The notes under the pieces are model-generated. The model did no database searches. It had not been told where the DNA came from and saw nothing but the letters and a program-made list of their open reading frames with translations. A stretch of DNA of 64,000 bases from Escherichia phage 172-1: sequence record NC_028903.1; one strand, 5' to 3'. This document shows, piece after piece, positions 1 through 64,000 of the stretch. Within the stretch, counting starts at the first letter, position 1. The number at the start of each line of letters is the position of its first letter. The translations under genes and the position numbers were made by a program.

Positions 1-21
1 CCCGATTGGGCAGCCTTTTAT

Positions 22-273
22 TTATTTCTGTTTTAAACCAAGCAGACGGTTTTGTAAAAACTCATCTTCTGCGTTATAAAGGAATGCGAACATTAATTCC
101 TTAGCCATATCTCTTGAGCAATTAAGACACTTAGAGATTTGCGTTAGTTGCATGTTGCGATCAGTGTGTTCCATCAAGGCAATGCGAATGATCTCTCGCA
201 TACCTATTACATGGGTTGTTTTAACCGGCATAGGTCCAATTACCTTGCTTATTACGGATGGCTGACATTGCAT
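22..273 (-). CDS. hypothetical early protein
   Basis: 83 aa ORF at distal end of leftward early operon; no recognisable motif. Confidence 0.35.
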   Translation of the reverse strand: MQCQPSVISKVIGPMPVKTTHVIGMREIIRIALMEHTDRNMQLTQISKCLNCSRDMAKELMFAFLYNAEDEFLQNRLLGLKQK

Positions 274-718
274 GAACCCAGAAGCCTTCCAGTTTCAGAG
301 CACCGTTAGCTACTGCATCCATACGTTCAGGGCGGTTCATACGTTTGGTTGATACTTTCATACCTATCTCTCTTTGTTAGTGGAGGCATTATTGCCAGTT
401 GATATAAGGGATAGCCCTAGTCAGTAGACTAATCCTGACCGCGTACTCATTGCCGACCTTCTCTGCCTAAGAGTTCAGGTTCTAGAGCTATCTCTTATTC
501 CAACTGGTGAAGACTCCCTACCCCTAGGAAGTCTCCTGAATCCCAAACCAATACGTACCCCTACATATCAGAAAGTCTTTCGAAAATTGACAGGTTTTAG
601 TCTAGCACCGGATGTTCGAGCAAGCTCTCCCTAGCGGTGTGGCATATGCCTGATTAATAAGTTAATGAGGAACACCCTCACATAGCCCTCTGATAAACAC
701 AAGGGCTATAAGTCGGTG

Positions 719-937
719 TTACTTTTGAGATAAACACAGATCAGGACGTGGCATAACAGTTGTTGATAGACCAAAGACTTCAACATAACCACTGTTCAAG
801 TTAGCAGCTTTACACAGACCATCAGGAGTTTTATCTTCTAGCATCAGCCAGAAACGTCTATCGTAAGAGAAAACATCACCACCCTTAACGTCTTCTGCAT
901 TTGCATATTTAGGATAATCGACTACTTTAATTTCCAT
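719..937 (-). CDS. small early protein, GDVF-motif paralog family (member 1)
   Basis: 72 aa; shares KGGDVF-type N-terminal motif with four neighbouring ORFs. Confidence 0.5.
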   Translation of the reverse strand: MEIKVVDYPKYANAEDVKGGDVFSYDRRFWLMLEDKTPDGLCKAANLNSGYVEVFGLSTTVMPRPDLCLSQK

Positions 938-947
938 CTAATTGCCC

Positions 948-1166
948 TTATTGATAAATAGAAAGGTGGATGAGTTTATTCACATGAGCGAAGTTAGGTA
1001 GGATTTGCATCTCATTGTTGAAGATATTAAAACAACGAACCCCGCCCTCTACAGCATAAGCAGATTTCTGAAACAGACTACCTCCCCACACAAATACATC
1101 ATGTGTTTCAAGAGATCGTAACTGAACAGCCTCGTCAACAACCTTCTTTTCGATGTTCATGTTCAC
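948..1166 (-). CDS. small early protein, GDVF-motif paralog family (member 2, divergent)
   Basis: 72 aa; THDVFVWGG motif resembles the family core; tandem position. Confidence 0.4.
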   Translation of the reverse strand: MNMNIEKKVVDEAVQLRSLETHDVFVWGGSLFQKSAYAVEGGVRCFNIFNNEMQILPNFAHVNKLIHLSIYQ

Positions 1167-1414
1167 TTCCGATTAGTAACTACTGCATCATGGATAACTG
1201 AAACAGGTAAGTTTGAATCTAGCTTCATTACTTGATTGGTGCTTAAACTAAGCACTACACAACCATTCCGAAGATCAGTCTCTGACACATGTGGTGTATA
1301 TAACTGAACGATCATGTAATAATCAATACATGTTGCCTTAACTTGGAACACATCGCCAAGTTTCAAATCACCCACACGCAATTCTTTAGCTTTCATCTCA
1401 AGATCAATCTTCAT
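1163..1414 (-). CDS. small early protein, GDVF-motif paralog family (member 3)
   Basis: 83 aa; LRVGDLKLGDVFQV motif; 4 nt overlap with neighbours. Confidence 0.5.
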   Translation of the reverse strand: MKIDLEMKAKELRVGDLKLGDVFQVKATCIDYYMIVQLYTPHVSETDLRNGCVVLSLSTNQVMKLDSNLPVSVIHDAVVTNRK

Positions 1415-1640
1415 CTTTAGCCTCTATGTTGGTTATGTGGAGATCACTACGCACTTGGCAGACCTCATCCCGTTTAATAGGCATGAGCTTTCCAGTAATC
1501 ACATCAACACAGTTCACATAATTTTCTGCGTATAGAGTGTCAGTTCTGATATAAAGGAACCCTTTAGATTCAAACAGAACCCCCGGCTTCATGTTGTTTA
1601 AGCGAAGCATGGTACGATCAGATTTAATATTGACTTTCAC
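1404..1640 (-). CDS. small early protein, GDVF-motif paralog family (member 4)
   Basis: 78 aa; NNMKPGVLFESKG motif in same relative position. Confidence 0.45.
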   Translation of the reverse strand: MKVNIKSDRTMLRLNNMKPGVLFESKGFLYIRTDTLYAENYVNCVDVITGKLMPIKRDEVCQVRSDLHITNIEAKDED

Positions 1641-1642
1641 TG

Positions 1643-1864
1643 TTAATCCACCTTATTGGTAAGTCGAGCGTTAACTTTCTTAACAACTTCATGAGTGAAA
1701 CCACCATAAATCTCACCAGTTGAAAGGTTAATATATTTTCTCTGATCTCCTGATTTGCTATAAGCACTTGAGGACATATAATAATCACTCGGGTTCAGAG
1801 GGAACTGGAACACATCACCTGATTCTAAATCCCCAAGAGTTAAAACCTTTGGGGCGTTGTTCAT
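1643..1864 (-). CDS. small early protein, GDVF-motif paralog family (member 5)
   Basis: Start moved to internal ATG (MNNAPKV...) just after stop of upstream gene; LTLGDLESGDVFQF motif. Confidence 0.5.
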   Translation of the reverse strand: MNNAPKVLTLGDLESGDVFQFPLNPSDYYMSSSAYSKSGDQRKYINLSTGEIYGGFTHEVVKKVNARLTNKVD

Positions 1865-1865
1865 A

Positions 1866-2162
1866 TCAATTATCACTGTTAATCTCCTGCTGCTTAGCAA
1901 TAGCCACTCGCAAGTCTTCATTAGCACGAGCAAGGCGCAACACTTCATGATTGAGATTCTGAAGACGCTTGTTTCTGTCTTCAACTTGCATAATAAGATC
2001 GTTAAGAGTTGCTTTAACTTTCTCATTATACATCTCATCCACTCGAACTAGGGACTTATACATTCTCTCCCAGCTTGCTGCTTTGTTTCTAAGGATAATA
2101 AATCCTAGAACGCTGATAGTTAAACAGAGTACAAAAAGGAATTTATATACTTCTAAAGTCAT
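1866..2162 (-). CDS. membrane-anchored coiled-coil protein
   Basis: 98 aa; N-terminal hydrophobic helix then heptad-like charged region. Confidence 0.45.
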   Translation of the reverse strand: MTLEVYKFLFVLCLTISVLGFIILRNKAASWERMYKSLVRVDEMYNEKVKATLNDLIMQVEDRNKRLQNLNHEVLRLARANEDLRVAIAKQQEINSDN

Positions 2163-2361
2163 ATTATTTACCCTTTATCAGAGATTAAAAGTAATATTAT
2201 TTAAGTAAGTTATATTTAGTAAACTTATTTTCTAAGAAATTTTCAAAGGGTCTATATACAGAGCATTACCCATAGTCCCAGAATACTACCATCTTTTTCA
2301 ATAAATTTACTAAGTGGTTGGTTTATAAAGGAATTTAGTTTGTCAAATCTGGCACTAGTGA

Positions 2362-2751
2362 TTATTCCCTAGAGCTATTATCGAACACTAAATCGCCACA
2401 ATACATAGGATTGGCATACCATTTTGGCACCCCTTCGCTCTTACTCTGAAAGTAAGTCCCACTATACAGCGGAACATAATTCTTCTTAAGGGCACGTTTA
2501 GCAAGTCGCTCGCTTTCTCCAATGGCTTGCTTAGTCATCGGATTTTTATCACGAATCAGCTTTACATAACGTTTATAAGGTTTCTCCTGTTTTAATAGTA
2601 CCGGAATCCACTCAAACTGGTTCTTTTGTCTTATCACCTGTTCAGCGGTCAGTTTTCGTTGGGCCATTCTATTTATCACGGTATCCGCAACTAAAGCCTT
2701 ACATGCGGTTGGCTGGTTCCCTGCCTCATAATAAATAGTCAATGTCAACAT
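2362..2751 (-). CDS. SleB/CwlJ-like cell wall hydrolase
   Basis: 129 aa; IYYEAGNQP...VADTVINR and NQFE motifs typical of SleB hydrolase domain. Confidence 0.55.
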   Translation of the reverse strand: MLTLTIYYEAGNQPTACKALVADTVINRMAQRKLTAEQVIRQKNQFEWIPVLLKQEKPYKRYVKLIRDKNPMTKQAIGESERLAKRALKKNYVPLYSGTYFQSKSEGVPKWYANPMYCGDLVFDNSSRE

Positions 2752-2864
2752 TAGCTGGGCCGTTGTTATCAGAACTTGCTACCTCCTGTTTTGTTGTTTC
2801 AATAAACACCCTCGAAAAGATGCTTATAGAAACACCCATCCCTTTCGGAATAGGTGCTATCTTT

Positions 2865-3182
2865 CTATTTATAACTTACACCATCACCTTTTACAGCTAT
2901 TGTAAGTGGCGATCTGGTGTTTAATGGGGTGAAGTTCATGTCCAGCTCATATCCCACTTTGAGAATCAATTTCAACAATGTGTCGATGGAGAACTTTGAA
3001 AGCTGTCCATTCATGAGGCTACTAATCCTCGGCTGGCTAACACCTAGCTTCTCTGCGGCAACACACTGCGACCAACCTTGATCACGAATTAACTTCGTAA
3101 GAATAATGATCAGCTTGGACTTCAATGAAAGCATGTTGGCCTCTACAGGGTCTGTACTTATCAGCTCGAACGGGTTTTTCAT
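2865..3182 (-). CDS. XRE-family HTH protein resembling HigA-type antitoxin
   Basis: 105 aa; HTH core AAEKLGVSQPRISSLMNGQ followed by FSIDTLLKLI; ATG at 3180-3182. Confidence 0.6.
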   Translation of the reverse strand: MKNPFELISTDPVEANMLSLKSKLIIILTKLIRDQGWSQCVAAEKLGVSQPRISSLMNGQLSKFSIDTLLKLILKVGYELDMNFTPLNTRSPLTIAVKGDGVSYK

Positions 3183-3206
3183 ATAAAATTCCTATACAAT
3201 AGGCAT

Positions 3207-3232
3207 AAAAAAGCCCCAGCCGTAGCCGGGGC
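3207..3232 (-). terminator. rho-independent terminator-like hairpin
   Basis: GCCCC-a-GC / GC-c-GGGGC stem preceded on plus strand by A6, giving a T6 tail on the minus transcript. Confidence 0.45.
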
Positions 3233-3381
3233 GGTTATTAACGTGATACTGCTTCCATGAATCCTATCATAAGTATCAATAAGGTGATAATAACACCAAA
3301 AAGCATACCACATAGGAAGAAAAATCCACCTTCCCCTAAATATGAAATAGCTGATTCCACGGATAACTCCTACAGCAACGC

Positions 3382-3403
3382 AAAAAGCCGCTCAAAGGCG
3401 GCT
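3382..3403 (-). terminator. rho-independent terminator
   Basis: AGCCGC / GCGGCT stem with 6 nt loop, U-run on minus transcript; follows gene 3484..3927. Confidence 0.5.
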
Positions 3404-3483
3404 ATGTGGAAGCTTCAAATGGGGAGAGGGCACGACGCGACAGAAAGAGCGTCATAGTACTAAAAGAGGGGACTGTATTCCTA

Positions 3484-3927
3484 CTACTTAACCCTTGCCT
3501 CTTTGATGGGGTCAATGTATTTCTCAACGCCCCACTTGTGTTTACTGTCTGCGTAGAAAACATCAGGCGCACACTGGCTACTTTTAGGGAATGCTTGAGG
3601 GTCTTTCGTGCTACCTTTAAACTTCTGCTTACCACGGGTGCGACCATTACAGAAGATTTCTAACTTCTTCTCCTCTTCTGTTTTAGCTCCCCCGCTCTTT
3701 AATAAAGAACGTTTATGATCGGCTAACAATAACGCATCAGCACGATGAACGCGATGGCCTACACGCTTTGCCACACTAGAAGGAATATGAGATTCAGCCT
3801 CAGCCTTTGCAGCACGACGTTTTAAACTGCGCTTACTGACGTGATTGGTTGCCTTTGGCTTCTCTTTCTCCAGTTCAGAGATAGAAAAACAACGCCCGCC
3901 TTTCATGCTGATTTTTGATTTAGCCAT
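3484..3927 (-). CDS. basic hypothetical protein
   Basis: 147 aa, K/R-rich; no recognisable domain. Confidence 0.45.
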   Translation of the reverse strand: MAKSKISMKGGRCFSISELEKEKPKATNHVSKRSLKRRAAKAEAESHIPSSVAKRVGHRVHRADALLLADHKRSLLKSGGAKTEEEKKLEIFCNGRTRGKQKFKGSTKDPQAFPKSSQCAPDVFYADSKHKWGVEKYIDPIKEARVK

Positions 3928-3996
3928 TGTCTTATTCCTTTTAGTGATAAGTTATATCGGGCAAGCCCATCAAGGTGACAGGCTTGAACAAATAAC

Positions 3997-4206
3997 TCAA
4001 TCAAGTAAACCGAATGACTTCCAACTGCGTAGAAGGATTGTACCATCATCCATAGTCACGCATAACTTTAGTAGTTTCTTATTGGCACTGCTTACCGTTG
4101 TAATTCGTCCGGTTGTGCATTTACCTTTATTGCTGTAAAGATATATAACACGACGGCCTAACAAACGAGATGGCGCTTTCTTAAACTCTGAAATATTAGT
4201 GATCAT
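3997..4206 (-). CDS. hypothetical protein
   Basis: 69 aa ORF in tightly packed operon. Confidence 0.4.
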   Translation of the reverse strand: MITNISEFKKAPSRLLGRRVIYLYSNKGKCTTGRITTVSSANKKLLKLCVTMDDGTILLRSWKSFGLLD

Positions 4207-4427
4207 AATGCTTGATACCTTTGAATATGTTCAATACGGGTAGATTGAGCAAATGACGCTTTAACCGCCATCTTTCTAACTTCTTCCTTACGTTGGTTAG
4301 TGTGCACAGTATCCCAATGATTGTTATCACGTTGGCGCTGTAATATCTTACTACATTTGCGATGGTTCCCCGTGCTGCGATGTTTCTCACAAATAGGACA
4401 CTTGCCAAAATTATTACTGAATATCAT
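4203..4427 (-). CDS. hypothetical protein with Cys/His cluster
   Basis: 74 aa; CPICEKHRSTGNHRKC suggests a small zinc-binding motif. Confidence 0.4.
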   Translation of the reverse strand: MIFSNNFGKCPICEKHRSTGNHRKCSKILQRQRDNNHWDTVHTNQRKEEVRKMAVKASFAQSTRIEHIQRYQAL

Positions 4428-4642
4428 TTTCTTAATCCCATCTTTCTTAAGATACGGCCTAACGTTGTTTCTTGCGTGATAATATAGCTGATCGCCTCAC
4501 GTTCCAACGTTTCAATTTTCATTGGCGACGGATACCATTCACCAGTAAGCACGCATTTACATTCAACGCCATACTTTTTAGATAGTCGGTAATGTTGACC
4601 GTTGACAAGATTCCGATAAATCGTGGTATGCGTAATTAACAT
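4424..4642 (-). CDS. hypothetical protein
   Basis: Track start is GTG; nearest ATG at 4640-4642 (MLITHTT...). Confidence 0.4.
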   Translation of the reverse strand: MLITHTTIYRNLVNGQHYRLSKKYGVECKCVLTGEWYPSPMKIETLEREAISYIITQETTLGRILRKMGLRK

Positions 4643-4672
4643 GATCGTCACCTTTGATTATATTCTTTGATT

Positions 4673-4695
4673 AATGCACTGAATCAATGCACTGA
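4673..4695 (-). repeat. tandem decamer AATGCACTGA x2 (3 nt spacer) upstream of gene 4424..4642
   Basis: Exact direct repeat read in sequence; candidate operator. Confidence 0.6.
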
Positions 4696-4729
4696 TAAAA
4701 GAAAAGGCGCTACCCGTTAAGATAGCGCC
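4696..4729 (-). terminator. rho-independent terminator
   Basis: GGCGCTA / TAGCGCC stem, 10 nt loop, UUUUCUUUU tail on minus transcript; follows 4754..5653. Confidence 0.55.
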
Positions 4730-4753
4730 TCATGTTTATTATAATCGTATTAC

Positions 4754-5653
4754 TTATACTGCCTGACGTGCCGCCATAATCTCAGCTGCCTTGCGCAATA
4801 CTTCTTCCTCTTCTTCTTTCGCAGCTTGTTCGGTACGGGTAGCAACCGTTGAAGAGATACGACCGCGCAGACTTTCTAACTTCTCCTGAATAGCCGCAAT
4901 AGTCTTTTCCATTTCATCAGCGTATGAATCGAGCGATTCCAGCTCCTTGCTTGATGCGTTCATCAGATAATCGTCTGAGATCGCTACCGTTGAGGCCGTG
5001 ACTTTCTTGATGAGTGAATCAAAGGACTTTTTAACCTTGCCCACGTCTTCACTCAAGGCAATAGTGTTATCACTGGTAGCGCCATTGCGCTCATCAGCCA
5101 GCAATTTGGCTTCAATACGGATTGCATTCAAGCGTTCAACTAAAGAGTAAATATCCTGATTAAAATCTTCCTTATTTTTCGCCGGGATTTGAAGGTGGGC
5201 CGCCACGTTGTCATTGCAACCTTTGAAGAAGTTAGGATTATCGACTTCAATTTCACGGCCTAAAGCAAAGTTTTCGAAAGCATTTGACCAGCGAGCGCGG
5301 TTTTGTTCCATTTTGGCCTTAATTTGCGCTTCTTTCGCATCTTCTTTCGCTTTCGCTTCACCTTCCAGATTAATCCACTTTTTACGCCCATTTGCCGCAT
5401 CGGTGTTGAACTTGATAGGAGTTAAGAAAGTAATTGCAGTGGCGATCACGTCCATATCGCGGAAACGTTCGGTTAACAGAAAATCAACTGCCGACTGCAA
5501 TACGTCCAGCTTTTTACCGTTACTGCGGAAGTGCTGCAAGTGCCCTAACAGAAAATTAGAAACATCCTGTTTAATCGCCGCGTTATTGCTGCGGATATTG
5601 TTAGCCAGTGCGTTAAAGCCAGATTCTTTTACCAGATTGAAAATTTTAGCCAT
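4754..5653 (-). CDS. first early protein after leader (function unknown)
   Basis: 300 aa; ATG at 5651-5653 with GGTGA RBS; helical, charged C-terminus. Confidence 0.55.
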   Translation of the reverse strand: MAKIFNLVKESGFNALANNIRSNNAAIKQDVSNFLLGHLQHFRSNGKKLDVLQSAVDFLLTERFRDMDVIATAITFLTPIKFNTDAANGRKKWINLEGEAKAKEDAKEAQIKAKMEQNRARWSNAFENFALGREIEVDNPNFFKGCNDNVAAHLQIPAKNKEDFNQDIYSLVERLNAIRIEAKLLADERNGATSDNTIALSEDVGKVKKSFDSLIKKVTASTVAISDDYLMNASSKELESLDSYADEMEKTIAAIQEKLESLRGRISSTVATRTEQAAKEEEEEVLRKAAEIMAARQAV

Positions 5654-5754
5654 GATATTCACCTTTCAATTGTAAGGGCACTATGCCCCGCTCTCTATGA
5701 GCTTTTTAAGTCGCCATTGACTTATCAATAAACACTCATCATTAAGTAATTATT

Positions 5755-5802
5755 GATAAGCGGGGCGGTCTTATCAGGAGTTAACCTTGCCGCCCCCTTA
5801 TC
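5755..5802 (-). other. long stable hairpin in early leader (candidate RNase III or regulatory site)
   Basis: GATAAG-c-GGGGCGG pairs with CCGCCCC-CTTATC, 13 bp stem with one bulge, 21 nt loop, ~100 nt upstream of first early ORF. Confidence 0.4.
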
Positions 5803-6473
5803 CGTGATGTTTCATCTGGTATCTTTAATTAGTCGCTATAAACGAAGCCGACCTGATAGCGATGATCAATCATCACAATAAGGCAGTGCGTCCGACTCTA
5901 TTTAATTACATTGCTGTAACCGTCGGCAATATCGTTTATTATACTTTCGCTCTCGCTTATCCTTTATATCAGCTCTCAATCGCTAGTCATCGCCCACTAC
6001 GGGATACTGTTGCGAAAAAGTCACTAACCGCCTAACATTCCGGCGTTTTATATCTTTCGGCGAGTTTACTACATAAACCGACTATGTACTTTCATCATAA
6101 GACGAATCTCAAGCCGTTCGCATCGTAAACGTTCACACTAAACCTTATTGTTAAATAGCAATTTGCTACCCTTTAACCACCCCCCGCCGCTCTCAATTGA
6201 GCGTTAATTCGTCGGGCTTGTCTGCCCTGATTAGCTTTTTCACTGTAGCACCGTGTTAGCGATGGCCGCCGCTACCCTTAACCGTGGGCGATTAGCTTAA
6301 ACCGTTGCGTGTACTCAATGAGTCCGCTTATCAGTGGTGACGTTTCCAGTTAAGGGATTGTAAAACTGTTTACCCTGATGTTTTAGGGAGTTTTACGCCG
6401 TTTTATCTGGTATGCTTTCCGATGGTTATTATCTTCCAGCATATTTAACCGATATATGGGGACGTTTAAATTA

Positions 6474-6484
6474 TTAAAGAGCGG
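6474..6484 (-). promoter_or_regulatory. boxA-like element (CCGCTCTTTAATAAT on minus transcript)
   Basis: Matches rrn/lambda boxA core GCTCTTTAA. Confidence 0.45.
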
Positions 6485-6572
6485 TAAATCTGTCAGTGTG
6501 CTTTCTCACACTACGCAACTGTTAGCCGTTGTTACGCTTTTCACTGAAGCGGTGTTTTGCTTGAGTGTGCTC

Positions 6573-6601
6573 ATTATGGACCATGATGTTTTCGCTGTCA
6601 A
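6573..6601 (-). promoter_or_regulatory. sigma70-type early promoter P3 (TTGACA-N17-CATAAT)
   Basis: -35 at 6596-6601, -10 at 6573-6578 read on minus strand. Confidence 0.6.
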
Positions 6602-6706
6602 TCGCTTTTTTAATCTTTTTCGTCGTTCCCTTTATTGGGAGGATATATCAATCAGCTTTATTTGATTGAAGATTAAGCGATAAGGCTTAACTCATGATTC
6701 ATATTG

Positions 6707-6717
6707 TTAAAGAGCGG
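6707..6717 (-). promoter_or_regulatory. boxA-like element (CCGCTCTTTAACAAT)
   Basis: Near-identical to E. coli rrn boxA GCTCTTTAACAA. Confidence 0.5.
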
Positions 6718-6834
6718 TTACTACATTCACAGCTTAACACGTCGTGTTAGCTTGTCAAACTCTTTTTATCATCTTCTTTTATTCTTTTCCCTTATCTCGC
6801 GTGAATCTATGCGAAAGGGCAAGATGATAAATTT

Positions 6835-6845
6835 TTAAAGAGCGG
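6835..6845 (-). promoter_or_regulatory. boxA-like element (CCGCTCTTTAAAAAT)
   Basis: ~25-40 nt downstream of P2 start site. Confidence 0.45.
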
Positions 6846-6876
6846 GGATGTTTCACGTCATCGCTGACTTGTGCTC

Positions 6877-6904
6877 ATTATAGGTTAGGCTTTCCAGTTG
6901 TCAA
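6877..6904 (-). promoter_or_regulatory. sigma70-type early promoter P2 (TTGACA-N16-TATAAT)
   Basis: Perfect consensus hexamers; -35 at 6899-6904, -10 at 6877-6882 on minus strand. Confidence 0.7.
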
Positions 6905-6943
6905 ATACTTTTTCAAGTATTTTTTCACTTTCTAGCCTGATTT

Positions 6944-6953
6944 TTAAAGAGCG
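6944..6953 (-). promoter_or_regulatory. boxA-like element (CGCTCTTTAAAAA)
   Basis: Inside repeat copy A. Confidence 0.4.
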
Positions 6954-7092
6954 TTTAAAGCTGTATGGCTCCCATAACACCATTTGATAATCAGATAACC
7001 TGCGATTATTCCGGGGAATGGTATCCGCCTGCCTGCGTCTGACTTGCTTCACTCACTAGGGAGTTACTTGAGCGGTCATCTTGTCTTTCTAA

Positions 7093-7173
7093 GCTCATTA
7101 TAGTTCAGGCTTTCCGGCTGTCAAATACTTTTTCAAGTATTTTTTCACTTTCTAGCCTGATTTTTAAAGAGCG
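7093..7173 (-). repeat. ~81 bp direct repeat copy B (promoter P1 plus AT hairpin plus boxA)
   Basis: Near-identical to 6873..6953. Confidence 0.8.
7097..7124 (-). promoter_or_regulatory. sigma70-type early promoter P1 (TTGACA-N16-TATAAT)
   Basis: Perfect consensus hexamers; -35 at 7119-7124, -10 at 7097-7102 on minus strand. Confidence 0.7.
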
Positions 7174-7174
7174 G
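7164..7174 (-). promoter_or_regulatory. boxA-like element (CCCCGCTCTTTAAAAA)
   Basis: Inside repeat copy B. Confidence 0.4.
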
Positions 7175-7293
7175 GGCAAGTTTCCTTGCCTTGTATGTTT
7201 TACATCGTACCCGATACAAATCAGTATACGCCAGCTTTCACGAAGTGCAATAGGGTAAGGCAAATTATTTTAAACTTTTTCACTATAGGAAGA

Positions 7294-7305
7294 TAAAAGA
7301 GCGGG
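7294..7305 (-). promoter_or_regulatory. boxA-like element variant (CCCGCTCTTTTA)
   Basis: Sixth copy of the AGAGCGG core in the same orientation. Confidence 0.35.
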
Positions 7306-7411
7306 CGCACGTGATACATCAAAGGAAACGGCTTGCATTGCAACAATAGGCGGCCTAAAACGCACTATAGCGAGCTAAAAGGGAGTAAGGTATACAATCA
7401 CCTTATAAAAG

Positions 7412-7436
7412 AAAAAAGCCTCATGGCGAGGCTTTT
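7412..7436 (-). terminator. rho-independent terminator (weaker on plus strand)
   Basis: GCCTC / GAGGC stem, A6 upstream and T4 downstream on plus; ends the 8855..7511 operon. Confidence 0.6.
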
Positions 7437-7510
7437 AGGGAGGTTTTAAAGCATCAGATAGATTATGACCATAGGCATGACCACGGCACAATAAAGGAGA
7501 AAGATCAAGC

Positions 7511-7876
7511 CTATGGATTTACACATTGACCATTACCGGACTCAATTTCATTCATGGACTCATCAAAGAGCGTCAACGATGAGCGCATCAAGTGATTGAC
7601 CGTGATTTGTTTACCAGTGATTTCATTTACCAGTAAAATAGTTTTACTATCTGATTGCACATGATCAAAATCATTTACATGCAAAATAATAACCTTAGGT
7701 GACTTTTTACCGGTTTCATAGTTTTCTATAAGGTAGGTACATTGCAAGCCGTCAACCGTAGCAGGGGAAAACGTTGCAGCCTTAACGCTACCCATAGCCG
7801 ATAACAGCACACCTAACAGAAGAATGACCAGAAAAAAGCCTACAACCGTTTTAATGACGAATCTAATAAACCACAT
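7511..7876 (-). CDS. secreted early protein (signal peptide)
   Basis: 121 aa; N-terminal hydrophobic segment followed by AxA-like cleavage region. Confidence 0.5.
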   Translation of the reverse strand: MWFIRFVIKTVVGFFLVILLLGVLLSAMGSVKAATFSPATVDGLQCTYLIENYETGKKSPKVIILHVNDFDHVQSDSKTILLVNEITGKQITVNHLMRSSLTLFDESMNEIESGNGQCVNP

Positions 7877-8069
7877 AACAATAAACCTCTTTAATTAGTT
7901 TAAGAATATCGAAAGCGGCAACAATCAATAAATAGTTTAAAGAAACGAAGCCAATGACAAACAAAAACAGAAAGAACACAACCGGACACCTAAAAAACGT
8001 AAGAATAAAGCATATCAGCGACGAACAACGCCACTGCAACAACGAATAAGCAACGCAAAAAATAATCAT
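7863..8069 (-). CDS. small membrane protein
   Basis: 68 aa, strongly hydrophobic. Confidence 0.35.
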   Translation of the reverse strand: MIIFCVAYSLLQWRCSSLICFILTFFRCPVVFFLFLFVIGFVSLNYLLIVAAFDILKLIKEVYCYVVY

Positions 8070-8082
8070 GAATCATTTTTTG

Positions 8083-8334
8083 TCACCATTTTGGCAGATC
8101 ACAATCAAGAAGACCAGCAAGCGACAAATCACCGTCAACATAGATCGAACGAAAATCATCGCGATTAATATCAATGCGCACCAATTGGAGCCATCTTTTG
8201 GCCTCGTTAAAACTCATGGAACAAAAGGCAACGGTAGGCAGTATTACGCTACCTTCTTTCAAGCCGAACGAGATAAAAGTATCACAAACAAAACAAGAAA
8301 CACCGCTGGATAATTTGATCACTTTGTTACTCAT
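8083..8334 (-). CDS. hypothetical protein
   Basis: 83 aa ORF in operon. Confidence 0.4.
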   Translation of the reverse strand: MSNKVIKLSSGVSCFVCDTFISFGLKEGSVILPTVAFCSMSFNEAKRWLQLVRIDINRDDFRSIYVDGDLSLAGLLDCDLPKW

Positions 8335-8363
8335 TTTTTTGTTACTCCTGAAAAATAGGTTAT

Positions 8364-8855
8364 TTATTTACTGGCCTTGATGCAGTTGGCTAAATTAATG
8401 TGAACGGTATAAACAGCGTTATCAGCGTTATTGTAAACAGTAGTCGCAATCATCGACTGATTAACCGGGCCATAACTGACCAGATTCGTGACAGCTTTCG
8501 CATGGCTGTAACGTTGTACAGTGCCATACGTCACCATATCCGCATCGTTATCAGTACGCTTGAGAACTAGATCACTGTTAGACTGATTGTCTAGTGTTTT
8601 GGTACTAACGACCAGACCATCACGGGAAACGTTACTAAATTTAACCTTTAAAACGACCTGATTGGTGTCACTATCAGCACCATTGCAAATCATCCAACCT
8701 TTATTGATGGAACTAACGAAGACACTAGCCGCATCAGTTGCAGGAGCAGGACTAGCAACAGCCTTATCAGGAAAGGAAGTTACCAGCGCACTAACACCGA
8801 TCGCGGCGACTAGTGCATAACTTGCCAGATTAATCATCTGCATTGGTTTAGTCAT
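8364..8855 (-). CDS. secreted early protein (signal peptide)
   Basis: 163 aa; N-terminal MTKPMQMINLASYALVAAIGVSALV... signal-like segment. Confidence 0.5.
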   Translation of the reverse strand: MTKPMQMINLASYALVAAIGVSALVTSFPDKAVASPAPATDAASVFVSSINKGWMICNGADSDTNQVVLKVKFSNVSRDGLVVSTKTLDNQSNSDLVLKRTDNDADMVTYGTVQRYSHAKAVTNLVSYGPVNQSMIATTVYNNADNAVYTVHINLANCIKASK

Positions 8856-8890
8856 TTGTGAAGCCTCATTGATATGTAATAGATAGGGAT

Positions 8891-8919
8891 ATAATAGGAC
8901 ACGCTTTCTTACATTGCAA
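8891..8919 (-). promoter_or_regulatory. sigma70-like promoter (TTGCAA-N17-TATTAT) for operon 8855..7511
   Basis: Hexamers read on minus strand ~30 nt upstream of start. Confidence 0.5.
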
Positions 8920-9154
8920 CCATCTTCCTAACTTTCTTTCTTTCTACTAAAAGTAGCGCCATTGAACTTACTAGTCCTATTTCTTGGGCTTAACTTGCTA
9001 TCAGTGAACGATTCGACTACTTCACAAACGATCAGAACAAGTAAAGGAAATACTACAGCCATTGCCATCATTATTAAGATAATCATTTCTATCACTTCAA
9101 TCACTCAATCAATAGGCTTCAATTTACTACTACTTAACAAGGAAGACAAGCGAC

Positions 9155-9222
9155 CACGGGTAAACTATTTCTACTATATAGGACGGGGCATACAACAACC
9201 GCAGAACAGACCACGGGGAAAC
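9155..9222. repeat. three CACGGG(G)-core direct repeats (~28 bp period)
   Basis: ccacgggtaaac, gacggggcatac, ccacggggaaac read in sequence. Confidence 0.5.
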
Positions 9223-9565
9223 ATAGCAAGATAGTGCGGTAATAATATACCACTTAAATAATTGTATAACTCAAACATCAAAGATCATTCGCTACGCTCA
9301 TGCACGCTGAAAAAGAAAGTAATAAAAGAAATAATAACATACATCAATCATTATCCACTTAATTAATACATACATCATTATTGCACTCATAATAATAACT
9401 ATTGAAACTATTTACAATCAAACTATGGGGGAAGTGGGTAGTAACTAGGGGGTATTATTAGCCTATTCATAGTGCCTTAATCTGATTGCTATACAGTGAC
9501 TAGCCTTTCACTCACTCTTTAAAGGGGAACTAAATAAACGGGTAGGTAATGAATAGGATGGTATA

Positions 9566-9605
9566 CACGGGGAAAGAATAACGGGGAGTAGGCACGGGGA
9601 AAGGT
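9566..9605. repeat. three tandem ~14 bp repeats (c)ACGGGGA(AAG)
   Basis: cacggggaaagaat / aacggggagtagg / cacggggaaaggt. Confidence 0.55.
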
Positions 9606-9787
9606 TGGAACGTGGAAGGAGGTGTAAAGGCATTGCCAATAACCATTTTTTATTTGAGGACTCCCCCTTTTTAACAATTCGCCGCAGAGCGCCCAGCCCC
9701 ACTCGGTCAAATCAGAATTTTAAACAGATATATACATCTTTATTTTTTATAAATCTGTATTTTAAACTGTTATATATAAGGTTAAGT

Positions 9788-9949
9788 ATGAATCTAATTA
9801 AAGTATTTAGACGGATGAAGTGTAAGCACAATTACTATCTTCTTCGTAAAGCTTACGGGGATGAAAGGATACATGGTTTGTACCTATCAACATGGAAGTG
9901 TAAGGAATGTGGTAAGTTGAGATTCAGTACATGGGTGGATAGGCCTTAA
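9788..9949 (+). CDS. small zinc-ribbon-like protein
   Basis: 53 aa from ATG 9788; CKHN...CKEC motif pair. Confidence 0.35.
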   Translation: MNLIKVFRRMKCKHNYYLLRKAYGDERIHGLYLSTWKCKECGKLRFSTWVDRP

Positions 9950-9954
9950 CATGA

Positions 9955-10050
9955 CATGGCCTTTATGAGAGTACCCTTTACTTCAGAGTACACGGGTTGT
10001 TGGTATGAGGGTGCCTTTACGGGTTGGTCTTATGATGTGCCCTTTATACT
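9955..10050. repeat. iteron-like direct repeats TATGA(G/T)nGTGCC(C)TTTA(C/T) x3-4
   Basis: Copies at ~9964, 10004 and 10031, with a partial copy at 9955. Confidence 0.5.
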
Positions 10051-10168
10051 TTTATTCAGAGGATAAGAATATGAGGTTTTTAAAAGAACTACACTCCTTG
10101 ATTTATAAGGACATAGTGTACTCAGTATCCCGCAATGCATGGTTCTACCAAAAAGGTGGCAACGGTGA

Positions 10169-10459
10169 ATGGGTAGATTGAATCTTACTCAGAGGAGAAG
10201 AATTATGAATTTAGTATTAGACTTTTTATCAGAGATGGTGCCTCGGTTCAGAACGGAGACATACGCTTTCGTAGTCAACAGTGACTCTGAAGATGGGATG
10301 GAAGCTACGTGCTTAGGTCGTCTTGTTGATTTAGATGATGAAACAGGTTTCGATATTACAATTGATGTGAGTAGCTTAGGTTGGCTCTTCTTCAGAGCAT
10401 TCCGCACTTACAAAGTAGAAACATATAAAGATTACAGTAAGGGAGATACAGATGAATAA
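10169..10459 (+). CDS. hypothetical protein
   Basis: 96 aa; alternative start at 10205 has the better GAGGAG RBS. Confidence 0.4.
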   Translation: MGRLNLTQRRRIMNLVLDFLSEMVPRFRTETYAFVVNSDSEDGMEATCLGRLVDLDDETGFDITIDVSSLGWLFFRAFRTYKVETYKDYSKGDTDE

Positions 10460-11015
10460 TTTAATCAAAGCGATGGACCTTAACGAGTATAATTCACAGC
10501 TATGTCGCTCTGGTTGTAGCTTACAGCATTTAGAAACTATGGGAAACATCTCAGGATTGGCTGTACAAGATTTGTATAGTGGAAGTATTCTTAAACCAAA
10601 TATTACGGAGAACAAAAACATGTTAGATTTGATTCATACTACTCGCCCTAATTCTAAAACACAACCATCTACTCTGGAAGTAGTTGAATACGAATCTACT
10701 AAACATGACCACCTCCCTGACTATGCTCGTGCAATGATTGAGATGATTGAAGAAGCTGAATATGAAATGCTCCATGATTACATTACCTCCAAAGATGAAT
10801 GGCATCGTGATGTTCGAATTGAAGAAGATGGTACAGAAACAATTACGTGGATTCACAAGAGTGAGTTAGTAGACGACGCACTGCGAGACTACGAAAAATT
10901 TTTGGTCGACGGCTCTATTCTTTTAGAGGAAGAGAAGGGTGTAGAACTTCCGTGGGAGGGTGAGGTAGTTACTTTAGGTAAGATGTTTAACCTGTCCGTT
11001 GGTGATTGTAAGTAA
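10452..11015 (+). CDS. acidic hypothetical protein
   Basis: 187 aa, D/E-rich. Confidence 0.45.
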   Translation: MNNLIKAMDLNEYNSQLCRSGCSLQHLETMGNISGLAVQDLYSGSILKPNITENKNMLDLIHTTRPNSKTQPSTLEVVEYESTKHDHLPDYARAMIEMIEEAEYEMLHDYITSKDEWHRDVRIEEDGTETITWIHKSELVDDALRDYEKFLVDGSILLEEEKGVELPWEGEVVTLGKMFNLSVGDCK

Positions 11016-11020
11016 TGTTT

Positions 11021-11041
11021 GCCTCCCTTGGGAGGCTTTTT
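11021..11041 (+). terminator. rho-independent terminator
   Basis: GCCTCC / GGAGGC hairpin followed by TTTTT. Confidence 0.55.
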
Positions 11042-11071
11042 GTGTTGTTGATAATGTAGAAGGAGTATAAA

Positions 11072-11545
11072 ATGTTTGGAGAAAACGGAGAACTCACACC
11101 TGCACAGGTAGCTGAGATTACAGGAAGATTACCCGGAGTAACGGAAGAACTTGAAAGCCGTGGTATGAACCCAAGCAATGGGAAGTTTCAAAAGGGAAAT
11201 AAATTCGGACGACCCAGAGGTAGTAGAGGTAAACTGACACAATTAATGTTGGACCGTGTTGCTGCAAGTCATTTGTCTCCTGATGAAGTGTTAATTCAAA
11301 TTTACGAAGATCCTAATATTCCACCTGATCTTAGATTCAAGGCTGCATCAAAAGTTGCAGATCTGGTATATCCTAAGGCGGCCTCTGTTGAAGTTAAGAT
11401 TGAGGAAGAGAATGTAATTAACGAAGAATCATTGAATGCACAAATCAAGGACTTCTTGACTGGAGCACTTGGTATCGATGTTATGCCTCCAGAAGAAGAC
11501 AACTCTGAGGACGCTGAAAAGGGGGAGGAAGCGGACGAGAGTTAA
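11072..11545 (+). CDS. putative terminase small subunit (position-based)
   Basis: 157 aa, directly upstream of large terminase; basic mid-region and acidic C-terminus; no definitive motif. Confidence 0.3.
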   Translation: MFGENGELTPAQVAEITGRLPGVTEELESRGMNPSNGKFQKGNKFGRPRGSRGKLTQLMLDRVAASHLSPDEVLIQIYEDPNIPPDLRFKAASKVADLVYPKAASVEVKIEEENVINEESLNAQIKDFLTGALGIDVMPPEEDNSEDAEKGEEADES

Positions 11546-11667
11546 TTAAAGGAAACAGGGAGCTGTCGAAGATCATCTGATTAACAATCTAAGGGTTGTT
11601 ATAGTTTTATTGCCACGATGTTCTTTTACAGTGTACCCTTGTAGTGGAGAGGGGAGGTTCTTTGACG

Positions 11668-11692
11668 AAGGGACTTTCCCTTTTCTATTTTT
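11668..11692 (+). terminator. hairpin with T-run (attenuator-like) upstream of terL
   Basis: AAGGGA / TCCCTT stem followed by ttctattttt. Confidence 0.3.
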
Positions 11693-11706
11693 AAACTGGA
11701 GGAAGT

Positions 11707-13248
11707 ATGTCATTAGATAAACAAATTTATGAAGCTCTAACTGGTAACAATCTTAGTGTAGACGAAAAGAAAGCACTATTGAATATGTTGAAAGAGCGTG
11801 ACCAATGGAGGAAGTATAATAGGATTTTGTCTTTCAAGGCGTATGACTTCCAAAAGAAATTTTATGCAGCAGGATTGAAGCATCGCTTTAGATTCTTGTG
11901 TGCAGCGAACCGTGTTGGTAAATCTTATAGCGAGGCATACGAGTTTGCTTGTCATGTCACAGGTCGCTACCCAACTTGGTGGACAGGATATAAATTTAAA
12001 AGACCTATCTTAGCATGGGCAGTTGGTATTACAGGGGATTCCACAAGGAAGGTATTGCAAAAGGAATTGTTTGGTACACCTATCGGAAAGGATACAAATT
12101 TATTAGGGACAGGTGTCATTCCTCGTGATGCTATCGTCATTGATACGATAGAACGAGATGGTAACAAACTTCAAATCGTACAAATCAAACATCAAAATGA
12201 GAGAGGAGAGTTTGACGGTTTAAGTACATTAGAATTCCGTTCAACCCAACAGGGTGAACACACATTGATGGGTGCAACAGTTGACTATATATGGCTTGAT
12301 GAAGAGGATCCATATGAGTCTATGGCTATATTCGCACAGTGCGTCACACGTACACTCACAACTAAAGGTCTAGTTACAATTACAGCTACACCAGAGAACG
12401 GTTTAACTGAACTGGTAGATAAATTTATGAAAGGTGAAGGGGATGAGAACACAGGTTCTCTATATTTCCAGAATGCTTCTTGGTGGGATGCTCATGCAGA
12501 CCTAGGTGGACACATCACTGACCAAGATATAAAAGATATGACTGAAGGTATTCCAGCATGGCAGTTAGAGATGCGTTCAAAAGGTATGCCATTGTTAGGA
12601 AGTGGTTTGATATATGATGTATCGGATGACACAATTAAATGTGAACCATTCGAAATTCCTGATACGTGGAAACGTGTCTGTGCAATTGATATTGGTATCG
12701 ATCACCCAACTGCTGCTGTTTGGACAGCTTACGATGCAAACACGGATACTATCTATGTTTACGACTCATATAAAGAAGGTGGCTTTACTCCAGTGTATCA
12801 TGCTCCAGCTATTAATGGTCGTGGTCAGTGGATTCCTGTCATCCTACCGCATGATGCGGACAATACTGAGAAAGGTAGTGGTTCATCTGTTGCTCAATTC
12901 TATAAGAATGCAGGAGTTAACGTACAGAGTGAGACCTTCTACAACAAAATTGGAATGGATGGTAAAAAGAACTTCTTTGTAGAACCGGGAATCACAGATA
13001 TCCGAGAAAGAATGATGAGTGGACGCTTTAAAGTCTTTAACACAGCCGCTAACGCTAAGCTATTCGAAGAGAAAGCTAGATATCACCGTAAGGTTGGTAA
13101 GATTATTAAAGAACATGATGACTTAATGGATGCAATGCGCTATTCAGCGTGCTCTGTTACACATCGTGGTCGCTCTAAGCATGATGTTAGCTACGGAAGC
13201 GCTTCTTTGTATGAGGCAAACGTAAGCAGATGGAATCAGAGCTACTAA
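11707..13248 (+). CDS. terL: terminase large subunit
   Basis: 513 aa; Walker A-like AANRVGKSY, Walker B-like IWLDEE; precedes portal. Confidence 0.85.
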   Translation: MSLDKQIYEALTGNNLSVDEKKALLNMLKERDQWRKYNRILSFKAYDFQKKFYAAGLKHRFRFLCAANRVGKSYSEAYEFACHVTGRYPTWWTGYKFKRPILAWAVGITGDSTRKVLQKELFGTPIGKDTNLLGTGVIPRDAIVIDTIERDGNKLQIVQIKHQNERGEFDGLSTLEFRSTQQGEHTLMGATVDYIWLDEEDPYESMAIFAQCVTRTLTTKGLVTITATPENGLTELVDKFMKGEGDENTGSLYFQNASWWDAHADLGGHITDQDIKDMTEGIPAWQLEMRSKGMPLLGSGLIYDVSDDTIKCEPFEIPDTWKRVCAIDIGIDHPTAAVWTAYDANTDTIYVYDSYKEGGFTPVYHAPAINGRGQWIPVILPHDADNTEKGSGSSVAQFYKNAGVNVQSETFYNKIGMDGKKNFFVEPGITDIRERMMSGRFKVFNTAANAKLFEEKARYHRKVGKIIKEHDDLMDAMRYSACSVTHRGRSKHDVSYGSASLYEANVSRWNQSY

Positions 13249-13253
13249 AGTAA

Positions 13254-13283
13254 GGGGAGGTTTGTCCTCCCTTCTTTTATTTA
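13254..13283 (+). terminator. rho-independent terminator
   Basis: GGGGAGG / CCTCC(C) hairpin followed by T-rich run. Confidence 0.5.
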
Positions 13284-13308
13284 AGCTATCAACCGAGGGA
13301 GAGAATAG

Positions 13309-15552
13309 ATGGCTAAGCAAAAATATAGTGAAGAGGTGTTGGACGAGTTACGTGTTGACCTTCAACGTCGTTTTAATTACGCTCAAGGCTACGTAGACAC
13401 AGCTGTTAAGGGCTATGCTCGTGAAGCTTGGGAATATTTCTATGGTAACTTACCTGCACCAGTAACTGCTGGCAGCTCTAGTTGGGTAGATCGTACTGTT
13501 TGGGAATCTGTTAACGGTACACTGCAAGATATTATTAACGTATTCTGTTCTGGTGATGAAGCAGTTACTTTTGTAGCTGACAACCAACAGGACTCTGATG
13601 CTGCTGATGTAGCAACTAAATTAGTTAACCAAATTCTTCTGCGTGATAATCCGGGATACAATATTATCTCCTCTGCTGCACAAGAATGTCTGGTTACTCG
13701 TAACTCTTTTATCAAATACTATTGGGATGAGCACACTTCTACTCAAACTGAAGAAGCTGAAGGTGTACCACCGGAAGCATTGGCTGCATATGTTCAGGGA
13801 TTAGAAGCTGGTGGACTCAAGAATCTGGAAATCTTCACTGAAGAAAACGAAGATGGTACAGTTGATGTTAAAGTTACTTACGAACAAACTGTTAAACGTG
13901 TGAAAGTTGAATATGTTCCTTCAGAGCAAATCTTTGTTGATGAACATGCTACCTCTTTTGCAGATGCACAATACTTCTGTCATCGTGTACGTCGTTCTAA
14001 AGAAGATCTGGTTGCTATGGGCTTCCCTAAAGATGAGATTGAAGCATTCAACGACTGGACAGACACGATGGATACCACTCAATCTACAGTTGCTTGGTCT
14101 CGTACTGACTGGCGTCAGGACATTGATGCTGACATTGGTACAGATACTGAAGATATCGCTACTATGGTTTGGGTTTATGAGCACTACATCCGTACTGGTG
14201 TTCTAGATAAGAATAAAGAATCTAAACTCTATCAGGTTATTCAAGCTGGTGAGCATATCCTTCACACTGAAGAAGTAACTCACATTCCGTTTGTAACCTT
14301 CTGTCCGTATCCGATTCCGGGTTCCTTCTACGGTCAATCAGTCTATGACATTACGAAAGATATTCAGGATTTACGTACCGCGTTAGTTCGTGGTTATATT
14401 GATAACGTCAACAATGCTAACTATGGTCGATACAAAGCTCTTGTTGGTGCATACGATCGTCGCTCTCTGCTTGATAACCGTCCCGGTGGAGTGGTTGAAA
14501 TGGAACGTCAGGACGCTATTGATCTGTTCCCATACCATAACCTACCTCAAGGTATTGACGGCCTCCTAGGCATGTCTGAGGAGCTTAAAGAGACACGTAC
14601 CGGTGTAACTAAACTTGGCATGGGTATCAACCCTGATGTGTTTAAGAATGATAACGCTTATGCAACCGTAGGATTGATGATGAATGCTGCACAGAACCGT
14701 CTCCGTATGGTATGTCGTAACATTGCTCACAATGGTATGGTTGAATTGATGCGTGGTATTTACAGCCTTATCAGAGAAAACGGTGAAGTTCCTATTGAGG
14801 TACAAACCCCTCGTGGTATGGTTCAGGTTAACCCGAAACAATTACCAGCTCGTCATAATCTTCAAGTTGTTGTAGCCATCTCTCCTAATGAGAAAGCAGA
14901 ACGTGCACAGAAACTGATTAGCTTGAAACAGCTGATTGCAGCAGATGCACAGTTAGCACCTCTCTTCGGTTTGGAGCAAGACCGTTACATGACTGCACAG
15001 ATCTTTGAGTTGATGGGTATTAAGGACACTCATAAATACTTACTGCCTCTGGAACAGTATCAGCCTCCTGAGCCGTCTCCGATGGAAATCCTCCAGCTTG
15101 AGATGACTAAAGCACAGGTTGAGAACGTACAGGCTTCTTCTCAGAAGATGATTGCTGATGCATTCGACCAGCGTGAACGTACTACATTCGAACAGCAGAA
15201 AGCTGCGGATGAATTAAGTCTGCGTCAGGAAGAGTTGCAGTTCAAGCAAGAAAATGCAGCAGATGCTATGACTCTGGAAAACCGTAAAGAAGATAACAAT
15301 GCAACTCTGGAACAAGCTAAGCACAAGTTAGCTCTTATGCAACAGCAGGTCCGTCAGTATGAGTCTGTACTGAAAGAATTGCAGATGGTTATGGAACATC
15401 AGGTTGACCAAGAGAAGATTGTTCAGCAAACTCGTGTTCAGGATAAAACTTTGGAACTCCAGAAGAAAGAAGCAAATGTAACTAAGAAAGAGCAACAAGC
15501 TTCTCTCAAAGATTCACGGATTCCAGGCAAACGTCTTGGAAGTAAAAAGTAA
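13309..15552 (+). CDS. portal protein
   Basis: 747 aa, immediately after terL; size and order typical; C-terminal coiled coil. Confidence 0.75.
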   Translation: MAKQKYSEEVLDELRVDLQRRFNYAQGYVDTAVKGYAREAWEYFYGNLPAPVTAGSSSWVDRTVWESVNGTLQDIINVFCSGDEAVTFVADNQQDSDAADVATKLVNQILLRDNPGYNIISSAAQECLVTRNSFIKYYWDEHTSTQTEEAEGVPPEALAAYVQGLEAGGLKNLEIFTEENEDGTVDVKVTYEQTVKRVKVEYVPSEQIFVDEHATSFADAQYFCHRVRRSKEDLVAMGFPKDEIEAFNDWTDTMDTTQSTVAWSRTDWRQDIDADIGTDTEDIATMVWVYEHYIRTGVLDKNKESKLYQVIQAGEHILHTEEVTHIPFVTFCPYPIPGSFYGQSVYDITKDIQDLRTALVRGYIDNVNNANYGRYKALVGAYDRRSLLDNRPGGVVEMERQDAIDLFPYHNLPQGIDGLLGMSEELKETRTGVTKLGMGINPDVFKNDNAYATVGLMMNAAQNRLRMVCRNIAHNGMVELMRGIYSLIRENGEVPIEVQTPRGMVQVNPKQLPARHNLQVVVAISPNEKAERAQKLISLKQLIAADAQLAPLFGLEQDRYMTAQIFELMGIKDTHKYLLPLEQYQPPEPSPMEILQLEMTKAQVENVQASSQKMIADAFDQRERTTFEQQKAADELSLRQEELQFKQENAADAMTLENRKEDNNATLEQAKHKLALMQQQVRQYESVLKELQMVMEHQVDQEKIVQQTRVQDKTLELQKKEANVTKKEQQASLKDSRIPGKRLGSKK

Positions 15553-15561
15553 GGACGTCGA

Positions 15562-15798
15562 ATGAACATTAGGCATCAATTCAATAAAGAGCACGCCGCC
15601 GCTTTGGCGGCTCTCAATCTTAACGGCAGTCTTGACGCAGCATTAGAGGCATTGAAAGAAAGACTCATGACAGAGATAGTTCAAACTGAACCTCATGAGA
15701 ATAAGAAACGCGAAGATTGTTATCAAAAGTATAAAATGGTGGGTAGCTTAAAAGAGGTCATAAAAGCTGCTATCAATAGTGCAGGAGATGTTTCATAA
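15562..15798 (+). CDS. hypothetical head-module protein
   Basis: 78 aa between portal and scaffold. Confidence 0.4.
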   Translation: MNIRHQFNKEHAAALAALNLNGSLDAALEALKERLMTEIVQTEPHENKKREDCYQKYKMVGSLKEVIKAAINSAGDVS

Positions 15799-16883
15799 TG
15801 CCACAAGATAATTATATTGACCCGAACGATTTTAAATCTTTCCTCCAACTGGATGACCTGAAAGGCTCTTTTAAAGAAGAGCTTGGTCGATTAGAATCTG
15901 AACAAGAACCAGAAGTGGACATTGACGACGAGTTCCCGGAAGATACCGGTGACAACTTCGACTTTGATACCGACCTTCTCGGTGAAAGCGATGAGCTTAA
16001 GTTCGAAGATGAAGATGGTTGGGAAGATCATGATGAGGAAGGCGAAGTCGAAGAAGATGGGGATGACTCTGACGAAGGTGATGAAAACACTGAAGCAGAA
16101 GAGGAAGACTCAAGCGATGCAGGATATGAAGATGATTCTGCTGACGGTGATGGTGAAGTCTTTGATGTAGACTACGAAACCGTTATCACCCTTCCTGATG
16201 GACGTGAGATGACTATTGAAGAACTCTCCAATGGCTATCTTACTGGTGCTGACATGACTGAACGAGAATCAACTCTTCAGCGTCACATGGAAGCATTTGA
16301 GGAACGTGTAGTAGGTTTGAAGGATGTATTAGAATTAGCGTCTTTAGAAGCAGACCGAGTAATTGAAGATTACAACGGATTTGATTGGGACAAGCTTGCA
16401 GTAGAAGATCCTCAAGCATATGTTGAAAACAAACGTTTCCTAGAGAAGTACACAGCTCGTCGTAACCAGCTTGAACAGGCTCAGATGCGTGTTAAGCAGG
16501 AAGCAGCAGCTAAAGAACAGGAAGCTTTCCAAGCCAAAAGTGTTGAGTGCGTTAATATTCTGAAACGTGAGATTCCAAATTGGGATGAAAACTTATATCA
16601 AAACTTAATGCAATATGCAATTGACTTAGGTGCTACTGAAGAAGAAGTATTGAAGGAAAACCGTCCGTCTATTTTCCTAGCTCTCCATAAAGCATACCAA
16701 TTTGATAAAGGTAAGCAGCAGGTGATGGCTAAGATTAAACGTCCCGGTGCTCCACGCAAGGTTGTGAAGTCTGATGCTGCAAAGTCTCGTACTTCCAATA
16801 AGCCAGACAACGCTAAGGTTGCCAAGGCATTCGCAGAGGGTCGCGTTAGTCACGAAGACGCATTCAAATTCCTCGTAGATTAA
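15798..16883 (+). CDS. putative scaffolding protein
   Basis: 361 aa, extremely acidic N-terminus, helical; sits between portal and capsid genes. Confidence 0.5.
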   Translation: MPQDNYIDPNDFKSFLQLDDLKGSFKEELGRLESEQEPEVDIDDEFPEDTGDNFDFDTDLLGESDELKFEDEDGWEDHDEEGEVEEDGDDSDEGDENTEAEEEDSSDAGYEDDSADGDGEVFDVDYETVITLPDGREMTIEELSNGYLTGADMTERESTLQRHMEAFEERVVGLKDVLELASLEADRVIEDYNGFDWDKLAVEDPQAYVENKRFLEKYTARRNQLEQAQMRVKQEAAAKEQEAFQAKSVECVNILKREIPNWDENLYQNLMQYAIDLGATEEEVLKENRPSIFLALHKAYQFDKGKQQVMAKIKRPGAPRKVVKSDAAKSRTSNKPDNAKVAKAFAEGRVSHEDAFKFLVD

Positions 16884-16924
16884 TCGACAAATTAATTATT
16901 TAATAGTATAGGAGCTAACATAAC

Positions 16925-17986
16925 ATGGCTAATCCAACTTTATTTGTATCGTATGACCAGAATGGTAAAAAACTTTCTTTTGCTAACTGGATTTCTGTTC
17001 TGTCCCCTCAGGATACTCCGTTCGTATCTATGACCGGTAAAGAGTCTATCAACCAGACTATCTTTAGCTGGCAGACCGATGCACTGGCAAGCGTTGATGG
17101 TAATAACGCACACGTCGAAGGCTCTCGTGCTGAAGACGGCGAAATGAAACCGACTGTTATCAAGTCTAACGTTACTCAGATTCTGCGTAAGGTTGTTCGT
17201 GTTTCTGACACTGCTAACACCACCGCTAACTACGGTCGTGGTCGTGAACTGATGTATCAGCTGGAGAAGAAAGGTAAAGAGATCAAGCGTGACCTCGAGA
17301 AAATCCTTCTGTCCGGTCAGGCTCGTACCGACGTTCTGGCTGACCAGTATCTGACTAACTCCGCAGCTGATCCGACTCAGATTGGTAAGAACGACACCCA
17401 TGCAGCTCGTAAGACTGGTGCATTCCAGTTCCTGTGTGCTCACGGCGGTCTGACTGGTGGCGTTGTTGACAAAACCAAGAATGGTCCTGCTGACCCAGAT
17501 ACCGGTGCTGTAACTGTTAAAGTTGCACAGAACACTTCTAACCCGGCTACTAACATCGGTTTTGATGAAGCAGATATCTTTGATATGACTCTGCAACTTT
17601 ACACCGCTGGTTCTGAAGCAGATATCATCATGATTAACCCGGCTCATGCTAAGATCTTCGCTGGTCTGCAAGAAAACACTCAGGGTTCACGTAAGCGTAT
17701 CTTTGAGAACACCAAGCAGTTCATCTACGAAGTTAACAGCATCACTGACCCGCTGGGCCAGAGCTACAAAATCATCGTTAACCGTTGGATGCCTACCGAT
17801 GCAGTTTACTTCTTCCGTAGCGCTGACTGGACCCAGATGGTTCTGCGTGCTCCGAAACGTACCGAACTGGCAAAAGATGGTTCTTACGAAAAATGGATGA
17901 TTGAGATGGAAGTTGGTCTGCGTCACCGCAACCCGTATGCTTCCGGTGTTCTGTTCACTGCTGCGGGAAAGGCAGTGGCGGCGTAA
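16925..17986 (+). CDS. major capsid protein
   Basis: 353 aa; canonical position after scaffold; slippery heptamer near its 3' end. Confidence 0.8.
   Translation: MANPTLFVSYDQNGKKLSFANWISVLSPQDTPFVSMTGKESINQTIFSWQTDALASVDGNNAHVEGSRAEDGEMKPTVIKSNVTQILRKVVRVSDTANTTANYGRGRELMYQLEKKGKEIKRDLEKILLSGQARTDVLADQYLTNSAADPTQIGKNDTHAARKTGAFQFLCAHGGLTGGVVDKTKNGPADPDTGAVTVKVAQNTSNPATNIGFDEADIFDMTLQLYTAGSEADIIMINPAHAKIFAGLQENTQGSRKRIFENTKQFIYEVNSITDPLGQSYKIIVNRWMPTDAVYFFRSADWTQMVLRAPKRTELAKDGSYEKWMIEMEVGLRHRNPYASGVLFTAAGKAVAA
17965..17971 (+). other. -1 programmed ribosomal frameshift slippery site G GGA AAG
   Basis: Canonical X XXY YYZ heptamer in capsid frame, 13 nt before capsid stop; -1 frame stays open to 18513. 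Confidence 0.6.
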
Positions 17987-18513
17987 CAGTAGATACCATA
18001 ACTGTTAGTCCTTCGTCGGTTGCAAGCCTTCCGACGGGGGCTACTCAGCAGTTTACAGCTACAGCACAAATGAGTGATAGCTCCACATCAACAACTGGAT
18101 TTGTTTGGTCCGTTGAGGGTGGTGGGGCTATTTCTGTTTCTGGACTGTACACTGCACCGAGTGCGTCGCAAGAAACCCCGATCACAGTGAAAGCTACTAA
18201 AGGTGGTAAATCCGGTACATCTACAATCTCAGCTATTGCTGACCCTGAACCTACAATTGTAAGTCGTGGTCCTATTGCTGGTAAAGTCGGTGGTTCTACT
18301 ACTGCCTTCTCTACAATGTTTACTGTAACCAATTCTGCTGGTAGTGATTATGATTTTGTTGTAACCCCTACTGAAGCAGGTGCTGTCAGTGCAGCTGGTC
18401 TTTTGACTCTTGCTGATGCTGCTACTGGTACAGTCTCTGTTGCAGCTACACACAAGACTAAACCTCTTGTAACAGCCACTTGTGAATTCACAGGTGTTAC
18501 CCCCAAAGCCTAA
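17965..18513 (+). CDS. capsid C-terminal Ig-like extension reached by -1 frameshift
   Basis: -1 frame open from 17905 to 18513; encodes Thr/Ser/Gly-rich beta-strand repeats resembling bacterial Ig-like (Big_2) domains; first ATG only at 18070. Confidence 0.55.
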   Translation, partial: GKGSGGVTVDTITVSPSSVASLPTGATQQFTATAQMSDSSTSTTGFVWSVEGGGAISVSGLYTAPSASQETPITVKATKGGKSGTSTISAIADPEPTIVSRGPIAGKVGGSTTAFSTMFTVTNSAGSDYDFVVTPTEAGAVSAAGLLTLADAATGTVSVAATHKTKPLVTATCEFTGVTPKA

Positions 18514-18519
18514 AACTAA

Positions 18520-18548
18520 AGCTGCCTTCGGGTGGCTTTTCTTGTTTT
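18520..18548 (+). terminator. rho-independent terminator
   Basis: AGCUGCC / GGUGGCU stem (two G-U pairs), UUCG loop, U-run. Confidence 0.5.
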
Positions 18549-18580
18549 AAGACCTATACAAGCTAGTGTGTAATGTATAT
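18549..18580 (+). promoter_or_regulatory. phage middle/late promoter (AAGACCTA-N14-TAATGTATAT)
   Basis: Core at 18571-18580, 33 nt upstream of ATG 18613. Confidence 0.55.
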
Positions 18581-18612
18581 TCTTTGTCTACATATAACAA
18601 GGAGGACAACCT

Positions 18613-19365
18613 ATGGCGATGCCAGAAGTGCAAAACCCGATTAACACGTATGGCTGGCTTAAGAAAGCTGTTGCCTTGTGGGCCGATCGAGACGATGATG
18701 AATTTGTTAATCAAATTCCAAACTTTATTAACTTTGCAGAGAAAGAGATTTATCGTAACTTACGTATCCCTCCTCTGGAAAAAGAAGTGTATTTAGATAT
18801 TAAAGATGGAGTAGCTTACATTCCTCCTGATTACTTAGAAGCTCAGTGGATGATGAGAGCCAAAGATGGTACAATCTTCCAAGTAACGTCTCCTGAAGAG
18901 ATTAGCTATCGTAGACAGCATGGAACAATTAACCCATCTCATTGGAATAACCAACCTGTTAACTTTGCTCGTTTCGGTAGTCGTTTCATTTTCTATCCTA
19001 GCATCGAAGCAGATACTCCTGTTTATCCTGATGATGGAAGCCCTTTGATTCCAGCAGAAAACTCAGTAATTCTCAGTTATTATGCAGACCCACCGGAATT
19101 CCATGAAGATACAGACACTAGTGCTATCCTTACTATTGCACCAGAACTTCTTCTATATTTCACTCTACGTCATGCTTGCTTGTTTGTTCAAGATGATAAT
19201 GGAGTTCAGAAATGGTCTGCATTAGGAAAAGCTATCCTTGATGAAATGGTAGAGCAGAATAAGAAACAAGAGTACTCAGGTTCACCTATCGCAATTCCGA
19301 ATAACATGACTCGGCTTCAGAGCAGCTTGCCTGACATTTATGGTATTCGTACTTCTCGTGTATAA
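18613..19365 (+). CDS. virion structural protein (possible head-tail adaptor)
   Basis: 250 aa, own promoter and RBS; between capsid and tail fibre genes. Confidence 0.4.
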   Translation: MAMPEVQNPINTYGWLKKAVALWADRDDDEFVNQIPNFINFAEKEIYRNLRIPPLEKEVYLDIKDGVAYIPPDYLEAQWMMRAKDGTIFQVTSPEEISYRRQHGTINPSHWNNQPVNFARFGSRFIFYPSIEADTPVYPDDGSPLIPAENSVILSYYADPPEFHEDTDTSAILTIAPELLLYFTLRHACLFVQDDNGVQKWSALGKAILDEMVEQNKKQEYSGSPIAIPNNMTRLQSSLPDIYGIRTSRV

Positions 19366-19374
19366 GGAGATAAT

Positions 19375-21933
19375 ATGATCGTTTATAATAACCAAGCACC
19401 TGATGCAGTGAATAACGTTGGGCAGTTTGGTGCTACTGAAGGCTCTATCGGAGCTTACAAGCAAGCAGCAGAATACGCAGCTGACTCCAAATATTGGGCA
19501 CTGCTAGCGGAATCTAAGTTTGGTACAATTGATGACTTGATCGCTGAAGTAGAACGTCTGTATCAACAAGGTGTTCTGATGAAGCAGGATATTGAAGATC
19601 TTAAACAAGATTTTAAAGATCAAGATGCTCGTCTTATGACCTTGATTGCCCAGACTAACGCAGCTGTTTCTGATGCGAATAACGCTGTTGCTTTAATCAA
19701 TCAGAAACTTATTGAAGTCCAGAATCAGCTTGACGTTCTGTTAGGAATGTCCGTTGATGTAACCACACTTCCTCCGGGAACTCCGGCTACTGGTTCTTTT
19801 AATCCTAACACTGGTGTAATCTCTCTAGGTATCCCAGAAGGCGAACCCGGAAAGGATGGTTCTGTTAAGGATTTAGACACAGCTCCTACTGGTGTTCCAG
19901 AGCTAGGTGATTTAGGTTTCTATGTTGACAAAGATGACAATACCGTCCACAAAACTACTCTAGATAACATTGCTAACTTAATCCCATCTGTTCGTTCTGT
20001 CTCTATTAACGGCGGTCCAGCTCTTGATGGAGAGGTTGCTCTAACACTTAACAAAGAGACGGTAGGTTTAGGAAATGTTCTGAACGTCGCTCAGTACAGT
20101 CGTCAAGAGATTAATGACAAATTTGACAAGACTACCAAGACATACCAATCAAAAGCAGAAGCTGATGCTGATGCTCAGTATCGTCAAGTAGGTGAGAAAG
20201 TTTTAGTTTGGGAAGCTACTAAGTATGAATTCTATACTGTTGCTGCTAACAAAACACTGACTCCTGTTAAAACTGAAGGTAGAATTCTTACCGTTAACTC
20301 TCGCTCTCCAGACTCAAGCGGTAATATCGATATCACGATTCCAACAGGTAACCCGTCTTTGTATCTTGGTGAAATGGTAATGTTCCCTTACGACCCATCT
20401 AAGAATATCTCCTACCCAGGAGTTCTTCCTGCTGATGGTCGTCTGGTATCAAAAGAATCTGCTCTCGACTTAGGCCCATCTCTTGTCAGTGGTCAGCTTC
20501 CTGTAGTCTCTGAAACTGAATGGCAAGCAGGGTCTAAACAATATTTCTCATGGGGTAAGCTAGCAGATGGGATTACTGATGCGGATTCTACTAATTTCAT
20601 CAATATTCGACTTCCTGATTGGACTGGAGGGGAGGCAATAAGAGCACCAGATTCTGATAAAGATTCTCAATACAATGGGTCTGTACAGGCTCAGAAACCT
20701 TATGTTGTCACGGTAAATAACCAAGCTCCTGATGAGATTACAGGGAACGTAACCCTCTCCAGATCTATCTTGGGAGCAGCTTCTTCTGGTGCAAACTCTG
20801 ATATAACATCCCTGACAGGACTCACTACAGCTCTCTCTATCGCTCAAGGTGGTACAGGAGGGAAAACTCCATCTGAAGCTAGGGCAAACCTAAATCTTGA
20901 AAGATTTCAACAAGACAACTCGCAGACTTTGATATATTCTCCTGATTATGCCCGTCGTGTTTATGTTGACAACACTGGTGGTTCTTGGGGGTGCCAGAAC
21001 GTAACAGATGGCGGTTTTATTGCTCTTGGTATTCCTCAAGGGGGTACAGGAGCTAAGGATGCTGCTGGTGCACGAAGTAATCTCGGTTTGGGTTCAGTGT
21101 CCACACTAAACAATATACCCGTAGCTAATGGAGGTACTGGAGCAACTACTGCTGCTGGTGCTCGTTCCAACTTAGGTCTTGGGAGTGTTTCTACTCTGGA
21201 TAATGTACCTATTGCTAATGGTGGGACAGGGGCAGCTGATGCTGCTGGTGCAAGGTTTAATATTGGAGCACTAAGTAGCACCCCAGCAAATACAGGTGTT
21301 GGTGGTACTGGTAATCGCGTCCAACATGCATCCGGGAATGGCCTGTTTACTTTAGACATGTTTAACTGCTACTGGTATATGCAGCCAGAGGATACTAACT
21401 TCTGGGTTGCCCACAGTGTATCATATGCAGGATCTGGTGGCGAAGCCTCTGGATACGGTCGTATAACTTACGCAATAAAGATTGCAGATGGAACAACAAA
21501 ATATGTCCATTGTCTTACAAACAAAAATACTATTACCGATGTAAGCGGTTTTATCAAAGCGGCATCTCCGGTAGTTAATATTTACGCCAACGGTCGATAT
21601 GAGACGAACGATGAATCTGAGGGGGTCAATGTCATTCGGCAAGGTGTCGGTGAGTATTTGATTACCGGTTGCCTAGGCTTAAACGCAGATGCAAAATGGG
21701 GAGGTATCGACGGCGGCTTTGAAATCCCTATTGACCGCAACAAACAGCCTAGGGTTTGGCTTGATTATGAGGTTAAAGAAGATGGTTCTATTTTAGTCAA
21801 GACCTATCACAGAACCCATTCAACATCCCCAGTTTTTGCTAGAAACGAGTTGGAAGGTTTTTCTGACGGTGACCCAATCGATATCCCTGCCGATGCTTTC
21901 GTATCAGTTCGTGTTGAAATGCCTTCTAATTAA
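19375..21933 (+). CDS. tail fibre protein with phage-fibre repeats
   Basis: 852 aa; repeated GGTGAxxAAGARSNLGLGS motifs typical of phage tail-fibre repeats. Confidence 0.75.
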   Translation: MIVYNNQAPDAVNNVGQFGATEGSIGAYKQAAEYAADSKYWALLAESKFGTIDDLIAEVERLYQQGVLMKQDIEDLKQDFKDQDARLMTLIAQTNAAVSDANNAVALINQKLIEVQNQLDVLLGMSVDVTTLPPGTPATGSFNPNTGVISLGIPEGEPGKDGSVKDLDTAPTGVPELGDLGFYVDKDDNTVHKTTLDNIANLIPSVRSVSINGGPALDGEVALTLNKETVGLGNVLNVAQYSRQEINDKFDKTTKTYQSKAEADADAQYRQVGEKVLVWEATKYEFYTVAANKTLTPVKTEGRILTVNSRSPDSSGNIDITIPTGNPSLYLGEMVMFPYDPSKNISYPGVLPADGRLVSKESALDLGPSLVSGQLPVVSETEWQAGSKQYFSWGKLADGITDADSTNFINIRLPDWTGGEAIRAPDSDKDSQYNGSVQAQKPYVVTVNNQAPDEITGNVTLSRSILGAASSGANSDITSLTGLTTALSIAQGGTGGKTPSEARANLNLERFQQDNSQTLIYSPDYARRVYVDNTGGSWGCQNVTDGGFIALGIPQGGTGAKDAAGARSNLGLGSVSTLNNIPVANGGTGATTAAGARSNLGLGSVSTLDNVPIANGGTGAADAAGARFNIGALSSTPANTGVGGTGNRVQHASGNGLFTLDMFNCYWYMQPEDTNFWVAHSVSYAGSGGEASGYGRITYAIKIADGTTKYVHCLTNKNTITDVSGFIKAASPVVNIYANGRYETNDESEGVNVIRQGVGEYLITGCLGLNADAKWGGIDGGFEIPIDRNKQPRVWLDYEVKEDGSILVKTYHRTHSTSPVFARNELEGFSDGDPIDIPADAFVSVRVEMPSN
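21042..21266 (+). repeat. intragenic ~90 bp tandem repeat (2.5 copies) in tail fibre gene
   Basis: Repeated DNA units encoding the fibre-repeat peptide. Confidence 0.6.
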
Positions 21934-21942
21934 TTTAACAAC

Positions 21943-21961
21943 GCTCCCTTCGGGGAGCTTT
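21943..21961 (+). terminator. rho-independent terminator
   Basis: GCTCCC-ttcg-GGGAGC hairpin followed by TTT. Confidence 0.5.
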
Positions 21962-21973
21962 AAGGAGATTTAA

Positions 21974-24181
21974 ATGGCTAGAGAATTAATGCCCAAATCT
22001 GGCATAATGATGCCTCATGTAGTTGTGACTAGAGATGCGGCAGTTGTTGGTGTTTCTACAGTAGATGGTCAGGCAGGAGCTGTGAATCTGACTGATAAAT
22101 ACTTACAGAAGACAGACGCAGCTGCTACATATCAAACTAAAGTGGAAGGAGCATCTAAAGATTTTGTACTGGATTCGATTCAACCTATTATGTCTGGTGC
22201 CCTATTCAGGGAAGATCCTTGGGTTGTTAACGACACTCCTTTCCGTTCTACTGGCGCTAACGGTGTAGAGTCAGTTGATATGATGAAGGTTACTTCTGAT
22301 AACTCAATCAAGATTGGTAGCTATGCCTCTTCAGTTCAAGGGGTAGAGATTCATTCTGCCGGACGTCTTCAAGTAGTAGACCAGAACGACTCTGGAGTAG
22401 AAACTAAATATCCAGTTTATTCTAAACGTTATCGCCCAGAGATTGAGGATTTGCCTTTTGCTGCAATTGGTTCTTATGTCAAAGATTCTAAGGGTCGTAC
22501 TGTTGGGGTTACTCGTACAGGGATTAACTCTGATATCAAACAACTCACACAGAAGGTTACTTTCTCTCAACCTGTAACTGTTCCTGATGCAGTTGGAGAT
22601 TATGATGCAGTTACTTTGAGGCAGCTTCGTAATAGCGGTGGTGGTTCTGGTGGTCCTACAATGAGTGGCATTTCTAACTTTGGGGTTGGGGATTTTCATT
22701 TACGTGATAGTCGTGCTTTCATCCCAGCTTTTGAGGTGGTGTCTGATGGTCAGCTTTTAAACCGCGCTGACTATCCAGATCTGTGGGCTTACGCTCAGCT
22801 CTTATCCCCTATTTCTGACGAGGTTTGGAAATCCTCAATGTACAACAGAGGTAAGTACTCTACTGGCGACGGTTCTACTACTTTCCGCGTCCCTGACCGA
22901 AATGGTGTGCAGAGAAATGGTGTTAATGGCTTTACTGGTGAAGACTCTCTCGGTGCCTTATATGGTAGAGGTGATGGTGGAGGGTCTTCTAGCAATGGCC
23001 TCGTTTTTGATTCAGCAGCGCCTAATATCACTGGTTTTATTAGAACAGCTACAAATGCTTCTGTTTTCGAGTCTGGGTTAAATGGAACATCTGGTGTTTT
23101 TTATGGAGAAGAGTTTCAGAGGTATGCAAACATACAGCCAACAGAGGGGGCGACAAGCTCCTACCCAAGAACTGTCCAGTTTAATGCATCTAGGAGTAGC
23201 CCTATCTATGGACGCTCTGATGGTGAAATCATGGGTCGTAACTTTGTTGGTGTTTGGACTATTCGTGCTCATGGTGGCTTTACTGCTGCTAACACTTCTT
23301 GGTCTGTTATTAATAGTGATGCTTCAGAACAACCTTCAGGTACTCCTATTACTGGTGGATTGGTTTCTTCTAAGTATGTAGTTGGAGGTGTGGATAAGTA
23401 TCGGTCTTCTATCCAGTTGATAGGGTCTAATGAAGTTGATTTATCAACTAGAATTACGACTATAAATGATAGATATTCCATCGGGGCTGCAACTTGGGAT
23501 TTTAAGTTAGATGGTAAACTTGTGTTCAACAAGAGTCTGAATCCTATGGGAACAGGGAATTCTCCTGGAAACACCTATTTAACTCTAGCTAATACTTGGA
23601 TGAGTTCTTCATACGCTGGATATGTAGGGCTTGTTGGTGGTGGGGTTGGGGTTTCTAACGGAGGTTGGAGAAACTTCATTTCTTTAGGCGCTCTAATCTA
23701 CCCGAACAGTGCTCACCCAACTGCTGTTATTTCTCAGGTTTATGACTATGACCTTCCTACAGGAAATCAACCTAATGGAGATATTGTCAGAAACACCTCT
23801 TTCAATGCGGAGAGCTATGATATCACTTTCGGGAACAACAGTGGGACTACTAATTACATCTTCAGTAAATCTCCAGTCTCTGACGAGCGTCTAAAACATA
23901 GCATCAAAGAGGAGGGGACAGCCACAGCTCTTTCTAACCTAAACAAGATGGAGTATAAAACCTTTATCTATAATTATGATGAGAAAGCAACTGTAAGGCG
24001 TGGGTTTATTGCCCAGCAACTTGAAGCTATTGACCCTCAATATGTTAGGAAGTATAAAACCTTCAAAGGTACTGATACCCTAGCTTTAGATGAGAATGTG
24101 TTGCTTTTAGATGCAATTGCTGCTATCCAAGAGCTTTCTAAAAAGGTTGAGGCTTTAGAAGCAAAACTAGCAGAGAAGTAA
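21974..24181 (+). CDS. tail fibre/spike with collar domain and C-terminal intramolecular chaperone
   Basis: 735 aa; GDGSTTFRVPDRNG collar-like motif; C-terminal SDERLKHSIKEE...coiled coil typical of S74 auto-processing chaperone. Confidence 0.7.
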   Translation: MARELMPKSGIMMPHVVVTRDAAVVGVSTVDGQAGAVNLTDKYLQKTDAAATYQTKVEGASKDFVLDSIQPIMSGALFREDPWVVNDTPFRSTGANGVESVDMMKVTSDNSIKIGSYASSVQGVEIHSAGRLQVVDQNDSGVETKYPVYSKRYRPEIEDLPFAAIGSYVKDSKGRTVGVTRTGINSDIKQLTQKVTFSQPVTVPDAVGDYDAVTLRQLRNSGGGSGGPTMSGISNFGVGDFHLRDSRAFIPAFEVVSDGQLLNRADYPDLWAYAQLLSPISDEVWKSSMYNRGKYSTGDGSTTFRVPDRNGVQRNGVNGFTGEDSLGALYGRGDGGGSSSNGLVFDSAAPNITGFIRTATNASVFESGLNGTSGVFYGEEFQRYANIQPTEGATSSYPRTVQFNASRSSPIYGRSDGEIMGRNFVGVWTIRAHGGFTAANTSWSVINSDASEQPSGTPITGGLVSSKYVVGGVDKYRSSIQLIGSNEVDLSTRITTINDRYSIGAATWDFKLDGKLVFNKSLNPMGTGNSPGNTYLTLANTWMSSSYAGYVGLVGGGVGVSNGGWRNFISLGALIYPNSAHPTAVISQVYDYDLPTGNQPNGDIVRNTSFNAESYDITFGNNSGTTNYIFSKSPVSDERLKHSIKEEGTATALSNLNKMEYKTFIYNYDEKATVRRGFIAQQLEAIDPQYVRKYKTFKGTDTLALDENVLLLDAIAAIQELSKKVEALEAKLAEK

Positions 24182-24184
24182 GAT

Positions 24185-24203
24185 AAGCCCCTTCGGGGGC
24201 TTT
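24185..24203 (+). terminator. terminator-like hairpin
   Basis: AAGCCCC-ttcg-GGGGCTT. Confidence 0.45.
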
Positions 24204-24273
24204 AGTAGTGAGTACCCTTAGTAAGTAATGAAACTAATATATCCCAAGAGGTTAATATATAGGAGACAATCAA

Positions 24274-24492
24274 ATGAAAATGATGAAACAGGCTGCATAC
24301 GGTTTAATCTGTTTAGGTGCAGGTGTTGTGGTGTCAACCGCAGTTCCTGTAAGCGCAGTTCATCCATTAGTAACTGTCCCTGCTCCAGTAGAGAAGCTTA
24401 GCTCTCAATGTAAGCAGAGAACAATTCAAAATAACCTAGTTGTTATTTGTCCTGATGCTGAATCTAACGCTCTGAGAAAGATACTACCTTAA
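24274..24492 (+). CDS. small secreted/membrane protein
   Basis: 72 aa; N-terminal hydrophobic signal-like segment; immediately upstream of lysozyme. Confidence 0.4.
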   Translation: MKMMKQAAYGLICLGAGVVVSTAVPVSAVHPLVTVPAPVEKLSSQCKQRTIQNNLVVICPDAESNALRKILP

Positions 24493-24520
24493 TTTAAAGG
24501 GACTACAAAGGAGGTTAGAA

Positions 24521-25012
24521 ATGGATAACGCCGCATTGCCACCTGTACAACTAAACTTAAGCCCAGCTGGAATGGAATTCATCATGAAGCATGAGGGTAT
24601 GAGAACCAAAGCTTATAAAGATTCCGCAGGTATCTGGACGATATGTGTAGGGGCTACGCGCGATATGAATGGTTATCCGGTTAGACAAGGATTAACGTAT
24701 TCTATAGAGGATTGTCTAGCTCTGCTAGATAGAGACACACAAGACTCTGTTCGTGCTACTCAGAAGAACATAAAGGTTCCTTTACTAGTTCACGAGTTTG
24801 ATGCACTCACTTCTTTCAACTTCAATGTTGGCAGTGGTGCTTTGAGAACATCTAAGTTAAGGAAGGTTATCAATGGAGAAGTGAAAGGGGATGTTTATTC
24901 CGAATTTCTTCGTTGGGATAAAATAACGGTCAGGGGAGAAAAGCAGAGAAGTCAGGGTCTTCATAACAGAAGGGTTGCAGAAGCTGATCTTTACACTGAA
25001 GGTAAATATTAA
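24521..25012 (+). CDS. GH24 (T4/lambda-type) lysozyme
   Basis: 163 aa; MKHEGMRTKAYKDSAGIWTICVGAT is the classic phage lysozyme N-terminal motif. Confidence 0.75.
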   Translation: MDNAALPPVQLNLSPAGMEFIMKHEGMRTKAYKDSAGIWTICVGATRDMNGYPVRQGLTYSIEDCLALLDRDTQDSVRATQKNIKVPLLVHEFDALTSFNFNVGSGALRTSKLRKVINGEVKGDVYSEFLRWDKITVRGEKQRSQGLHNRRVAEADLYTEGKY

Positions 25013-25024
25013 TGGAGGTGCCTT

Positions 25025-25828
25025 TTGGCTATCGAAACTAATGCGGTAGTTATTACCGACTTAAACCCACTCTATCCTAGAGACAGGGATTACATCTACG
25101 AAGGGGCGGCTCAAATCCGCCTCATTAAACAAACACTACAGAATACATTCCCCAATGTTACAGAACCAGTTGATATAGATTCTGATACCTTTAAGATTAT
25201 GTCAGAGAAGCTCAAGTTTACTGGCGATGCAATGGATGTTGGTGGTCTGATGATTAAGAACGTCACTCCGGGGACTGGTGACAAAGATGTTGTTACTAAG
25301 GGTCAGATGGAAGCGTTCATGAAGAACTGGATGGAGAATAAACTCTATCGAATTGGCTCTTACTATATCACTGAAGAAGATATTAACCCCGGTGATTCTA
25401 TCTCCTTAGGGTTTGGCTCTTGGGCTAAAGTGACTGGTGTTATCATGGGTACTGGTGTTGTAAACCCTGATGGCTCTGTTCCTAATGCTCAGAGAGTTGA
25501 GTTCCAAGCAGGTGGCACAGGTGGTCGTGTCTTCAATACTATTCGTACAGAGAACGTACCTTTGATGACAGTTAATGGCTCTAGCTTCTCCTTATCCAGC
25601 AACACCCATAGTCACAACATGGTGTTTGGTCGTGGGGATGCTAGTGGTCATAACAGCTCACCTAACTGGTATAGTCCGGGTGGTGGTTACAGTCAGAGAA
25701 CAGAGAATGATACACACTCTCATACAATCTCTGGTAGTGTAAGTCTTGGTCGTGATGATATCTCTCGTCAACCTATTAACACTTTGCCACCATTCAGAGC
25801 GGCTCACATTTGGAGACGTATTAGCTAA
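25025..25828 (+). CDS. tail fibre-like protein (TTG start)
   Basis: 267 aa; GGAGGT RBS 5 nt upstream of TTG; N-terminal GDxMxGxL...DVVTKGQ fibre-adaptor motif. Confidence 0.5.
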   Translation: MAIETNAVVITDLNPLYPRDRDYIYEGAAQIRLIKQTLQNTFPNVTEPVDIDSDTFKIMSEKLKFTGDAMDVGGLMIKNVTPGTGDKDVVTKGQMEAFMKNWMENKLYRIGSYYITEEDINPGDSISLGFGSWAKVTGVIMGTGVVNPDGSVPNAQRVEFQAGGTGGRVFNTIRTENVPLMTVNGSSFSLSSNTHSHNMVFGRGDASGHNSSPNWYSPGGGYSQRTENDTHSHTISGSVSLGRDDISRQPINTLPPFRAAHIWRRIS

Positions 25829-25837
25829 GGAGGAATT

Positions 25838-28800
25838 ATGGCGCTGTATCCAATAAAGTCACTAGGTGCTGTAGGCGTTATCGCTGATCAAGCTCCGACA
25901 GACTTAGCTCCTAATGCTTTCACTAATGCTATAAATGCTCGATTTGTTGAGCAGAGAGTATTTAAGACGGGGGGCAATGCCCCTCTTTCTTATGTAGACG
26001 AAGATAAGGACTTAACCCCTCTGTCTTTCGTGTCTATGCCTTTCGATTATTATAGCGCAGGTAATAGCTTTCTTGTTGTAGGTACGGATAAGAAGTTATA
26101 TAAACTGACAGATGAAAGCTTGACTGACATTAGCCGTAAGGTTGCTACAGTCACTAAAAAGGCTTCTGCCTCAATTAAGATTTATCCAGTTGTTTCTCAA
26201 ATCGTTCCTAAAGAATCAACCATCTCAATGAACTTCAATCAGACTAAGAATCTAGAAGTTTCTCTTCTTCCTGCTGATGCTAACAATACCGATCTTGTTT
26301 GGGAGGTTAGTAATTCAACCTATGGGAGTATTACAGTAGACCCTGATGATTCTAAACTTGCTACTCTAACATCTTTTGAGAGAGAGGGTAATCTTGTAGT
26401 AACCATCTCTACTGCTGATGATTCTGTAGTGGCTCAGATTGCTGTGAACATTATAGATGGTGATTCAGGCATCTTCTTGAGTCAAGATACTGTTACTATC
26501 CGTAAAGGAGGGACTACCACTCTTACGGCTGTTACTGGTAAAACCCCTGTAACTTGGTCCAGCAGCAATGCTTCTATTGTATCCGTAACCCCTAACGCTA
26601 ATTCCCTAACTGCTGTTATTGCTGCTAATGGTGAGGGCAATGTAACAATCACTGCTGATAATGGAACGAAGACTGCTTCTTGTGAGGTTGTTTCCATTCC
26701 TCAGATTGACAGTATCACTTTAAGCCAGTCAGATGTGATAGTTAGTAGAGGTTCTCAATACATCTTAACTGCTACCCTTTCTCCTGCTAACGCCCCTAAT
26801 CAAAACATTACTTGGACTTCTTCTAATCCAAATATTGCAACAGTATCAGGGACCAGCACACAAGGGACGATCAATGCTTTACTTGCAGGCTTTACTGAGA
26901 TTACGGCTACCACTGAAGAAGGTAACAGGGTTGCTGTCTGTACTGTACGTGTAGATTTAGCTGGTAGGACAATGAGAACAAGTGCTATGGCATTTGCTGC
27001 TCCTGTATCAGAGCCAATTGGATCACAAGAGGAAGAAGTAGTAACTCCACCTGAAAGTGAAGAGACGGTTTATTTTGCTGAGCCTACGTCTGGTATTGAC
27101 ACATCTGGTATGTACGAAGGTAACAGCTTCTACGACTATTCTAACGTAAACGATATTGAAGGTTTTGCAAGAGCTTCTTTGTTCGCAACTCCTTTGTCAT
27201 CCGTAACCTTAGATGTTGTCAGCGCTTCTCTCGATGTTGGTGAAGAGATTGTTATCACAGCTACAGCTTCTCCAGAAGGTGAGTATTCCTATCAGTGGTC
27301 TGTTGATAAGACTGGTTATGTTTCTACAACTTCAGTTACTGGTAAATCTATCAAACTGGTTGCTCTTCGTAAAGGAGAGGTTAACGTAACATGTACTGTC
27401 AGTCAGATGACTCAGAAGGATTACGATGCTTTTGATGACTATCCTTGGTATCACGCTGTTATCTCTAACTGTGCAGTTGCTACAACCCACTATGAAACTC
27501 CTCAGGTAAAAGAATTCGAATCAGAATACTTTGTAGACCTTCCGGGATGGGGTGAGCAAACAGTTGTTGATAACGATGGAAACCCTTCAGTCAAGAAGTT
27601 TAACTGGAAATGTGAGAGAGTAAGATCTTTTAACAACCGTCTTTTTGCTCTGAATATGAGAGAGGCTAATGCTTCTGGTGTTACCACTAACTACCCGCTT
27701 CGTCTTCGTTGGTCTAACTTTGCCAATGAGAACAAAGCTCCTACACTGTGGGATGACTTTGCCTATGATCGAGTTGTGTCTTCGGACTTAGCTTCTAATA
27801 TCGTAGGACAGACTCAGGCTTTGGAGAATGGGTATGCTGGTTACATTGACCTAGCGGACTCTAATGGTAGCTTGATTGATATTCTTCCTCTTAAAGATTA
27901 CTTGTTCGTTTATACAGAGTTTGAAACGTATATTGGTTCTCCGACTAATAACACATACCAACCTCTGATGTTCAAGAAACTCTTTAATGACTCTGGTATC
28001 CTTGCTCCTGAGTGTGTGGTTGAAGTAGAAGGTAGCCACTTCGTAGTTACTCAGAACGATGTAATCCTACACAATGGTGCAACCAAGAAGTCAATTGCAT
28101 CTAACCGTGTTAAGAACATGCTGATTAATGAGGTGTGTCTGGTTAACCCTCTAGCAACTCGAGTACACTTGCATCAGGATAAGAAAGAAGTTTGGGTTCT
28201 CTATGTAGGTCCGGGAGAGCCGAAAGAAAGCTTCGCTTGCACTAAAGCTGCTGTATGGAACTACGAGTTTGATACTTGGTCTTTCCGTACTATCCCTTAT
28301 GCTCAGTGTATCGGTCTGGTTGATCCTCCTGTTCTAGAGAGAGGTCCAATCTGGTCTGACTTCCAAGAGATCACTTGGGATGACCCATCTATCAAAGAAC
28401 TCGTTTGGAGAAAGGATGCAACAAACTTTAGACAGAGGGTTACGATAGTAGGTTCGTTCTTGAGGGGATTCTACCAAGTGGATGTAGGTGCTCTTGATTA
28501 TTTCTATGACAGGTTAAATGATGTTGTTATAGAGAAGCCTCTGGAGATGAGGTTGGAGAGAACTGGTCTAGATTTTGATAATGTGACAAATGAGTGGAAT
28601 CAGAAGCATATTAACAGATTCCGTCCTCAGACAACCGGCTCAGGCACTTATACCTTTGAAGCTGGAGGTAGTCAATTCTCAAATGAATATGGACACCCAC
28701 ACACATCTAAGACTTATACAATCGGTGTTGACAGGCATGTCTCGGTGAGACTGAACCATCCATACCTTTTCTATAATGTTATAGATAATGATGTTAACAG

Positions 28801-28855
28801 TAATGCTGCTATCAATGGGTTAACGATAGAGTTTGCTGTTGGCGGACGGAGATAA
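25838..28855 (+). CDS. large tail/virion protein with multiple Ig-like domains
   Basis: 1005 aa; several ~80 aa Thr/Ser-rich beta-repeats resembling Big_2 domains, large C-terminal domain. Confidence 0.55.
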   Translation: MALYPIKSLGAVGVIADQAPTDLAPNAFTNAINARFVEQRVFKTGGNAPLSYVDEDKDLTPLSFVSMPFDYYSAGNSFLVVGTDKKLYKLTDESLTDISRKVATVTKKASASIKIYPVVSQIVPKESTISMNFNQTKNLEVSLLPADANNTDLVWEVSNSTYGSITVDPDDSKLATLTSFEREGNLVVTISTADDSVVAQIAVNIIDGDSGIFLSQDTVTIRKGGTTTLTAVTGKTPVTWSSSNASIVSVTPNANSLTAVIAANGEGNVTITADNGTKTASCEVVSIPQIDSITLSQSDVIVSRGSQYILTATLSPANAPNQNITWTSSNPNIATVSGTSTQGTINALLAGFTEITATTEEGNRVAVCTVRVDLAGRTMRTSAMAFAAPVSEPIGSQEEEVVTPPESEETVYFAEPTSGIDTSGMYEGNSFYDYSNVNDIEGFARASLFATPLSSVTLDVVSASLDVGEEIVITATASPEGEYSYQWSVDKTGYVSTTSVTGKSIKLVALRKGEVNVTCTVSQMTQKDYDAFDDYPWYHAVISNCAVATTHYETPQVKEFESEYFVDLPGWGEQTVVDNDGNPSVKKFNWKCERVRSFNNRLFALNMREANASGVTTNYPLRLRWSNFANENKAPTLWDDFAYDRVVSSDLASNIVGQTQALENGYAGYIDLADSNGSLIDILPLKDYLFVYTEFETYIGSPTNNTYQPLMFKKLFNDSGILAPECVVEVEGSHFVVTQNDVILHNGATKKSIASNRVKNMLINEVCLVNPLATRVHLHQDKKEVWVLYVGPGEPKESFACTKAAVWNYEFDTWSFRTIPYAQCIGLVDPPVLERGPIWSDFQEITWDDPSIKELVWRKDATNFRQRVTIVGSFLRGFYQVDVGALDYFYDRLNDVVIEKPLEMRLERTGLDFDNVTNEWNQKHINRFRPQTTGSGTYTFEAGGSQFSNEYGHPHTSKTYTIGVDRHVSVRLNHPYLFYNVIDNDVNSNAAINGLTIEFAVGGRR

Positions 28856-28859
28856 CAAC

Positions 28860-28888
28860 AAGGGGCTTCGTGCCCCTTTTATTGTTTT
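28860..28888 (+). terminator. rho-independent terminator
   Basis: AAGGGGC-ttcgt-GCCCCTT followed by T-rich run. Confidence 0.55.
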
Positions 28889-28898
28889 GGAGGAACTT

Positions 28899-29867
28899 AT
28901 GGGTGCAGGTGGTTTTCGTAAGAACACTGGTCGTAATAACACCACACTCCCGTACAACGTTGGGTTTCTCAATAATGTACAGGACACAGAAACATATAAC
29001 GTAGCCGTATATGACGAGCTACAGAAAGTCAGTACAGCTACTAACCAAATGTTCCAAGCTATTGATGAGATTCACGATGAGATTGATGTTCGTATCAAAG
29101 CTCTTCATGCGATGAATCTACAATTTGATGAGCTTGAGAACAGAATTACCACAGAGATTGAAACAGCTATCGCAGATATTATAACACAGATGGGGAATCT
29201 CTCCACTGAAGATATTTGGGATAATTCTGTTCAACCTCCTGTAAAATTAGAAAGCACTGTATCTGGCTTTAAGACAAGTATTGAAGGTAACACAACTAAG
29301 ATTCAAACGGTAGAAGGGATTGTTAACGACCAAGGTCAAGAGATTGCTTTAGTTCAGACAGAGATTCAAAATATCAATGGAAGCCTCTCTCAGTATATGA
29401 AGCTTTCTGAGTATGAAGCTACTTGGGGTGTTAACTCTACGGTCAACGGAAGATACGCTGGGGTCAAGTTAACTAACAACGGAACAAACAGTCAATTCCA
29501 AGTAACAGCTAACAAGTTTATTGTTGGTGATGGCAGCTCTGGTAATACCCCTTTTGTATTTGAAGGCGGAAGAGCTAGGATGGAATTCGCTGACATAAAG
29601 AACGTCAACATCACAACAGCTCAGATTGCCAACGCTAGAATTCAATGGGCACAGATTGATAACGTATCTATCTCCAATGCTCAAATTCAGAACTTATCAG
29701 CGGATAAAATCACTGCTGGTTCTATGTGGGGTTCTAACTGGAGACTTACTGTTGGGGGTGACTTTGTTATGGGTGGCACAGGTGGTTCTCAGTTGTGGAT
29801 GAATGGTAATAGAATAGATTTTTATGATGGGAGTGGAACTCTTCGCATAAGAATAGGGAGTTGGTAA
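28899..29867 (+). CDS. tail-associated protein
   Basis: Start moved to ATG 28899 (GGAGGA RBS) downstream of terminator; 322 aa. Confidence 0.45.
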   Translation: MGAGGFRKNTGRNNTTLPYNVGFLNNVQDTETYNVAVYDELQKVSTATNQMFQAIDEIHDEIDVRIKALHAMNLQFDELENRITTEIETAIADIITQMGNLSTEDIWDNSVQPPVKLESTVSGFKTSIEGNTTKIQTVEGIVNDQGQEIALVQTEIQNINGSLSQYMKLSEYEATWGVNSTVNGRYAGVKLTNNGTNSQFQVTANKFIVGDGSSGNTPFVFEGGRARMEFADIKNVNITTAQIANARIQWAQIDNVSISNAQIQNLSADKITAGSMWGSNWRLTVGGDFVMGGTGGSQLWMNGNRIDFYDGSGTLRIRIGSW

Positions 29868-29868
29868 T

Positions 29869-30903
29869 ATGGCGTATGGAATATGGACAAGACCGGTCGG
29901 TCCGGGGCCAGCAGCACCTGCTGATATTTACATTGACAGTGGTAGCACATTCCCTCAGTTAAGAAACAGGGTCAGTGGTAATTTTTCTTTTAATGGTAAC
30001 ACATGTGATCTACCTATAAGCGGTTGGGATGGAAGTGGTCAGATAGTTGTAGTCCCAACAGGGTCTGTTGTTTGGGAGAGATACATACCTCCTAATGTAA
30101 CATCTGATGTGTATTGGCTAACGGATATATCTGTTATTAATAACTCAACCTTCAGAGTTACTATGGATTATAATGTAAACGGTTGGGTATTTGATATGGC
30201 TTTTAATGTATATCAAATATGGCCTAGAGCTAACAGGAACTATGGAATCACATTCTCCAACTCTGCTGACTATTTCTCAATCTCTGATTCTGGAGTTGTT
30301 GGTCAATGTATTTGGGCTTGGGAGGGTGACATAAATGGTGCTCTTCAAATACCAGATATTGGTGGTTTTGATATGAGCCGAGCAACTGTCTACGCGAATT
30401 GGAGTAACGGCGGAGCAGGTCTGCTATACAACCCATCCAATAGGGTTGTTTATGTGTACCAGAACAGGTCTCATGATAATGGTAACACAAACCAAACAGG
30501 GTACATTGGTGGTGTTAGGATTGCCGTCTTCTGTGATGGTTCGGGAGTACCAACCCACAATGGAGGTTTAAATATCTTTTCTCCAAATGGGTCTCAGTGT
30601 GTTTTTTCTACATATAGAACCCCTTTTAGTGTTGAGGGGTTTATGCCTATGAGTGGTGGTAACACATCTTTGGCCTATCCAATGATACCTCTATCTTATG
30701 GTGCTGGAGCAATAAGAGGTAAGGCTAGTGGTTGGTATTTTCAACACACAAGATCTCACATGATGAATGGCTCTTCTTTTGGTACAGGTTTCGGAAGGAT
30801 GATTTACTCTTGGAGTAGTCAATATGATTTAGGAGGGGGTGGTGCCCTCGGGTTAAGTATTCCAATATTAGATGCTAGAAAGATATTCAGGAGTATACAA
30901 TAA
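29869..30903 (+). CDS. tail-associated protein
   Basis: 344 aa; Gly/Ser/Asn-rich beta-type composition. Confidence 0.45.
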   Translation: MAYGIWTRPVGPGPAAPADIYIDSGSTFPQLRNRVSGNFSFNGNTCDLPISGWDGSGQIVVVPTGSVVWERYIPPNVTSDVYWLTDISVINNSTFRVTMDYNVNGWVFDMAFNVYQIWPRANRNYGITFSNSADYFSISDSGVVGQCIWAWEGDINGALQIPDIGGFDMSRATVYANWSNGGAGLLYNPSNRVVYVYQNRSHDNGNTNQTGYIGGVRIAVFCDGSGVPTHNGGLNIFSPNGSQCVFSTYRTPFSVEGFMPMSGGNTSLAYPMIPLSYGAGAIRGKASGWYFQHTRSHMMNGSSFGTGFGRMIYSWSSQYDLGGGGALGLSIPILDARKIFRSIQ

Positions 30904-30912
30904 GGAGATATT

Positions 30913-31695
30913 ATGGCAATTAGAATGGGTATCGAAGAACTAGACCCAATGGTACAGCAAGCTTCAAAGAAGTATGGGATTCCTGCTGCTTTGATTCATG
31001 CTGTAATCCAAAGAGAGTCTAGTGGACGTCCTAAAGTAGCCTCTGGAACTGGTCCTGTAGGTCTAATGCAGATCAGTAAAGGGTTGGCTAAAGACTATGG
31101 ATACAAACTAGAAGATAGACTGGACCCAGCAAAGAATATTGACATGGGTGCTCGTTATATCAGAGATAACTTAAAAGCTTTTAATGGTGATGTTAAGAAA
31201 GCAATGGTTGGTTACTCTGAAGGGACAGGGGGTGCTAGGCAGATGTTTGCTGGTAAGAAAGGGTTTACCCCTCAGGCTCTAGACTCAATGAACAATAAAC
31301 ATTTTCTTCCTTTTTACGGTGATGCAGCTTCTCAGATTGCTAACCCAATTGGGGCTTTACAAGCTGTTCAACCAGCCAATCAGTTTAATCCTGACCTGTT
31401 AGATAGAGAGAAGGCTGCACAAGCTCCCACTCAGGCAGAGATTGCTGCTTCTAAGACGGGTGCTTTAGGTGGTAATCCGGTAGAGTTTTACTCTGATGAA
31501 GTACAGGAGGGTGAAGACCAGAAGCCTCAACAGAACTTTGGTAATGCAGTATTAGGAGTAGCTGCTATGCTTGCTGGTAAACCTCCTACTTCTCAAACAG
31601 TTCAGAGGGCAAGTGCACCTCATGCAGCAGGTTCTCAGTACAGTCCACAAACACAAGCAGTGCTTAGACGTTTGGCTAGCATTGGTGTTAAGTAA
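30913..31695 (+). CDS. lytic transglycosylase (SLT domain) virion protein
   Basis: 260 aa; AVIQRESSGRP and PVGLMQISKGLAKDYGY motifs. Confidence 0.75.
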   Translation: MAIRMGIEELDPMVQQASKKYGIPAALIHAVIQRESSGRPKVASGTGPVGLMQISKGLAKDYGYKLEDRLDPAKNIDMGARYIRDNLKAFNGDVKKAMVGYSEGTGGARQMFAGKKGFTPQALDSMNNKHFLPFYGDAASQIANPIGALQAVQPANQFNPDLLDREKAAQAPTQAEIAASKTGALGGNPVEFYSDEVQEGEDQKPQQNFGNAVLGVAAMLAGKPPTSQTVQRASAPHAAGSQYSPQTQAVLRRLASIGVK

Positions 31696-31714
31696 TAGTC
31701 ATTAAGGAGGACTT

Positions 31715-32767
31715 ATGTCTTTATTTGGAAAATCAGCTTCTAGCAAAACCACAGTGGCTCCTTCCTCTCAGGTTGATGCCCTGCTGAAGCAGATTGTTGC
31801 TAATGCTCAGAATATGCAGAACAACGATCAGGGATTTATTTCCCAACAGCTGGCTGGGTTTAATGGCAACCAACAAGGTGCTCTGAATAACTTAGCAGCT
31901 TCTACAACTCAAAAACAATTGGCTGATATGTACACACCTCGTACACAGCAAGGTTTGGACCAACTGAACTCTCTTGCCAAACAGTATCAGAATATTGTTA
32001 ATGGTGGCGGTTTAACTGCTGATGGTGTTAACAACTTTAGTAAAGGATTAAATAGCTCAGCTCTTTCTCAGGCTACTAGCAAAGCAGCTTCTAATGTTTC
32101 TCTTGGCAATGGCTCTGATTCAGGCTCTCTCCGTAGGGCTGCGGCTCAAGGGGCGGCTTTGAATGGTGCTAATACAAATCTATCTCGTACCATCAATGGT
32201 AAGAACATGGGAATCAGTGCTCTTCAACAAGACCAGAACTTCCAGAGAGGTTTGCTTGGTGCTCAGTCTGGTTTAGCTGGACAGAATCTCAATCTTGGTG
32301 CTCAAGGTGTTCAGTCAACTCAGCAAGCTATCCAGAATCAACTTATGGCTGGTAATCTACAACAGCAACAAGCTCAAGCTCAAGCAGATATCAATTGGCA
32401 AAACGCTATTGGTTCTCAGCAGTATGGATGGAATCAGCTTAACAACCAGCTTAATGTATTAAACAGTGTAAGCCCGATGGCTGGATACACAATTAAGAAT
32501 GCTGCTCCGGGAGTTAATACTGGACAACAGCTCCTAGGTGCTGGTATCACTGGCTTGGGTATTGCAGGTCGTTTGGGTGCTTTCTCTCCTAACCAACAGA
32601 CCCAGAATGCTTGGAGTTCCTATAACAACTCAGGTGGGCAGTCTGGTATGGCTGGTCCTATGATTGGAGGTTCTAATCTTTCTCAACAGAAAGGTCAGTC
32701 TAACTGGTTATCCACAACGGGTAATAATATCTTAGGCGGCGTCTTAGGGGCATTCGGAGCAAACTAA
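31715..32767 (+). CDS. Q/N/G-rich virion protein
   Basis: 350 aa low-complexity, poly-Q stretches. Confidence 0.45.
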   Translation: MSLFGKSASSKTTVAPSSQVDALLKQIVANAQNMQNNDQGFISQQLAGFNGNQQGALNNLAASTTQKQLADMYTPRTQQGLDQLNSLAKQYQNIVNGGGLTADGVNNFSKGLNSSALSQATSKAASNVSLGNGSDSGSLRRAAAQGAALNGANTNLSRTINGKNMGISALQQDQNFQRGLLGAQSGLAGQNLNLGAQGVQSTQQAIQNQLMAGNLQQQQAQAQADINWQNAIGSQQYGWNQLNNQLNVLNSVSPMAGYTIKNAAPGVNTGQQLLGAGITGLGIAGRLGAFSPNQQTQNAWSSYNNSGGQSGMAGPMIGGSNLSQQKGQSNWLSTTGNNILGGVLGAFGAN

Positions 32768-32779
32768 AGGAGATTTAAT

Positions 32780-33748
32780 ATGGCACTTTTCGGAGGCGGG
32801 GGTAGTAAGACTACTTCTCAAATGATTCGCCCTGAATACATCCAACAGTATATTGACCAGCTTAATCAACAGATTGGTAATACTAGTTCAGGGGATTATG
32901 TTTATCGTGACAATGTAGGATTCAATAACAACCAGACAGAAGCTCTTAACAACTTAGCACAATCTGGTGCCCTAGGGACTCTCTCACAGCAATACATGGA
33001 TGCAGCAGGTCAAGGGTTGGGTTATCTAGATAATGCCTATAAAGGCTATCAGAGCCTCTCTGGACAAGGTGGGATTACTGGGGAACAGATTGGTGCTCTT
33101 GCTGGTCAACTGTATGATGACGATGCTGTTCAGGCAGCTATTACAGCTAATAATGAACAAGTTCAGCAGAACCTAGCACGCAACGCTCTTCCTCAGCTAG
33201 CTCAGCAGTATGCTGGTCAGCAGGGTTCAGGTGCTCGTATGGCTAAATCTTTTGCTCAAGGTGATGCTCTGAATCAGATGCAAAGCCAAGCAACAGATAT
33301 TACTAACAGTGCTTATAACTCGGCTATCAACCAAGCTGAAAGCATTCTCTCTGGTAATAGACAGAATCAGGCAGCTGCTCTCTCAGGTCTTTCTACTATT
33401 GGTTCTAACCTTTCCAATTTAGGTCAACAAGGTGCTGATCTATCTCAACAACAAATATTAAACCAATGGAAGGCTGGGTTGCAGCAACAACAGCAACAAC
33501 AGAATGAATATGATAATGCCTACCAGAATGCTCAGAACGCAGCTAATTGGGGATGGCAAGATATCAACAACCAACTCGGTGCAGCAGGTGTACTTAACGG
33601 CGCTCTCGGACAAACTACAACTACTAAAACATCTGGTGGGGGTGGTGGCTTCTTAGGTGGAGCTATGAGTGGTGCAGCAGCTGGCTCTTCTTTTGGTCCT
33701 TGGGGTGCCTTGGCTGGAGGGGTGATTGGCGGGATGGCTAGTTCTTAA
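32780..33748 (+). CDS. Q/N/G-rich virion protein
   Basis: 322 aa, similar composition to upstream gene. Confidence 0.45.
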   Translation: MALFGGGGSKTTSQMIRPEYIQQYIDQLNQQIGNTSSGDYVYRDNVGFNNNQTEALNNLAQSGALGTLSQQYMDAAGQGLGYLDNAYKGYQSLSGQGGITGEQIGALAGQLYDDDAVQAAITANNEQVQQNLARNALPQLAQQYAGQQGSGARMAKSFAQGDALNQMQSQATDITNSAYNSAINQAESILSGNRQNQAAALSGLSTIGSNLSNLGQQGADLSQQQILNQWKAGLQQQQQQQNEYDNAYQNAQNAANWGWQDINNQLGAAGVLNGALGQTTTTKTSGGGGGFLGGAMSGAAAGSSFGPWGALAGGVIGGMASS

Positions 33749-33761
33749 TTAGGAGATAAAT

Positions 33762-35417
33762 ATGCAACAGACAACTTACGCTCAGGTCAGAAGTCGTGAC
33801 CCGAGAAATACTTTCTATGGTGTTAATCCGGGAGCGGCTTCGGCCTCTCCTTATATGGCTAGACCTACTCAGACAGCGGATGTTTCTATGTACCAGCGTC
33901 CTGCTGTACCTTCATCTCTCGCAGGTCTTGTCTCTCAGGCAGAAGAAGATCAGAATGCTATGGTGAATCCGGGATTCCAGCAACGTCTTATGGAACAACA
34001 GAATCAAGGAACCCCAACAAGTCTTCAGGGTATTGACATTGGAGCACCAGCCCCTGTAGCAGCTAATCCTAATTTATCTACTGATCAAGGTTTGCAGGAT
34101 GCTGGACTTATGCCTAGTGACCCTCTTCCGGTGACACCTCCTGCCAAGCCACTAGAAACTGGTCCTATGGAGTTTACTCCTTCTCAGGTTGAACAAGCAC
34201 AAGGTGTTGTTAATACTCTTGCTCAAGGACAAGACACCGGTGACGGAATGGCTGCTGCTACTCGTACTAAAGATCAAGAGCGTGTTAACAATGATATCTT
34301 GCAAGTTGCAAAAGCTAAAGATCCTTCAGAAGCTTGGAAGAAGTTACAGAAAGAACCTTTCTATCAGAACTCTAGTTTCTATACAGGTTTAATGGGTGTA
34401 GGTCTTTCTATCATGTCAGGTAAATCTCCTATCGAAGCATTCCAGATTGGTCAGGGGATGGCTAATCAAGATGAGACTAAAAAGCAACTGGAAGCTAACC
34501 GTGATGCTCTGATTGAACAAGGTTTCTCTCAAGACTCAATTGCAGCTGCTATAGCTCAGGGTGATCCTTCTCTTCTGAAGATGAAAGCTAAAGACCCTCT
34601 TCAACAGGAAGCTCTGTATGCTGCTCGTGAAGAACGTCAGAATGCTGAATGGGATAGACGTCAACAGATTCAAGAGCAGTCTATGCGTGAACGTGCTGAG
34701 GAAACTCGTCGTGCTGCTGAAAAGAGAACTGACATGAACTTTGAACGTCAGAAAGAGTTGATTGGTTATCGTGATAAAGTTAAGGCTGAACGTGCTGAAC
34801 AAGTTGCTCAGAGTTTTAACTTCCCCACGAAAGAAATTCGTAACGCTCAGAATACAGCTGAAGGTACAATTGCTAAGCAGTGGGCAGAGAAAGGTGGCCT
34901 GTTTAACCAGTCTAACAAAGACTTGGATTTGGCTGATAAAGCTGTTAAGGACAAGGATTACCAGACGGCCCGTTCTGCTTACATGCAGGCTATCATGAAC
35001 TCCGCAAGGGCTGAAATCGGCTCTACTCGTTCTCTTACTGAAGAAGACTTGGGACATTTTGCAGAAGACCCATCAATCTTTATCCGTGTAGGTAACAAGT
35101 TCGCTCTGAAGTCTGGGTGGCGTCCTACTGATTCTGCTCTTGCTTATGCTCGTAAACAGGCTAACGTCGGTCATACCTCTGCTATGAAAGGTGTTGCTGA
35201 TGCTAAGAGAGATACTATCAACGCTTATGTTGGTTCTGGTATGGATAAGAAGAGAGCTACTGCATTGGTTAACCGTGCAATTCCTTCTGGCGGTTTCTAT
35301 GACCCTCTCGGTGTTTTCTCTGATGAAGCAGAAGATTATGTTGGTGGTGCAGCAACCAACCCTAAACTGAACGGTGCTTTATCAGCTGTCGAAGACACTA
35401 GCTGGTTCACGCAATAA
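33762..35417 (+). CDS. virion-associated protein
   Basis: 551 aa; position between internal proteins and large virion protein. Confidence 0.45.
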   Translation: MQQTTYAQVRSRDPRNTFYGVNPGAASASPYMARPTQTADVSMYQRPAVPSSLAGLVSQAEEDQNAMVNPGFQQRLMEQQNQGTPTSLQGIDIGAPAPVAANPNLSTDQGLQDAGLMPSDPLPVTPPAKPLETGPMEFTPSQVEQAQGVVNTLAQGQDTGDGMAAATRTKDQERVNNDILQVAKAKDPSEAWKKLQKEPFYQNSSFYTGLMGVGLSIMSGKSPIEAFQIGQGMANQDETKKQLEANRDALIEQGFSQDSIAAAIAQGDPSLLKMKAKDPLQQEALYAAREERQNAEWDRRQQIQEQSMRERAEETRRAAEKRTDMNFERQKELIGYRDKVKAERAEQVAQSFNFPTKEIRNAQNTAEGTIAKQWAEKGGLFNQSNKDLDLADKAVKDKDYQTARSAYMQAIMNSARAEIGSTRSLTEEDLGHFAEDPSIFIRVGNKFALKSGWRPTDSALAYARKQANVGHTSAMKGVADAKRDTINAYVGSGMDKKRATALVNRAIPSGGFYDPLGVFSDEAEDYVGGAATNPKLNGALSAVEDTSWFTQ

Positions 35418-35448
35418 GACCTAAGTCCTGCCTTCTATAATGTATATA
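35416..35448 (+). promoter_or_regulatory. phage middle/late promoter (AAGACCTA-N14-TAATGTATATA)
   Basis: Same bipartite arrangement and spacing as 18549..18580; 36 nt upstream of ATG 35485. Confidence 0.55.
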
Positions 35449-35484
35449 GGGGGTAGGACATTTTTATTTATAAAAGGAGACGTT

Positions 35485-38400
35485 ATGGCTAACATTAAAC
35501 CGTGGGAAGAAGCTTCCAAAGCTCCTGCGTATCTGAATGCCTCTCCGGAGCAGCAAGCTCAAATGAGAGAACAATATAAGGCAGCAGGTGGCTCTATTCC
35601 TGAGGAACAGCCAGTAGCACAACCACAACAAGAAGAACGTGGTGTTATAGGTGAGTTTGCTCAAGGTGTGTCAAATGCTCTTCAATCTGGTGGTGCAAAT
35701 ATTGCAGCTAGTGCTGCTAAAGGTATTGGTGGTTTAGTTGAGATTGGTGAGAATCTAGCTGGAGCACAAACTAGTTATGGAAAGCGTATCCAAGAGAACT
35801 CTCAGAACCTTCTGAAAGAACGTATGGATAAGATTGAGGATGGGATTGGTAAAACTGCTGGGCAATATGCTGGCGTTGTTGGTGATATTGGTTTGACTGT
35901 TGCTAACCCATTAGCTGCCGCTGCTATCATTGCAGGTCGTGAGACAGGTCGTGCATATGCAGACCAAACTCCTGAAGAGGGAGAAGATAAGTCTGTTCTG
36001 GATGCCGCTCTAGTTGGTGGTGCTAACTATGCAGCTCAGAGAATCCTTCCGGGTGCTGTTGGTACAGCTGAGTCTACACTTGGTCGTATTGGTCAGAACG
36101 TTGCTAGTAACGCAGTGGCTGGTGCTAAAGGTGGTGCTCTTGTAGGTGCTGCTGAAGCTCAGAACAAACATGGTGATGACACAACCTTTGCTAATGTCTT
36201 AGAAGGTGCTATTGAAGAAGGCGCTATGGGTGCTGCATTCGGTGGTGCAGTTGGTGGTGTTCATGGTTTGATTAGTCGTCCAGATTCTACTGTCTTCAAG
36301 AATACTCCAGAGTATGCGAAGACTGATATTGCTGCTGATGATGAACTGATTCGTAGTGCTAAGAATGTTGATGAACTGAAAGAAGCTTATTCTAAAGCTG
36401 AAACTGCTAACGCTGCTTCCGCTCTTAATCTTCTGGATGAGAATGGATTCCGTATTACTGATGCTGTTGCTGTAGACTCTCCTGCTGCTCAGCGTATTCT
36501 TAATACAGACCAAGCTCGTGCTGAGAAAGCTGCTTCTGCTCAGAAAGAGCATTCTAACATTCCAGGACTCAATCCTTTGGCTTCTCCTGCTAAGGTTCGT
36601 GGTAAAGCATTCGCTGATAATGAGCACAATCAGAAGCAAGCTGTCGCTATGAAAGATGCAATGGCTGACTACACCAAGGATAACACGAAAGCTCTTACAG
36701 ATGTTCTAGATAACCTAGACCGTGAATTAACTTCTCTTAGAGCATCTGGACACTTCACCGGTAGTCCACTTGACGTTAAGAATCGCACACAAGCTGACCG
36801 TGATTTCATTGATGCTTACAAGACTTTCTACAACGAGGCGAATCGATTCAAAGCTCGTGATGGTGAAGACTTTAATAACTTTGTAGAGAAAGCTGCTGAG
36901 CTACAGAAGATGGCTGATAACGTTTCTCCAGAGATGAAGAAAGCTATTGGCGGGTTGAAGAAACTGAAAGGTATGCCTGAAGGTTTTAATCCCATTCAAG
37001 ATGCCTACACTCTGAACAATACAGCTAAATTCATGAGCAACCAAGACCGTGGTTGGACTTCCCTGACTGATGATGGCTTCCGTGAGACTTCTTCTCCTAG
37101 TCTGGTTATGAACACCCTTGGTGCTGCTAAGTATGCTATAAACCGCTTCTCTTCTCAGCGTGCTCGCTCTCAACGTGTTAAGCAACAAGAGGCTAACAGT
37201 GAAGCTATCCGCTCTCTGGCTCGTGGTGATTTGGAAGTTGCTCGTGCTAAATCTACTGCTGATGAAGCTCGTGCTAAAATGGAAGAAGAACCAGTTGTTG
37301 ATGACATTAAATTCAAGACGCAAAATGACGTAGAAACCGAACCGGTTCGGGAGCCTTCTTCTAGTACTGTGACGGAAGAAAATCTTCCTTCTTCTGCTCC
37401 TCAAGAATCTCCTCTTACAGCTCGTGATTTAGTTGCGCAAAGACGTGCTATCCGTCAGGCTGAACAGCGTCGTGCTGAAGAAGAGGCAGCTGCTGCTCAA
37501 GAAGCTCCGGTTGAACAGGCTCCACAGGCTGAACCACTCCCTGCTCGTAATCCTTTAGAGGAACGTCGTGCAATGGAACAGCAACGTGCTCAAGAAGAGG
37601 CCGCACAGGCTCCAGAACCAACCGTAGAGGAACCAACAGCCAAAGCTGAGCCATTACCTGCTCGTGCTCCTAAAGCTCCTGAGGAAGCTGTACAGGACGT
37701 TAAACCGGAAAGCGGTATAGAGTACCTAGCTGCTATGTCAAGTACTGCTCGTCAAGTTGCTAGAGATCGTGCAACACGTTTTGCTAAATCCTTATACTCT
37801 AAGGCTGCTAAGGCTAAAGCTACTGCTGAAAACTTCTTAGCTTACAAAGGCGACCCTTTGGAGTTGATGCGTCGTATTCGTCGGGAAGATAATGCTATCA
37901 ACACTGAACGTCATGAAGAGATGGCTCGTAATCAGTTAGCTTCTCAGCAAGGTATTGCTACTGCTAAGAACAACACTGTACGAACTAATTTTGCTGAATG
38001 GGTTAAGGAACGTGGTCTGCCAGAAGACATTGCTACTAAGGCATTACGTGCTGAAGAGAAAGGTTTAGGTGGGAACGTGACTAACTTAGATAGTCTGAAA
38101 CGTCGTGCTGAGAGATTGTATCAGAAGCAGCGTGAGGATGAGTTTGATAGGCTGTACCAAGAAGCTCTGGAAGAGAACAAAGCTTTCGATAAGAAGGATG
38201 CTCCTAAATTGGTTGACCAGAAGAAAGAGCTTCAGTCTGAGATTGATACTTTGATTGATTCAGAACCTTTACGTCCTGCTCAGAAAGATGCTATGCGCAA
38301 GCTGATGAATGATTATGTAGATGGGAAGTTTAAATCTTCAGAGAAGGCTGGTAGAGAAGAGGCTTTGGAAGTTGGTCAGATGAAGGATGTTTGGGATGGG

Positions 38401-39906
38401 TTTATTAACACCTATAACAGAGAAGTGAATGCCTTCAACAAAGCTAACAAGAACTCTCAATACGAAGCTGCTGCTAAACACTTGCAGGCTCGTGAAGAAC
38501 GTCTTGCTACTCTGAGAAATAAAGCTCAGGCTCGTTCAGATGCTAAAGCTGCTGTTGAAAATGAACGTAAAACTCTAGAGGCTATTGCAGCTCAGAAGAG
38601 TGAGATTGAGAAGATGATGGAAGGTTTACCTAAGCCTGTTCGTGAAGCTCAGGAATCTCGTACATTGAAACAGTTGGCTGCTCACCATGATAAGAACTCT
38701 CCAGTTCCTCCAGAGAAGTTCCGTAGTTACATTGAACGTATCCATAACGCCGAGTCAGATTACCTTGACCGTCAGCGTCGTTTAACTGATGCAGAGGAAG
38801 ATGCTCGTCAGGCTAAGTGGAATAAGATGTATGAGCAAGCGGAAGAGATGGACCGTAAATTTGATATAGACAAAAGAGTTAAACGCAGTGAAGAGCTTAA
38901 AGCGGCTCAGAAGCGTGAGAATGATCTCATGGCAGTACAACGTCAACGTGACGACATTCATCGTCGCCTGATGCATACTTTGGAAGATAAAGGCATATCT
39001 AAAGAGGATGCTGAAGCATTTGCTGGTTCCTACATGGATAACCGTTATGCACTTCTTGATAAGCCTATGACTCCTACTGAACATCAGAATGCTCGTTCTC
39101 GTATCGAAGCTGATGTTGAGAAGTTTGCTAAGAAGTACGAATCAATGACCCCTATCGAGAAAGAGATTGTTAAGATTACTGGAGATACTGAAGGTAAGCT
39201 TGATAACTTGGATGCGGATACTAGGAAGGCTGTTGAGGAGGCTCAGAAGGTTGACTCTGATATTAAGAAACTGCAAGAGGAAGAGTTGGAGATGGAGAAG
39301 ATTCGTTCTGCTCTGCCTGACGATGAAAAATCTCAAGCAAATTCTGATATCTTGGAAAGTATTAAACAGCAGGAAGAAGTCTTTGCTGATAAAGTAGAGA
39401 AAGCTTTCTTGAGTGGGAAGAGCTTGGATGAGTTGGCTAGTGTGGCTGAAGTTTTAGACAGGGTTCATGGTGCAGACAAGGCTGGTAACAACCGTCGCTT
39501 TGTACGTGCATTGCAGACTGCTGCTGAAAACAAGAAGAAGTATGGTGATAATCCGGTAGCTTGGTTTAGTGCTGATGATTATTCTGCTATTGCTAAACTT
39601 GGTGCTTCTTCCGCAGGTGGTAACAAATCTAGAGCACTGGAGAAGATCTTTGGTTCTACAGCTGAACAAGCTAAGAGTAAGTTGCTTGGTAGGGATGATG
39701 TAGCGAAGATGAGACGTGTAATTGAAGAGAACCCTGATGTTAAGATTCCTTCTTACAAGACAACGAATCGTACTGAGTACTTGCAGTTCTTGGAGAAGTT
39801 TAATGACGAAGGGAAGCCGAAGATTAAACGTGGCTCATTGTCAGAGAAGCTTGAACGCAGTAAGCGTCAATCGAGACTCCGTGTAAGAGTTCGACCTAAG
39901 GAGTGA
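35485..39906 (+). CDS. large virion protein (~1470 aa; ejection/internal protein or tape-measure-like)
   Basis: Start placed at ATG 35485 with AAGGAG RBS; track start 35440 lies inside the promoter motif; A/E/K-rich with long helical regions. Confidence 0.5.
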   Translation: MANIKPWEEASKAPAYLNASPEQQAQMREQYKAAGGSIPEEQPVAQPQQEERGVIGEFAQGVSNALQSGGANIAASAAKGIGGLVEIGENLAGAQTSYGKRIQENSQNLLKERMDKIEDGIGKTAGQYAGVVGDIGLTVANPLAAAAIIAGRETGRAYADQTPEEGEDKSVLDAALVGGANYAAQRILPGAVGTAESTLGRIGQNVASNAVAGAKGGALVGAAEAQNKHGDDTTFANVLEGAIEEGAMGAAFGGAVGGVHGLISRPDSTVFKNTPEYAKTDIAADDELIRSAKNVDELKEAYSKAETANAASALNLLDENGFRITDAVAVDSPAAQRILNTDQARAEKAASAQKEHSNIPGLNPLASPAKVRGKAFADNEHNQKQAVAMKDAMADYTKDNTKALTDVLDNLDRELTSLRASGHFTGSPLDVKNRTQADRDFIDAYKTFYNEANRFKARDGEDFNNFVEKAAELQKMADNVSPEMKKAIGGLKKLKGMPEGFNPIQDAYTLNNTAKFMSNQDRGWTSLTDDGFRETSSPSLVMNTLGAAKYAINRFSSQRARSQRVKQQEANSEAIRSLARGDLEVARAKSTADEARAKMEEEPVVDDIKFKTQNDVETEPVREPSSSTVTEENLPSSAPQESPLTARDLVAQRRAIRQAEQRRAEEEAAAAQEAPVEQAPQAEPLPARNPLEERRAMEQQRAQEEAAQAPEPTVEEPTAKAEPLPARAPKAPEEAVQDVKPESGIEYLAAMSSTARQVARDRATRFAKSLYSKAAKAKATAENFLAYKGDPLELMRRIRREDNAINTERHEEMARNQLASQQGIATAKNNTVRTNFAEWVKERGLPEDIATKALRAEEKGLGGNVTNLDSLKRRAERLYQKQREDEFDRLYQEALEENKAFDKKDAPKLVDQKKELQSEIDTLIDSEPLRPAQKDAMRKLMNDYVDGKFKSSEKAGREEALEVGQMKDVWDGFINTYNREVNAFNKANKNSQYEAAAKHLQAREERLATLRNKAQARSDAKAAVENERKTLEAIAAQKSEIEKMMEGLPKPVREAQESRTLKQLAAHHDKNSPVPPEKFRSYIERIHNAESDYLDRQRRLTDAEEDARQAKWNKMYEQAEEMDRKFDIDKRVKRSEELKAAQKRENDLMAVQRQRDDIHRRLMHTLEDKGISKEDAEAFAGSYMDNRYALLDKPMTPTEHQNARSRIEADVEKFAKKYESMTPIEKEIVKITGDTEGKLDNLDADTRKAVEEAQKVDSDIKKLQEEELEMEKIRSALPDDEKSQANSDILESIKQQEEVFADKVEKAFLSGKSLDELASVAEVLDRVHGADKAGNNRRFVRALQTAAENKKKYGDNPVAWFSADDYSAIAKLGASSAGGNKSRALEKIFGSTAEQAKSKLLGRDDVAKMRRVIEENPDVKIPSYKTTNRTEYLQFLEKFNDEGKPKIKRGSLSEKLERSKRQSRLRVRVRPKE

Positions 39907-39914
39907 TAAAAGAA

Positions 39915-39950
39915 AAGCCCCAACCGAAAGGAAGGGGCTTTATTTATTTC
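39915..39950. terminator. bidirectional rho-independent terminator between convergent arms
   Basis: AAGCCCC / GGGGCTT stem with T-rich tails on both strands. Confidence 0.6.
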
Positions 39951-40575
39951 TAGATTTTCTTGTAAGTGATAGTTCCTTCTTTAACAGCTTTATCATAAGC
40001 CGCTTTGAACTTTTTCATCATATCAATTTTGCTCTGTTTTATCTTTTCAAAAACCATCAAATTCGTCATACATCCCAATTCTCTTCAGAAGTCTGGATGT
40101 TCATCTTCAAAGCATCCTGAGATGCCTCCGTAGAACCAATCTGATTTACTGCCAAGGATAACAACTTCTTCATTCATATACCCTCCTAGATTGTGTTTAT
40201 AAAATTAGTAAGTTTCTCTTCGCTTTCATCAAAAGCTTTTCCAGCTGCTTCCATCTCCCAAGTCTCGGCATTGTCAATAAAGCTCTGAGCTTCTAATAGA
40301 TCGTGGATTAAGTCGAAGAGTTTATTTTTATCTGCTTGTGTGATCATGTCAGTTCCTAGATTAAATCGTAATACTGAATAATGTCAGAGAGTTTGAACTC
40401 TCGAATCTCATCTTTCTCTATATCTATCGCTGTCATAATCCAACAAGGTTTGCCACCGTTATGAAAACGGGAGCTAGCAACGGAGGTTCGGAGTGGAATA
40501 ACGGACCGGTCAGCAACCTCGCCTCTCCAATTGCGATAGCGAAAGCGAAGCACTTGTTGCGTAGATTTTTGATCA

Positions 40576-41028
40576 TCACTCATTTCCTTTTTTGAATTGT
40601 TTTCTTGCATCATTCTCTTCTTTTGTTTTAATCTTATGACAAGGGTCTTTACATAGAACCTGAAAACCCTCTTTCTCACACAGAGCACGAGAGATGATTT
40701 CATCCCAAGTTGCTTCATGGTCAAGAGGAACTATAGGCTCTATGTGGTCAATAGCCATATCCTTTACAGGGTGGTCAGAACCACACATGGCACACTTAAA
40801 GTGCATTGCCAGTCTGCCTGTCTTTGGATTAATCTTCTGCTCTGTCTTGGCGTCTGCTAGTGCATCGAACATGGGCTTCCACTTTCTAGTCAGAGAACGA
40901 ATCCCTGACTTGATGAAAGAATTATAACGAGCTTCAGTCCACATGCCGGAGCATCTAGTTTTCTCAGACTTCGCCATAATCAGCTTCTTCCCATACGCGC
41001 TTACCCACTCGATGTGATACTTTTTCAC
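40576..41028 (-). CDS. HNH endonuclease
   Basis: 150 aa; CAMCGSDHPVKDMAIDHIEPI ... CKDPCH metal-binding HNH signature. Confidence 0.55.
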   Translation of the reverse strand: MKKYHIEWVSAYGKKLIMAKSEKTRCSGMWTEARYNSFIKSGIRSLTRKWKPMFDALADAKTEQKINPKTGRLAMHFKCAMCGSDHPVKDMAIDHIEPIVPLDHEATWDEIISRALCEKEGFQVLCKDPCHKIKTKEENDARKQFKKGNE

Positions 41029-41156
41029 GCTTTTCTTTAATATAGCGACTTCCTAATTCATGGCTATACTTAATGCGCTGCTCCTTACGAGATTCACGAT
41101 TGGAGGAGTTTTCATCATATGAACGATAATCAAATTTACCCATTATAATATCCTTA

Positions 41157-41975
41157 TTACCAAGATTTGTCTAACCATGTCCAGTCGAACAGGTCTTCCG
41201 GAGTCTGACCAACAAAGAGCAGCCGAGCATTCTCAAGCATCTTCTCTTCATCTTCAGTATCGAACTTCTTATAATACTCCATTCGTACTATATGATACAT
41301 GGTCCATTTGTCTGTAACACCAGCCAACAACTTAGCTGCTGCTTTCTTCCCTACTCCTTGGCGTCGAAGCTGAAGCTTACCGCCCCACATAACTTCTTTA
41401 CGTTCTCCACATCCGGGGATATTATCTGTTCCATCTCCAATCAACATCTGATAGAAGAAGTTTTGCCATGAAACTAAATCAGATACATAGTGAGGAGGAA
41501 CTTCTTTCTGCCTTTCTCCACAAGCCCAACGGTAGTGCCATCCGGGAGTTATCAACAAATCTTTGTCTCTAGTACAGATGATAGTGTTCTTATCTCTACG
41601 TTGCCTTTCAGCTAGTGCATCATCAGCCTCTCTCCCAAATACATCTATGTATTCATATTTACCTTTAATATAATCACCAACATTTTGCCAGTGAAAAGGT
41701 CTTTCTCCGGGAGGTCTATTTGCCTTGTAGTCTTGCTGCTTAGCAACATCGAAACGGAAGTTACCACCTTCGCTGAAGTAGAACACAACCTTACTGCAAC
41801 CTGAGCGAGCAATGATAGTATCTATCTTGTACTGAAGTCGTTCAATCATGAAATTGTAATCAACTGGAACACGTCCTGTGTCAAGGAAAGGATGCTCCTG
41901 AGTAAGAGCACCCACTTCATATCGAAGAACGTCAGCATCCACTATAGCTACTTCAGGGAGCTTAACGTCTTCCAT
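41157..41975 (-). CDS. T7 gp6-like 5'-3' exonuclease
   Basis: 272 aa; YKANR and IGDGTDNIPG motifs as in T7 gene 6 / FEN-like nucleases. Confidence 0.6.
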   Translation of the reverse strand: MEDVKLPEVAIVDADVLRYEVGALTQEHPFLDTGRVPVDYNFMIERLQYKIDTIIARSGCSKVVFYFSEGGNFRFDVAKQQDYKANRPPGERPFHWQNVGDYIKGKYEYIDVFGREADDALAERQRRDKNTIICTRDKDLLITPGWHYRWACGERQKEVPPHYVSDLVSWQNFFYQMLIGDGTDNIPGCGERKEVMWGGKLQLRRQGVGKKAAAKLLAGVTDKWTMYHIVRMEYYKKFDTEDEEKMLENARLLFVGQTPEDLFDWTWLDKSW

Positions 41976-41976
41976 A

Positions 41977-42500
41977 TTATTCTCCTAACAGCTTACGAAT
42001 TTCATTGCGGAAATTATCATACTCTTCAGGGTATTCAAACCCACATTCGAGAAGAGCGTAGTGAACAACCTTCAACAAATCCTGAGCCTTATTCTTATCC
42101 TTGTGTCGATAAGCATATTTGATCATGTTGGTTTGTTGGAAGTTCAACTGAGGGTTTGCATGGTAAAACTCAACAGGCTGAATTATCTTATTATTGGGAT
42201 TGTAGTGAGAACCTCCCACCATAGATGCTAGTGCTGGATTGCCTTGAGATGCCATTTCTAATTGCTCCGTGTGGTCATGTGAGTAGTCTACTAAAGAAGC
42301 CTTGTTACCAGTCACTTTAGGTAAAATTGCTCTAGCTATTTCTATGTACTTACCGCCATCAACATTAATTTGAAACTCCACAAGTTCATCCTGTAGTTCA
42401 TACCCTGATAAACTTGATAGCCCCTCTAGCTCATCTCTGAGAAAATCTAAAAGTTTGCTTTTAATTGCAAGAGCTTTCTTTAAAGATATCATCCCTTCAC

Positions 42501-42510
<10 letters not shown>
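41977..42510 (-). CDS. hypothetical protein (possible DUF3310-like)
   Basis: 177 aa; KYAYRHKDKNKAQDLLKVVHYAL resembles a recurrent phage motif; weak. Confidence 0.3.
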
Positions 42511-43794
<1,284 letters not shown>

Positions 43795-44042
43795 AATGCA
43801 TCTCTTTATAAACGGTTTCCGTGTTCTTCTTCCAGCTAGATAAACCGGTAAGAACTCTCTGAGCAACTTCATCGGCTGCCTTACTTCTTTCAATCTCTAA
43901 CTCTTGTTGATGTTTCTCTTTGTCTAGATTACTACTGTCTGTTTGGTACTCATTAAACTTCATACCACCAAAGAATACAAGAGCTGAGAAAACGATAAAC
44001 CCTAAGTTATCACTTAATGTGTTTTGCATGTTGTCTCCAACG

Positions 44043-44065
44043 AAAAAAGCCACCCGAAGGTGGCT
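44043..44065 (-). terminator. rho-independent terminator after SSB gene
   Basis: Perfect AGCCACC / GGTGGCT stem, cgaa loop, U6 on minus transcript. Confidence 0.6.
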
Positions 44066-44087
44066 AAGCTATAACAAGGAGAGTTAC

Positions 44088-44834
44088 TTAGAATGGGCTA
44101 TCGTTGTCGTCTTCATAAGTAGAAGCAGGTTCTTTATCAATCGTAGGGATTGAAGGAGTAGCTTCTTTCTGTTCTGTTTCAGAAGCACGAGTAATTTCAC
44201 GACCAGCCAGAGGCATGTTCTTAGCGTCATTAGCTTGAGTAAGCAGGTTGCGCTGGAACGGGAACATCAGTTGATAGGATGCTACGTTCTCATCGGTTTC
44301 TGCATACGGTTCGAAGAATACCAGAGGACTGCGAGCTTCACCAACTGCTGCACGATATTTGGTTGGGATTGGAGAAATGGTTTTGATGGAGTTTTTAACT
44401 TCACCAGCTTTATTAGTGTAAGAGTTAACCAGAATGTTAACAGGCTGACCTAACAGCACATCCTTAAACCAAGACAGATCACCTTTCAGTGCTTGAATGC
44501 TTGGGTCAATCATCTTGCAGAGATCAAGGATACCAGAGTTCTTAGCTCGTGGGTTTACATCATAGCTCTTGAACTGGCAAGCAGGACGTGGTTCTAATGC
44601 CTTACCATCGGAATCTTTACCAGTAGCATCAACACCAATCAGCTCGAAAGCCAAATCCATACGGAAAGCTGGATTCTTAGGAGTTACTGCTTTGGTCTTC
44701 GGGTCAATCCAAGGGTCACGATTGTGAACACCCAAACCTACTACACGAACAATACGTGCTTCGTACTCACCATCAGGGATGACGTCGTAGTTGGATTTAC
44801 GGGAAGAAGTTGCGATAGTTGGAATCATAGACAT
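44088..44834 (-). CDS. T7 gp2.5-like single-stranded DNA-binding protein
   Basis: 248 aa; acidic C-terminal tail ending YEDDNDSPF (terminal Phe as in gp2.5). Confidence 0.55.
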   Translation of the reverse strand: MSMIPTIATSSRKSNYDVIPDGEYEARIVRVVGLGVHNRDPWIDPKTKAVTPKNPAFRMDLAFELIGVDATGKDSDGKALEPRPACQFKSYDVNPRAKNSGILDLCKMIDPSIQALKGDLSWFKDVLLGQPVNILVNSYTNKAGEVKNSIKTISPIPTKYRAAVGEARSPLVFFEPYAETDENVASYQLMFPFQRNLLTQANDAKNMPLAGREITRASETEQKEATPSIPTIDKEPASTYEDDNDSPF

Positions 44835-44893
44835 ATTTTAATTTCCTTATTTAATTTGAAAGATTGTTGCTCTCTTTGAGCGGTTATGTATAG

Positions 44894-44902
44894 TATACAT
44901 TA
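44894..44902 (-). promoter_or_regulatory. phage promoter core TAATGTATA (leftward, upstream of SSB)
   Basis: Read on minus strand ~60 nt upstream of ATG 44834. Confidence 0.45.
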
Positions 44903-44943
44903 CGCTTATACCGATAAGAGTACTATATAATATAAGTATCTTT

Positions 44944-44976
44944 GGTAGTAGATATAACACACTAGTAATGTATATA
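44944..44976 (+). promoter_or_regulatory. phage promoter (GGTAGTAG-N14-TAATGTATATA), rightward into ORF-free AT-rich region
   Basis: Core at 44966-44976; no plus-strand ORF downstream. Confidence 0.45.
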
Positions 44977-45380
44977 TTGTATAGCTGATAAAGTTATTGC
45001 AGGCTTGTATATTGGGCAATTCACAGAATCCCTTGCAAGTACCGAAGGGCAGGAGCCACCTGCGAGATAAAAATAGAGAATTAAGGAATCCTTGATTTAG
45101 GTTGTAGGGACTCCTAGGGACTTTGATTCTCTATTTAAAAGAATATTAATTACTTACTACCTAAATAATTAACTAACTTACTTAAACCAAATTCAAGAAT
45201 GATAGATAAAAAGATTATTCCTAAGAAAGCTAAGAAGTAAAGTATATAAGTTACCATTCAAGTAAACCTTTAAAGTTAGATTGTTCTACTATCCTCTGAT
45301 AACGAAGATTAGAATCAGCTTGTTTCTTTAACATCTCATTATATTTATCTCTGATAGAGTCTTTATAAACTACAGGTTCT

Positions 45381-45881
45381 TTAAATAACGAGATCTTCTT
45401 TTCTTCTTTCATCGAAAACCTTCCTAATCTCTTGCAGAGAAACAGCTTTATAATCAATTTGCTCCATTGATGTACAGAAATATCTCCAATCATCAATTAC
45501 ATGGTTATGTGTATGAGCATAAATATTAAACTTCCCTCTCATTTCATCAGAGTGAATAGGGATATGAGTTACCCAAAACTCTTTATATTTAAAATCACCA
45601 GAGATTCTACGAAAGACTTTCATCATATCAGGGAGAAGTTCTAACCTATCATGATTCCCTAAGACCAGATGCTTCTCTCCTTTTACTTCAGCGATAATAT
45701 CAAGGGCATACTTTTCAAATACCCAATCACCAGTAAAAAAGATTTTATCACGTTTGGTTACGTGGTCAAAAGCAGCTAGAATTGCTTTGTCATGTTCTTC
45801 GATGTTTTTAAATTGCTTACGAAAACTACAGATGTTTCGATGACCTAAGTGACCATCTCCTGCAAAATAAACTTCAGCCAT
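45381..45881 (-). CDS. calcineurin-like metallophosphoesterase
   Basis: 166 aa; GDGHLGH, GDWV, GNHD and HTH metallophosphatase motifs. Confidence 0.65.
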   Translation of the reverse strand: MAEVYFAGDGHLGHRNICSFRKQFKNIEEHDKAILAAFDHVTKRDKIFFTGDWVFEKYALDIIAEVKGEKHLVLGNHDRLELLPDMMKVFRRISGDFKYKEFWVTHIPIHSDEMRGKFNIYAHTHNHVIDDWRYFCTSMEQIDYKAVSLQEIRKVFDERRKEDLVI

Positions 45882-45890
45882 AAAGACCTC

Positions 45891-46373
45891 TTAGATAGTT
45901 AATTTGTGATCTTCCTCCGCTCTGTTTCTAACAGAGACGGCTTCCTCTAGGGTTGAGAAAGTTCCTAGGTATTTAGTTTTACCCTTAATGTGGATATTGG
46001 CTATGTACTTCCCTCTTGAATTGAGGTATACACCCTTAGCCCCTGATGTGTTGTTAGAGTTCAAACCCTTGTTCCAAGAATTATTCTCGTTGTTAACTTC
46101 TCTAAGGTTGCCTATGGAATCATTGGAAGGGTTTCGATCAATGTGATCTATTTGATCTTTAGGTAAAACGCCATTAGCAAAATACCAAATGATGTGGTAT
46201 CTGTAAATGGATCTTCCTTTCACTCGGATAAGTACTCTTCCATCCTTTTTTGAAGTTCCTGCCTCATCGCCCCGCCTGCATTTTGTTCCGTTGTGAATTC
46301 TCCAGAACACTTTTCCAGATGATAAATCACAAACAAAGAACTCATCCAGAAGATCTTCTATCATATCATGCAA
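45891..46373 (-). CDS. HNH homing endonuclease with AP2-like DNA-binding domain
   Basis: 160 aa; DHIDRNPSNDSIGNLREV HNH core and GVYLNSRGKYIANIHIKGKTKYLGTF AP2-like segment. Confidence 0.6.
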   Translation of the reverse strand: MHDMIEDLLDEFFVCDLSSGKVFWRIHNGTKCRRGDEAGTSKKDGRVLIRVKGRSIYRYHIIWYFANGVLPKDQIDHIDRNPSNDSIGNLREVNNENNSWNKGLNSNNTSGAKGVYLNSRGKYIANIHIKGKTKYLGTFSTLEEAVSVRNRAEEDHKLTI

Positions 46374-46874
46374 CCATCACATACGAAATCCCCGCTCAGA
46401 GATTCTTGTAACAAACGACTTTGTTCATCGGAGACTAATTGATTAACAACTTTCTGTAACTCCAGCAGTTGATCAAAATCTATATATCCCCCTTCTTCAA
46501 GGACATTGGTTTCAATTCCCCATAAAGGTGATGGCATGTTTCCACTTGCTTTAAAAATCATTATATCTCCTTAGCTCCAAGATTTAGCTTTTACTTCAAC
46601 GTAGGTTTTAACCTCACCTTTCAGTACTTCCTGAGAAGCATTTGCACTTTCTTCAGAGGTGTGCACAACGGTGATCTCTTTCTTTCCAATCTTATAAGTG
46701 TGAACCCAAATCATTCCTCTTCCTCGTATTCCCAATTTCTTTCATAATATCCAGAGTTGTAGTTTAGGGCGCATTTCTCAGCCTCTTCTATGTCATCGGT
46801 ATTTAGGATATTAACCCATCCACCAACTTCATCAAAACCTTCATCTACTTCATTAAACCATACACTGTACTTTT

Positions 46875-47267
46875 TCATCGAATCACCAGAGGCTCTTCAG
46901 AGTACACAGGAGCGGCTATTTCTACAGGAGGTGCTGCCCTAAGGTCGTTGAGTCTTACGCCCTTCAGCATCCCATCTAGGTGGTCCTTTTTGGGGATTCC
47001 AACAGGGAAGTCGTCAATCCAGATATCTACAAAGAAACCTAGTTGTCGACATACATCATCCTTCTGGACACCATTGCAAAAGATGATAGGAATTTGCAAA
47101 CACTCTGCATCAATCTTAATGTCGTGATTATCATATCCATTAGGCTCTGCAAAGCGATAAGTTACAAAACGTACATCATAACCCTTCGCTTGCATTAATG
47201 TCACCACAGAGCGCCACAGCTCCTTATCTGAGGTGTAAGTATCATCATAATCTAAACCAATATTCAT
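46875..47267 (-). CDS. HAD-superfamily phosphatase (nucleotidase-like)
   Basis: 130 aa; N-terminal IGLDYDDT (DxDxT) and WIDDFP motifs. Confidence 0.5.
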   Translation of the reverse strand: MNIGLDYDDTYTSDKELWRSVVTLMQAKGYDVRFVTYRFAEPNGYDNHDIKIDAECLQIPIIFCNGVQKDDVCRQLGFFVDIWIDDFPVGIPKKDHLDGMLKGVRLNDLRAAPPVEIAAPVYSEEPLVIR

Positions 47268-47287
47268 TTCTAAATCCTTTAGACAAG

Positions 47288-47310
47288 AAAAGCCGCCCTA
47301 AGGCAGCTTC
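47288..47310 (-). terminator. rho-independent terminator-like hairpin
   Basis: GCUGCC / GGCGGC stem (one G-U) followed by U-rich tail on minus transcript. Confidence 0.4.
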
Positions 47311-47500
47311 TTATTTAACTATTCACTTTAGCTTCAAGAGTTTCATTTTCAATACTCAAGTCAATCACTACACCAGTAAGCTCAACAACTGCTTGGCGAA
47401 GGGCATCTTTACCCATAGAGTGTACTTGAGATAAGAAGAAAGCTTTACCTTCTTCAGTGGACAGGGTTTCTTTTAATTCAGAAGCAGTCATTGATATTCC

Positions 47501-47695
47501 TTATGTTATGTTATAAATTCGCATGATTGTACCGCCATTGGCTTCAATAGCAGCAACCATTTGGTTTCGTTCTTCATCCGTGTAAACTAACACACTTCTA
47601 AACTCACCCGTTGCATCAGTATAAAGGATGTTGTATTTCGGAGGTGGCTTACGGTAGATACCTTCCATCATTCTTTCTCCTCTCGTTCTTTCCAC
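47501..47695 (-). CDS. hypothetical protein
   Basis: 64 aa ORF. Confidence 0.3.
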   Translation of the reverse strand: MERTRGERMMEGIYRKPPPKYNILYTDATGEFRSVLVYTDEERNQMVAAIEANGGTIMRIYNIT

Positions 47696-47851
47696 AGTTC
47701 AGCAAGTTCTAAATAAAACTCAGCTTCATCAGGACGTCCTTGTTCATTACAGATGGCGCTCTGACGATAACACCAATCCGATGGCATCTCTTCCACTTCA
47801 ATCTCCTTGTTACGAACCAATCAATAAGAATAGTTCATTCGTCTTATTTAT

Positions 47852-48043
47852 TCACTCTACCAACGCAGGCACTTCTATCCTTTTAACTGTGAATGTCTTG
47901 TTTGGAAACTTTCGAACTAACTCTGCTGCTTTGGTTATTGCTAAGTTCTCTGTCTCAAAGATACACAGTTGACCATTTAATGCTACAAGAGTGGAGCCAC
48001 CACTGAAGATGGCCCAAGATTCATAATAACCTTTAACACTCAT
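47852..48043 (-). CDS. hypothetical protein
   Basis: 63 aa ORF immediately downstream of DNA polymerase. Confidence 0.3.
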   Translation of the reverse strand: MSVKGYYESWAIFSGGSTLVALNGQLCIFETENLAITKAAELVRKFPNKTFTVKRIEVPALVE

Positions 48044-48051
48044 AATTTACC

Positions 48052-49896
48052 TTAGTGCGTATGCATCCAGTTGAGTCCAATCTGACAATCAGATGCCAGA
48101 GGACATTCCATGTTCAAATACTCACCAGCCTTCTTAACACAAAGCTCGGTGTGCTCTTTGAGTTTCTGTACATCATTACGATTAACTGAGAACTGGCCCT
48201 CATCATGCATATCAATTACCTTAGCACAACGAACTCCATCCTTCTCAATCCACTTGTTAAGGAACATCATAGCATATTTCATAACAACAGCACCAGCACA
48301 TTGCAGGAGAGTGTTAAGTGCTTTATGAACCATAACCTTACCAGTGGCATCTCGTCTCATTGTAATCTTACGACCATCAACACCAATCAAGTACCCTTGA
48401 GCTGCTTTCTCTGTCATACGATCAATGAGGATTGCAATACATGGGTTCTCTGCCAAGAAACGTGCTCGCATCACTGAACCTTCATCAGCCCCACCACCTA
48501 CAATTGAACCAAGCTTAGCATCACCAGCACCATAGTTGAATGCGTAGATAAACGTCTTAGCGTTGTCACGAGTAGGAAGACCAGCAAGTCTCTGGTTGTG
48601 GGAGTGGATATCACCTTCAAGGAGAATATCACGATACATAATAGCAGAAGCTAAACCACGTTCTGCCAGAGCTTTCTTAGCTGGATTATTCTCTTCTATT
48701 GCTTCAGCAAGCATATCCCTACACTCTTTAATGAGGTAGTGTGCGAGCATACGCAATTCTAATCCAGAACCATCATACCCTAAGAATACTTCTTTACCAG
48801 CGGGTATGTAATATTTGTAAGCACCTACAGGTTTGTCTTTCTTCCCCGGCTTACCTTTCTCATAAATTACGTTAGTACCTTTTCGTATATAACAACCATC
48901 AGGAACAACGTTAGTAATAACGAAAGGACGAGAGTGATCATCATCTGAGTTATAGTCAGACTCAAACAAACCGCGACACTCATGACCAAACAAACCACGG
49001 GAGGGAATATTAACCACGATACGATGTTTGAATCGAAAAGTCGGAGTAGCGCAGCTGTTAGCTTCTGCCGAAAGTTTACCATCTTCGCGTTCCTTTGCTA
49101 TAAGTCCACTGATAAGACCTAGCCTGTGAGCCGCTACAACGCGTCTCTTAAGCAAACTTCCGACACTCCCTAGCTCACCCCCTAACCCTTCTTCAAGAGT
49201 CTCCTCGAGGTTTGTAGGAGCTGTAGGCCACTTGTTTGAGGTAGCTAGTGCTATCTTAATCTCATCAAAAGTGATAGGTCTACGTCGGTTAGGATTTAAA
49301 CCTAAACCAAAAACATAAGCCTTCATGTAGTTCTTAGTTTTAAACCTAAAGTGCTTCTCTAAGAACTTTCTGATATCAGCGTCAACCATCTCGGCTGTCT
49401 GCTTCTGTTTAGAATTACCTCGCATCCAAGCTGAATACCATGCTTGGTATGTTCCATACTTTCGCATATCTTTCTTGATTTCAAAAGTATTCCAAGGTTT
49501 CTTTGATACGTTAAACTCTGGAGGAAGAAAACCCTCATCCATAAGGGCTTCTTTAACTCGTGCATCTTTCGATGGGTCAAAGTCCACGTATTCAACACAG
49601 GTGAATGCTCCACCAATGTCCTCTCTCTTAAGTCCAACTCTATCACAATAGGCTTGAGGCCACTTCTGTAAAGCTCCAGACTTCTTAAATGGCTTCATAT
49701 AAGTAGAGCCATCTAATCTCATCTTAGGTAAGAGAGGAATTAATTCTTTGTCAATATTAACAATAATCTCTTTAAGGAGGTGAACATACCACCGAGCATT
49801 TCTTTGGTTGAAACTCACTCCGTGCTTCGCTTGCTTAGAGATTATATCAGCGACAGTCATCTCTGTCAAAAATGGGAGAGCGTCCGGGTTGCTCAC
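48052..49896 (-). CDS. family A DNA polymerase, polymerase domain only
   Basis: 614 aa; motif A DGSGLELRMLAHY, motif B RDNAKTFIYAFNYGAG, motif C HDE; no exonuclease motifs in N-terminus. Confidence 0.85.
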   Translation of the reverse strand: MSNPDALPFLTEMTVADIISKQAKHGVSFNQRNARWYVHLLKEIIVNIDKELIPLLPKMRLDGSTYMKPFKKSGALQKWPQAYCDRVGLKREDIGGAFTCVEYVDFDPSKDARVKEALMDEGFLPPEFNVSKKPWNTFEIKKDMRKYGTYQAWYSAWMRGNSKQKQTAEMVDADIRKFLEKHFRFKTKNYMKAYVFGLGLNPNRRRPITFDEIKIALATSNKWPTAPTNLEETLEEGLGGELGSVGSLLKRRVVAAHRLGLISGLIAKEREDGKLSAEANSCATPTFRFKHRIVVNIPSRGLFGHECRGLFESDYNSDDDHSRPFVITNVVPDGCYIRKGTNVIYEKGKPGKKDKPVGAYKYYIPAGKEVFLGYDGSGLELRMLAHYLIKECRDMLAEAIEENNPAKKALAERGLASAIMYRDILLEGDIHSHNQRLAGLPTRDNAKTFIYAFNYGAGDAKLGSIVGGGADEGSVMRARFLAENPCIAILIDRMTEKAAQGYLIGVDGRKITMRRDATGKVMVHKALNTLLQCAGAVVMKYAMMFLNKWIEKDGVRCAKVIDMHDEGQFSVNRNDVQKLKEHTELCVKKAGEYLNMECPLASDCQIGLNWMHTH

Positions 49897-49912
49897 TTTA
49901 TACTCCTTTAAA

Positions 49913-50335
49913 TTATTGGTAAATCAAATCCGTAAATGCTTGATTGTCTTCTATCACATCTAACACGGTAGCTTCATAACTGTAAGCCCTAACCGCCCCG
50001 TTAACAACTATCCGAGGAGTAGGTGGAGGTGGTGCATGGTTAGCCCTAGCTTCACGAGGTTGCTCTCGTACTAAATGAGCCACAACCCTTTGGTTAGCGA
50101 CTTCTTCTCTTTCTCGAATAGCTCTCTGAATGTAAGCTAACTTCATACCCCAAACTTCTTCAAACTCTTGAGGGTGTTTATCGCTGATAACTACATACTG
50201 ACGTTCAGGAATACCAGAGCGAATCTCTGACAAAAGCTCATGGAACAAATCAAGTTCATGTTCAGTGAGATTCATTTCGATATCATCCCACTTGAGAACT
50301 AGGAATCTGTTTTGGTGTCTAGCTGGTAATGGCAT
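49913..50335 (-). CDS. hypothetical protein
   Basis: 140 aa. Confidence 0.4.
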   Translation of the reverse strand: MPLPARHQNRFLVLKWDDIEMNLTEHELDLFHELLSEIRSGIPERQYVVISDKHPQEFEEVWGMKLAYIQRAIREREEVANQRVVAHLVREQPREARANHAPPPPTPRIVVNGAVRAYSYEATVLDVIEDNQAFTDLIYQ

Positions 50336-50498
50336 TCTACTCCACCTCTACTCTAACGTAAGTTCTCTCGCCAACATCATCTTTCCAGACCCATGCCTTG
50401 GCATCTTCTTCAGACTTAAAAGCTTTCACAACGCTGTATCCACCTTCCCATTCATCACCGAACCAGCGCTGTCCTACGTAAACATATTCTTTCATTAT

Positions 50499-50774
50499 TT
50501 AACCTTTTGGGAATGGCATTAAAGATTCCATAGCAGATTTAATTTCGCTATTGATTCGAGCATCTCGATAAGAGATAAACTTACCTTTGCTATCTCGTAA
50601 CATCACATGGGTTCTAGCTGTTACGTGGGGAAGTAATGTAATACTAGTTGGGATAGTGTCAATCCCTACAGAAAATTTGTCAATAGTCTTGCTTTCACTT
50701 AACAGATAAGACCAAGTTTGCTTCGGATGGTTAGGGTATGTGTCTCGAATTTGAACCATAGCTAACTTATTCAT
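50499..50774 (-). CDS. small protein, GKFISY/PFPKG paralog family (member 2)
   Basis: 91 aa; shares ...GKFISY...PFPKG C-terminus with adjacent gene. Confidence 0.45.
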   Translation of the reverse strand: MNKLAMVQIRDTYPNHPKQTWSYLLSESKTIDKFSVGIDTIPTSITLLPHVTARTHVMLRDSKGKFISYRDARINSEIKSAMESLMPFPKG

Positions 50775-50775
50775 A

Positions 50776-51027
50776 TTAAACTCCTTTAGGGAATGGGATG
50801 AGGTTTTCTACTGCAACACGGAACTCTTTCTCTACGTTTTTATTCTTATAAGAAATGAATTTACCATCAGCCCCACGGAGGATTACGTTAGTACGAGCTG
50901 TTTTTGGGTTATGACCAATCTGGTTTGCAATAATATTAGCAATGCCGTGGTTATTGGTAAATTTCCATTTAACCATACGATTGTTAGACATTACATCAAT
51001 GATATTTACAGATTTTACAATAGACAT
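50776..51027 (-). CDS. small protein, GKFISY/PFPKG paralog family (member 1)
   Basis: 83 aa; tandem paralog. Confidence 0.45.
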   Translation of the reverse strand: MSIVKSVNIIDVMSNNRMVKWKFTNNHGIANIIANQIGHNPKTARTNVILRGADGKFISYKNKNVEKEFRVAVENLIPFPKGV

Positions 51028-51061
51028 ATTTATTACCTAAGAAGTTTAATTTGGTTTATAT

Positions 51062-51090
51062 AAAAGAAAAGGCCACCCATTTGGGTAGCC
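51062..51090 (-). terminator. rho-independent terminator
   Basis: GGCUACCC / GGGUGGCC stem followed by UUUUCUUUU on minus transcript. Confidence 0.5.
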
Positions 51091-51095
51091 TCATA

Positions 51096-51419
51096 TTACG
51101 ATGAGCTTAAAGCTCCTTTTCGCTTAGCAGCACCAGCTGCTTTTCCAGCTCGATTACCACTTTTGCCGCCGTTTGAACGGTTTGAGCTGACTGATTCAAC
51201 ACGTAAGTTGCTTGACGCATTAGAGCCTCCAGACTTGACAGCTCGTTTGTGTCCAACATCTTTACCTCTGACAGCAGCTTTTCCATCGCGCTTTTCAACG
51301 ATGCGACGTGCACGGTGGCGCTGAGCATCTCCGCTCTTGCTCCCAACGCCTGTCTCACCACGGGCAATTGCGGTACGTCTTTCTTGTGCATAATCTCTCT
51401 TTCCTACATGATCTGCCAT
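51096..51419 (-). CDS. basic low-complexity protein (possibly nucleic-acid binding)
   Basis: 107 aa, R/K/G/A-rich; own promoter and AAGGAG RBS. Confidence 0.4.
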   Translation of the reverse strand: MADHVGKRDYAQERRTAIARGETGVGSKSGDAQRHRARRIVEKRDGKAAVRGKDVGHKRAVKSGGSNASSNLRVESVSSNRSNGGKSGNRAGKAAGAAKRKGALSSS

Positions 51420-51455
51420 TTAAAACTCCTTAATATATCAGTGTACACTAAGGAG

Positions 51456-51466
51456 TATACATTATA
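51456..51466 (-). promoter_or_regulatory. phage promoter core TATAATGTATA (leftward)
   Basis: 37 nt upstream of ATG 51419. Confidence 0.5.
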
Positions 51467-51475
51467 AGTTGCTGT

Positions 51476-52213
51476 TTAAGCTTTCTTTTCCATTGCTTTA
51501 ACAATAGCTTTACAGAAACCAGAACGAACAATGTCATCTGATTCGCCGTCTACAATCTCAGCGAACTCATACAGATCATGTTCATCAATAAAGTTAGTAG
51601 CCCAAGTAAGACCACTCTCACGACCACGCATATCATGCTGGTTAGTGTCACCCATGCAGAACAATTGAGAGGTTTCTCCCAATCGAGTCATGATTGAGAA
51701 GGCTTCATCTTTAGTGGTGTTCTGGAACTCATCTACGATAACAATAGCATCGTTGAAAGAACGACCACGGAGATACTCCAGAGGTACGAACTCAATATTA
51801 CTGTTACCGAGCTGGCATTCATAGAACCCTTTACCATATCGCTGAGTAATAACATCAATGATAGGCATCAAATATGGTTCAAACTTCTCACGCATCCCTC
51901 CCGGAAGCAACCCAAGAGAATTACCCATGCCGACCGAAGGGCGACTCAGGATAATCTTCTGAATCTTACCACTCTTCAGTGCATCGATAACCGTGGAAGT
52001 GATTACAAAGGTCTTACCACAGCCCGCAGGAGCGTCTGTGAACACAACTTGTTTAGTCTTGATAGCATTGAGCAGTTCAGACTGGAACTGGTTCTGAGGG
52101 ACTACAGGCTTTGCTAAAACCACCTCTTCAAACTCGCGCTTACCCTTACGAGTGACAAGTACTTCCCGACGAAGGTCTTTCCGTGATTCTTTCCGTGATT
52201 GACGACGACTCAT
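51476..52213 (-). CDS. phoH: PhoH-like ATPase
   Basis: 245 aa; Walker A PAGCGKTF, IVDEFQN, and GDTNQ motifs. Confidence 0.8.
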   Translation of the reverse strand: MSRRQSRKESRKDLRREVLVTRKGKREFEEVVLAKPVVPQNQFQSELLNAIKTKQVVFTDAPAGCGKTFVITSTVIDALKSGKIQKIILSRPSVGMGNSLGLLPGGMREKFEPYLMPIIDVITQRYGKGFYECQLGNSNIEFVPLEYLRGRSFNDAIVIVDEFQNTTKDEAFSIMTRLGETSQLFCMGDTNQHDMRGRESGLTWATNFIDEHDLYEFAEIVDGESDDIVRSGFCKAIVKAMEKKA

Positions 52214-52422
52214 TTACGCTCTCCAATTTCTTCGTAATGACATTCAGTAGTTAAACAATCTTTACAGATTGCTGTATAAACCCTGACGTTAGTAAATCGT
52301 TTGTTCTTCCCTTTGGTTGGAGAGCCTTTGGCAAGCTCTCTGATAACCTTGTTACTTAAATGAAGGTTTGTCCCTTCACATCTAGAGCACTTCACCACAA
52401 TGTCCATTCGGTAAGAGACCAC
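52210..52422 (-). CDS. small zinc-finger protein
   Basis: 70 aa; CSRC...CKDC...CH cluster. Confidence 0.35.
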   Translation of the reverse strand: MVSYRMDIVVKCSRCEGTNLHLSNKVIRELAKGSPTKGKNKRFTNVRVYTAICKDCLTTECHYEEIGERK

Positions 52423-52588
52423 AGAGAGTCACCTATGTGGGCATTGTCATTCCTGATGAGGTCTTTGATTTTATCAACATCAGTTAAGTGAGTCACATTC
52501 AAAATATCCTCAACATCTGGGGCATATTTAAATATGGCAACAATACTGTTGTGATCTTCAGCATATCTTTCTAGAACATAAACTACGC

Positions 52589-52912
52589 TCATGCGAAGTT
52601 AACCTCTTTATGAAGTCTGTAAACAGCTGTCGCCATACAAGCAACAGCTTCGTTATGTGGGAGATGCATCCCTGTAGAACCATCCCAATCTTTGAACTCA
52701 TTGTCAAAGACTCCGGTAGGCTCTGGATACAAGGCTTGCAACTCAACCAAATCGTTAGCAACTTGTTGCCATTTATCATCAGACCAGATAGGGTCATCCA
52801 ACCAGTAATACAAATAGGAATGGATGATCAATTGCCTTCTGTGCCGATTGATTACTTCAGCGGGACTTATCTCACTTCCATTTGAAGTCCTAAATGTATT
52901 ACTGTCAATCAT
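52589..52912 (-). CDS. small protein resembling NAD-dependent ligase domain Ia
   Basis: 107 aa; HSYLYYWLDDPIWSDDKW...LQALYPEP resembles the LigA N-terminal motif; weak. Confidence 0.3.
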   Translation of the reverse strand: MIDSNTFRTSNGSEISPAEVINRHRRQLIIHSYLYYWLDDPIWSDDKWQQVANDLVELQALYPEPTGVFDNEFKDWDGSTGMHLPHNEAVACMATAVYRLHKEVNFA

Positions 52913-53157
52913 TTCACAACCTTAAATTTGAATGTTGTTGGGTGATAATAATGCAACCTGTTAATGGTGTGCTTTGTTTCAAGATATATCCTACAAGAGT
53001 GACACATCACATGATTCAGACCAGTTACAGGATTAGGTTTAAAGTTGGCGATAGGCTTCTCTTTCTTACAGAAGCTACAGACTTTCTTTTCCATCTTTTC
53101 TCCAGTGGTCAACGAACTGCTGAAACACTTTACGGTCAAATGTGAAATTACGAGCAA
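52909..53157 (-). CDS. zinc-ribbon protein
   Basis: 82 aa; CSFC...CHSC pairs. Confidence 0.35.
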   Translation of the reverse strand: MLVISHLTVKCFSSSLTTGEKMEKKVCSFCKKEKPIANFKPNPVTGLNHVMCHSCRIYLETKHTINRLHYYHPTTFKFKVVK

Positions 53158-53454
53158 TTCCGCATTCTCTAAAAGTGGCAGGCATATAATCTACATCACC
53201 TTCAGATGTATGACCATAGACTTGAATAAGTTTCTTAATCTTATCCTTCTCTCTTCGAGGAAGCATTCTAAATGCCTCCTGAATATCTGTAATATGTTTT
53301 ATCTTCATCAGAAATTCCTGCTAATCCTCTGAGTTGTGGGAACAGCAATATTCACATACTCCACAACAAGGGCAAATTTCTACACTTGGGTCATATGCAT
53401 CATCAACTGTCATCCCACACTTGGTGCAGAACACATCATCATCTTCTTCCAATA

Positions 53455-54111
53455 TTAATTCTCCAAAGTTTTCTTCAGAGCTGCCCACGAGATTGGGTAG
53501 AGTTTAGCCATCTCTTCATCCAGAGATTGAGCAAACACTCGAACTTCATACTGAGCATGGGAGGATAGTCGCTGACGACACAACTCAAACCAGCCATACA
53601 AAGAACCAGTCCACACCCACTCAGTGATCATTCCCTGAGGAAGAACAAATCGGGCTTGTTCTGGTGCAACGAACTCAATCAACTTGTCATATGCTGCTAG
53701 AGAAGCTTCATATGCATCGTTAATCAACATTAATGCTTCAGCTCGCTCTCCATTGATGAGTTGAACCCCTGAACCTGCATGGAGGTCCGAAGGTCTCGCA
53801 AAAATCTCTTTAGGGATGAAGACTTCAACTGCTCCGTCTTTATACCTCCGGGACATTTCGTTCCACGAAAACCCAATTTGGTGCTTGCCCAACTGTCTCG
53901 CAATTGCGATAGGTGCTTTGCATCGGAAACTGACTTGTGGGTGTCGGAATGGAGTAACATGCTTCTCTCTTGCGAGGAAGTTGATGAGACGTTCATCACG
54001 TTCATTTAAATCACCTTCACGGGTTACGCCAAAGGAAACTCGAGCTGCGTTTACTACGCTACGATCACTTCCCATAGCTTCGATTAATGTTGCTTGTAAT
54101 TGTTCATTCAT
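53455..54111 (-). CDS. thyX: flavin-dependent thymidylate synthase ThyX homolog (variant active-site motif)
   Basis: 218 aa; recalled ThyX-like core (VVNAARVSFG, HVTPFRH, KAPIAIARQ, SHAQ); RHR-x7-S motif replaced by KHQ-x8-S. Confidence 0.7.
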   Translation of the reverse strand: MNEQLQATLIEAMGSDRSVVNAARVSFGVTREGDLNERDERLINFLAREKHVTPFRHPQVSFRCKAPIAIARQLGKHQIGFSWNEMSRRYKDGAVEVFIPKEIFARPSDLHAGSGVQLINGERAEALMLINDAYEASLAAYDKLIEFVAPEQARFVLPQGMITEWVWTGSLYGWFELCRQRLSSHAQYEVRVFAQSLDEEMAKLYPISWAALKKTLEN

Positions 54112-54126
54112 CCGTGAATTTCCTTA

Positions 54127-54336
54127 TTAATATTCTTTTACATAATAAACCACTAAGGTTCCCATCTCTGACAATGTTGATTTATGTAAGCTTACTTTAC
54201 TATAAATCTTTGGGGCCATCTTAAGAGCCTTCTTAAAACGGCGAGCATCTTTACGAGTAGCAAAGTGCTCTGTAACAGGTATAGCCGGGTCTTGGTAGAG
54301 GTAATATACCACCGTCCAATATTTTTTCATAATCAA
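54127..54336 (-). CDS. small protein, TRxxAR/YY paralog family (member 4)
   Basis: 69 aa; ATRKDARRFKKALK core and C-terminal YY-type ending. Confidence 0.45.
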   Translation of the reverse strand: MIMKKYWTVVYYLYQDPAIPVTEHFATRKDARRFKKALKMAPKIYSKVSLHKSTLSEMGTLVVYYVKEY

Positions 54337-54605
54337 ACACCTAGGGCAGTAGTTAAGAATGCTTTCAGGTTTGCTTCGGTCTGCATACCAGAGAGACTAT
54401 AGTGTGCACCACTATTACGGTCAGGTACAACGAAAGCAGGGATGCTTCTTACACCATACTTAACAGCTTGTTCACGACCATCACCTTCAAGGATGTTAAT
54501 CTCTTCTACTTCTACATCGAACTCCTTAACAACCTTCTCAAAGGTAGGAGCCATTGCTTTACATGGAGCACACTGATCACTATAAAACTTAATCACTTTA
54601 GACAT
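54333..54605 (-). CDS. thioredoxin/glutaredoxin-like protein
   Basis: Start at ATG 54603-54605 (MSKVIKFYSDQCAPCK...); CxxC active site. Confidence 0.55.
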   Translation of the reverse strand: MSKVIKFYSDQCAPCKAMAPTFEKVVKEFDVEVEEINILEGDGREQAVKYGVRSIPAFVVPDRNSGAHYSLSGMQTEANLKAFLTTALGV

Positions 54606-54795
54606 TCTATTCCTTGTTAATAAACAGGTTGATATGACGTTGGGTAGCAGGAACAACAATAAAAGATTTATACTGACCTTTTGCTAAGTCATGAGCAATC
54701 TTCTTTGTCTGACCAAGACCCATCACACAGCCACTAACAATAATGGCGTGTGCTTGCAACTCTTCAGGGAGTTTTAGTTTCATTCTTCAGGTTCC

Positions 54796-54981
54796 TTACA
54801 GCATAGCAAGAATGATAATAAGAGGTAATGTTATAGCGAAATTAATAAGAACAGCGCTGCCTAGCTTGATAGCTTTAACATCCTCTTCTGATGGGTTTTC
54901 TTTAATTGCTAAATTTCGAGCTTTATATATAACAGTACCAATTATTAACGACCACACGGCCCACACAATCAGTGAAATCAT
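54796..54981 (-). CDS. small two-TM membrane protein
   Basis: 61 aa; two hydrophobic helices. Confidence 0.4.
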   Translation of the reverse strand: MISLIVWAVWSLIIGTVIYKARNLAIKENPSEEDVKAIKLGSAVLINFAITLPLIIILAML

Positions 54982-54990
54982 ATCAAACCC

Positions 54991-55170
54991 TTATGCAGTC
55001 AGGAGGTGAAGCAGGAATGGGATAACAACAGCTACGACAACCATGATGGTTGATGCTGTTTGAATCTCACCTTTCTTGTCAGGAGTTTCTTCAATAAGCT
55101 TGCCAGAAGCCCAATAGATACCACCACCAATAAAGACAGCCCAAATACCCCATACGATTGCTGATAACAT
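54991..55170 (-). CDS. small two-TM membrane protein (paralog of 54796..54981; not in ORF track)
   Basis: 59 aa ORF found by hand (MLSAIVWGIWAVFIGGGIYWASGKLIEETPDKK...); same architecture as neighbour. Confidence 0.35.
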   Translation of the reverse strand: MLSAIVWGIWAVFIGGGIYWASGKLIEETPDKKGEIQTASTIMVVVAVVIPFLLHLLTA

Positions 55171-55231
55171 ATATCTATATCCTTATAAATAAGTTCGCCC
55201 CACCTCGGGTTAGGAGACAGGGCGGAGGTTT

Positions 55232-55795
55232 TTAGTAAGACACATCGCCACTTGAGTGGGACATGTTGCTCTTGACGAAGTAGCAATACTTGCCAAGACC
55301 TTCATTAATTTCTTGAAGCATACTCTGATCAACTGGATAAGTGGCTAAATCACCATCAAACTCATCCATCTTCTCAATAATACACATCAAGGTCATGCAC
55401 ATATCAGAGAGCATACCGTCCATATCTAGGTCAGCATTACCCTCTGAGAACCAAGCATGGGAGAGATAATTGGCTGCTGTGGCGTCCACTTTAACACAGT
55501 GGTAACGCATACGTTCAGCAATACGATCTCCTACTTGTCGTGCGTAATCTTCCAGCTCATCAAACATACCATGAACACCCTGAAATCCTGCACCAGAGAC
55601 GTTCCAATGGTAGTTTTTAGCTTTGATATGCAAGAGTTCCATGTTAGCTTGTAAGCAGCTCAGGATGTGTTCTAGGCTGTTTCCACTAATCATACCCTGC
55701 ATTGTTTCAAGGCGAGAGATTGAAAGCTCGGACCGGTCTAACATATTGTATTCGACACGACCAATATCAGGTAAATCAAAGACATTCTTATGCAT
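55232..55795 (-). CDS. dps: Dps-like ferritin (DNA-binding ferritin-like protein)
   Basis: Start at ATG 55793-55795 with GGAGAT RBS; NYHWNVSGAGFQGVH (H-x11-H) and GDRIAE (D-x3-E) match recalled Dps ferroxidase-centre spacing. Confidence 0.6.
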   Translation of the reverse strand: MHKNVFDLPDIGRVEYNMLDRSELSISRLETMQGMISGNSLEHILSCLQANMELLHIKAKNYHWNVSGAGFQGVHGMFDELEDYARQVGDRIAERMRYHCVKVDATAANYLSHAWFSEGNADLDMDGMLSDMCMTLMCIIEKMDEFDGDLATYPVDQSMLQEINEGLGKYCYFVKSNMSHSSGDVSY

Positions 55796-56117
55796 TTGGG
55801 TTATCTCCATCAAGTTCAACTGAATTAGCAACGTTACGTTCGATGTTTGCCATCACTTGCTGCGTTATGACAATACAGTTCTGTGGGTCTACTGACTTAG
55901 AACGCCCCATTTCAGGGTCATACACCTTAACTCGCTTAGCAGTTGAACCTGTAACCTGAAGAACCTTCAACAGATATCCCTGATTACCAATAGACCAAGC
56001 AACAACATCACGATTCTTGATAAAGCGACCAAGCATATCACGATGATAAAACTGTTGCATCACCTTGGATTTTGTAATCTCTTCAGTGGGCGGGGCCACT
56101 TTACTCAAATCTAACAT
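55788..56117 (-). CDS. hypothetical protein
   Basis: 109 aa; preceded by promoter motif. Confidence 0.45.
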   Translation of the reverse strand: MLDLSKVAPPTEEITKSKVMQQFYHRDMLGRFIKNRDVVAWSIGNQGYLLKVLQVTGSTAKRVKVYDPEMGRSKSVDPQNCIVITQQVMANIERNVANSVELDGDNPNA

Positions 56118-56155
56118 AACTCTCTCCTGTAAAAATACAAATTCTTATTGTACTC

Positions 56156-56188
56156 TATATACATTTGAGAGTTACCATATCTACTACC
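56156..56188 (-). promoter_or_regulatory. phage promoter (GGTAGTAG-N14-AAATGTATATA, leftward)
   Basis: Same upstream octamer and spacing as 44944..44976; 39 nt upstream of ATG 56117. Confidence 0.5.
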
Positions 56189-56190
56189 AA

Positions 56191-56400
56191 TCAGTAGTAA
56201 ACATTCCGAGATAGCATACAAGTACTTTCTGAGAATTCAACCCAACGGTGTATGCTAACATGCTCAACCGTACCGACCAGAGCTTTCATATTCTTTTTAG
56301 CAATACGAGCCTCTTTGCGAGTGTTAAACAGTTTGATATTATCTTTTCCCAAGTGTTGCTCGTGATTCCAAACAACACGAATAGCCCACATCTTTTTCAT
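56191..56400 (-). CDS. small protein, TRxxAR/YY paralog family (member 3)
   Basis: 69 aa; NTRKEARIAKKNMK core, ends VYY. Confidence 0.45.
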   Translation of the reverse strand: MKKMWAIRVVWNHEQHLGKDNIKLFNTRKEARIAKKNMKALVGTVEHVSIHRWVEFSESTCMLSRNVYY

Positions 56401-56609
56401 CAGTAGTGTACCTTTCCGCTGATATAAACACGACCAGAGGAATACTCTCTGGCCTTATGAATACTGATGCTCTTGATCATATCTATATTAAACATGGACT
56501 TTTTAAAATCTCGAGCTTGTTGGCGAGTAGGTAGTGCAGTCATAGTCATACCGCCTGATGCCCACTTAATCTTTGCTAACCAAAACTGTCTCATAGTGAT
56601 TGGTCTCAT
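56400..56609 (-). CDS. small protein, TRxxAR/YY paralog family (member 2)
   Basis: 69 aa; PTRQQARDFKKSMF core, ends VHY. Confidence 0.45.
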   Translation of the reverse strand: MRPITMRQFWLAKIKWASGGMTMTALPTRQQARDFKKSMFNIDMIKSISIHKAREYSSGRVYISGKVHY

Positions 56610-56806
56610 TAATAATAAACCTTGCTGTTGGCAAAAAGAGCACCTTCGTTATTCACAATAGCTTTTCCTATTGTAACCTTATTGAGTCTAAAAGTAGACT
56701 TGTATTGGTTTTTGACCCTACGGGCGTGTTCTCGAGTATTAACAAAATCTACAGCTACTAACTCTCCAGTCGTGTTATCATGTACACGAACAATCCACTT
56801 TTTCAT
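56609..56806 (-). CDS. small protein, TRxxAR/YY paralog family (member 1)
   Basis: 65 aa; NTREHARRVKNQYK core, ends VYY. Confidence 0.45.
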   Translation of the reverse strand: MKKWIVRVHDNTTGELVAVDFVNTREHARRVKNQYKSTFRLNKVTIGKAIVNNEGALFANSKVYY

Positions 56807-57009
56807 TTTACTAAACCCTTCATAAAGTTATAAAGATCATTAGAGGCTTTACCCCATTCAAGGTGCTTCTTATCCATATAGCTCTTACATGCTTCTTTAC
56901 TACTTTCGACGCATATATCAAATTGATGACATGCTCGACCAAATGTCATAGCTTTTAATTGAACCTCGGTAGTCAAACCTTTCAGTTCTTGGAACTCTTC
57001 TTCAGTCAT
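56803..57009 (-). CDS. hypothetical protein
   Basis: 68 aa. Confidence 0.35.
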   Translation of the reverse strand: MTEEEFQELKGLTTEVQLKAMTFGRACHQFDICVESSKEACKSYMDKKHLEWGKASNDLYNFMKGLVK

Positions 57010-57543
57010 TTACACACCCTTAGATGCAACAACACCTTCAGAGTTATTATAACGACCCTTCACTGCATAGGAATGTTCCCCTGCATGAGAGTGCTCAAAC
57101 ATCACCATCTGACCAACACGCATACCAGCACGAACTCGTAAGCTATGATGCTTGGTTACGTTGTGGAATTCAAACGTCAGCTTACTGCTATTAAATCCAG
57201 CATCAGCCCATCCAGCATGTAGGTGGTTCAAACCACAACGAGCCATAGATGAACGAAGAACAAACAGGCTTGAGATATTATCTGGAAGATTAAACTCCTC
57301 CATGGAGTGAGCCAAGAAGAACTGACCCGGAGTGATAACCAAACCCTCTTCAGGAATCTTTACTTCCTTCCACTGAAGATTTTCTTTCGCATCAATATCA
57401 ACGATGCCATCAGCCTGTTCTTCAACAAGGATAGTATCACCAATACGGATATCCACACTAGCAGCGTTAACATACTTATGCTCCGCATCCAGATAGCCAT
57501 TGTCAATTACATCGTGCAGTTCAACACTTCCTAGTAAACTCAT
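57010..57543 (-). CDS. dcd: dCTP deaminase (dUTPase-fold)
   Basis: 177 aa; ASVDIRIG, RSSMARCGL, AGWADAGF and YNNSEGVVASK align with the recalled E. coli Dcd sequence. Confidence 0.7.
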   Translation of the reverse strand: MSLLGSVELHDVIDNGYLDAEHKYVNAASVDIRIGDTILVEEQADGIVDIDAKENLQWKEVKIPEEGLVITPGQFFLAHSMEEFNLPDNISSLFVLRSSMARCGLNHLHAGWADAGFNSSKLTFEFHNVTKHHSLRVRAGMRVGQMVMFEHSHAGEHSYAVKGRYNNSEGVVASKGV

Positions 57544-57552
57544 TCTTATTCC

Positions 57553-58908
57553 TTAGTTATTTGTTTCCATGTCAAAAGAGATTCCACGACCCGCTTCATC
57601 GGCAAACCGAACTGTACGGGTTTGAGGCTGCAATACTTCAGGGTTATCAGCAACAAAGCGATCAGCGAGACTGCGGCTGACGGTCTCAGCTAATTCACCA
57701 TGAGAAGGGATATTAAGATCGGCGAGATTATCAACCACATCTTGGGCCACGTCTTCATCAGTCCATACAGCCCTAACAGGTGCGTTGAAACTCTGACCAG
57801 AGAACTGGTGACGGCTAACAGTCAAACCATTTGATTGACCATTAGAACGTCTAGACAACCACTGCTCAAATGAATCGCCAGTAACACCAAGAGCTTCTTC
57901 AAAAGATGTTCTACGAGTAGAGCTTAGATTTCGTGCTTCGTTTGCTCGACGTCTTGCAGGGGCTACAAACACCCCTTCAACTGCATTGTGCCGATTAGGT
58001 TCATCTTCTCGACCAAGGAGATCTCCTCCTGTATTAGTTGTTAAGTTTGTCAACCCTTCAGACCAATATGCACGAATCTGGCTAGAGCCATGAACACTTG
58101 ACATTAACTGAATCTCTTCGTAAGGTATTCCAAAGAATAGACTCATGTCTCGGTTAACACAGTATTGAGCACTTGTTGTATCCTCAATAAGAGAAACCTG
58201 ACCTAATCCATTAACCAGATGACTAACTGGCTGAGGTGTAGGAAGGTATCGAGTTTGGGCCATATATTGATATGCAACAGATGGAGCTGAGAATCTTAAC
58301 ACTTGTGAATTAGGCCACTTTTTGTGAACGTATCTGATTTCACGACTAGAAACAACCACAGGGCAAGGAGCGGTCATAGCTAAATATCCATGAGGAGTCA
58401 TGAATAGGTTGTCAAGAGTCATCGCACCACGGCACATCATAGGAAAATTATCCAATACCTCTTCAATAGAAGTAGGATAATTAAACATGAATTGAATGCG
58501 GGTTCCATTCCACTGAAACTCAATAATATCAGTGAATGTTAATTGAGAACCCCCAGCATATGATTCGTTTGTAGCTTCAGCAAGAAGGGATGCATACTCG
58601 ATATCTTGTGATTCAAGCCACTCTTTCACATTGCTTTCAATCTCTCGTCCAAGAGCTTGCCAATGATCAACTGTAGTGAAAGTATTTTGAGTCCCTGGCG
58701 TCTGTCCTCTGACAACGAAGATATCAATATCGTGAGGTGCTATGTTATTAAGCACGGCATCACGAACAGCCCCACCAGTAATGATAGGGCAAATGCCGTC
58801 TGGAATCAAGTTGTTGTTAATCAACTGTTCAATGAAGTGACGACCAACAGTGATATCAGGTTGTTGAGCAACCTTATCTTCAATTCGGTTAATCGGGATA
58901 ACAATCAT
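57553..58908 (-). CDS. nucleotidyltransferase, tRNA-NT/poly(A) polymerase head-domain family
   Basis: Start at ATG 58906-58908; ITGGAVRDAVLNNIAPHDIDIFV = GGxVRD...DxD pol-beta signature; C-terminal ~300 aa unrecognised. Confidence 0.55.
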   Translation of the reverse strand: MIVIPINRIEDKVAQQPDITVGRHFIEQLINNNLIPDGICPIITGGAVRDAVLNNIAPHDIDIFVVRGQTPGTQNTFTTVDHWQALGREIESNVKEWLESQDIEYASLLAEATNESYAGGSQLTFTDIIEFQWNGTRIQFMFNYPTSIEEVLDNFPMMCRGAMTLDNLFMTPHGYLAMTAPCPVVVSSREIRYVHKKWPNSQVLRFSAPSVAYQYMAQTRYLPTPQPVSHLVNGLGQVSLIEDTTSAQYCVNRDMSLFFGIPYEEIQLMSSVHGSSQIRAYWSEGLTNLTTNTGGDLLGREDEPNRHNAVEGVFVAPARRRANEARNLSSTRRTSFEEALGVTGDSFEQWLSRRSNGQSNGLTVSRHQFSGQSFNAPVRAVWTDEDVAQDVVDNLADLNIPSHGELAETVSRSLADRFVADNPEVLQPQTRTVRFADEAGRGISFDMETNN

Positions 58909-58909
58909 T

Positions 58910-59464
58910 TTACATTTTCCAATATAATGAAGGTGGGTCGTAAGGGTCAAATCCCGTGAGTTCACACAAGTATTTATAAACCTTAACGGTTAAGTTAACG
59001 TCCTGTTCACAGTAAGTAAACATATCTTCAGTGAAAGCATCCCATGCTTCCTCTTGCTCACCGTAGTCTCCTTTAAGTTCCTCTAAGAACTCACCCCATT
59101 GCTTCAAACCATGACCTCTTGGGCCATGTCTAGGGTCACCTTTCGGATACTCAGGACTGTCACCAATACGGTCAGGTTTAAGATATCGACTAAGACACAA
59201 GGTGTCGAAGACGTTAAAACGATAGTCGATCAGATTGGGATACATCTTCTTCAGAGCACAAAGGTCGAAGTCAATAATATTATGACCTACGAGCACATCA
59301 GCTTCTGTAAGTTTACGAATCCCATCTTCAATTTGGTGAGGCCGATAGCCCCACCTTTCACCAGTTTCAACATCGAAGATGTAAATACACCACACTTTAG
59401 TTATGTCATCGTACAGTGCATTACTCTCGATATCAAATGCAAACACTTTCTTTTTCTTTACCAC
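58910..59464 (-). CDS. DnaQ-like 3'-5' exonuclease (stand-alone proofreading domain)
   Basis: 184 aa; Exo I FDIES, Exo II HNIIDFD, Exo III YCEQDV motifs. Confidence 0.7.
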
Positions 59465-61248
59465 GGTGAAGCTCCATCTGCTTGATTGACGAGAGAAGCT
59501 GCATCCTCTCCGTTAGTCAAAACGAATGGATTATCTTCATCAACTTCAAAGTCTTCCCTTTCTACAAGTCTACCGGTTTCGCTGATATACTTAGTATAAC
59601 AGACACCCGTCTGACCATAGTTACGTTCTTTCAGTAATCGAATGACTGAGAGGTTCTTAGCTAAGCCGTCAGCTTGCTTATCACGCTCAAAGCCAATGAT
59701 ACACTGACACCAACGCATAAGAGAACGAGAGCCAGTGAACTGTACTTCACGTACCTGTCCACCTTCTTCGTGAGGAGCACCACCTGCCGGAGCATTAAGG
59801 TGAGATAGCACGAAAGCGGTAAAGTCTAATTCTTTACACATACCAGCAAGCTCGGAAGCAATCTTACTGATTTCAGTGTTAATCTCTGAAGGTGTTAAAT
59901 GAGATACCAGAGCGGTAATGTTATCAAGAATGATGAACTTACACTGGTTTTCAACTACCCAGAAACGGATACACTGTTTAATATCTTCCCATTCGTTCTG
60001 CCCAAAGTTGTCATACAAGAAGAATTTGTCTGCATAACGAAGTGCTTCATTACGCAAATCCTCCTCGTCATATTCAACATCGGGTCGGTGGAAAGGAATT
60101 GATGCTGACTTACCAGCGATGTTCTTAACAGACATGCCTACCTTCTCTTCCAAGAAGAAGCCACCCCCATTAAAGCCATGCTCTAAGCACAGATGAGCAA
60201 CCAGTTCGTGAGCAATTAGTGTTTTACCACTACCTACACCACCACCGATGGCTACTACCTCTCCCCATCGAATACCGAAGGTCATCTCATTAAGAGTTTT
60301 CCACGGATATGGAATACCCCACTCCGCTTTCTTCAGAGCATCATCAAGGCAATCAAAGATTGTTACAGCACCAGCAGGAGATTCCCGCTTTGCTGAATAC
60401 TTGAGAATGTTGAATAACTCTTGACCACGACCAGACAGAAGCATGTCATTCGCATCCTTAATCTCTTTCTCCACACCGTTGTATGGGAAAGTTCCTTTAG
60501 GAATACGAGCAAACTTGACATGAGGGAATAAAGAACGACCTTTTGTTAAAGCTATCTCACCTGCATCGTCATTGTCCATGCAGAGCACAACCTCCTCAAA
60601 ACCATTTACGAAGTCTCGATTACGAGACAACACAGAAGAGATTGAACCTGCACCGAACGGTAAAGAAACACATGCTGGCTTAATATTTGTTGCATTTGTA
60701 AAAGCTGTAAGGACATGGAAACCAGACATACAAGATAGCGGGTCTTCAAAAATAAACAGCTTCTTGTTGTACACATCTCCACGTTGAGCTTGTGCCATAC
60801 CAAATAAGTCTGCTTCTTTCACACTGCCAACGTAATAAAACTTCTTACTATCTAGCAGCTTAACCTCGTAACCAACAATGTTTCCATCACGTTCACGAGG
60901 AAAGAAGTAGCTGTCTGGAGTCTGACCATCAGTCTGACTTAGACCAATGCGACACTCAAAACGCTCTGATACAGCTTTAGGGATTAAACGTCGAGTAAGT
61001 TCACCCTGAGGAAGCTCTAAGCAATCATCTAAGACTTCTCTCAATTCTTCAGGGGATAACTCTTTCTTCTCGTTTGGAGTGGGTGTAGTGCCCTTTTCGA
61101 ACACTTCGTAATTCCCACAACGGTTACAACTTCCCCACTCCTCACCTGTCTCTTCGTTACGGAAGAGAATCATGTGGTTGTGGGTTTTATCACGACCATG
61201 AGAGATACATTCCTTACAACCTGTGTCTCCCAAAATGATCTTTGACAT
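59458..61248 (-). CDS. T7 gp4-like primase-helicase
   Basis: 596 aa; N-terminal Cys4 zinc ribbon, TOPRIM region, Walker [10 protein letters not shown] and Walker B ILDN helicase motifs. Confidence 0.85.
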
Positions 61249-61274
61249 GCTCTTCCTCCTTGGAATCCTTGAGC

Positions 61275-61478
61275 TTAGTAGAACGAACGAATTTCATCCC
61301 ACACTTGTTCCTGTTCTTTCCTATAAAAAGAAAGTTGGGTCTTGAACATCTCCACTGATGATTCAAAGTTTTTAGATTGTGCAGCTTCAACGAAACGTTC
61401 ATGTCGGTTGATTTTGCACCGTAGCATTAAATACTTGGCTTCAAGTCTCCGAAGAGCCTGTCTTTTCTCAAGATTCAC
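61275..61478 (-). CDS. hypothetical protein
   Basis: 67 aa. Confidence 0.3.
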   Translation of the reverse strand: MNLEKRQALRRLEAKYLMLRCKINRHERFVEAAQSKNFESSVEMFKTQLSFYRKEQEQVWDEIRSFY

Positions 61479-61887
61479 TTTTCAGATACTCTGACCAGTC
61501 GCCAGATTCAACCAGAACGTCTTGTTCTTCGTCAATGTGATAAATCCAAGCGATAACAGTTTCACCTGAGTCCAGCTTAACGGCAATCTGGGTGCGTTGA
61601 TAGAAGCTATCTTCAGGGCTACGTTTGTTGTAACCTTCCAGTCGGTCATATGGACCTTCCAGACCTGCTTTGTCAGTAGCAAACACTTCTACACGAACAG
61701 GCTTATTGTTATTGCTGTGTGCGAGAGAGATGCTTGGGAAGTAGGAACCACCATAACGGAACAGATCGAAGTTGTCTTCAGTCCAACCTTCACCGATTGA
61801 CTTAGCACCAGCTCGGTCATTAACTAAATAGTTAGCTTGACCACGACGAAGAGAACCATAAGTTGCTACGTAAATTACTTCTGACAT
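61468..61887 (-). CDS. AIG2/GGACT-like gamma-glutamyl cyclotransferase-fold protein
   Basis: 139 aa; N-terminus VIYVATYGSLRRGQANY matches the YGTLKRGxxNH signature of GGACT/AIG2-like enzymes. Confidence 0.55.
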   Translation of the reverse strand: MSEVIYVATYGSLRRGQANYLVNDRAGAKSIGEGWTEDNFDLFRYGGSYFPSISLAHSNNNKPVRVEVFATDKAGLEGPYDRLEGYNKRSPEDSFYQRTQIAVKLDSGETVIAWIYHIDEEQDVLVESGDWSEYLKSES

Positions 61888-61956
61888 TATCTATACCTTT
61901 GTTGGTTTGTTTAGTTTATCCGAACTAGCCTCCTCTTTCGAAGAGGCTAAAGCAGA

Positions 61957-62142
61957 TTACTCTGTAATAAAGATTTTGATTACACCGCAGATTACTTCAT
62001 CATTAAAAGAAGCAACAACTTCTTTATCCTGACAGAACTCTATCTTATTGTTATAAGAGTTGAAGTAATCAGCGTCAATATCCATTGCTCGCATTTCGCC
62101 AGCTGCATTGGTATCTTTAAACAGAACTTTATATTTATTCAT
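61957..62142 (-). CDS. hypothetical protein
   Basis: 61 aa. Confidence 0.3.
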   Translation of the reverse strand: MNKYKVLFKDTNAAGEMRAMDIDADYFNSYNNKIEFCQDKEVVASFNDEVICGVIKIFITE

Positions 62143-62387
62143 AGATAAGTTACTCCCTTGTCTTGTTGTGCTTCAGTGATGATACGTTCTACGCATTCCA
62201 TAGAGTATTTATCACCACGTTTTAGGAAAGTCACAATTGCGGAGAACTGATTACCAATCATTCGCTGATTAGTAATACCCCACTCCTCACACAAATTACG
62301 CAACTCTTTACGAGAGCCTACAATAAGAGGCTCTTTTTGTTCCATCATTCCATTTTGTACTAGATCTTCCAATGAAAACATATCCAT
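62139..62387 (-). CDS. hypothetical protein
   Basis: 82 aa. Confidence 0.35.
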   Translation of the reverse strand: MDMFSLEDLVQNGMMEQKEPLIVGSRKELRNLCEEWGITNQRMIGNQFSAIVTFLKRGDKYSMECVERIITEAQQDKGVTYL

Positions 62388-62393
62388 ATATCC

Positions 62394-63590
62394 TTAGTAG
62401 TTTACAACAGTGCCATCATTCAGGGTAAGGCTATTAATCTGCAACACACGACCAAGCTGACGATCACTAATTGGTGCGTTCCATCCAGAGCGGTAGAAGT
62501 TACGACCACAGAAGAACAAGATCACATTACTTGCTACAGTCGAACCGTTTTCAGGATGCTTGATGTTAGCGATATAATAGCCACGACGTAGATTACGACG
62601 GGTTACCGGGTTGATCTCTAACCCTTGTTCTTCAACTTGCATTGTTTCAGGAACAGGCTCCGAAGACTCTTCAGCAACTGGCTCAGCTGACAATGCGAAG
62701 TTCTCGTCATCTGCTGATTCAGCAAATTCTTCTTCCACTTCTTCAACAGGCAGTTCGTAAGCAACGCGGTAGTCAGGATCAACACCAGAGAAGCTCTTAA
62801 CAAACTCAACAATATTATGAGTGTAAGTTTCTAGAGTTGTTCCAGTCAGGCCCGGAGCTGTATTAACTTCCAGAACCCAAGCGTTAGTACCTTTGCTAAT
62901 CAGGTCAACAGCACCGAAGTTCAAACCCAGAGCAGATACAGCTTTGTGAGCTTGAATCAGAACTTGATCAGGAGGCGCTTCAGTGAAGGAGTTAGAATAA
63001 ACCCAACCAGTGTGATGGTTACGAATATCTTCACGATATGTTGACAGATCGCGATAACCGTTACGACGAATCTTCTTCTGAACGTAAGTGATAACGCCTT
63101 CGAACACATGAACACGCCATTCACGACGTGGGCCTTGAATACCTTTGGTATATAGAGGGGCACGGGAAATACCTTCCGTCGGAAGACGAACAATAATACC
63201 TTCACCGGAGTGCCCATTTAGGATTCCACGCTCATAAACAATTTCGTTCTGGTTCCAATCTGAAGCCACACTCTGACTTACGGTATACTCTACAGTAGAT
63301 ACTCCAGCAGCTTCCAAAGTTTGAAAAGCTGTAACCTTATTAGCTGCTCGGTTCAATGCCACTACAGAGTTCAATACAGTTGCCCCACCAAAGAAAGAAT
63401 CGTTGTATCGACGGTTTCCGTAGTTGACAACAATATCACCAACCCGAGAACGATAACGAGAACCCTCTGATACCAGAGACATTACGTTAGCGTTTAAGCG
63501 GAGTTCCTGAATCTTAGTGTTAATTGCAGAAGTAAGTTCACGAACTGAATCAGAAGGGCCATAAGGAAGAACACGGATACGAGTAGTCAT
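62394..63590 (-). CDS. ATP-grasp ligase (RimK/GshB-like) with C-terminal extension
   Basis: 398 aa; GHSGEGIIVRLP, REWRVHVFEGV, and WVLEVNTAPGL motifs typical of ATP-grasp amide ligases; acidic linker plus ~90 aa C-terminal domain. Confidence 0.65.
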   Translation of the reverse strand: MTTRIRVLPYGPSDSVRELTSAINTKIQELRLNANVMSLVSEGSRYRSRVGDIVVNYGNRRYNDSFFGGATVLNSVVALNRAANKVTAFQTLEAAGVSTVEYTVSQSVASDWNQNEIVYERGILNGHSGEGIIVRLPTEGISRAPLYTKGIQGPRREWRVHVFEGVITYVQKKIRRNGYRDLSTYREDIRNHHTGWVYSNSFTEAPPDQVLIQAHKAVSALGLNFGAVDLISKGTNAWVLEVNTAPGLTGTTLETYTHNIVEFVKSFSGVDPDYRVAYELPVEEVEEEFAESADDENFALSAEPVAEESSEPVPETMQVEEQGLEINPVTRRNLRRGYYIANIKHPENGSTVASNVILFFCGRNFYRSGWNAPISDRQLGRVLQINSLTLNDGTVVNY

Positions 63591-63592
63591 TG

Positions 63593-63817
63593 TTAGATAC
63601 CTTTAAGTTTAAGAATTTCGTTACGAGTTTTTTGAATCTGAGCTTCAATTTCGAAGTAGTCGTTGAACGCATCGTTCTCTACTTCATCGGATGGTGCATC
63701 AATCAGACCGAAAGCGAACGGATACAGCTTTCGCTGCTCCGTTACTAATTCGATATGAACTCCTATGTAATACTGTAGGAGAGTGATCTTCGGTTTCTTA
63801 GGAACCAGATTTGACAT
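63593..63817 (-). CDS. hypothetical protein
   Basis: 74 aa, 3 nt upstream of ATP-grasp gene. Confidence 0.35.
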   Translation of the reverse strand: MSNLVPKKPKITLLQYYIGVHIELVTEQRKLYPFAFGLIDAPSDEVENDAFNDYFEIEAQIQKTRNEILKLKGI

Positions 63818-64000
63818 GAGGTTCTACCTTAATGCCTTTGATTTTTACATAATCAGCAAGTACGTTATTGATCACCGTTGGGAAAGGAACCTCAACCTGT
63901 GTCTCAAGTACTTGACCAATACCAGCTTGCATCCACTTCTGGATTGCACGAAGGTTGTCACATCCTGTGCTCGTCATCGGGATACGTCGAGTAGTTACAA
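63798..64000 (-). CDS. partial ORF (C-terminal end only; continues beyond window)
   Basis: Open minus-strand frame from window edge to stop at 63798-63800; ends ...GIKVEPHVKSGS. Confidence 0.3.
   Translation of the reverse strand, partial: VTTRRIPMTSTGCDNLRAIQKWMQAGIGQVLETQVEVPFPTVINNVLADYVKIKGIKVEPHVKSGS

What the first reader, a model, noticed from the sequence alone, without database searches (positions are those of the whole stretch)
5654..6572. ~0.9 kb ORF-free transcribed leader with a 13 bp stem hairpin: possible ncRNA or processing site
Between promoter P3 and the first early ORF (start 5653) the minus strand has no ORF longer than ~20 codons, although it lies downstream of three strong promoters. 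It contains GC-rich structured stretches and a long hairpin at 5755..5802 (GATAAG-c-GGGGCGG / CCGCCCC-CTTATC) ~100 nt upstream of the first gene, reminiscent of RNase III processing sites in T7 early transcripts. An inverted boxA-like copy sits at 5687..5698. Such a long leader is unusual for compact phage genomes.
Basis: inference. Interest (0 to 1): 0.45.

Follow-up and report, generated by a model that had tools for sequence, protein, structure and literature searches.

The report
Large structured RNA in phage leader
The 0.9 kb gene-free stretch in front of the first early gene of this phiEco32-like E. coli phage encodes a large, intricately folded RNA that matches no catalogued RNA family, is kept by about 100 related phages, and is transcribed in the way the host makes its ribosomal RNA; its function is unknown.

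Summary
The window is a phiEco32-like coliphage (Gordonclarkvirinae).

**What is there.** Window 6572..5654 (minus strand) lies downstream of three near-consensus sigma-70 promoters. It has no conserved ORF on either strand.

**Conservation.**
- All 96 related GenBank phages keep it full length.
- It diverges about 2.5 times more slowly than fourfold-degenerate sites of the adjacent gene.

**Structure.** It folds into about 39 helices.
- 268 pairs are 98.8% canonical across 27 sequences.
- 80 pairs show compensatory double changes, against 5-11 in slid controls.
- G-U pairs fill 10% of paired cells and A-C only 0.35%, so the transcribed strand is the one under selection.

In a structure-aware alignment, 6 of its 7 upper-stem pairs are compensated.

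**Distant relatives.** Covariance models find the central and 3' domains in uncultured relatives whose downstream protein is only 50% identical. The core of the 5' domain was not detected in them.

**Context.**
- Five copies of the host rrn boxA antiterminator precede the RNA.
- Intrinsic terminators bracket the RNA plus the gene for gp124 (the 299-aa homologue of phiEco32 gene 124).

**Comparison.** Nothing matches in Rfam, E. coli genomes or plasmids.

**Verdict.** This is a real large structured RNA, not found in Rfam or in the papers I could read, made in rRNA style. Its function is unknown. It most likely acts as a folded RNA or ribonucleoprotein; a purely cis-acting leader is the main rival. 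It is not an isolated RNase III site.

The parts
5664..6566 (-). Large structured RNA (leader RNA). It runs from about the transcription start of the last promoter to just before the Shine-Dalgarno sequence of the gp124 gene. About 900 nt, about 39 helices, 57% of nucleotides paired.
   Evidence: 268 pairs, 98.8% canonical, 80 pairs with changes on both sides against 5-11 in slid controls; 10 helices with at least 3 compensated pairs, against 0.1 per column shuffle; strand asymmetry; purifying selection. The transcription start is inferred from the -10 hexamer and is not mapped.
6573..6601 (-).
   Evidence: 11/12 match. Conserved in alignment A1. The SU10 paper describes three sigma-70 promoters in this spacer (PMC4281155).
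6877..6904 (-). Upstream early promoter: TTGACA, 16-nt spacer, TATAAT. It lies in the second copy of a roughly 95-nt direct repeat.
   Evidence: 12/12 match. The repeat is visible.
7097..7124 (-). Upstream early promoter: TTGACA, 16-nt spacer, TATAAT. The start of its spacer resembles that of E. coli rrnB P1.
   Evidence: 12/12 match. Compared with rrnB P1 by eye.
6474..6491 (-). Last boxA (CGCUCUUUAAUAA) inside an invariant 18-mer, AGAUUUACCGCUCUUUAA. It lies about 80-90 nt after the transcription start, at the 5' edge of the structured domains.
   Evidence: It shares the GCTCTTTAA core with the rrnB boxA. It is conserved in distant loci.
6707..7173 (-). Four further boxA copies (7173-7164, 6953-6944, 6844-6835, 6716-6707), interleaved with the promoters.
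   Evidence: 6 exact 10-mers in the window against 0.12 expected.
6494..6551 (-). Three 5' hairpins (H2-H4) between the transcription start and the last boxA.
   Evidence: helices 2-4: 5 compensated pairs.
6178..6464 (-). Domain I. It is closed by helix 6464-6457/6185-6178 and contains two hairpin arms and a roughly 27-bp irregular long arm (6341-6309/6252-6220).
   Evidence: helices 7-18. Model R3 finds its core in all 27 close relatives, but in none of the distant loci L048, L052 and L054, and only weakly in L050 (E 0.09).
6150..6177 (-). Connector hairpin (H19/H20), which contains an invariant 16-mer, GCAAAUUGCUAUUUAA.
5875..6151 (-). Domain II. A multi-branch domain closed by AAUAAGGU/GCCUUAUU, with conserved junction strands UGUAGUAAA and AGCGAAA.
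   Evidence: Model R2: 77 pairs, 99.0% paired, 55 compensated against 9-15 in slid controls. Found in distant loci at E 2e-62 to 4e-11. Junction motifs.
5705..5878 (-).
   Evidence: Model R1: 53 pairs, 98.2% paired, 30 compensated against 6-8 in slid controls. One copy per genome. Found in distant loci at E 1e-18 to 1e-35.
5757..5800 (-). The stem is kept by compensatory changes, and the loop region CAAGGUUAACUCCUGAUAAGA is almost invariant in close relatives. AUAAGAC is kept in L050 and L048, the two distant loci whose alignments I inspected.
   Evidence: helix 33; helix 4: 7 pairs, 6 compensated, 100% paired. Alignment details.
6284..6292 (-). 5' arm (AUCGCCCAC) of a candidate long-range pairing between domains I and II.
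   Evidence: 9 pairs, 100% paired, 2 double-compensated. The 9-mer is kept in distant loci although the rest of domain I has diverged there.
5989..5997 (-). 3' arm (GUGGGCGAU) of the candidate long-range pairing.
5675..5702 (-). Two small terminal hairpins (H37, H38).
   Evidence: helices 37-38.
4754..5653 (-). The gp124 gene (homologue of phiEco32 gene 124; 299 aa, phrog_13018, function unknown). It is co-transcribed with the RNA, and its Shine-Dalgarno sequence GGUGA lies at about 5663-5659.
   Evidence: It occurs in 96 records of the collection, the same number and the same organism and host breakdown as for the RNA.
4704..4731 (-). Intrinsic terminator directly after the gp124 gene.
   Evidence: 12-bp stem followed by a T-run. 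SU7 carries a terminator annotation at the equivalent place.
7414..7436 (-). Intrinsic terminator that ends the upstream operon, before the promoter cluster.
   Evidence: Terminator annotations in SU7 and SU10 and in the SU10 paper.

Best explanation
The leader is a gene for a large (about 0.9 kb), multi-domain structured RNA. It is the first thing the phage expresses.

**Proposed mechanism.**
- Host RNA polymerase starts at tandem consensus sigma-70 promoters.
- It transcribes a host-type rrn boxA.
- The boxA converts it (inferred) into a Nus-factor antitermination complex.
- That complex would protect the long untranslated RNA from Rho, speed elongation and help the long-range helices form, as it does for rRNA.

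**Proposed role.** The folded RNA then acts as RNA rather than as a passive spacer. The most likely role is a stable RNA or ribonucleoprotein (scaffold or decoy) early in infection. gp124, the only protein encoded in the same terminator-bracketed unit, is a possible partner.

**Shown:** existence, conservation, strand, fold, boxA identity and unit boundaries.
**Inferred:** transcription, Nus dependence, stability, action in trans and the gp124 partnership.
For: **Selection**
- All 96 records hold the leader at full length, with 74-96% identity.
- Column conservation is 0.8-0.95, equal to the flanking coding sequence, while the promoter part of the spacer is rich in indels.
- Mean pairwise divergence is 0.141, against 0.347 at 76 fourfold sites of the gp124 gene.

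**Not coding**
- No ORF is conserved.
- The antisense ORFs show no codon periodicity (27/28/31 variable columns) and carry frameshifts and stop codons.

**Fold**
- 10 helices have at least 3 compensated pairs, against 0.1 per column shuffle and 4 on the antisense strand.
- 268 pairs are 98.8% canonical; 80 have changes on both sides, against 5-11 in slid controls and 39.8 in shuffles (0 of 500 shuffles reach 80).
- Models R1 and R2, built from close relatives only, find full-length matches with new compensatory changes in loci whose gp124 homologue is 50-70% identical.

**Strand**
- G-U pairs fill 10.1% of paired cells, A-C 0.35%.

**rRNA-style expression**
- There are five exact boxA cores on the minus strand, against 0.12 matches of the 10-mer expected in the window.
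- They share the GCTCTTTAA core with the rrnB boxA. Locus L050 carries ACTGCTCTTTAACAATTTA, 19 nt identical to rrnB.
- BoxA-mediated antitermination is known to protect long untranslated RNAs (rRNA, CRISPR arrays) from Rho (PMC7665894).

**Discrete unit**
- Terminators sit at 7436-7414 and 4731-4704.

**RNA and gp124 go together**
- Each occurs in 96 records, with the same organism and host breakdown.
- In L052, gp124 is the only part of 4.9 kb of early genes still similar to known phages.
- Phages with reduced genomes of 67-70 kb keep the RNA.
Against: - I found no expression, end-mapping or stability data. The two phiEco32 transcription papers could not be read here.
- The RNA runs straight into the gp124 ribosome-binding site with no terminator between, so a purely cis-acting role fits equally well.
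- The core of domain I is not detectable in three of the four distant loci, so constraint is uneven along the RNA.
- The sequences are related and mosaic, so cell counts overstate the number of independent events.
- The consensus structure came from the same alignment it was scored on. This is offset by the shuffle and slid controls and by tests on loci held out of model building.
- The gp124 partnership rests only on co-occurrence and operon structure. Its predicted structure was poor (pLDDT 66) and no fold or family match was found.
- NusB/NusE binding to these boxA copies was not tested.
Confidence: 0.55

Rival explanations
1. Cis-acting regulatory leader. The folded 5' UTR exists to control the early operon itself: translation or stability of the gp124 mRNA, timing, or loading of the antitermination complex so that polymerase reads through the terminator after the gp124 gene into the remaining early genes.
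For: - The RNA is contiguous with the gp124 Shine-Dalgarno sequence and AUG, with no terminator-like site in between.
- RNAalifold proposes pairing of the segment just 5' of boxA (AUUUACC) with the Shine-Dalgarno region (GGUGAAU) (helix 5).
- A terminator follows the gp124 gene, and no minus-strand sigma-70 promoter match lies anywhere downstream of it within the scanned region (to 4500). The downstream early genes therefore probably depend on read-through.
Against: - About 39 helices in three domains, plus a long-range inter-domain pairing, is far more than known cis-regulators need (my own knowledge).
- The Shine-Dalgarno-sequestering helix has no compensatory change, has 6 unpaired cells, and is not kept in distant loci (3-4 of 5-7 pairs).
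- No riboswitch or leader family matches.
Confidence: 0.28
2. Replication pre-primer or origin RNA, working like ColE1 RNA II. A strongly transcribed, structured, untranslated RNA whose folding governs R-loop formation and priming of phage DNA synthesis.
For: - It is a long structured untranslated RNA downstream of strong sigma-70 promoters.
- I found no mention of the phage replication origin in the papers I could read.
Against: - boxA antitermination and the intact downstream gene argue for read-through rather than primer formation.
- I did not scan for DnaA boxes, iterons or an AT-rich unwinding element, so their absence is not established.
- GC skew changes sign near 9-10 kb, where gene orientation flips, not at the leader.
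Confidence: 0.06
3. DNA-level element: a cruciform or hairpin signal for ejection arrest, packaging or protein binding. On this view RNA structure is incidental.
For: - The region lies a few kb from the inferred genome end, on the side that carries the early promoters.
- T5 and T7 have non-coding entry regions (my own knowledge).
Against: - G-U pairs fill 10.1% of paired cells and their DNA-equivalent A-C only 0.35%. Pairing drops from 98.8% to 89.0% when read on the other strand.
- Fewer covarying helices are found on the antisense strand.
- Long-range nested helices spanning more than 250 nt are implausible in duplex DNA (inference).
Confidence: 0.04
4. One reading: the hairpin at 5755-5802 is a T7-type RNase III processing site, and the rest of the leader is spacer.
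For: - The hairpin is stable and conserved.
- It lies about 100 nt upstream of the first gene, as R0.3 does in T7 (my own knowledge).
Against: - It has 13+3 bp, shorter than typical RNase III substrates (my own knowledge).
- The rest of the leader is equally conserved and covarying.
- Longer irregular duplexes elsewhere (6341-6309/6252-6220 and 5876-5804) would be better RNase III candidates.
Confidence: 0.04
5. Cryptic small proteins are encoded in the leader.
For: Short ORFs of 20-57 aa exist on both strands, and some annotation pipelines call them.
Against: - No sense ORF is conserved in position.
- The antisense ORFs lack third-position bias and are broken by frameshifts and stop codons in relatives.
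- Most annotators call no gene here.
Confidence: 0.03

Closest known systems
E. coli rrn operon leader and boxA/Nus antitermination (rrnTAC)
   Same: - Tandem strong sigma-70 promoters with A/T-rich upstream tracts and a 16-nt spacer.
- A boxA sharing the GCTCTTTAA core with the host rrnB boxA, placed shortly after the transcription start.
- A long, highly structured, untranslated RNA with long-range helices downstream.
   Different: - The product is not rRNA (no Rfam SSU or LSU match).
- There are five boxA copies instead of one per leader.
- I did not look for a boxB or boxC.
- A protein gene follows in the same transcript.
- Nus-factor binding is untested.
Large 'ornate' bacterial and phage RNAs: GOLLD, ROOL, OLE
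   Same: - Size class of 0.6-0.9 kb.
- Many covariation-supported helices arranged in domains.
- Function unknown.
- GOLLD and ROOL are phage- or prophage-associated.
- OLE works as a ribonucleoprotein, and the gene for its partner OapA lies next to it (my own knowledge; PMC12286853, PMC5737381, PMC9723947).
   Different: - No covariance-model match to any of them, even at E up to 10.
- It sits as a 5' leader of the first early operon of virulent coliphages, not next to tRNA clusters.
- Its distribution is narrow (Gordonclarkvirinae and a few uncultured relatives).
- Oligomerisation is untested.
T7 early leader with RNase III site R0.3
   Same: - It lies between tandem strong host-type early promoters and the first early gene.
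- It contains conserved hairpins.
   Different: - The T7 leader is under 200 nt with one processing hairpin (my own knowledge).
- Here 0.9 kb folds into about 39 helices.
- The flagged hairpin is too short for a typical RNase III site.
Cis-acting antitermination RNAs (lambda nut, HK022 put)
   Same: Phage leader RNA elements that modify host polymerase. Lambda nut also contains a boxA.
   Different: - Those elements are about 20-70 nt long.
- I did not look for a boxB, and I did not search for N- or Q-like proteins. My family scans covered only six early proteins next to the leader.
- The phage boxA here is of the rrn type, not the weaker lambda type (CGCUCUUA, my own knowledge).
ColE1 RNA II and phi29 pRNA
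   Same: Structured, untranslated RNAs transcribed from strong or early promoters with a dedicated function (replication priming and DNA packaging, respectively). phi29 is also a prolate podovirus.
   Different: - RNA II is about 550 nt and ends at an origin.
- pRNA is 174 nt and binds the portal.
- Neither matched in the Rfam scan, and nothing here links this RNA to an origin or a portal.

Membership tests
Any Rfam 15 family (including GOLLD, ROOL, OLE, HEARO, group I/II introns, RNase P, 6S, tmRNA, riboswitches) | Covariance-model score at or near the family's gathering threshold. | tested here: not met
   The best hits over window 4500-8500 at E up to 10 are spurious (14-22 bits against gathering scores of 34-167). 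The four distant loci gave a single weak hit (Ysr197, 24.5 against 167 bits), at a boxA.
rrn-type boxA antiterminator | Sequence GCUCUUUAACAA (E. coli consensus) in the transcript, downstream of the promoter. | tested here: met
   CGCTCTTTAA occurs five times on the minus strand; the 10-mer has 6 matches on both strands against 0.12 expected. The rrnB leader reads CACTGCTCTTTAACAATTTA. The copy at window 6716-6707 continues ...CAAT, and L050 is identical to rrnB over 19 nt.
rrn-type boxA antiterminator | Binding of NusB/NusE, and Nus- and SuhB-dependent suppression of Rho termination. | not testable with these tools
   This needs EMSA or ChIP, and nusB, nusE and suhB mutants or bicyclomycin.
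T7-type RNase III processing site | Irregular duplex of about two helical turns (about 20 bp or more) that is cleaved by RNase III. | tested here: not met
   The hairpin has 13 bp plus a 3-bp apical helix. Cleavage itself cannot be tested here.
Intrinsic terminator | G+C-rich hairpin followed directly by a U-tract. | tested here: not met
   No minus-strand terminator-like site lies between 6572 and 5654. The hairpin is followed by AAUAAUUACUU.
Protein-coding gene | A conserved open frame with third-position bias. | tested here: not met
Large structured non-coding RNA (generic class) | Conserved secondary structure supported by compensatory changes beyond the controls, on one strand. | tested here: met
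Large structured non-coding RNA (generic class) | Accumulates as a discrete RNA species in cells. | not testable with these tools
   No transcriptome data were available to me.

The most novel reading that the evidence does not exclude
This is a new class of large 'ornate' RNA, and the first found in cultivable, virulent E. coli phages. It would be the very first infection product, made in rRNA mode by hijacking the host Nus antitermination and RNA-chaperone machinery. It would act in trans, alone, as an oligomer, or as a ribonucleoprotein with gp124, to take over a host process or to blunt host defence before any phage protein exists.
Probability: 0.35. Interest if true: 0.9.

Novelty: new variant of a known kind. 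Interest (0 to 1): 0.8.

Why it matters
**Why the class matters.** To my knowledge only about a dozen classes of large, highly structured bacterial or phage RNAs are known, and most of those with unknown function (GOLLD, ROOL, OLE, raiA) occur in organisms that are hard to work with.

**Why this one is tractable.**
- It sits in phages that grow on E. coli. That includes BASEL-collection isolates that infect E. coli K-12 with restored O-antigen (PMC11990801).
- Genetics, structure probing, pull-downs and cryo-EM could therefore start at once.

**What else it would show.**
- It would be a case of a virulent phage copying the host's rRNA expression signals (rrn-like promoters plus boxA) to make a non-ribosomal RNA.
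- It would explain a roughly 1 kb 'empty' stretch that most genome annotators call no gene in, and a few fill with short spurious ORFs.

**A loose lead only.** These phages are reported to be unusually resistant to the defence systems tested. Nothing yet connects that to this RNA.

Tried and rejected
- **Known RNA families and tRNAs.** Rfam scans of the window and of the distant loci, and ARAGORN, gave nothing.
- **Host or plasmid origin.** blastn against E. coli genomes and plasmids gave no match.
- **More relatives from IMG/VR.** A conserved 16-mer and the gp124 protein returned only phages already known.
- **gp124 function.** Pfam gave only sub-threshold hits. PHROGs placed it in a family of unknown function. 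The AlphaFold2 model was poor (pLDDT 66, pTM 0.40). Foldseek and a PDB profile search gave only noise.
- **Shine-Dalgarno sequestration.** Pairing of the boxA-proximal segment with the Shine-Dalgarno region (helix 5) and of the transcription start with the AUG region (helix 1) is predicted, but it has no covariation and is not kept in distant loci. I treat it as unsupported.
- **Further pseudoknots.** A scan over all spans found only the 9-bp pairing between domains I and II.
- **Domain I models.** The shorter model R3 failed to find domain I in three of the four distant loci.
- **Origin signal.** GC skew shows no origin-like feature at the leader.
- **C-rich windows for Rho loading.** The leader has more G than C overall (C/G 0.80), with C-rich windows only around the last boxA. 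This is not decisive.
- **Repeated GGUUAA motifs.** They are not consistently conserved, so I dropped them.
- **Literature.** The phiEco32 genome and transcription papers (Savalia 2008, Pavlova 2012) are not held in the library, so their promoter mapping could not be checked. None of the Kuravirus and BASEL papers whose text I searched mentions a structured or non-coding RNA; I searched for boxA only in the 7-11 paper, which does not mention it.
Full report
**Identity of the window**

The region matches 96 phage records of the phiEco32 group at 74-96% identity. These are the genera Kuravirus, Suseptimavirus and Nieuwekanaalvirus of the subfamily Gordonclarkvirinae.

The finding occupies the downstream half of the roughly 1.9 kb spacer between the homologues of phiEco32 genes 125 and 124. 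The SU10 genome paper states that, as in phiEco32, this spacer holds three sigma-70 promoters and that a terminator follows the upstream gene (PMC4281155). Of the papers whose text I searched, none mentions a structured or non-coding RNA. I searched for boxA only in the 7-11 paper, which does not mention it. The two primary phiEco32 papers were not available.

**Checking the observation**

- Three promoter matches lie on the minus strand: two at 12/12 and one at 11/12. The last ends at 6573.
- From there to the ATG at 5653 the sense strand has only ORFs of 31, 25 and 20 codons.
- The hairpin is at the stated place and is real: -24.2 kcal/mol, z -4.16.
- The 'inverted boxA' is an 8/10 match on the wrong strand, inside two small hairpins.
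- The exact boxA core CGCTCTTTAA occurs five times on the transcribed strand between 7173 and 6474. Counting both strands there are 6 matches in the window, against 0.12 expected.

**The leader is under selection, but not as a coding sequence**

In a 17-genome alignment the stretch 6700-5654 is as conserved as the flanking genes (column consensus 0.8-0.95). The promoter-bearing part, 7300-6700, is full of indels. All 96 records keep the leader at full length, and its length varies only from 911 to 927 nt.

| Sites compared (mean pairwise divergence) | Value |
|---|---|
| Leader | 0.141 |
| 76 fourfold-degenerate sites of the adjacent gene | 0.347 |
| Upstream spacer | 0.286 |

No sense ORF is conserved in position. 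The recurring short antisense ORFs show no codon-position bias (27/28/31 variable columns) and are broken by frameshifts and stop codons in relatives.

**The selection acts on RNA structure**

*Blind helix scan.* I scanned 27 distinct leaders (mean identity 0.87) for stacked column pairs.

| Alignment scanned | Helices with at least 3 doubly compensated pairs |
|---|---|
| Sense strand | 10 |
| Column-shuffled alignment (mean) | 0.1 |
| Antisense strand | 4 |

*Consensus structure.* A pruned RNAalifold consensus on the tool alignment A1 has 268 pairs in 39 helices.

| Measure | Observed | Controls |
|---|---|---|
| Cells forming a standard pair | 98.8% | 34-45% with the partner slid by 1-3 columns |
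| Pairs with changes on both sides | 80 | 5-11 slid; 39.8 in shuffles (0 of 500 reach 80) |
| Cells with changes on both sides | 418 | 11-38 slid |

*Strand.* G-U pairs fill 10.1% of paired cells and A-C only 0.35%. Pairing would therefore fall to 89.0% on the other strand. This argues for an RNA of the minus strand and against a DNA cruciform or an antisense RNA.

*Single sequence.* The leader also folds better than shuffles, with z -5.68 for the sense strand and -3.92 for the antisense strand.

**Anatomy, in window coordinates on the minus strand**

1. Three small 5' hairpins (6551-6494).
2. The last boxA, inside an invariant 18-mer (6491-6474).
3. Domain I (6464-6178), which includes a roughly 27-bp irregular arm.
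4. A connector hairpin (6177-6150).
5. Domain II (6151-5875), a multi-branch domain. Its junction strands UGUAGUAAA and AGCGAAA are kept even in distant relatives.
7. Two small hairpins (5702-5675), then the Shine-Dalgarno sequence and the AUG.

One non-nested interaction has support: AUCGCCCAC (6292-6284) pairs with GUGGGCGAU (5997-5989). It is 100% paired with two double compensations, and both 9-mers persist in distant loci. I treat it as a candidate tertiary contact or an alternative pairing.

**Test on sequences not used to build the models**

Homologues of the downstream protein at 68-70% and 50% identity exist only on metagenome contigs. Their loci have about 3 kb without called genes upstream of the homologue, and 2-3 boxA copies. 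One of these is identical to E. coli rrnB over 19 nt.

| Model (built from close relatives only) | Region | Result in distant loci | Pair statistics on the combined alignment |
|---|---|---|---|
| R1 | 3' module | Found, E 1e-18 to 1e-35 | 53 pairs, 98.2% paired, 30 compensated (6-8 slid) |
| R2 | Domain II | Found, E 4e-11 to 2e-62 | 77 pairs, 99.0% paired, 55 compensated (9-15 slid) |
| R3 | Core of domain I | Not found in 3 of 4 loci; E 0.09 in L050 | Not counted |

Because R3 fails in three of the four distant loci, the 5' domain evolves faster or has been replaced there.

In the most distant locus, only the gp124 gene among 4.9 kb of early genes still matches known phages at the DNA level. 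The RNA plus gp124 is therefore the conserved core of this early region.

**Context**

- Intrinsic terminators lie just before the promoter cluster (7436-7414) and just after the gp124 gene (4731-4704).
- The RNA and gp124 thus form a discrete unit. Each occurs in 96 records, with the same organism and host breakdown.
- gp124 has no recognisable family or fold.
- The RNA has no relative in Rfam, in E. coli genomes or in plasmids.

**Mechanism**

*Shown.* This is a conserved, single-strand-specific, multi-domain fold. Host-type promoters and boxA copies precede it, and terminators bracket it together with one gene.

*Inferred from established knowledge.* boxA recruits NusB/NusE and, with NusA, NusG and SuhB, forms a complex that resists Rho on untranslated RNA and assists co-transcriptional folding (PMC7665894, PMC4807359, PMC8632103). 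An untranslated RNA of 0.9 kb would need exactly this.

*My best reading.* This is an RNA gene expressed in rRNA style, and its folded product acts as RNA or as a ribonucleoprotein early in infection (confidence 0.55). The main rival is a purely cis-acting leader that controls gp124 and read-through into the remaining early genes (0.28). Against that rival:
- The predicted helix that would sequester the Shine-Dalgarno sequence lacks covariation and is not conserved.
- The size and complexity far exceed those of known cis-regulators.

The minor rivals all score low:
- a ColE1 RNA II-like pre-primer
- a DNA-level signal
- an isolated RNase III site
- small proteins

**Novelty and verdict**

The closest analogues in function are the rrn leader system (expression mode) and the large ornate RNAs GOLLD, ROOL and OLE (size, complexity, phage or partner-protein association). 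Membership in any of those RNA families was tested and not met.

I classify the feature as a new variant of a known kind: a new large structured RNA class. It occurs in phages that can be grown on E. coli, which makes it directly testable. Interest 0.8.

Noticed in passing
window 7173-7090 and 6953-6870 (minus strand): A direct repeat of about 95 nt, nearly identical in its two copies. Each copy carries a boxA, an A/T-rich UP-like tract (GAAAAAATACTTGAAAAAGTAT) and a perfect TTGACA, 16-nt spacer, TATAAT promoter. The promoter-boxA module has therefore been duplicated in tandem.
   Followed up: partly
window 7124-7097 compared with L055 230-262 (E. coli rrnB P1): The phage promoter TTGACAGCCGGAAAGCCTGAACTATAATG resembles rrnB P1, TTGTCAGGCCGGAATAACTCCCTATAATG. 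Both have a 16-nt spacer, share GCCGGAA at the start of the spacer, and have an A/T-rich upstream tract. The phage may be mimicking a host rRNA promoter.
   Followed up: partly
window 3693-3702 (plus strand): A sixth exact boxA core, CGCTCTTTAA, lies on the opposite strand inside the early ORF 3484..3927. Only 0.12 matches of this 10-mer are expected in the whole window. Its meaning is unknown.
   Followed up: no
window 4704-4731 (minus strand): A strong intrinsic terminator follows the gp124 gene directly. No minus-strand sigma-70 promoter match lies anywhere downstream of it within the scanned region (to 4500). Expression of the remaining early genes probably requires terminator read-through, perhaps by boxA-modified polymerase.
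   Followed up: partly
L048 563-4000, L050 983-4000, L052 1080-4000, L054 897-4000: Uncultured relatives have about 3 kb without called genes upstream of the gp124 homologue. Only the last 1.1-1.4 kb or so is accounted for by boxA copies, promoter modules and the structured RNA. The upstream 1.5-2 kb was not examined.
   Followed up: no
window 7511-7876 (minus strand): The 121-aa homologue of phiEco32 gene 125 is labelled 'terminase' in PHROGs and in several GenBank records. It is small, with a hydrophobic N-terminus and a weak YobH-like Pfam hit, so the label looks like a propagated mis-annotation.
   Followed up: no
window 6461-6519 (minus strand); L052 2825-2887: The only recurring weak Rfam hit is Yersinia sRNA Ysr197, and it falls on the boxA region in both the window and a distant locus. 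That Rfam family may itself contain an rrn-leader boxA.
   Followed up: no
GenBank records MG983840.1 (myPSH1131), MZ648214.1 (IMEP8), OR296290.1: The gp124 match covers only 49-90% of the protein in a few isolates, while the leader RNA is complete in the two I could check (myPSH1131 and IMEP8). This could be sequencing frameshifts or real truncations. If real, the RNA does not strictly need intact gp124.
   Followed up: no
L002 (OQ540978.1), L013 (MZ234017.1): Some annotation pipelines fill the leader with four to nine short 'hypothetical protein' ORFs on both strands. These are not conserved and are very probably spurious.
   Followed up: partly

What the first reader, a model, noticed from the sequence alone, without database searches (positions are those of the whole stretch)
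6474..7305. Six rrn-type boxA-like elements in the early leader: candidate Nus-dependent antitermination
The motif TTAAAGAGCGG occurs six times on the plus strand (6474, 6707, 6835, 6944, 7164, 7294), so the leftward early transcripts carry CCGCUCUUUAA(C/A/U)AAU. The copy at 6707 reads CCGCTCTTTAACAAT, essentially the E. coli rrn boxA (GCTCTTTAACAA) and close to lambda nut boxA (CGCTCTTA). They are interleaved with the three tandem strong promoters. This points to processive antitermination on early transcripts using host NusB/NusE, without an obvious N-like protein or boxB hairpin.
Basis: partly seen in the sequence, partly recalled or inferred. Interest (0 to 1): 0.65.

Follow-up and report, generated by a model that had tools for sequence, protein, structure and literature searches.

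The report
Host-type boxA antitermination signals, phage leader
The early leader of this phiEco32-like coliphage carries five perfect copies of the host ribosomal-RNA 'boxA' signal, one after each strong early promoter and ahead of an ~830-base structured non-coding RNA. The phage therefore very probably borrows the cell's rRNA anti-termination machinery, as phage T7 is known to do.

Summary
The motif cluster is real. There are four exact and two one-mismatch copies at the stated coordinates. Five of the six match the published functional gamma-proteobacterial boxA consensus GYTCTTTAANA. The window holds 7 matches against 0.57 expected, and five lie in sense orientation within 700 nt. The sixth copy (7294-7304) fails the consensus.

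The window is a Kuravirus (phiEco32/NJ01-like). In 15 isolate genomes and 5 metagenome contigs of that phage group, every leader keeps 3-5 copies, even where the flanks are unrelated. Free positions coincide with the degenerate positions of the consensus. Each predicted sigma-70 promoter has a boxA 19-152 nt downstream of its estimated start.

Stable hairpins lie 5' of boxA, the rrn boxB-boxA order and not the lambda order. One of them shows compensatory changes. No N-like protein was found.

Downstream lies an ~830-nt untranslated, strand-specifically structured, covarying RNA with no Rfam match. Intrinsic terminators follow it.

The best reading is N-independent, NusB/NusE-nucleated antitermination of host RNA polymerase, as in rrn operons and the T7 early leader, where boxA function is published. 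No held paper links boxA to phiEco32. The function is inferred, not shown. I rate it a new member of a known kind, with an unexpected rrn-operon-like layout.

The parts
7414..7436 (-). Intrinsic terminator ending the upstream leftward operon (genes 8855-7511). It marks the start of the non-coding early leader.
   Evidence: 10-bp stem followed by TTCTTTTATA. SU10 and SU7 records annotate a terminator at the equivalent place.
7294..7304 (-). Degenerate boxA-like copy, CCGCUCUUUUA. Probably not a NusB/NusE site.
   Evidence: It fails GYTCTTTAANA at positions 8 and 11 (not among the matches). Relatives that have it keep the same degenerate form (NJ01, IMG/VR contig).
7175..7190 (-). Hairpin GGCAAG-GAAA-CUUGCC directly 5' of a boxA.
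   Evidence: -9.7 kcal/mol. LAMP and Bas93 have GGCAA-GAAA-UUGCC and L028 has GCAAG-GAAA-CUUGC.
7162..7172 (-). boxA copy 1, GCUCUUUAAAA.
   Evidence: perfect consensus match. It is part of the 81-nt repeat.
7097..7124 (-). Early promoter P1: TTGACA, 16-nt spacer, TATAAT.
   Evidence: 12/12. SU10 and phiEco32 papers report three sigma-70 promoters in this spacer (PMC4281155, PMC8948821).
6942..6952 (-). boxA copy 2, GCUCUUUAAAA, about 139 nt downstream of the estimated P1 start.
6877..6904 (-). Early promoter P2: TTGACA, 16-nt spacer, TATAAT.
   Evidence: 12/12. It is the second copy of the 81-nt module.
6833..6843 (-). boxA copy 3, GCUCUUUAAAAAUUUAUCA, about 28 nt downstream of the estimated P2 start.
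   Evidence: It is 18/19 identical to the rrn leader boxA plus spacer.
6705..6715 (-). boxA copy 4, CCGCUCUUUAACAAU. It follows a candidate extended -10 promoter (TTGACA 6758-6753, 16-nt spacer, TAAGCT 6736-6731).
   Evidence: The promoter was read and was not called by the scan. Four unrelated 5' flanks in relatives join the same motif.
6573..6601 (-). Early promoter P3: TTGACA, 17-nt spacer, CATAAT.
   Evidence: 11/12. It is conserved in all relatives.
6495..6512 (-). Conserved boxB-like hairpin AGUGUG-AGAAAG-CACACU, 10 nt 5' of boxA copy 5. A second small hairpin lies at 6531-6516.
   Evidence: Alignment A1. Three of 6 pairs show compensatory double changes (UA/CG/AU/GC at one pair). 99% of cells are paired, against 18-37% when the partners are slid.
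6472..6482 (-). boxA copy 5, CCGCUCUUUAAUAAU, about 85 nt downstream of the estimated P3 start and at the 5' edge of the structured leader RNA.
   Evidence: It is invariant in all 20 relatives.
5654..6484 (-). About 830 nt of untranslated, conserved, highly structured leader RNA between the last boxA and the start codon of the gp124 homolog.
   Evidence: Alignment A2. RNAalifold gives 232 pairs, 67 with compensatory changes. 98.5% of cells are paired against 34-48% slid, and 67 pairs change on both sides against 7-12 slid. G.U cells number 348 against 18 A.C. Consensus energy is -221.6 kcal/mol on the sense strand and -146.0 on the antisense. Stops are dense in all frames. There is no Rfam or tRNA hit.
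4754..5653 (-). First early gene, the homolog of phiEco32 gp124, function unknown.
   Evidence: phrog_13018, unknown function.
4704..4731 (-). Strong intrinsic terminator right after the first early gene. It is a candidate target of read-through.
   Evidence: 12-bp stem followed by TTCTTTTATC. SU7 annotates a terminator at the equivalent place. Only a weak promoter-like sequence follows it.

Best explanation
The five consensus copies are RNA boxA elements of the host ribosomal (rrn) type. Each strong sigma-70 early promoter transcribes, within its first 19-152 nt, a small hairpin and then a boxA.

Inferred mechanism: the nascent boxA is bound by host NusB-NusE (S10). With NusA, NusG and probably SuhB/S4, this converts host RNA polymerase into a termination-resistant elongation complex without any phage N protein.

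That complex would protect transcription through the 0.9-1.5 kb untranslated, highly structured leader, which would otherwise be a Rho target. It probably also helps polymerase pass the intrinsic terminators that follow (4731-4704 and others) into the long early gene cluster.

Shown here: motif identity, orientation, position, conservation, the hairpin and leader covariation, and the lack of an N-like gene. Inferred from known systems (rrn, T7, CRISPR leaders): Nus factor binding and terminator or Rho read-through.
For: 1. Five perfect GYTCTTTAANA matches lie within 700 nt on the transcribed strand. The window holds 7 against 0.57 expected (consensus from PMC5725501).
2. Similarity to the E. 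coli rrn leader extends over 18-19 nt, boxA plus spacer. The rrn sequence was confirmed in 5426/5426 genomes. The alignment score is about 7 sd above shuffles.
3. In 15 relatives there are 65 copies (49 unique contexts). Outside the searched 9-mer, positions 11-12 are invariant AA, position 13 is U in 44/49, position -1 is C in 40/49, and position 10 is free. This mirrors the consensus. A divergent metagenome relative uses GUUCUUUAACA, which the consensus allows at position 2.
4. Flanks are replaced by unrelated sequence while the motif stays.
5. Every predicted promoter has a boxA 19-152 nt downstream of its estimated start. No sense-strand boxA occurs elsewhere in the 64 kb. The two other matches are antisense to genes, and the 3694 copy is broken in relatives.
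6. Hairpins are enriched 5' of boxA (60% at or below -5 kcal/mol against 21% background) and not 3' (3%). This is the rrn boxB-boxA order. One hairpin covaries.
7. A long untranslated structured RNA lies downstream. Rho terminates untranslated RNA, and boxA protects rRNA and CRISPR arrays (PMC7665894).
8. T7 has GCUCUUUAACA between A3 and gene 0.3, and that boxA is a published functional antitermination element (PMC3709561).
9. rrn-type boxA binds NusB:NusE at about 8 nM, against micromolar for lambda nut (PMC2800207). This makes N-independent loading plausible.
10. Intrinsic terminators lie downstream, with no strong promoter after the first one.
Against: - There is no experimental evidence for Nus binding or read-through in this phage group.
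- Transcription starts were estimated from promoter consensus only. The mapped phiEco32 starts (Pavlova 2012) could not be read.
- From my own knowledge, rrn-type complexes act mainly against Rho and only weakly against intrinsic terminators, so the terminator read-through part is less secure.
- The leader is not markedly C-rich or G-poor, so no obvious rut site was seen.
- Predicted accessibility of boxA is only modestly above background (0.55 against 0.46).
- RNAalifold can pair copy 5 with the gp124 ribosome-binding region.
- The related phage 7-11, which is said to need antitermination, has no boxA in its right-end 10 kb.
Confidence: 0.68

Rival explanations
1. The elements do bind NusB/NusE, but their main role is not read-through. 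One version: the very abundant multi-boxA leader RNA titrates NusB/NusE/SuhB away from host rrn operons and contributes to host shut-off. Another version: the tethered Nus complex acts chiefly as a co-transcriptional folding chaperone for the structured leader RNA, or as a translational regulator of the gp124 homolog, as at suhB.
For: - Transcripts from the upstream promoters carry up to five high-affinity-type sites, and the promoters match the consensus.
- The downstream RNA is large and highly structured.
- Nus complexes are described as RNA chaperones (PMC8632103) and repress suhB translation (PMC5725501).
- RNAalifold pairs boxA copy 5 with the gp124 Shine-Dalgarno region.
Against: - One boxA per promoter is enough to explain the copy number.
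- The boxA-SD helix is invariant, so it has no covariation support.
- boxA copy 5 lies 820 nt from the start codon, whereas the suhB-type search used sites within 50 nt of the start codon (PMC5725501).
- These roles do not exclude antitermination.
Confidence: 0.12
2. These are lambda-like nut sites. The hairpins next to boxA are boxB equivalents bound by an unrecognised phage-encoded N-like protein, and that protein, not Nus factors alone, gives processive antitermination.
For: - Hairpins with purine-rich, GAA-containing loops (GAAA, AGAAAG, AACGAA, AGGAAGA) accompany most copies, and one covaries.
- Intrinsic terminators lie downstream. From my own knowledge, N-type complexes pass such terminators better than rrn-type ones.
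- Many small early proteins of unknown function exist, and about 13 kb of the genome is outside the window.
Against: - The hairpins lie 5' of boxA, not 3' as in nut sites.
- Hairpin sequences and loops differ between copies, so they do not form one protein-binding consensus.
- The boxA is the high-affinity rrn type (UUU), not the weak lambda type.
- No antiterminator family appeared in the first ten early proteins.
- The only Arg-rich ORF in the leader has an in-frame stop in Bas93.
Confidence: 0.1
3. The motif is a DNA site for a phage or host DNA-binding protein that regulates the tandem promoters, for example the early HTH protein at 2865-3182 or a nucleoid protein. The likeness to boxA would then be coincidental.
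For: - Two copies sit at a fixed distance (about 50 bp) upstream of the -35 hexamers of P1 and P2, inside an 81-nt repeat.
- An HTH_37/Xre-type protein is encoded in the early operon.
Against: - The motif is asymmetric and always in one orientation.
- Spacing to the next promoter varies (50, 50, 88, 116 bp, and none for copy 5).
- The pattern of fixed and free positions reproduces the RNA boxA consensus, including N at position 10 and Y at position 2.
- 18-19 nt are identical to the rrn leader.
- RNA-level covariation lies immediately beside it.
- The same element sits in the T7 leader, where it acts as an antiterminator (PMC3709561).
Confidence: 0.06
4. The copies are non-functional passengers. 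They would be remnants of duplicated promoter modules or of a captured piece of host rrn leader, kept by recent common descent.
For: - Two copies belong to a 95% identical 81-nt duplication.
- The relatives are fairly close (75-94% identity).
Against: - The three other copies have unrelated flanks.
- The motif is untouched in 65 copies while neighbouring bases and whole flanks change.
- Degenerate copies (7294, 6159) show what decay looks like.
- rrn similarity is limited to boxA plus spacer, with no boxB or boxC sequence.
Confidence: 0.03

Closest known systems
Phage T7 early-leader boxA (downstream of host-RNAP promoters A1-A3)
   Same: - It is a virulent coliphage with three tandem very strong sigma-70 early promoters.
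- An rrn-type boxA (GCUCUUUAACA at T7 nt 813) lies in an untranslated leader before the first gene.
- It has no N protein.
- The element is reported to give antiterminated host-RNAP transcription (PMC3709561 citing Savalia 2010).
- The phage later shuts off host RNAP with its own inhibitor: Gp2 in T7, gp79 in phiEco32 (PMC8948821, PMC12276001).
   Different: - T7 has one boxA shared by three promoters. Here each promoter has its own hairpin-boxA module (five copies).
- The T7 leader is about 0.4 kb. Here it is 0.9-1.5 kb and contains an ~830-nt covarying structured RNA.
- Function is shown genetically for T7 and not for this phage group.
E. coli rrn operon leader (boxB-boxA-boxC) and the rrn antitermination complex (NusA/B/E/G, SuhB, S4)
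   Same: - Both have tandem strong promoters, then a hairpin 5' of boxA, then a long structured untranslated RNA.
- The boxA has identical sequence, and 18-19 nt are identical including the 3' spacer UUUAUC(A).
- Loading is expected to be N-independent.
   Different: - No sequence similarity to rrn boxB or boxC was found.
- There are five copies within 700 nt.
- The RNA product is unknown, and protein-coding early genes follow.
Lambda nutL/nutR sites with N protein
   Same: - A boxA RNA lies in the leader of phage early transcripts.
- Host Nus factors are recruited for processive antitermination.
   Different: - Lambda boxA is the weak CGCUCUUA type, with micromolar affinity (PMC2800207).
- In lambda the boxB hairpin is 3' of boxA and binds N.
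- Here boxA is the rrn type, the hairpins are 5', and no N-like gene was found.
boxA upstream of CRISPR arrays (Stringer et al. 2020, PMC7665894) and in the suhB 5' UTR (Baniulyte et al. 2017, PMC5725501)
   Same: - A consensus boxA is placed ahead of a long untranslated RNA and protects it from Rho (CRISPR arrays).
- The same GYTCTTTAANA consensus was used to recognise those sites.
   Different: - Those are single-copy cellular loci. Here the elements are viral, multi-copy and paired with very strong promoters.
- The suhB element represses translation close to the start codon, which is not the geometry here.

Membership tests
rrn-type boxA (NusB-NusE binding RNA element) | Sequence matches the functional gamma-proteobacterial consensus GYTCTTTAANA. 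| tested here: met
   Five of the six copies match perfectly (consensus from PMC5725501). The 7294 copy does not.
rrn-type boxA (NusB-NusE binding RNA element) | Lies in the transcribed strand downstream of a promoter. | tested here: met
   All copies are in sense orientation, 19-152 nt after the estimated starts of consensus promoters in the window and in 14 relatives. Promoters in this spacer are reported for phiEco32 and SU10 (PMC8948821, PMC4281155). Exact mapped starts could not be read.
rrn-type boxA (NusB-NusE binding RNA element) | Selective conservation of the motif, with variation only at positions the consensus leaves free. | tested here: met
   65 copies in 49 unique contexts. Positions 11-12 are invariant, position 10 is free, and position 2 is C or U. 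Flanks are exchanged.
rrn-type boxA (NusB-NusE binding RNA element) | The element is presented single-stranded. | tested here: inconclusive
   Mean unpaired probability is 0.55, against 0.46 for background 11-mers. RNAalifold can pair copy 5 with the SD region.
rrn-type boxA (NusB-NusE binding RNA element) | Binds NusB-NusE and recruits SuhB, NusA and NusG. | not testable with these tools
   Needs binding assays or ChIP.
rrn-type boxA (NusB-NusE binding RNA element) | Confers Nus-dependent resistance to Rho or terminators. | not testable with these tools
   Needs reporters or transcriptomics in nus mutant hosts. Supporting context only: an untranslated 0.9-1.5 kb leader and downstream terminators.
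Lambda-type nut site | A boxB hairpin lies 3' of boxA after a short spacer. | tested here: not met
   There is no hairpin enrichment in the 30 nt 3' of boxA (3% at or below -5 kcal/mol against 21% background). The hairpins are 5' (60%).
Lambda-type nut site | A phage-encoded N-like arginine-rich antiterminator. | tested here: not met
   No antiterminator family appeared in ten early proteins. Arg-rich candidates were rejected. Caveat: about 13 kb of the genome is outside the window, and small ARM proteins are hard to recognise.
T7-type early-leader boxA | Tandem strong host-RNAP early promoters followed by a consensus boxA in an untranslated leader before the first early gene. | tested here: met
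   T7 was compared directly.
T7-type early-leader boxA | boxA mutations change the extent of host-RNAP transcription or the phage phenotype. | not testable with these tools
   Published for T7 only (PMC3709561 citing Savalia 2010).

The most novel reading that the evidence does not exclude
The whole early leader is a viral imitation of a ribosomal RNA operon. It has tandem consensus promoters, hairpin-boxA loading modules, and an ~830-nt conserved, intricately folded non-coding RNA of a class absent from Rfam. On this reading, synthesis and folding of that RNA depend on the host rrn antitermination/chaperone complex. The mass production of multi-boxA RNA would at the same time drain NusB/NusE/SuhB from host rrn operons.
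Probability: 0.25. Interest if true: 0.85.

Novelty: new member of a known kind. Interest (0 to 1): 0.6.

Why it matters
phiEco32-like phages are a model for sigma-factor replacement, but how their early transcripts stay processive has not been explained. Host polymerase must cross a kilobase of untranslated RNA, several terminators and tens of kilobases of early genes. The group that studies them states that antitermination in the related phage 7-11 'remains to be defined' (PMC8948821).

A host-type boxA after every early promoter gives a concrete and cheaply testable answer for the Kuravirus group. It also suggests that hijacking the N-independent rrn antitermination machinery is common among virulent enterobacterial phages, since the same element is present in T7-like and T5-like genomes.

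It predicts host dependencies (nusB, nusE, suhB) that matter for phage therapy strains. The promoter-hairpin-boxA units could also serve as compact parts for building long untranslated transcripts.

The structured leader RNA found alongside is an uncharacterised large phage RNA that deserves its own study.

Tried and rejected
- **Rfam and tRNA.** An Rfam scan of 5400-7700 at E<=5 gave only sub-threshold noise. There are no tRNA or tmRNA genes.
- **Key papers.** Pavlova 2012, Savalia 2008 and Savalia 2010 are not held. Mapped transcription starts, and any mention of boxA there, could not be checked. No held paper contains both 'boxA' and 'phiEco32'. The four held papers with 'phiEco32' and 'antiterminat*' do not describe it.
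- **More relatives from IMG/VR.** A search with the gp124 homolog gave only 5 loci, mostly known isolates.
- **Phage 7-11.** There is no boxA within one mismatch in the leader at its right end, so the element does not extend to that family.
- **N-like protein.** The Arg-rich ORF 6885-7052 (annotated 'cathepsin L-like' in NJ01) was rejected because it has an in-frame stop in Bas93 and no SD. The Arg-rich N-terminus at 51476-52213 belongs to a PhoH-like protein.
- **rrn boxB or boxC similarity.** None was found beyond boxA plus spacer.
- **Rho loading site.** The C/G ratio along the leader shows only modest C>G patches and is not decisive.
- **boxA accessibility.** The effect is modest.
- **Consensus matches outside the leader.** The matches at 3694 (+) and 13104 (-) are antisense to coding genes. 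The 3694 copy is CGCTCTGTAA in phiEco32, SU10 and EP335. Both were judged chance.
- **Wasted search.** One broad literature search was poorly specified and returned nothing useful.
Full report
**What the window is.** The region 5800-8200 is 94.6% identical to Escherichia phage NJ01. It matches about 96 phiEco32-like genomes (Gordonclarkvirinae: Kuravirus, Suseptimavirus, Nieuwekanaalvirus). The finding lies in a ~1.85-kb stretch without credible ORFs. This stretch sits between the gp125 homolog (7511-7876, - strand) and the gp124 homolog (4754-5653, - strand). Published work places three of the four sigma-70 early promoters of phiEco32 and SU10 in exactly this spacer. They transcribe leftward into an early cluster of more than 50 genes (PMC8948821, PMC4281155).

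**Checking the observation.** All six sites exist at the stated coordinates. Four are exact, and 6944 and 7294 each differ by one base. Up to one mismatch gives 7 matches in the window against 0.84 expected.

The published functional boxA consensus for gamma-proteobacteria is GYTCTTTAANA (Baniulyte et al. 2017, PMC5725501). On the leftward transcript, five of the six copies match it perfectly (7172, 6952, 6843, 6715, 6482). The window holds 7 matches against 0.57 expected. The two matches outside the leader are antisense to coding genes, and the one at 3694 is broken in relatives. The copy at 7294 reads GCUCUUUUAUC and fails.

Three near-perfect sigma-70 promoters are interleaved on the - strand (7124-7097, 6904-6877, 6601-6573). 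Two of them lie inside a duplicated 81-nt module made of boxA, an A/T-rich tract and the core promoter.

**Likeness to the host element.** The rrn leader sequence was confirmed in all 5426 complete E. coli genomes, at a median of 7 places per genome. Local alignment of that leader to phage leaders finds 18-19 nt of identity covering boxA and its 3' spacer. The window copy at 6843 is GCTCTTTAAAAATTTATCA (18/19), and SU7 has GCTCTTTAACAATTTATC (18/18). The scores are about 7 sd above shuffles. Nothing resembling rrn boxB or boxC sequence was found.

**Comparative test.** I fetched the leader from 14 isolate genomes spanning three genera and from five metagenome contigs.

- Every leader has 3-5 sense-strand copies, 65 exact core copies in 49 unique contexts.
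- Outside the searched 9-mer, positions 11-12 are invariant AA, position 13 is U in 44/49 and position -1 is C in 40/49.
- Position 10 is free (A28/C12/U9), and it is the N of the consensus.
- The most divergent contig (L028) has UGCUCUUUAAAAA and GUUCUUUAACA. The latter uses the other base that the consensus allows at position 2.
- At one slot, four unrelated 5' flanks are joined to the same motif.
- Every promoter predicted in any of these leaders has a boxA 19-152 nt downstream of its estimated start.

This pattern is what selection on the RNA boxA predicts. It is hard to reconcile with a passenger sequence or an arbitrary DNA operator.

**Hairpins.** In fact, the 30 nt 5' of boxA copies are enriched for stable hairpins (60% at or below -5 kcal/mol against 21% of leader 30-mers). 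The 30 nt 3' of boxA are not (3%).

The hairpin 10 nt upstream of the promoter-distal copy (6512-6495, AGUGUG-AGAAAG-CACACU) has compensatory double changes at 3 of 6 pairs. It is 99% paired, against 18-37% in slid controls.

The order hairpin-then-boxA is that of the rrn leader, where boxB ends 2 nt before boxA. It is not the lambda nut order. The hairpins differ in sequence between slots, so they do not look like one protein's binding site.

**Search for a phage antiterminator.** The first ten proteins on either side of the leader hit no antiterminator family. One is an Xre-type HTH protein. An Arg-rich 55-codon ORF inside the leader (6885-7052) has an in-frame stop in Bas93 and lacks a ribosome-binding site. 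Another Arg-rich N-terminus belongs to a PhoH-like protein. About 13 kb of the genome lies outside the window, so this negative result is not complete.

**What lies downstream.** The ~830 nt between the last boxA and the gp124 start codon (6484-5654) are 85% conserved and full of stop codons.

- RNAalifold predicts 232 pairs, 67 with compensatory changes.
- 98.5% of cells are paired, against 34-48% when partners are slid.
- 67 pairs change on both sides, against 7-12 when slid, and no shuffle reaches the observed values.
- G.U pairs outnumber A.C by 348 to 18.
- The consensus fold is -221.6 kcal/mol on the transcribed strand and -146.0 on the other. It is therefore an RNA structure of the leftward transcript.
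- Rfam has no match.

Strong intrinsic terminators follow in the early operon (4731-4704 right after gp124, then 3403-3386 and 3232-3213). Only a weak promoter-like sequence follows the first one.

**Mechanism.** Rho terminates untranslated transcripts, and boxA-nucleated Nus complexes protect rRNA and CRISPR arrays from it (PMC7665894). rrn-type boxA binds NusB:NusE about 100-fold or more tighter than lambda nut boxA (8 nM against micromolar, PMC2800207), so no N protein is needed for loading.

I therefore infer that each early promoter makes a transcript whose hairpin-boxA module loads NusB/NusE, together with NusA/G/SuhB, onto host RNA polymerase. This lets polymerase traverse the long structured leader. 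It probably also helps polymerase pass the terminators into the early genes.

The strongest external support is phage T7. It has GCUCUUUAACA between promoter A3 and gene 0.3. [quoted passage not shown] 2010). phiEco32 likewise encodes an inhibitor of sigma-70 transcription, gp79 (PMC8948821, PMC12276001).

A search of phage genomes with the rrn leader also found the element near the left end of T7-like Klebsiella and Citrobacter phages. It also found it in the terminal repeat of a T5-like phage. The strategy therefore looks widespread.

**Limits.**

- Nothing here shows Nus binding or read-through.
- Transcription starts are estimated from promoter consensus.
- rrn-type complexes are, to my knowledge, poor at intrinsic terminators.
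- The leader has no clear C-rich Rho loading site.
- Predicted accessibility of boxA is only slightly above background.
- Phage 7-11 lacks the element.

The rivals, with my estimates, are a Nus-factor sponge, chaperone or translational role (0.12), an N-like protein using the hairpins (0.10), a DNA operator (0.06) and non-functional passengers (0.03).

**Novelty.** No held paper links boxA with phiEco32, but the primary phiEco32 papers could not be read. The element is a new member of a known kind, namely host-type boxA antitermination as in rrn and T7.

What is unusual is the architecture. There is one hairpin-boxA module per promoter, five copies in 700 nt, placed in front of a large covarying RNA of unknown function. 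The overall layout resembles an rrn operon.

Noticed in passing
window 5654-6484 (- strand): An ~830-nt conserved untranslated leader RNA with a very strong covariation signal: 232 predicted pairs, 67 of them compensatory. The structure is strand-specific and has no Rfam match. It may be a new large phage non-coding RNA, or an elaborate 5' UTR of the gp124 homolog.
   Followed up: partly
window 6472-6482 with 5662-5672 (- strand): RNAalifold pairs the promoter-distal boxA (GCUCUUUAA) with AAUUGAAAGGU at the ribosome-binding site of the gp124 homolog. This helix would close the whole structured leader. All eight pairs are invariant or change on one side only, so covariation neither supports nor refutes it.
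   Followed up: partly
window 6149-6159 (- strand): A seventh boxA-like sequence, UGCUAUUUAACAAUA, with A instead of C at position 4. It is conserved in all relatives but embedded in predicted helices of the leader RNA, so it is probably a structural element and not a NusB/NusE site.
   Followed up: partly
window 7313-7321 (- strand): TGATGTATC lies just upstream of the degenerate boxA at 7304. It matches 7 of 9 positions of the phage sigma (gp36) promoter element tAATGTAtA. It might be a middle or late promoter reading into the leader.
   Followed up: no
window 6873-6953 and 7093-7173: A 95% identical 81-nt direct repeat. Each copy comprises boxA, an A/T-rich UP-like tract and a consensus core promoter, so a whole promoter module has been duplicated. 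Across relatives, unrelated 5' flanks abut the invariant boxA. This suggests modules are exchanged at or near the motif.
   Followed up: partly
window 4704-4731, 3386-3403, 3213-3232 (- strand): Three strong intrinsic-terminator-like hairpins lie inside the early operon. The first comes directly after the first early gene.
   Followed up: partly
window 2865-3182 (- strand): An early 105-aa protein with an HTH_37/Xre-type DNA-binding domain (Pfam E = 9.5e-17). It is a candidate early transcription regulator.
   Followed up: no
window 6885-7052, 7511-7876, 8083-8334 (- strand); L001 and L002 annotations: Public records name these small ORFs 'cathepsin L-like cysteine proteinase A', 'terminase' and 'polymerase'. 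The first is almost certainly non-coding, because it lies inside the leader and has an in-frame stop in Bas93. The 'terminase' and 'polymerase' names on the 121-aa and 83-aa proteins look like propagated misannotations.
   Followed up: partly
L011 (T7) nt 813; L023 (Klebsiella phage P07) nt 678; L022 (T5-like IME260) locus 1505 and 1993: Perfect GCTCTTTAANA boxA elements occur in the early leaders or terminal repeat of T7-like and T5-like phages. They are unannotated in those records. Host-type boxA seems common in virulent enterobacterial phages.
   Followed up: partly
L021 (Salmonella phage 7-11, right-end 10 kb): No boxA within one mismatch occurs downstream of the 7-11 early promoters, although its authors infer that antitermination must occur there. 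That phage must use another mechanism. A 'Q-like antitermination protein' (gp136) is annotated there.
   Followed up: no

Follow-up and report, generated by a model that had tools for sequence, protein, structure and literature searches.

How might host RNA polymerase, ahead of any phage protein, cross a long untranslated leader and then a very long run of early genes? The question is raised by a spacer of Escherichia phage 172-1 (NC_028903.1), in which strong sigma70 promoters, a short direct repeat and several copies of the antitermination signal boxA follow one another on the minus strand, upstream of a leader of about 0.9 kb. The spacer was analysed within a stretch of 64,000 nucleotides of this record, here called the window. 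The reading favoured below, to which we give a probability of about 0.85, is that the spacer holds the early promoters of a podophage of the phiEco32 type (Kuravirus), set out as an array, with boxA-aided transcription through the leader and a later switch brought about by the phage proteins gp79 and gp36.

Early promoters have already been described for this phage family, a well-studied model group in which they stand at the head of the early operon, and the promoters themselves bring nothing new. Less well described are the boxA copy behind each promoter and the structured untranslated leader of 0.9 kb. Antitermination has been raised as an open point for phage 7-11 (PMC8948821), and the alternation of promoters and boxA copies would be a concrete answer to how host RNA polymerase gets across the long leader and the very long early operon. 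The boxA array behind the promoters and the covarying leader are moderately promising parts for follow-up.

The locus and its relatives

The window belongs to a Kuravirus. The 2 kb around the promoters matched 96 phage records, and the named records among these matches were all Escherichia or Shigella phages of the phiEco32 group; the promoter region is 94.4% identical to that of pEC-N1203-2Af.1, 93.8% to that of NJ01 and 89.5% to that of phiEco32. Conservation was followed in a comparison set of 15 genomes, consisting of the window and 14 relatives from Kuravirus, Suseptimavirus and Nieuwekanaalvirus.

The promoter array lies in an ORF-free spacer flanked by homologues of phiEco32 genes 125 and 124, and the flanking ORFs match phrog_13168 and phrog_13018. 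The equivalent spacer of phiEco32 measures 1.94 kb, is also without ORFs and has genes 125 and 124 on either side. A tRNA scan returned no tRNA. The first gene to be reached from the promoters is the following:

4754..5653, minus strand: homologue of gene 124 (phi32_124), first early gene downstream; 299 aa, function unknown (phrog_13018, E = 1e-202)

The run of minus-strand genes that starts at 5653 extends in the direction in which the promoters point. The terminal repeat of phiEco32 maps to positions 9502-9673 of the window; measured from the physical genome end inferred in this way, the promoters lie about 2.4 kb away and fire inward. Homologues of two phiEco32 regulators are encoded in the window as well, namely the phage sigma factor gp36 (42893-43534, 99.1% amino acid identity by tblastn) and the sigma70 inhibitor gp79 (62142-62387, 98.8%, also by tblastn), and the likeness to phiEco32 thus includes the spacer, the strand, the direction and the regulators.

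Tandem sigma70 promoters

A sequence-only reading of this DNA had recognised three sigma70 promoters on the minus strand, and a consensus scan gives exactly these three at the same positions. The count of three holds for the strong sites; a weaker fourth, at 6758..6731, had been missed.

7097..7124, minus strand: promoter P1, TTGACA-16-TATAAT, 12/12 by consensus scan; predicted start about 7090 (A); within an 81-bp repeat
6877..6904, minus strand: promoter P2, TTGACA-16-TATAAT, 12/12 by consensus scan; predicted start about 6870 (A)
6731..6758, minus strand: candidate promoter P2', TTGACA-16-TAAGCT, weaker fourth promoter; position kept in 14 of 15 genomes
6573..6601, minus strand: promoter P3, TTGACA-17-CATAAT, 11/12 by consensus scan; predicted start about 6566 (A)

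Perfect matches to TTGACA-N16-18-TATAAT occur three times in the 64-kb window, against 0.04 expected from shuffled sequences and 0.055 from Markov simulations. Two of them lie in the spacer, on one strand and 220 bp apart, and the third is found at 49869..49841. Weak promoter-like sites are not enriched (26 against 31 expected), and the top-scoring sites alone stand out.

The -35 hexamer, the spacer length and the -10 hexamer are conserved across the three genera, whereas the flanks change. A tract of five to six A residues is located 3-5 nt upstream of each -35 hexamer in all modules of the 15 genomes; it resembles the proximal subsite of an UP element, to a degree that varies with the register chosen, and such a function is putative. 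The spacers of P1, P2 and P3 (16, 16 and 17 bp) agree with the 17 +/- 1 bp of sigma70 promoters, and no extended -10 TG is present in any of the three. The -10 of P2' is better (TAGAAT) in Suseptimavirus and EK010, and the distance from P3 to the ATG of gene 124 is kept at about 941-982 nt in all 15 genomes.

The number of strong promoter modules varies from 2 to 4 per relative among the 15 genomes, and indels are frequent in the zone. With modules that are repeated and differ in number, the P1/P2 zone does not align reliably as a whole in MAFFT, and an analysis module by module was used instead. Another candidate further upstream, TTGCAC-16-TATACT at about 7250, was dropped, as it is not conserved in phiEco32-type genomes.

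An 81-bp duplication

The first two promoters are contained in direct repeats:

7093..7173, minus strand: direct repeat copy 1, 81 bp, with boxA, A-rich UP-like tract, -35, spacer and -10; 95% identical to copy 2
6873..6953, minus strand: direct repeat copy 2, 81 bp (family D1); start-to-start spacing of 220

These repeats had been pointed out before and are confirmed, with a length of 81 nt and 95% identity. Their description as part of a duplicated unit of 220 bp has to be corrected: nothing besides the 81 bp is repeated within the 220-bp period, and 220 bp is therefore the period of the repeat and not the size of a duplicated unit.

The P1 module also occurs in pEC-N1203-2Af.1, LAMP, Bas93 and MN05. 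In the lineage of the window (NJ01, pEC-N1203-2Af.1, LAMP, Bas93 and MN05), the 81-bp duplication supplies the first promoter, which repeats the P2 core; in phiEco32, by contrast, the first promoter is an unrelated TTGACA-16-TAATAT, which is replaced in this lineage by the 81-bp cassette. P1 and P2 of the window are both perfect (12/12), and its modules are spaced by 220/146/157 bp, against 200/332/158 bp in phiEco32.

An AT-rich inverted repeat of 8 bp, AAATACTT/AAGTATTT, had also been reported within the direct repeats. It is present in both copies, overlapping the first bases of the -35 hexamer, but it is not conserved: P2 modules from phiEco32, SU10, Paul, EK010 and Bas89 retain the hexamers and the A-tract but show the inverted repeat in a degenerate form. 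An operator role was rejected for this lack of conservation, and the inverted repeat is probably part of the A-rich UP-like tract.

Relation to published early promoters

In phiEco32, the early genes are reported to be transcribed from four sigma70 promoters that stand at the head of the early cluster (Pavlova 2012, as cited in PMC8948821). One early promoter upstream of CDS125 and three in the spacer between genes 124 and 125 were described in a second study (PMC4281155), which gives three sequences from phage SU10 in its Table S2, at 73996, 73668 and 73511. By module comparison, these sequences are homologues of P2, P2' and P3 of the window, respectively. The homologue of P2' (73668) carries the remark 'alt -10?' in the same table (PMC4281155), and P2 has a further homologue in site L001 8227 of phiEco32.

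A scan of phiEco32 shows three strong sigma70 sites in the spacer, on the early strand, and a fourth upstream of gene 128, a layout that agrees both with the four promoters of PMC8948821 and with the one plus three of PMC4281155. The match of the hexamers to the mapped phiEco32 starts is taken from secondary citations. The spacer location in the literature and the homology with the SU10 sequences indicate that the early-promoter interpretation is right. Sequence comparison thus supports P1-P3 as orthologues of the early promoters used by host RNA polymerase in phiEco32-like phages, and with it the earlier proposal that these sites serve host-driven early transcription. The papers on SU7 and on Kuravirus taxonomy contain no discussion of the spacer.

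The boxA array

A boxA copy had been noted in each of the direct repeats. Both are real and belong to a larger set: with the gamma-proteobacterial consensus GYTCTTTAANA (PMC5725501), five perfect matches are found on the minus strand from 6472 to 7172, against 0.57 expected for the whole window and both strands.

7162..7172, minus strand: boxA 1 (GCTCTTTAAAA), upstream of P1; read by transcripts from further upstream alone
6942..6952, minus strand: boxA 2 (GCTCTTTAAAA), 138 nt after the predicted P1 start
6833..6843, minus strand: boxA 3 (GCTCTTTAAAA), 27 nt after the predicted P2 start
6705..6715, minus strand: boxA 4 (GCTCTTTAACA), 9 nt after the predicted P2' start
6472..6482, minus strand: boxA 5 (GCTCTTTAATA), 84 nt after the predicted P3 start

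No strong promoter is located upstream of boxA 1 within the spacer, and this copy may simply have been carried along with the 81-bp duplication. boxA 3 together with its 3' flank (GCTCTTTAAAAATTTATCA) is identical at 18 of 19 positions to the boxA region of the rrnB leader. boxA 5 is part of a 28-nt block that is invariant in the 15 genomes, save for the N position of the consensus.

The alternation of promoters and boxA copies occurs in all 15 genomes and hence in three genera, with a boxA 8-151 nt after most predicted starts. Altogether these genomes contain 65 boxA copies, all of them perfect matches to GYTCTTTAANA and all on the transcribed strand. Two copies in the window are preceded by a small hairpin:

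6857..6868, minus strand: hairpin GUCA-GCGA-UGAC (GNRA loop), 12 nt upstream of boxA 3
6494..6513, minus strand: hairpin UAGUGUG-AGAAAG-CACACU, 11 nt upstream of boxA 5

In the first hairpin a G-C pair of the stem is changed to U-A in phiEco32 and LAMP, and the loop is GCGA or GUGA. In the second (helix 5), three pairs are changed on both sides and 98% of cells are paired.

Protection from Rho mediated by boxA is known on long untranslated RNAs, namely rRNA and CRISPR arrays (PMC7665894). As a long untranslated RNA is the known setting of this protection, the leader described below gives a coherent reason for boxA copies at this place. We infer that the boxA copies of Kuravirus load the Nus complex on polymerases coming from each promoter.

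A joint mention of boxA with phiEco32, Kuravirus, SU10 or NJ01 was not found in the literature searched, which covers the primary phiEco32 work through later citations. Phage 7-11, a relative with a comparable stretch free of ORFs, has no consensus boxA upstream of gp151; this counts against the boxA part of the reading, and the phage was set aside as a more distant test of the array.

The leader RNA

Transcription from the array had been predicted to run toward genes 5653..22. The direction is as predicted, but the promoters do not abut these genes: a leader of 913 nt is interposed, and a hairpin follows the first gene.

7414..7436, minus strand: intrinsic terminator-like hairpin after the gene 125 homologue, upstream of the promoters; annotated as a terminator in SU10 and SU7
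5654..6566, minus strand: untranslated structured leader, 913 nt, from the P3 start to the gene 124 homologue; recognised by covariation, absence of a conserved ORF and minimum free energy (MFE)
4704..4731, minus strand: intrinsic terminator-like hairpin with a 12-bp stem, directly after the gene 124 homologue; also in phiEco32 and annotated in SU7

The sense strand of the leader contains no ORF longer than 25 aa, and the conserved ones are of just 15 and 19 aa. A coding role was rejected, since these two ORFs lack a Shine-Dalgarno sequence and lie within covarying stems. ORFs on the antisense strand of the leader are intact in just 1-5 of the 15 genomes. Conservation of the leader nevertheless equals that of the adjacent coding sequence, the identity of the 14 relatives to the window being 0.78-0.95 per 50-nt bin in a nearly gapless alignment.

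Covariation in the leader is clear. Of the 252 pairs that RNAalifold predicts from the 15 aligned sequences, 68 show compensatory double changes, and in a locally constrained structure 97.6% of cells are paired. Pairs with changes on both sides number 62, against 28.6 +/- 3.0 in shuffled alignments, with none of 500 shuffles reaching 62, and slid controls give 3-11 such pairs. The single-sequence MFE has a z-score of -4.1. Rfam gave no match in the whole window at the gathering threshold, and when region 5500-7600 was searched at an E-value threshold, the best score was 21.9 bits against a threshold of 57.5, which is at chance level. An invariant 21-nt loop sequence of the leader was found in just three IMG/VR contigs, all of Kuravirus size. 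Covariation, folding energy, the lack of an Rfam match and the three IMG/VR contigs together indicate that the leader, as judged from sequence, is a large structured RNA specific to this lineage. At about 900 nt, with unusually clear covariation and in phages that are easily grown and engineered, it lends itself well to study as a possible new structured RNA of phages.

The leader RNA contains more G than C and is thus not an obvious loading substrate for Rho. The two terminator-like hairpins (7436-7414 and 4731-4704) bracket a unit composed of the promoters, the leader and gene 124. With the second hairpin placed after gene 124, the genes down to 22 would need read-through or further promoters. 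Antitermination of the rrn type acts mainly against Rho and is not known to be efficient at intrinsic terminators, so boxA alone may not explain the expression of the distal early genes.

A model of early transcription

On the reading preferred here, unmodified E. coli sigma70 holoenzyme would bind P1, P2 and P3 strongly, and P2' more weakly, after entry of the DNA. The consensus -35 and -10 hexamers would be recognised with the help of the A-tracts, acting as putative UP elements, and all four promoters would fire one way, away from the nearby genome end. boxA would appear in the RNA within the first 10-140 nt, in two cases behind a small hairpin, and would recruit NusB/NusE and other Nus factors, by which RNA polymerase should become resistant to Rho. 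The modified polymerase could then cross about 0.9-1.4 kb of folded leader and proceed into gene 124 and the long run of small early genes.

Later in infection, gp79 would displace region 4 of sigma and shut off promoters that depend on the -35 hexamer; displacement of sigma region 4 is the mechanism described for gp79 (PMC12276001). Promoters of this kind, dependent on -35 and lacking an extended -10, should be hit especially hard. A holoenzyme containing gp36, the phage sigma factor, would take over last. In this scheme the dependence on sigma70 and the early timing are as reported for phiEco32, in part through secondary citations; we infer for the present phage the recruitment of Nus factors with antitermination, the UP-element function and the exact start sites.

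Alternative explanations

The most serious competitor assigns a different purpose to the unit. Its main product could be an abundant, structured, trans-acting noncoding RNA made in the manner of rRNA, for instance an anti-defence RNA, or a sponge that takes up an RNase or RNA-binding protein of the host, with the expression of gene 124 as a secondary matter. Such a product would fit a 913-nt leader that has no conserved ORF and yet is conserved like the neighbouring coding sequence, with almost no indels; it would also fit the 62 compensated pairs (28.6 +/- 3.0 in shuffles), the MFE z-score of -4.1, the perfect or near-perfect sigma70 consensus of the promoters, the terminator-like hairpins on both sides and the absence of the leader from known RNA families. 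Between leader and gene 124, however, there is no terminator or obvious processing site, and a ribosome-binding site and ATG follow directly; no partner or target was identified; and the leader is limited to this phage lineage, so that no wider comparison is possible. A role in cis, through stability of the mRNA, control of gene 124 translation or co-transcriptional folding that excludes Rho, is simpler. We regard a trans-acting product as doubtful, though worth keeping in view. Equally tentative is the related proposal that the promoters, the boxA copy behind each of them and the covarying leader together mimic an rRNA operon, with a leader RNA whose own function goes beyond that of a passive 5' UTR. 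If this were true, the first and most abundant early product would be a large noncoding RNA of a class absent from Rfam, made by the ribosomal antitermination machinery of the host, and it might titrate a host factor, be it an RNA-binding protein, an RNase or a defence sensor, or organise the Nus-modified polymerase for the early operon.

The repeats and AT-rich palindromes might instead be signals at the DNA level, forming an origin activated by transcription, as in the primary origin of T7, or a repressor operator. Direct repeats of 81 bp are indeed present, as is the inverted repeat over the -35 hexamer; the region is free of ORFs and some 2.4 kb from the inferred genome end, and phage origins are frequently found at promoters. 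This explanation is nonetheless quite improbable, because the palindrome is not conserved (it decays in phiEco32, SU10, Paul, EK010 and Bas89, where A-tract and hexamers persist) and because the selection visible in the spacer acts on RNA, through compensatory pairs. The number of modules, 2 to 4 among relatives, is moreover unlike the fixed geometry of iterons. GC skew, which was considered as an origin marker and discarded, merely tracks the direction of transcription, and DnaA-box and GATAAG-motif candidates, checked by eye, were abandoned as poor or not conserved. Lastly, the promoter matches could be chance hits or inactive leftovers of duplication, as might be argued from weak promoter-like sites that are no more frequent than expected (26 against 31). 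Statistics, conservation and published data combine to make this barely credible: there are three perfect matches against about 0.04 expected per window, two of them in the spacer; three genera share the -35, the spacer length and the -10 amid variable flanks; and the orthologous phiEco32 sites are reported, in sources that cite the primary work, as experimentally identified early promoters. An early promoter array with boxA-aided transcription through the leader remains the preferred reading.

Comparison with known systems

The likeness to the early promoters A1, A2 and A3 of phage T7, already proposed for these sites, holds and goes further than had been suggested. Both phages have tandem strong promoters for host RNA polymerase near one genome end, all directed inward, and T7 carries a perfect rrn-type boxA, CGCTCTTTAACAATCTGG, in its early leader (812-829), 63 nt after the A3 start. 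Mutations in the T7 boxA make the RNA polymerase inhibitor Gp2 dispensable (Savalia 2010, as cited in PMC3709561), which marks this boxA as a working antitermination signal. In both cases a phage inhibitor later turns host RNA polymerase off, Gp2 in T7 and, by analogy, gp79 here. T7 differs in having a single boxA behind all three promoters, instead of one per promoter, and a leader of about 175 nt, compared with the structured RNA of about 0.9 kb; it passes transcription on to its own RNA polymerase, whereas the present phage would turn to a phage sigma factor. The two belong to different phage families and show no sequence homology.

The control region of E. coli rrn operons combines tandem promoters (P1/P2) and UP elements with a boxB-boxA-boxC leader and an antitermination complex of Nus factors and SuhB. 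The array shares with it tandem strong promoters, A-rich upstream tracts, the order of hairpin and then boxA, the 18/19 identity of boxA 3 and its flank to rrnB, and a long, folded, untranslated transcript. It differs in that no boxC-like GU-rich element was identified and in its product, which is a phage leader with mRNAs and not rRNA.

A boxA-like core near a small hairpin with a purine-rich or GNRA-type loop also recalls the nut sites of phage lambda. In a nut site, however, the boxB hairpin bound by N protein comes about 8 nt after boxA, whereas the hairpin is found here 11-12 nt upstream of boxA and not downstream of it, an order that sets these elements apart from nut sites, and boxA has the full rrn consensus in place of the shortened CGCTCTTA of lambda. 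Unlike lambda N-dependent antitermination, boxA in this phage would have to act on the very first transcripts, ahead of any phage protein. If the array works as proposed, antitermination of the rrn type by Nus factors would extend beyond rRNA, suhB, CRISPR arrays and T7 to the early transcription of phiEco32-like phages.

Promoters and boxA copies

An rrn-type boxA (GYTCTTTAANA) is present in five perfect copies at window positions 6472-7172 on the minus strand, where the copies alternate with promoters. All 15 genomes compared, the window and 14 relatives spread over three genera, show the same promoter/boxA alternation, with a total of 65 perfect boxA copies; no report of this alternation in these phages was found in the literature searched. 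The sequence-only reading had recognized three tandem sigma70 promoters here (P1, P2, and P3) and overlooked one site:

6731-6758, minus strand: fourth promoter (P2'), TTGACA-16-TAAGCT

The position of this promoter is kept among the relatives, its -10 element being TAGAAT in Suseptimavirus, and a boxA lies 9 nt past its predicted start. Two of the boxA copies are preceded, 11-12 nt upstream, by small hairpins whose stems covary:

6857-6868, minus strand: small hairpin with the GNRA loop GCGA, upstream of boxA 3
6494-6513, minus strand: small hairpin with the loop AGAAAG, upstream of boxA 5

A third perfect-consensus sigma70 promoter (TTGACA-17-TATAAT, 49841-49869, minus strand) was found far from the early region, among minus-strand middle genes.

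Structured leader and borders of the early unit

The RNA from the predicted P3 start would run through an untranslated leader of 913 nt (5654-6566, minus strand) ahead of the homolog of phiEco32 gene 124, the first early gene. This leader is a conserved, highly structured RNA, with 62 compensated pairs observed versus 29 in shuffles and an MFE z of -4.1; no conserved ORF was detected within it, it matched no Rfam family, and it was seen in this phage lineage alone. The unit formed by promoters, leader, and gene 124 is bordered by two hairpins:

7414-7436, minus strand: strong intrinsic terminator-like hairpin, one border of the unit
4704-4731, minus strand: strong intrinsic terminator-like hairpin, the other border

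The latter lies directly past the first early gene, and thus the distal early genes would need read-through or promoters of their own. Upstream of the promoter array there is a further reading frame:

7511-7876, minus strand: 121-aa ORF, small early protein

Many records, as well as PHROGs (phrog_13168), label this ORF as 'terminase'; since the encoded early protein is small and its sole Pfam match is a weak one of YobH type, this annotation seems to be an error carried over from record to record.

Early-promoter shut-off

Two homologs of phiEco32 regulators are present, thus a switch turning the early promoters off is encoded in the window:

42893-43534, minus strand: homolog of sigma factor gp36, 99% amino-acid identity
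62142-62387, minus strand: homolog of gp79, sigma70 inhibitor and gp36 co-activator, 98.8% amino-acid identity

Comparison with known systems

The 193-bp phiEco32 terminal repeat has a homolog at 9502-9673 (plus strand, 90% identity), a match by which the physical end of the genome is probably located within the window, some 2.4 kb upstream of P1. From near this end the early promoters would thus fire inward, as those of T7 do. In the distant relative Salmonella phage 7-11, the first early gene, gp151, is likewise preceded by a stretch of about 1 kb that carries no annotated genes (88864-89916 of its record), but this region contains no consensus boxA, and the boxA strategy therefore looks specific to the phiEco32 subfamily. 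The order of hairpin first and boxA second is that of rrn leaders and is opposite to that of lambda nut sites. The P2 boxA with its 3' flank (6825-6843, minus strand), GCTCTTTAAAAATTTATCA, is identical at 18 of 19 positions to GCTCTTTAACAATTTATCA of the E. coli rrnB leader, a likeness that reaches past the boxA core.
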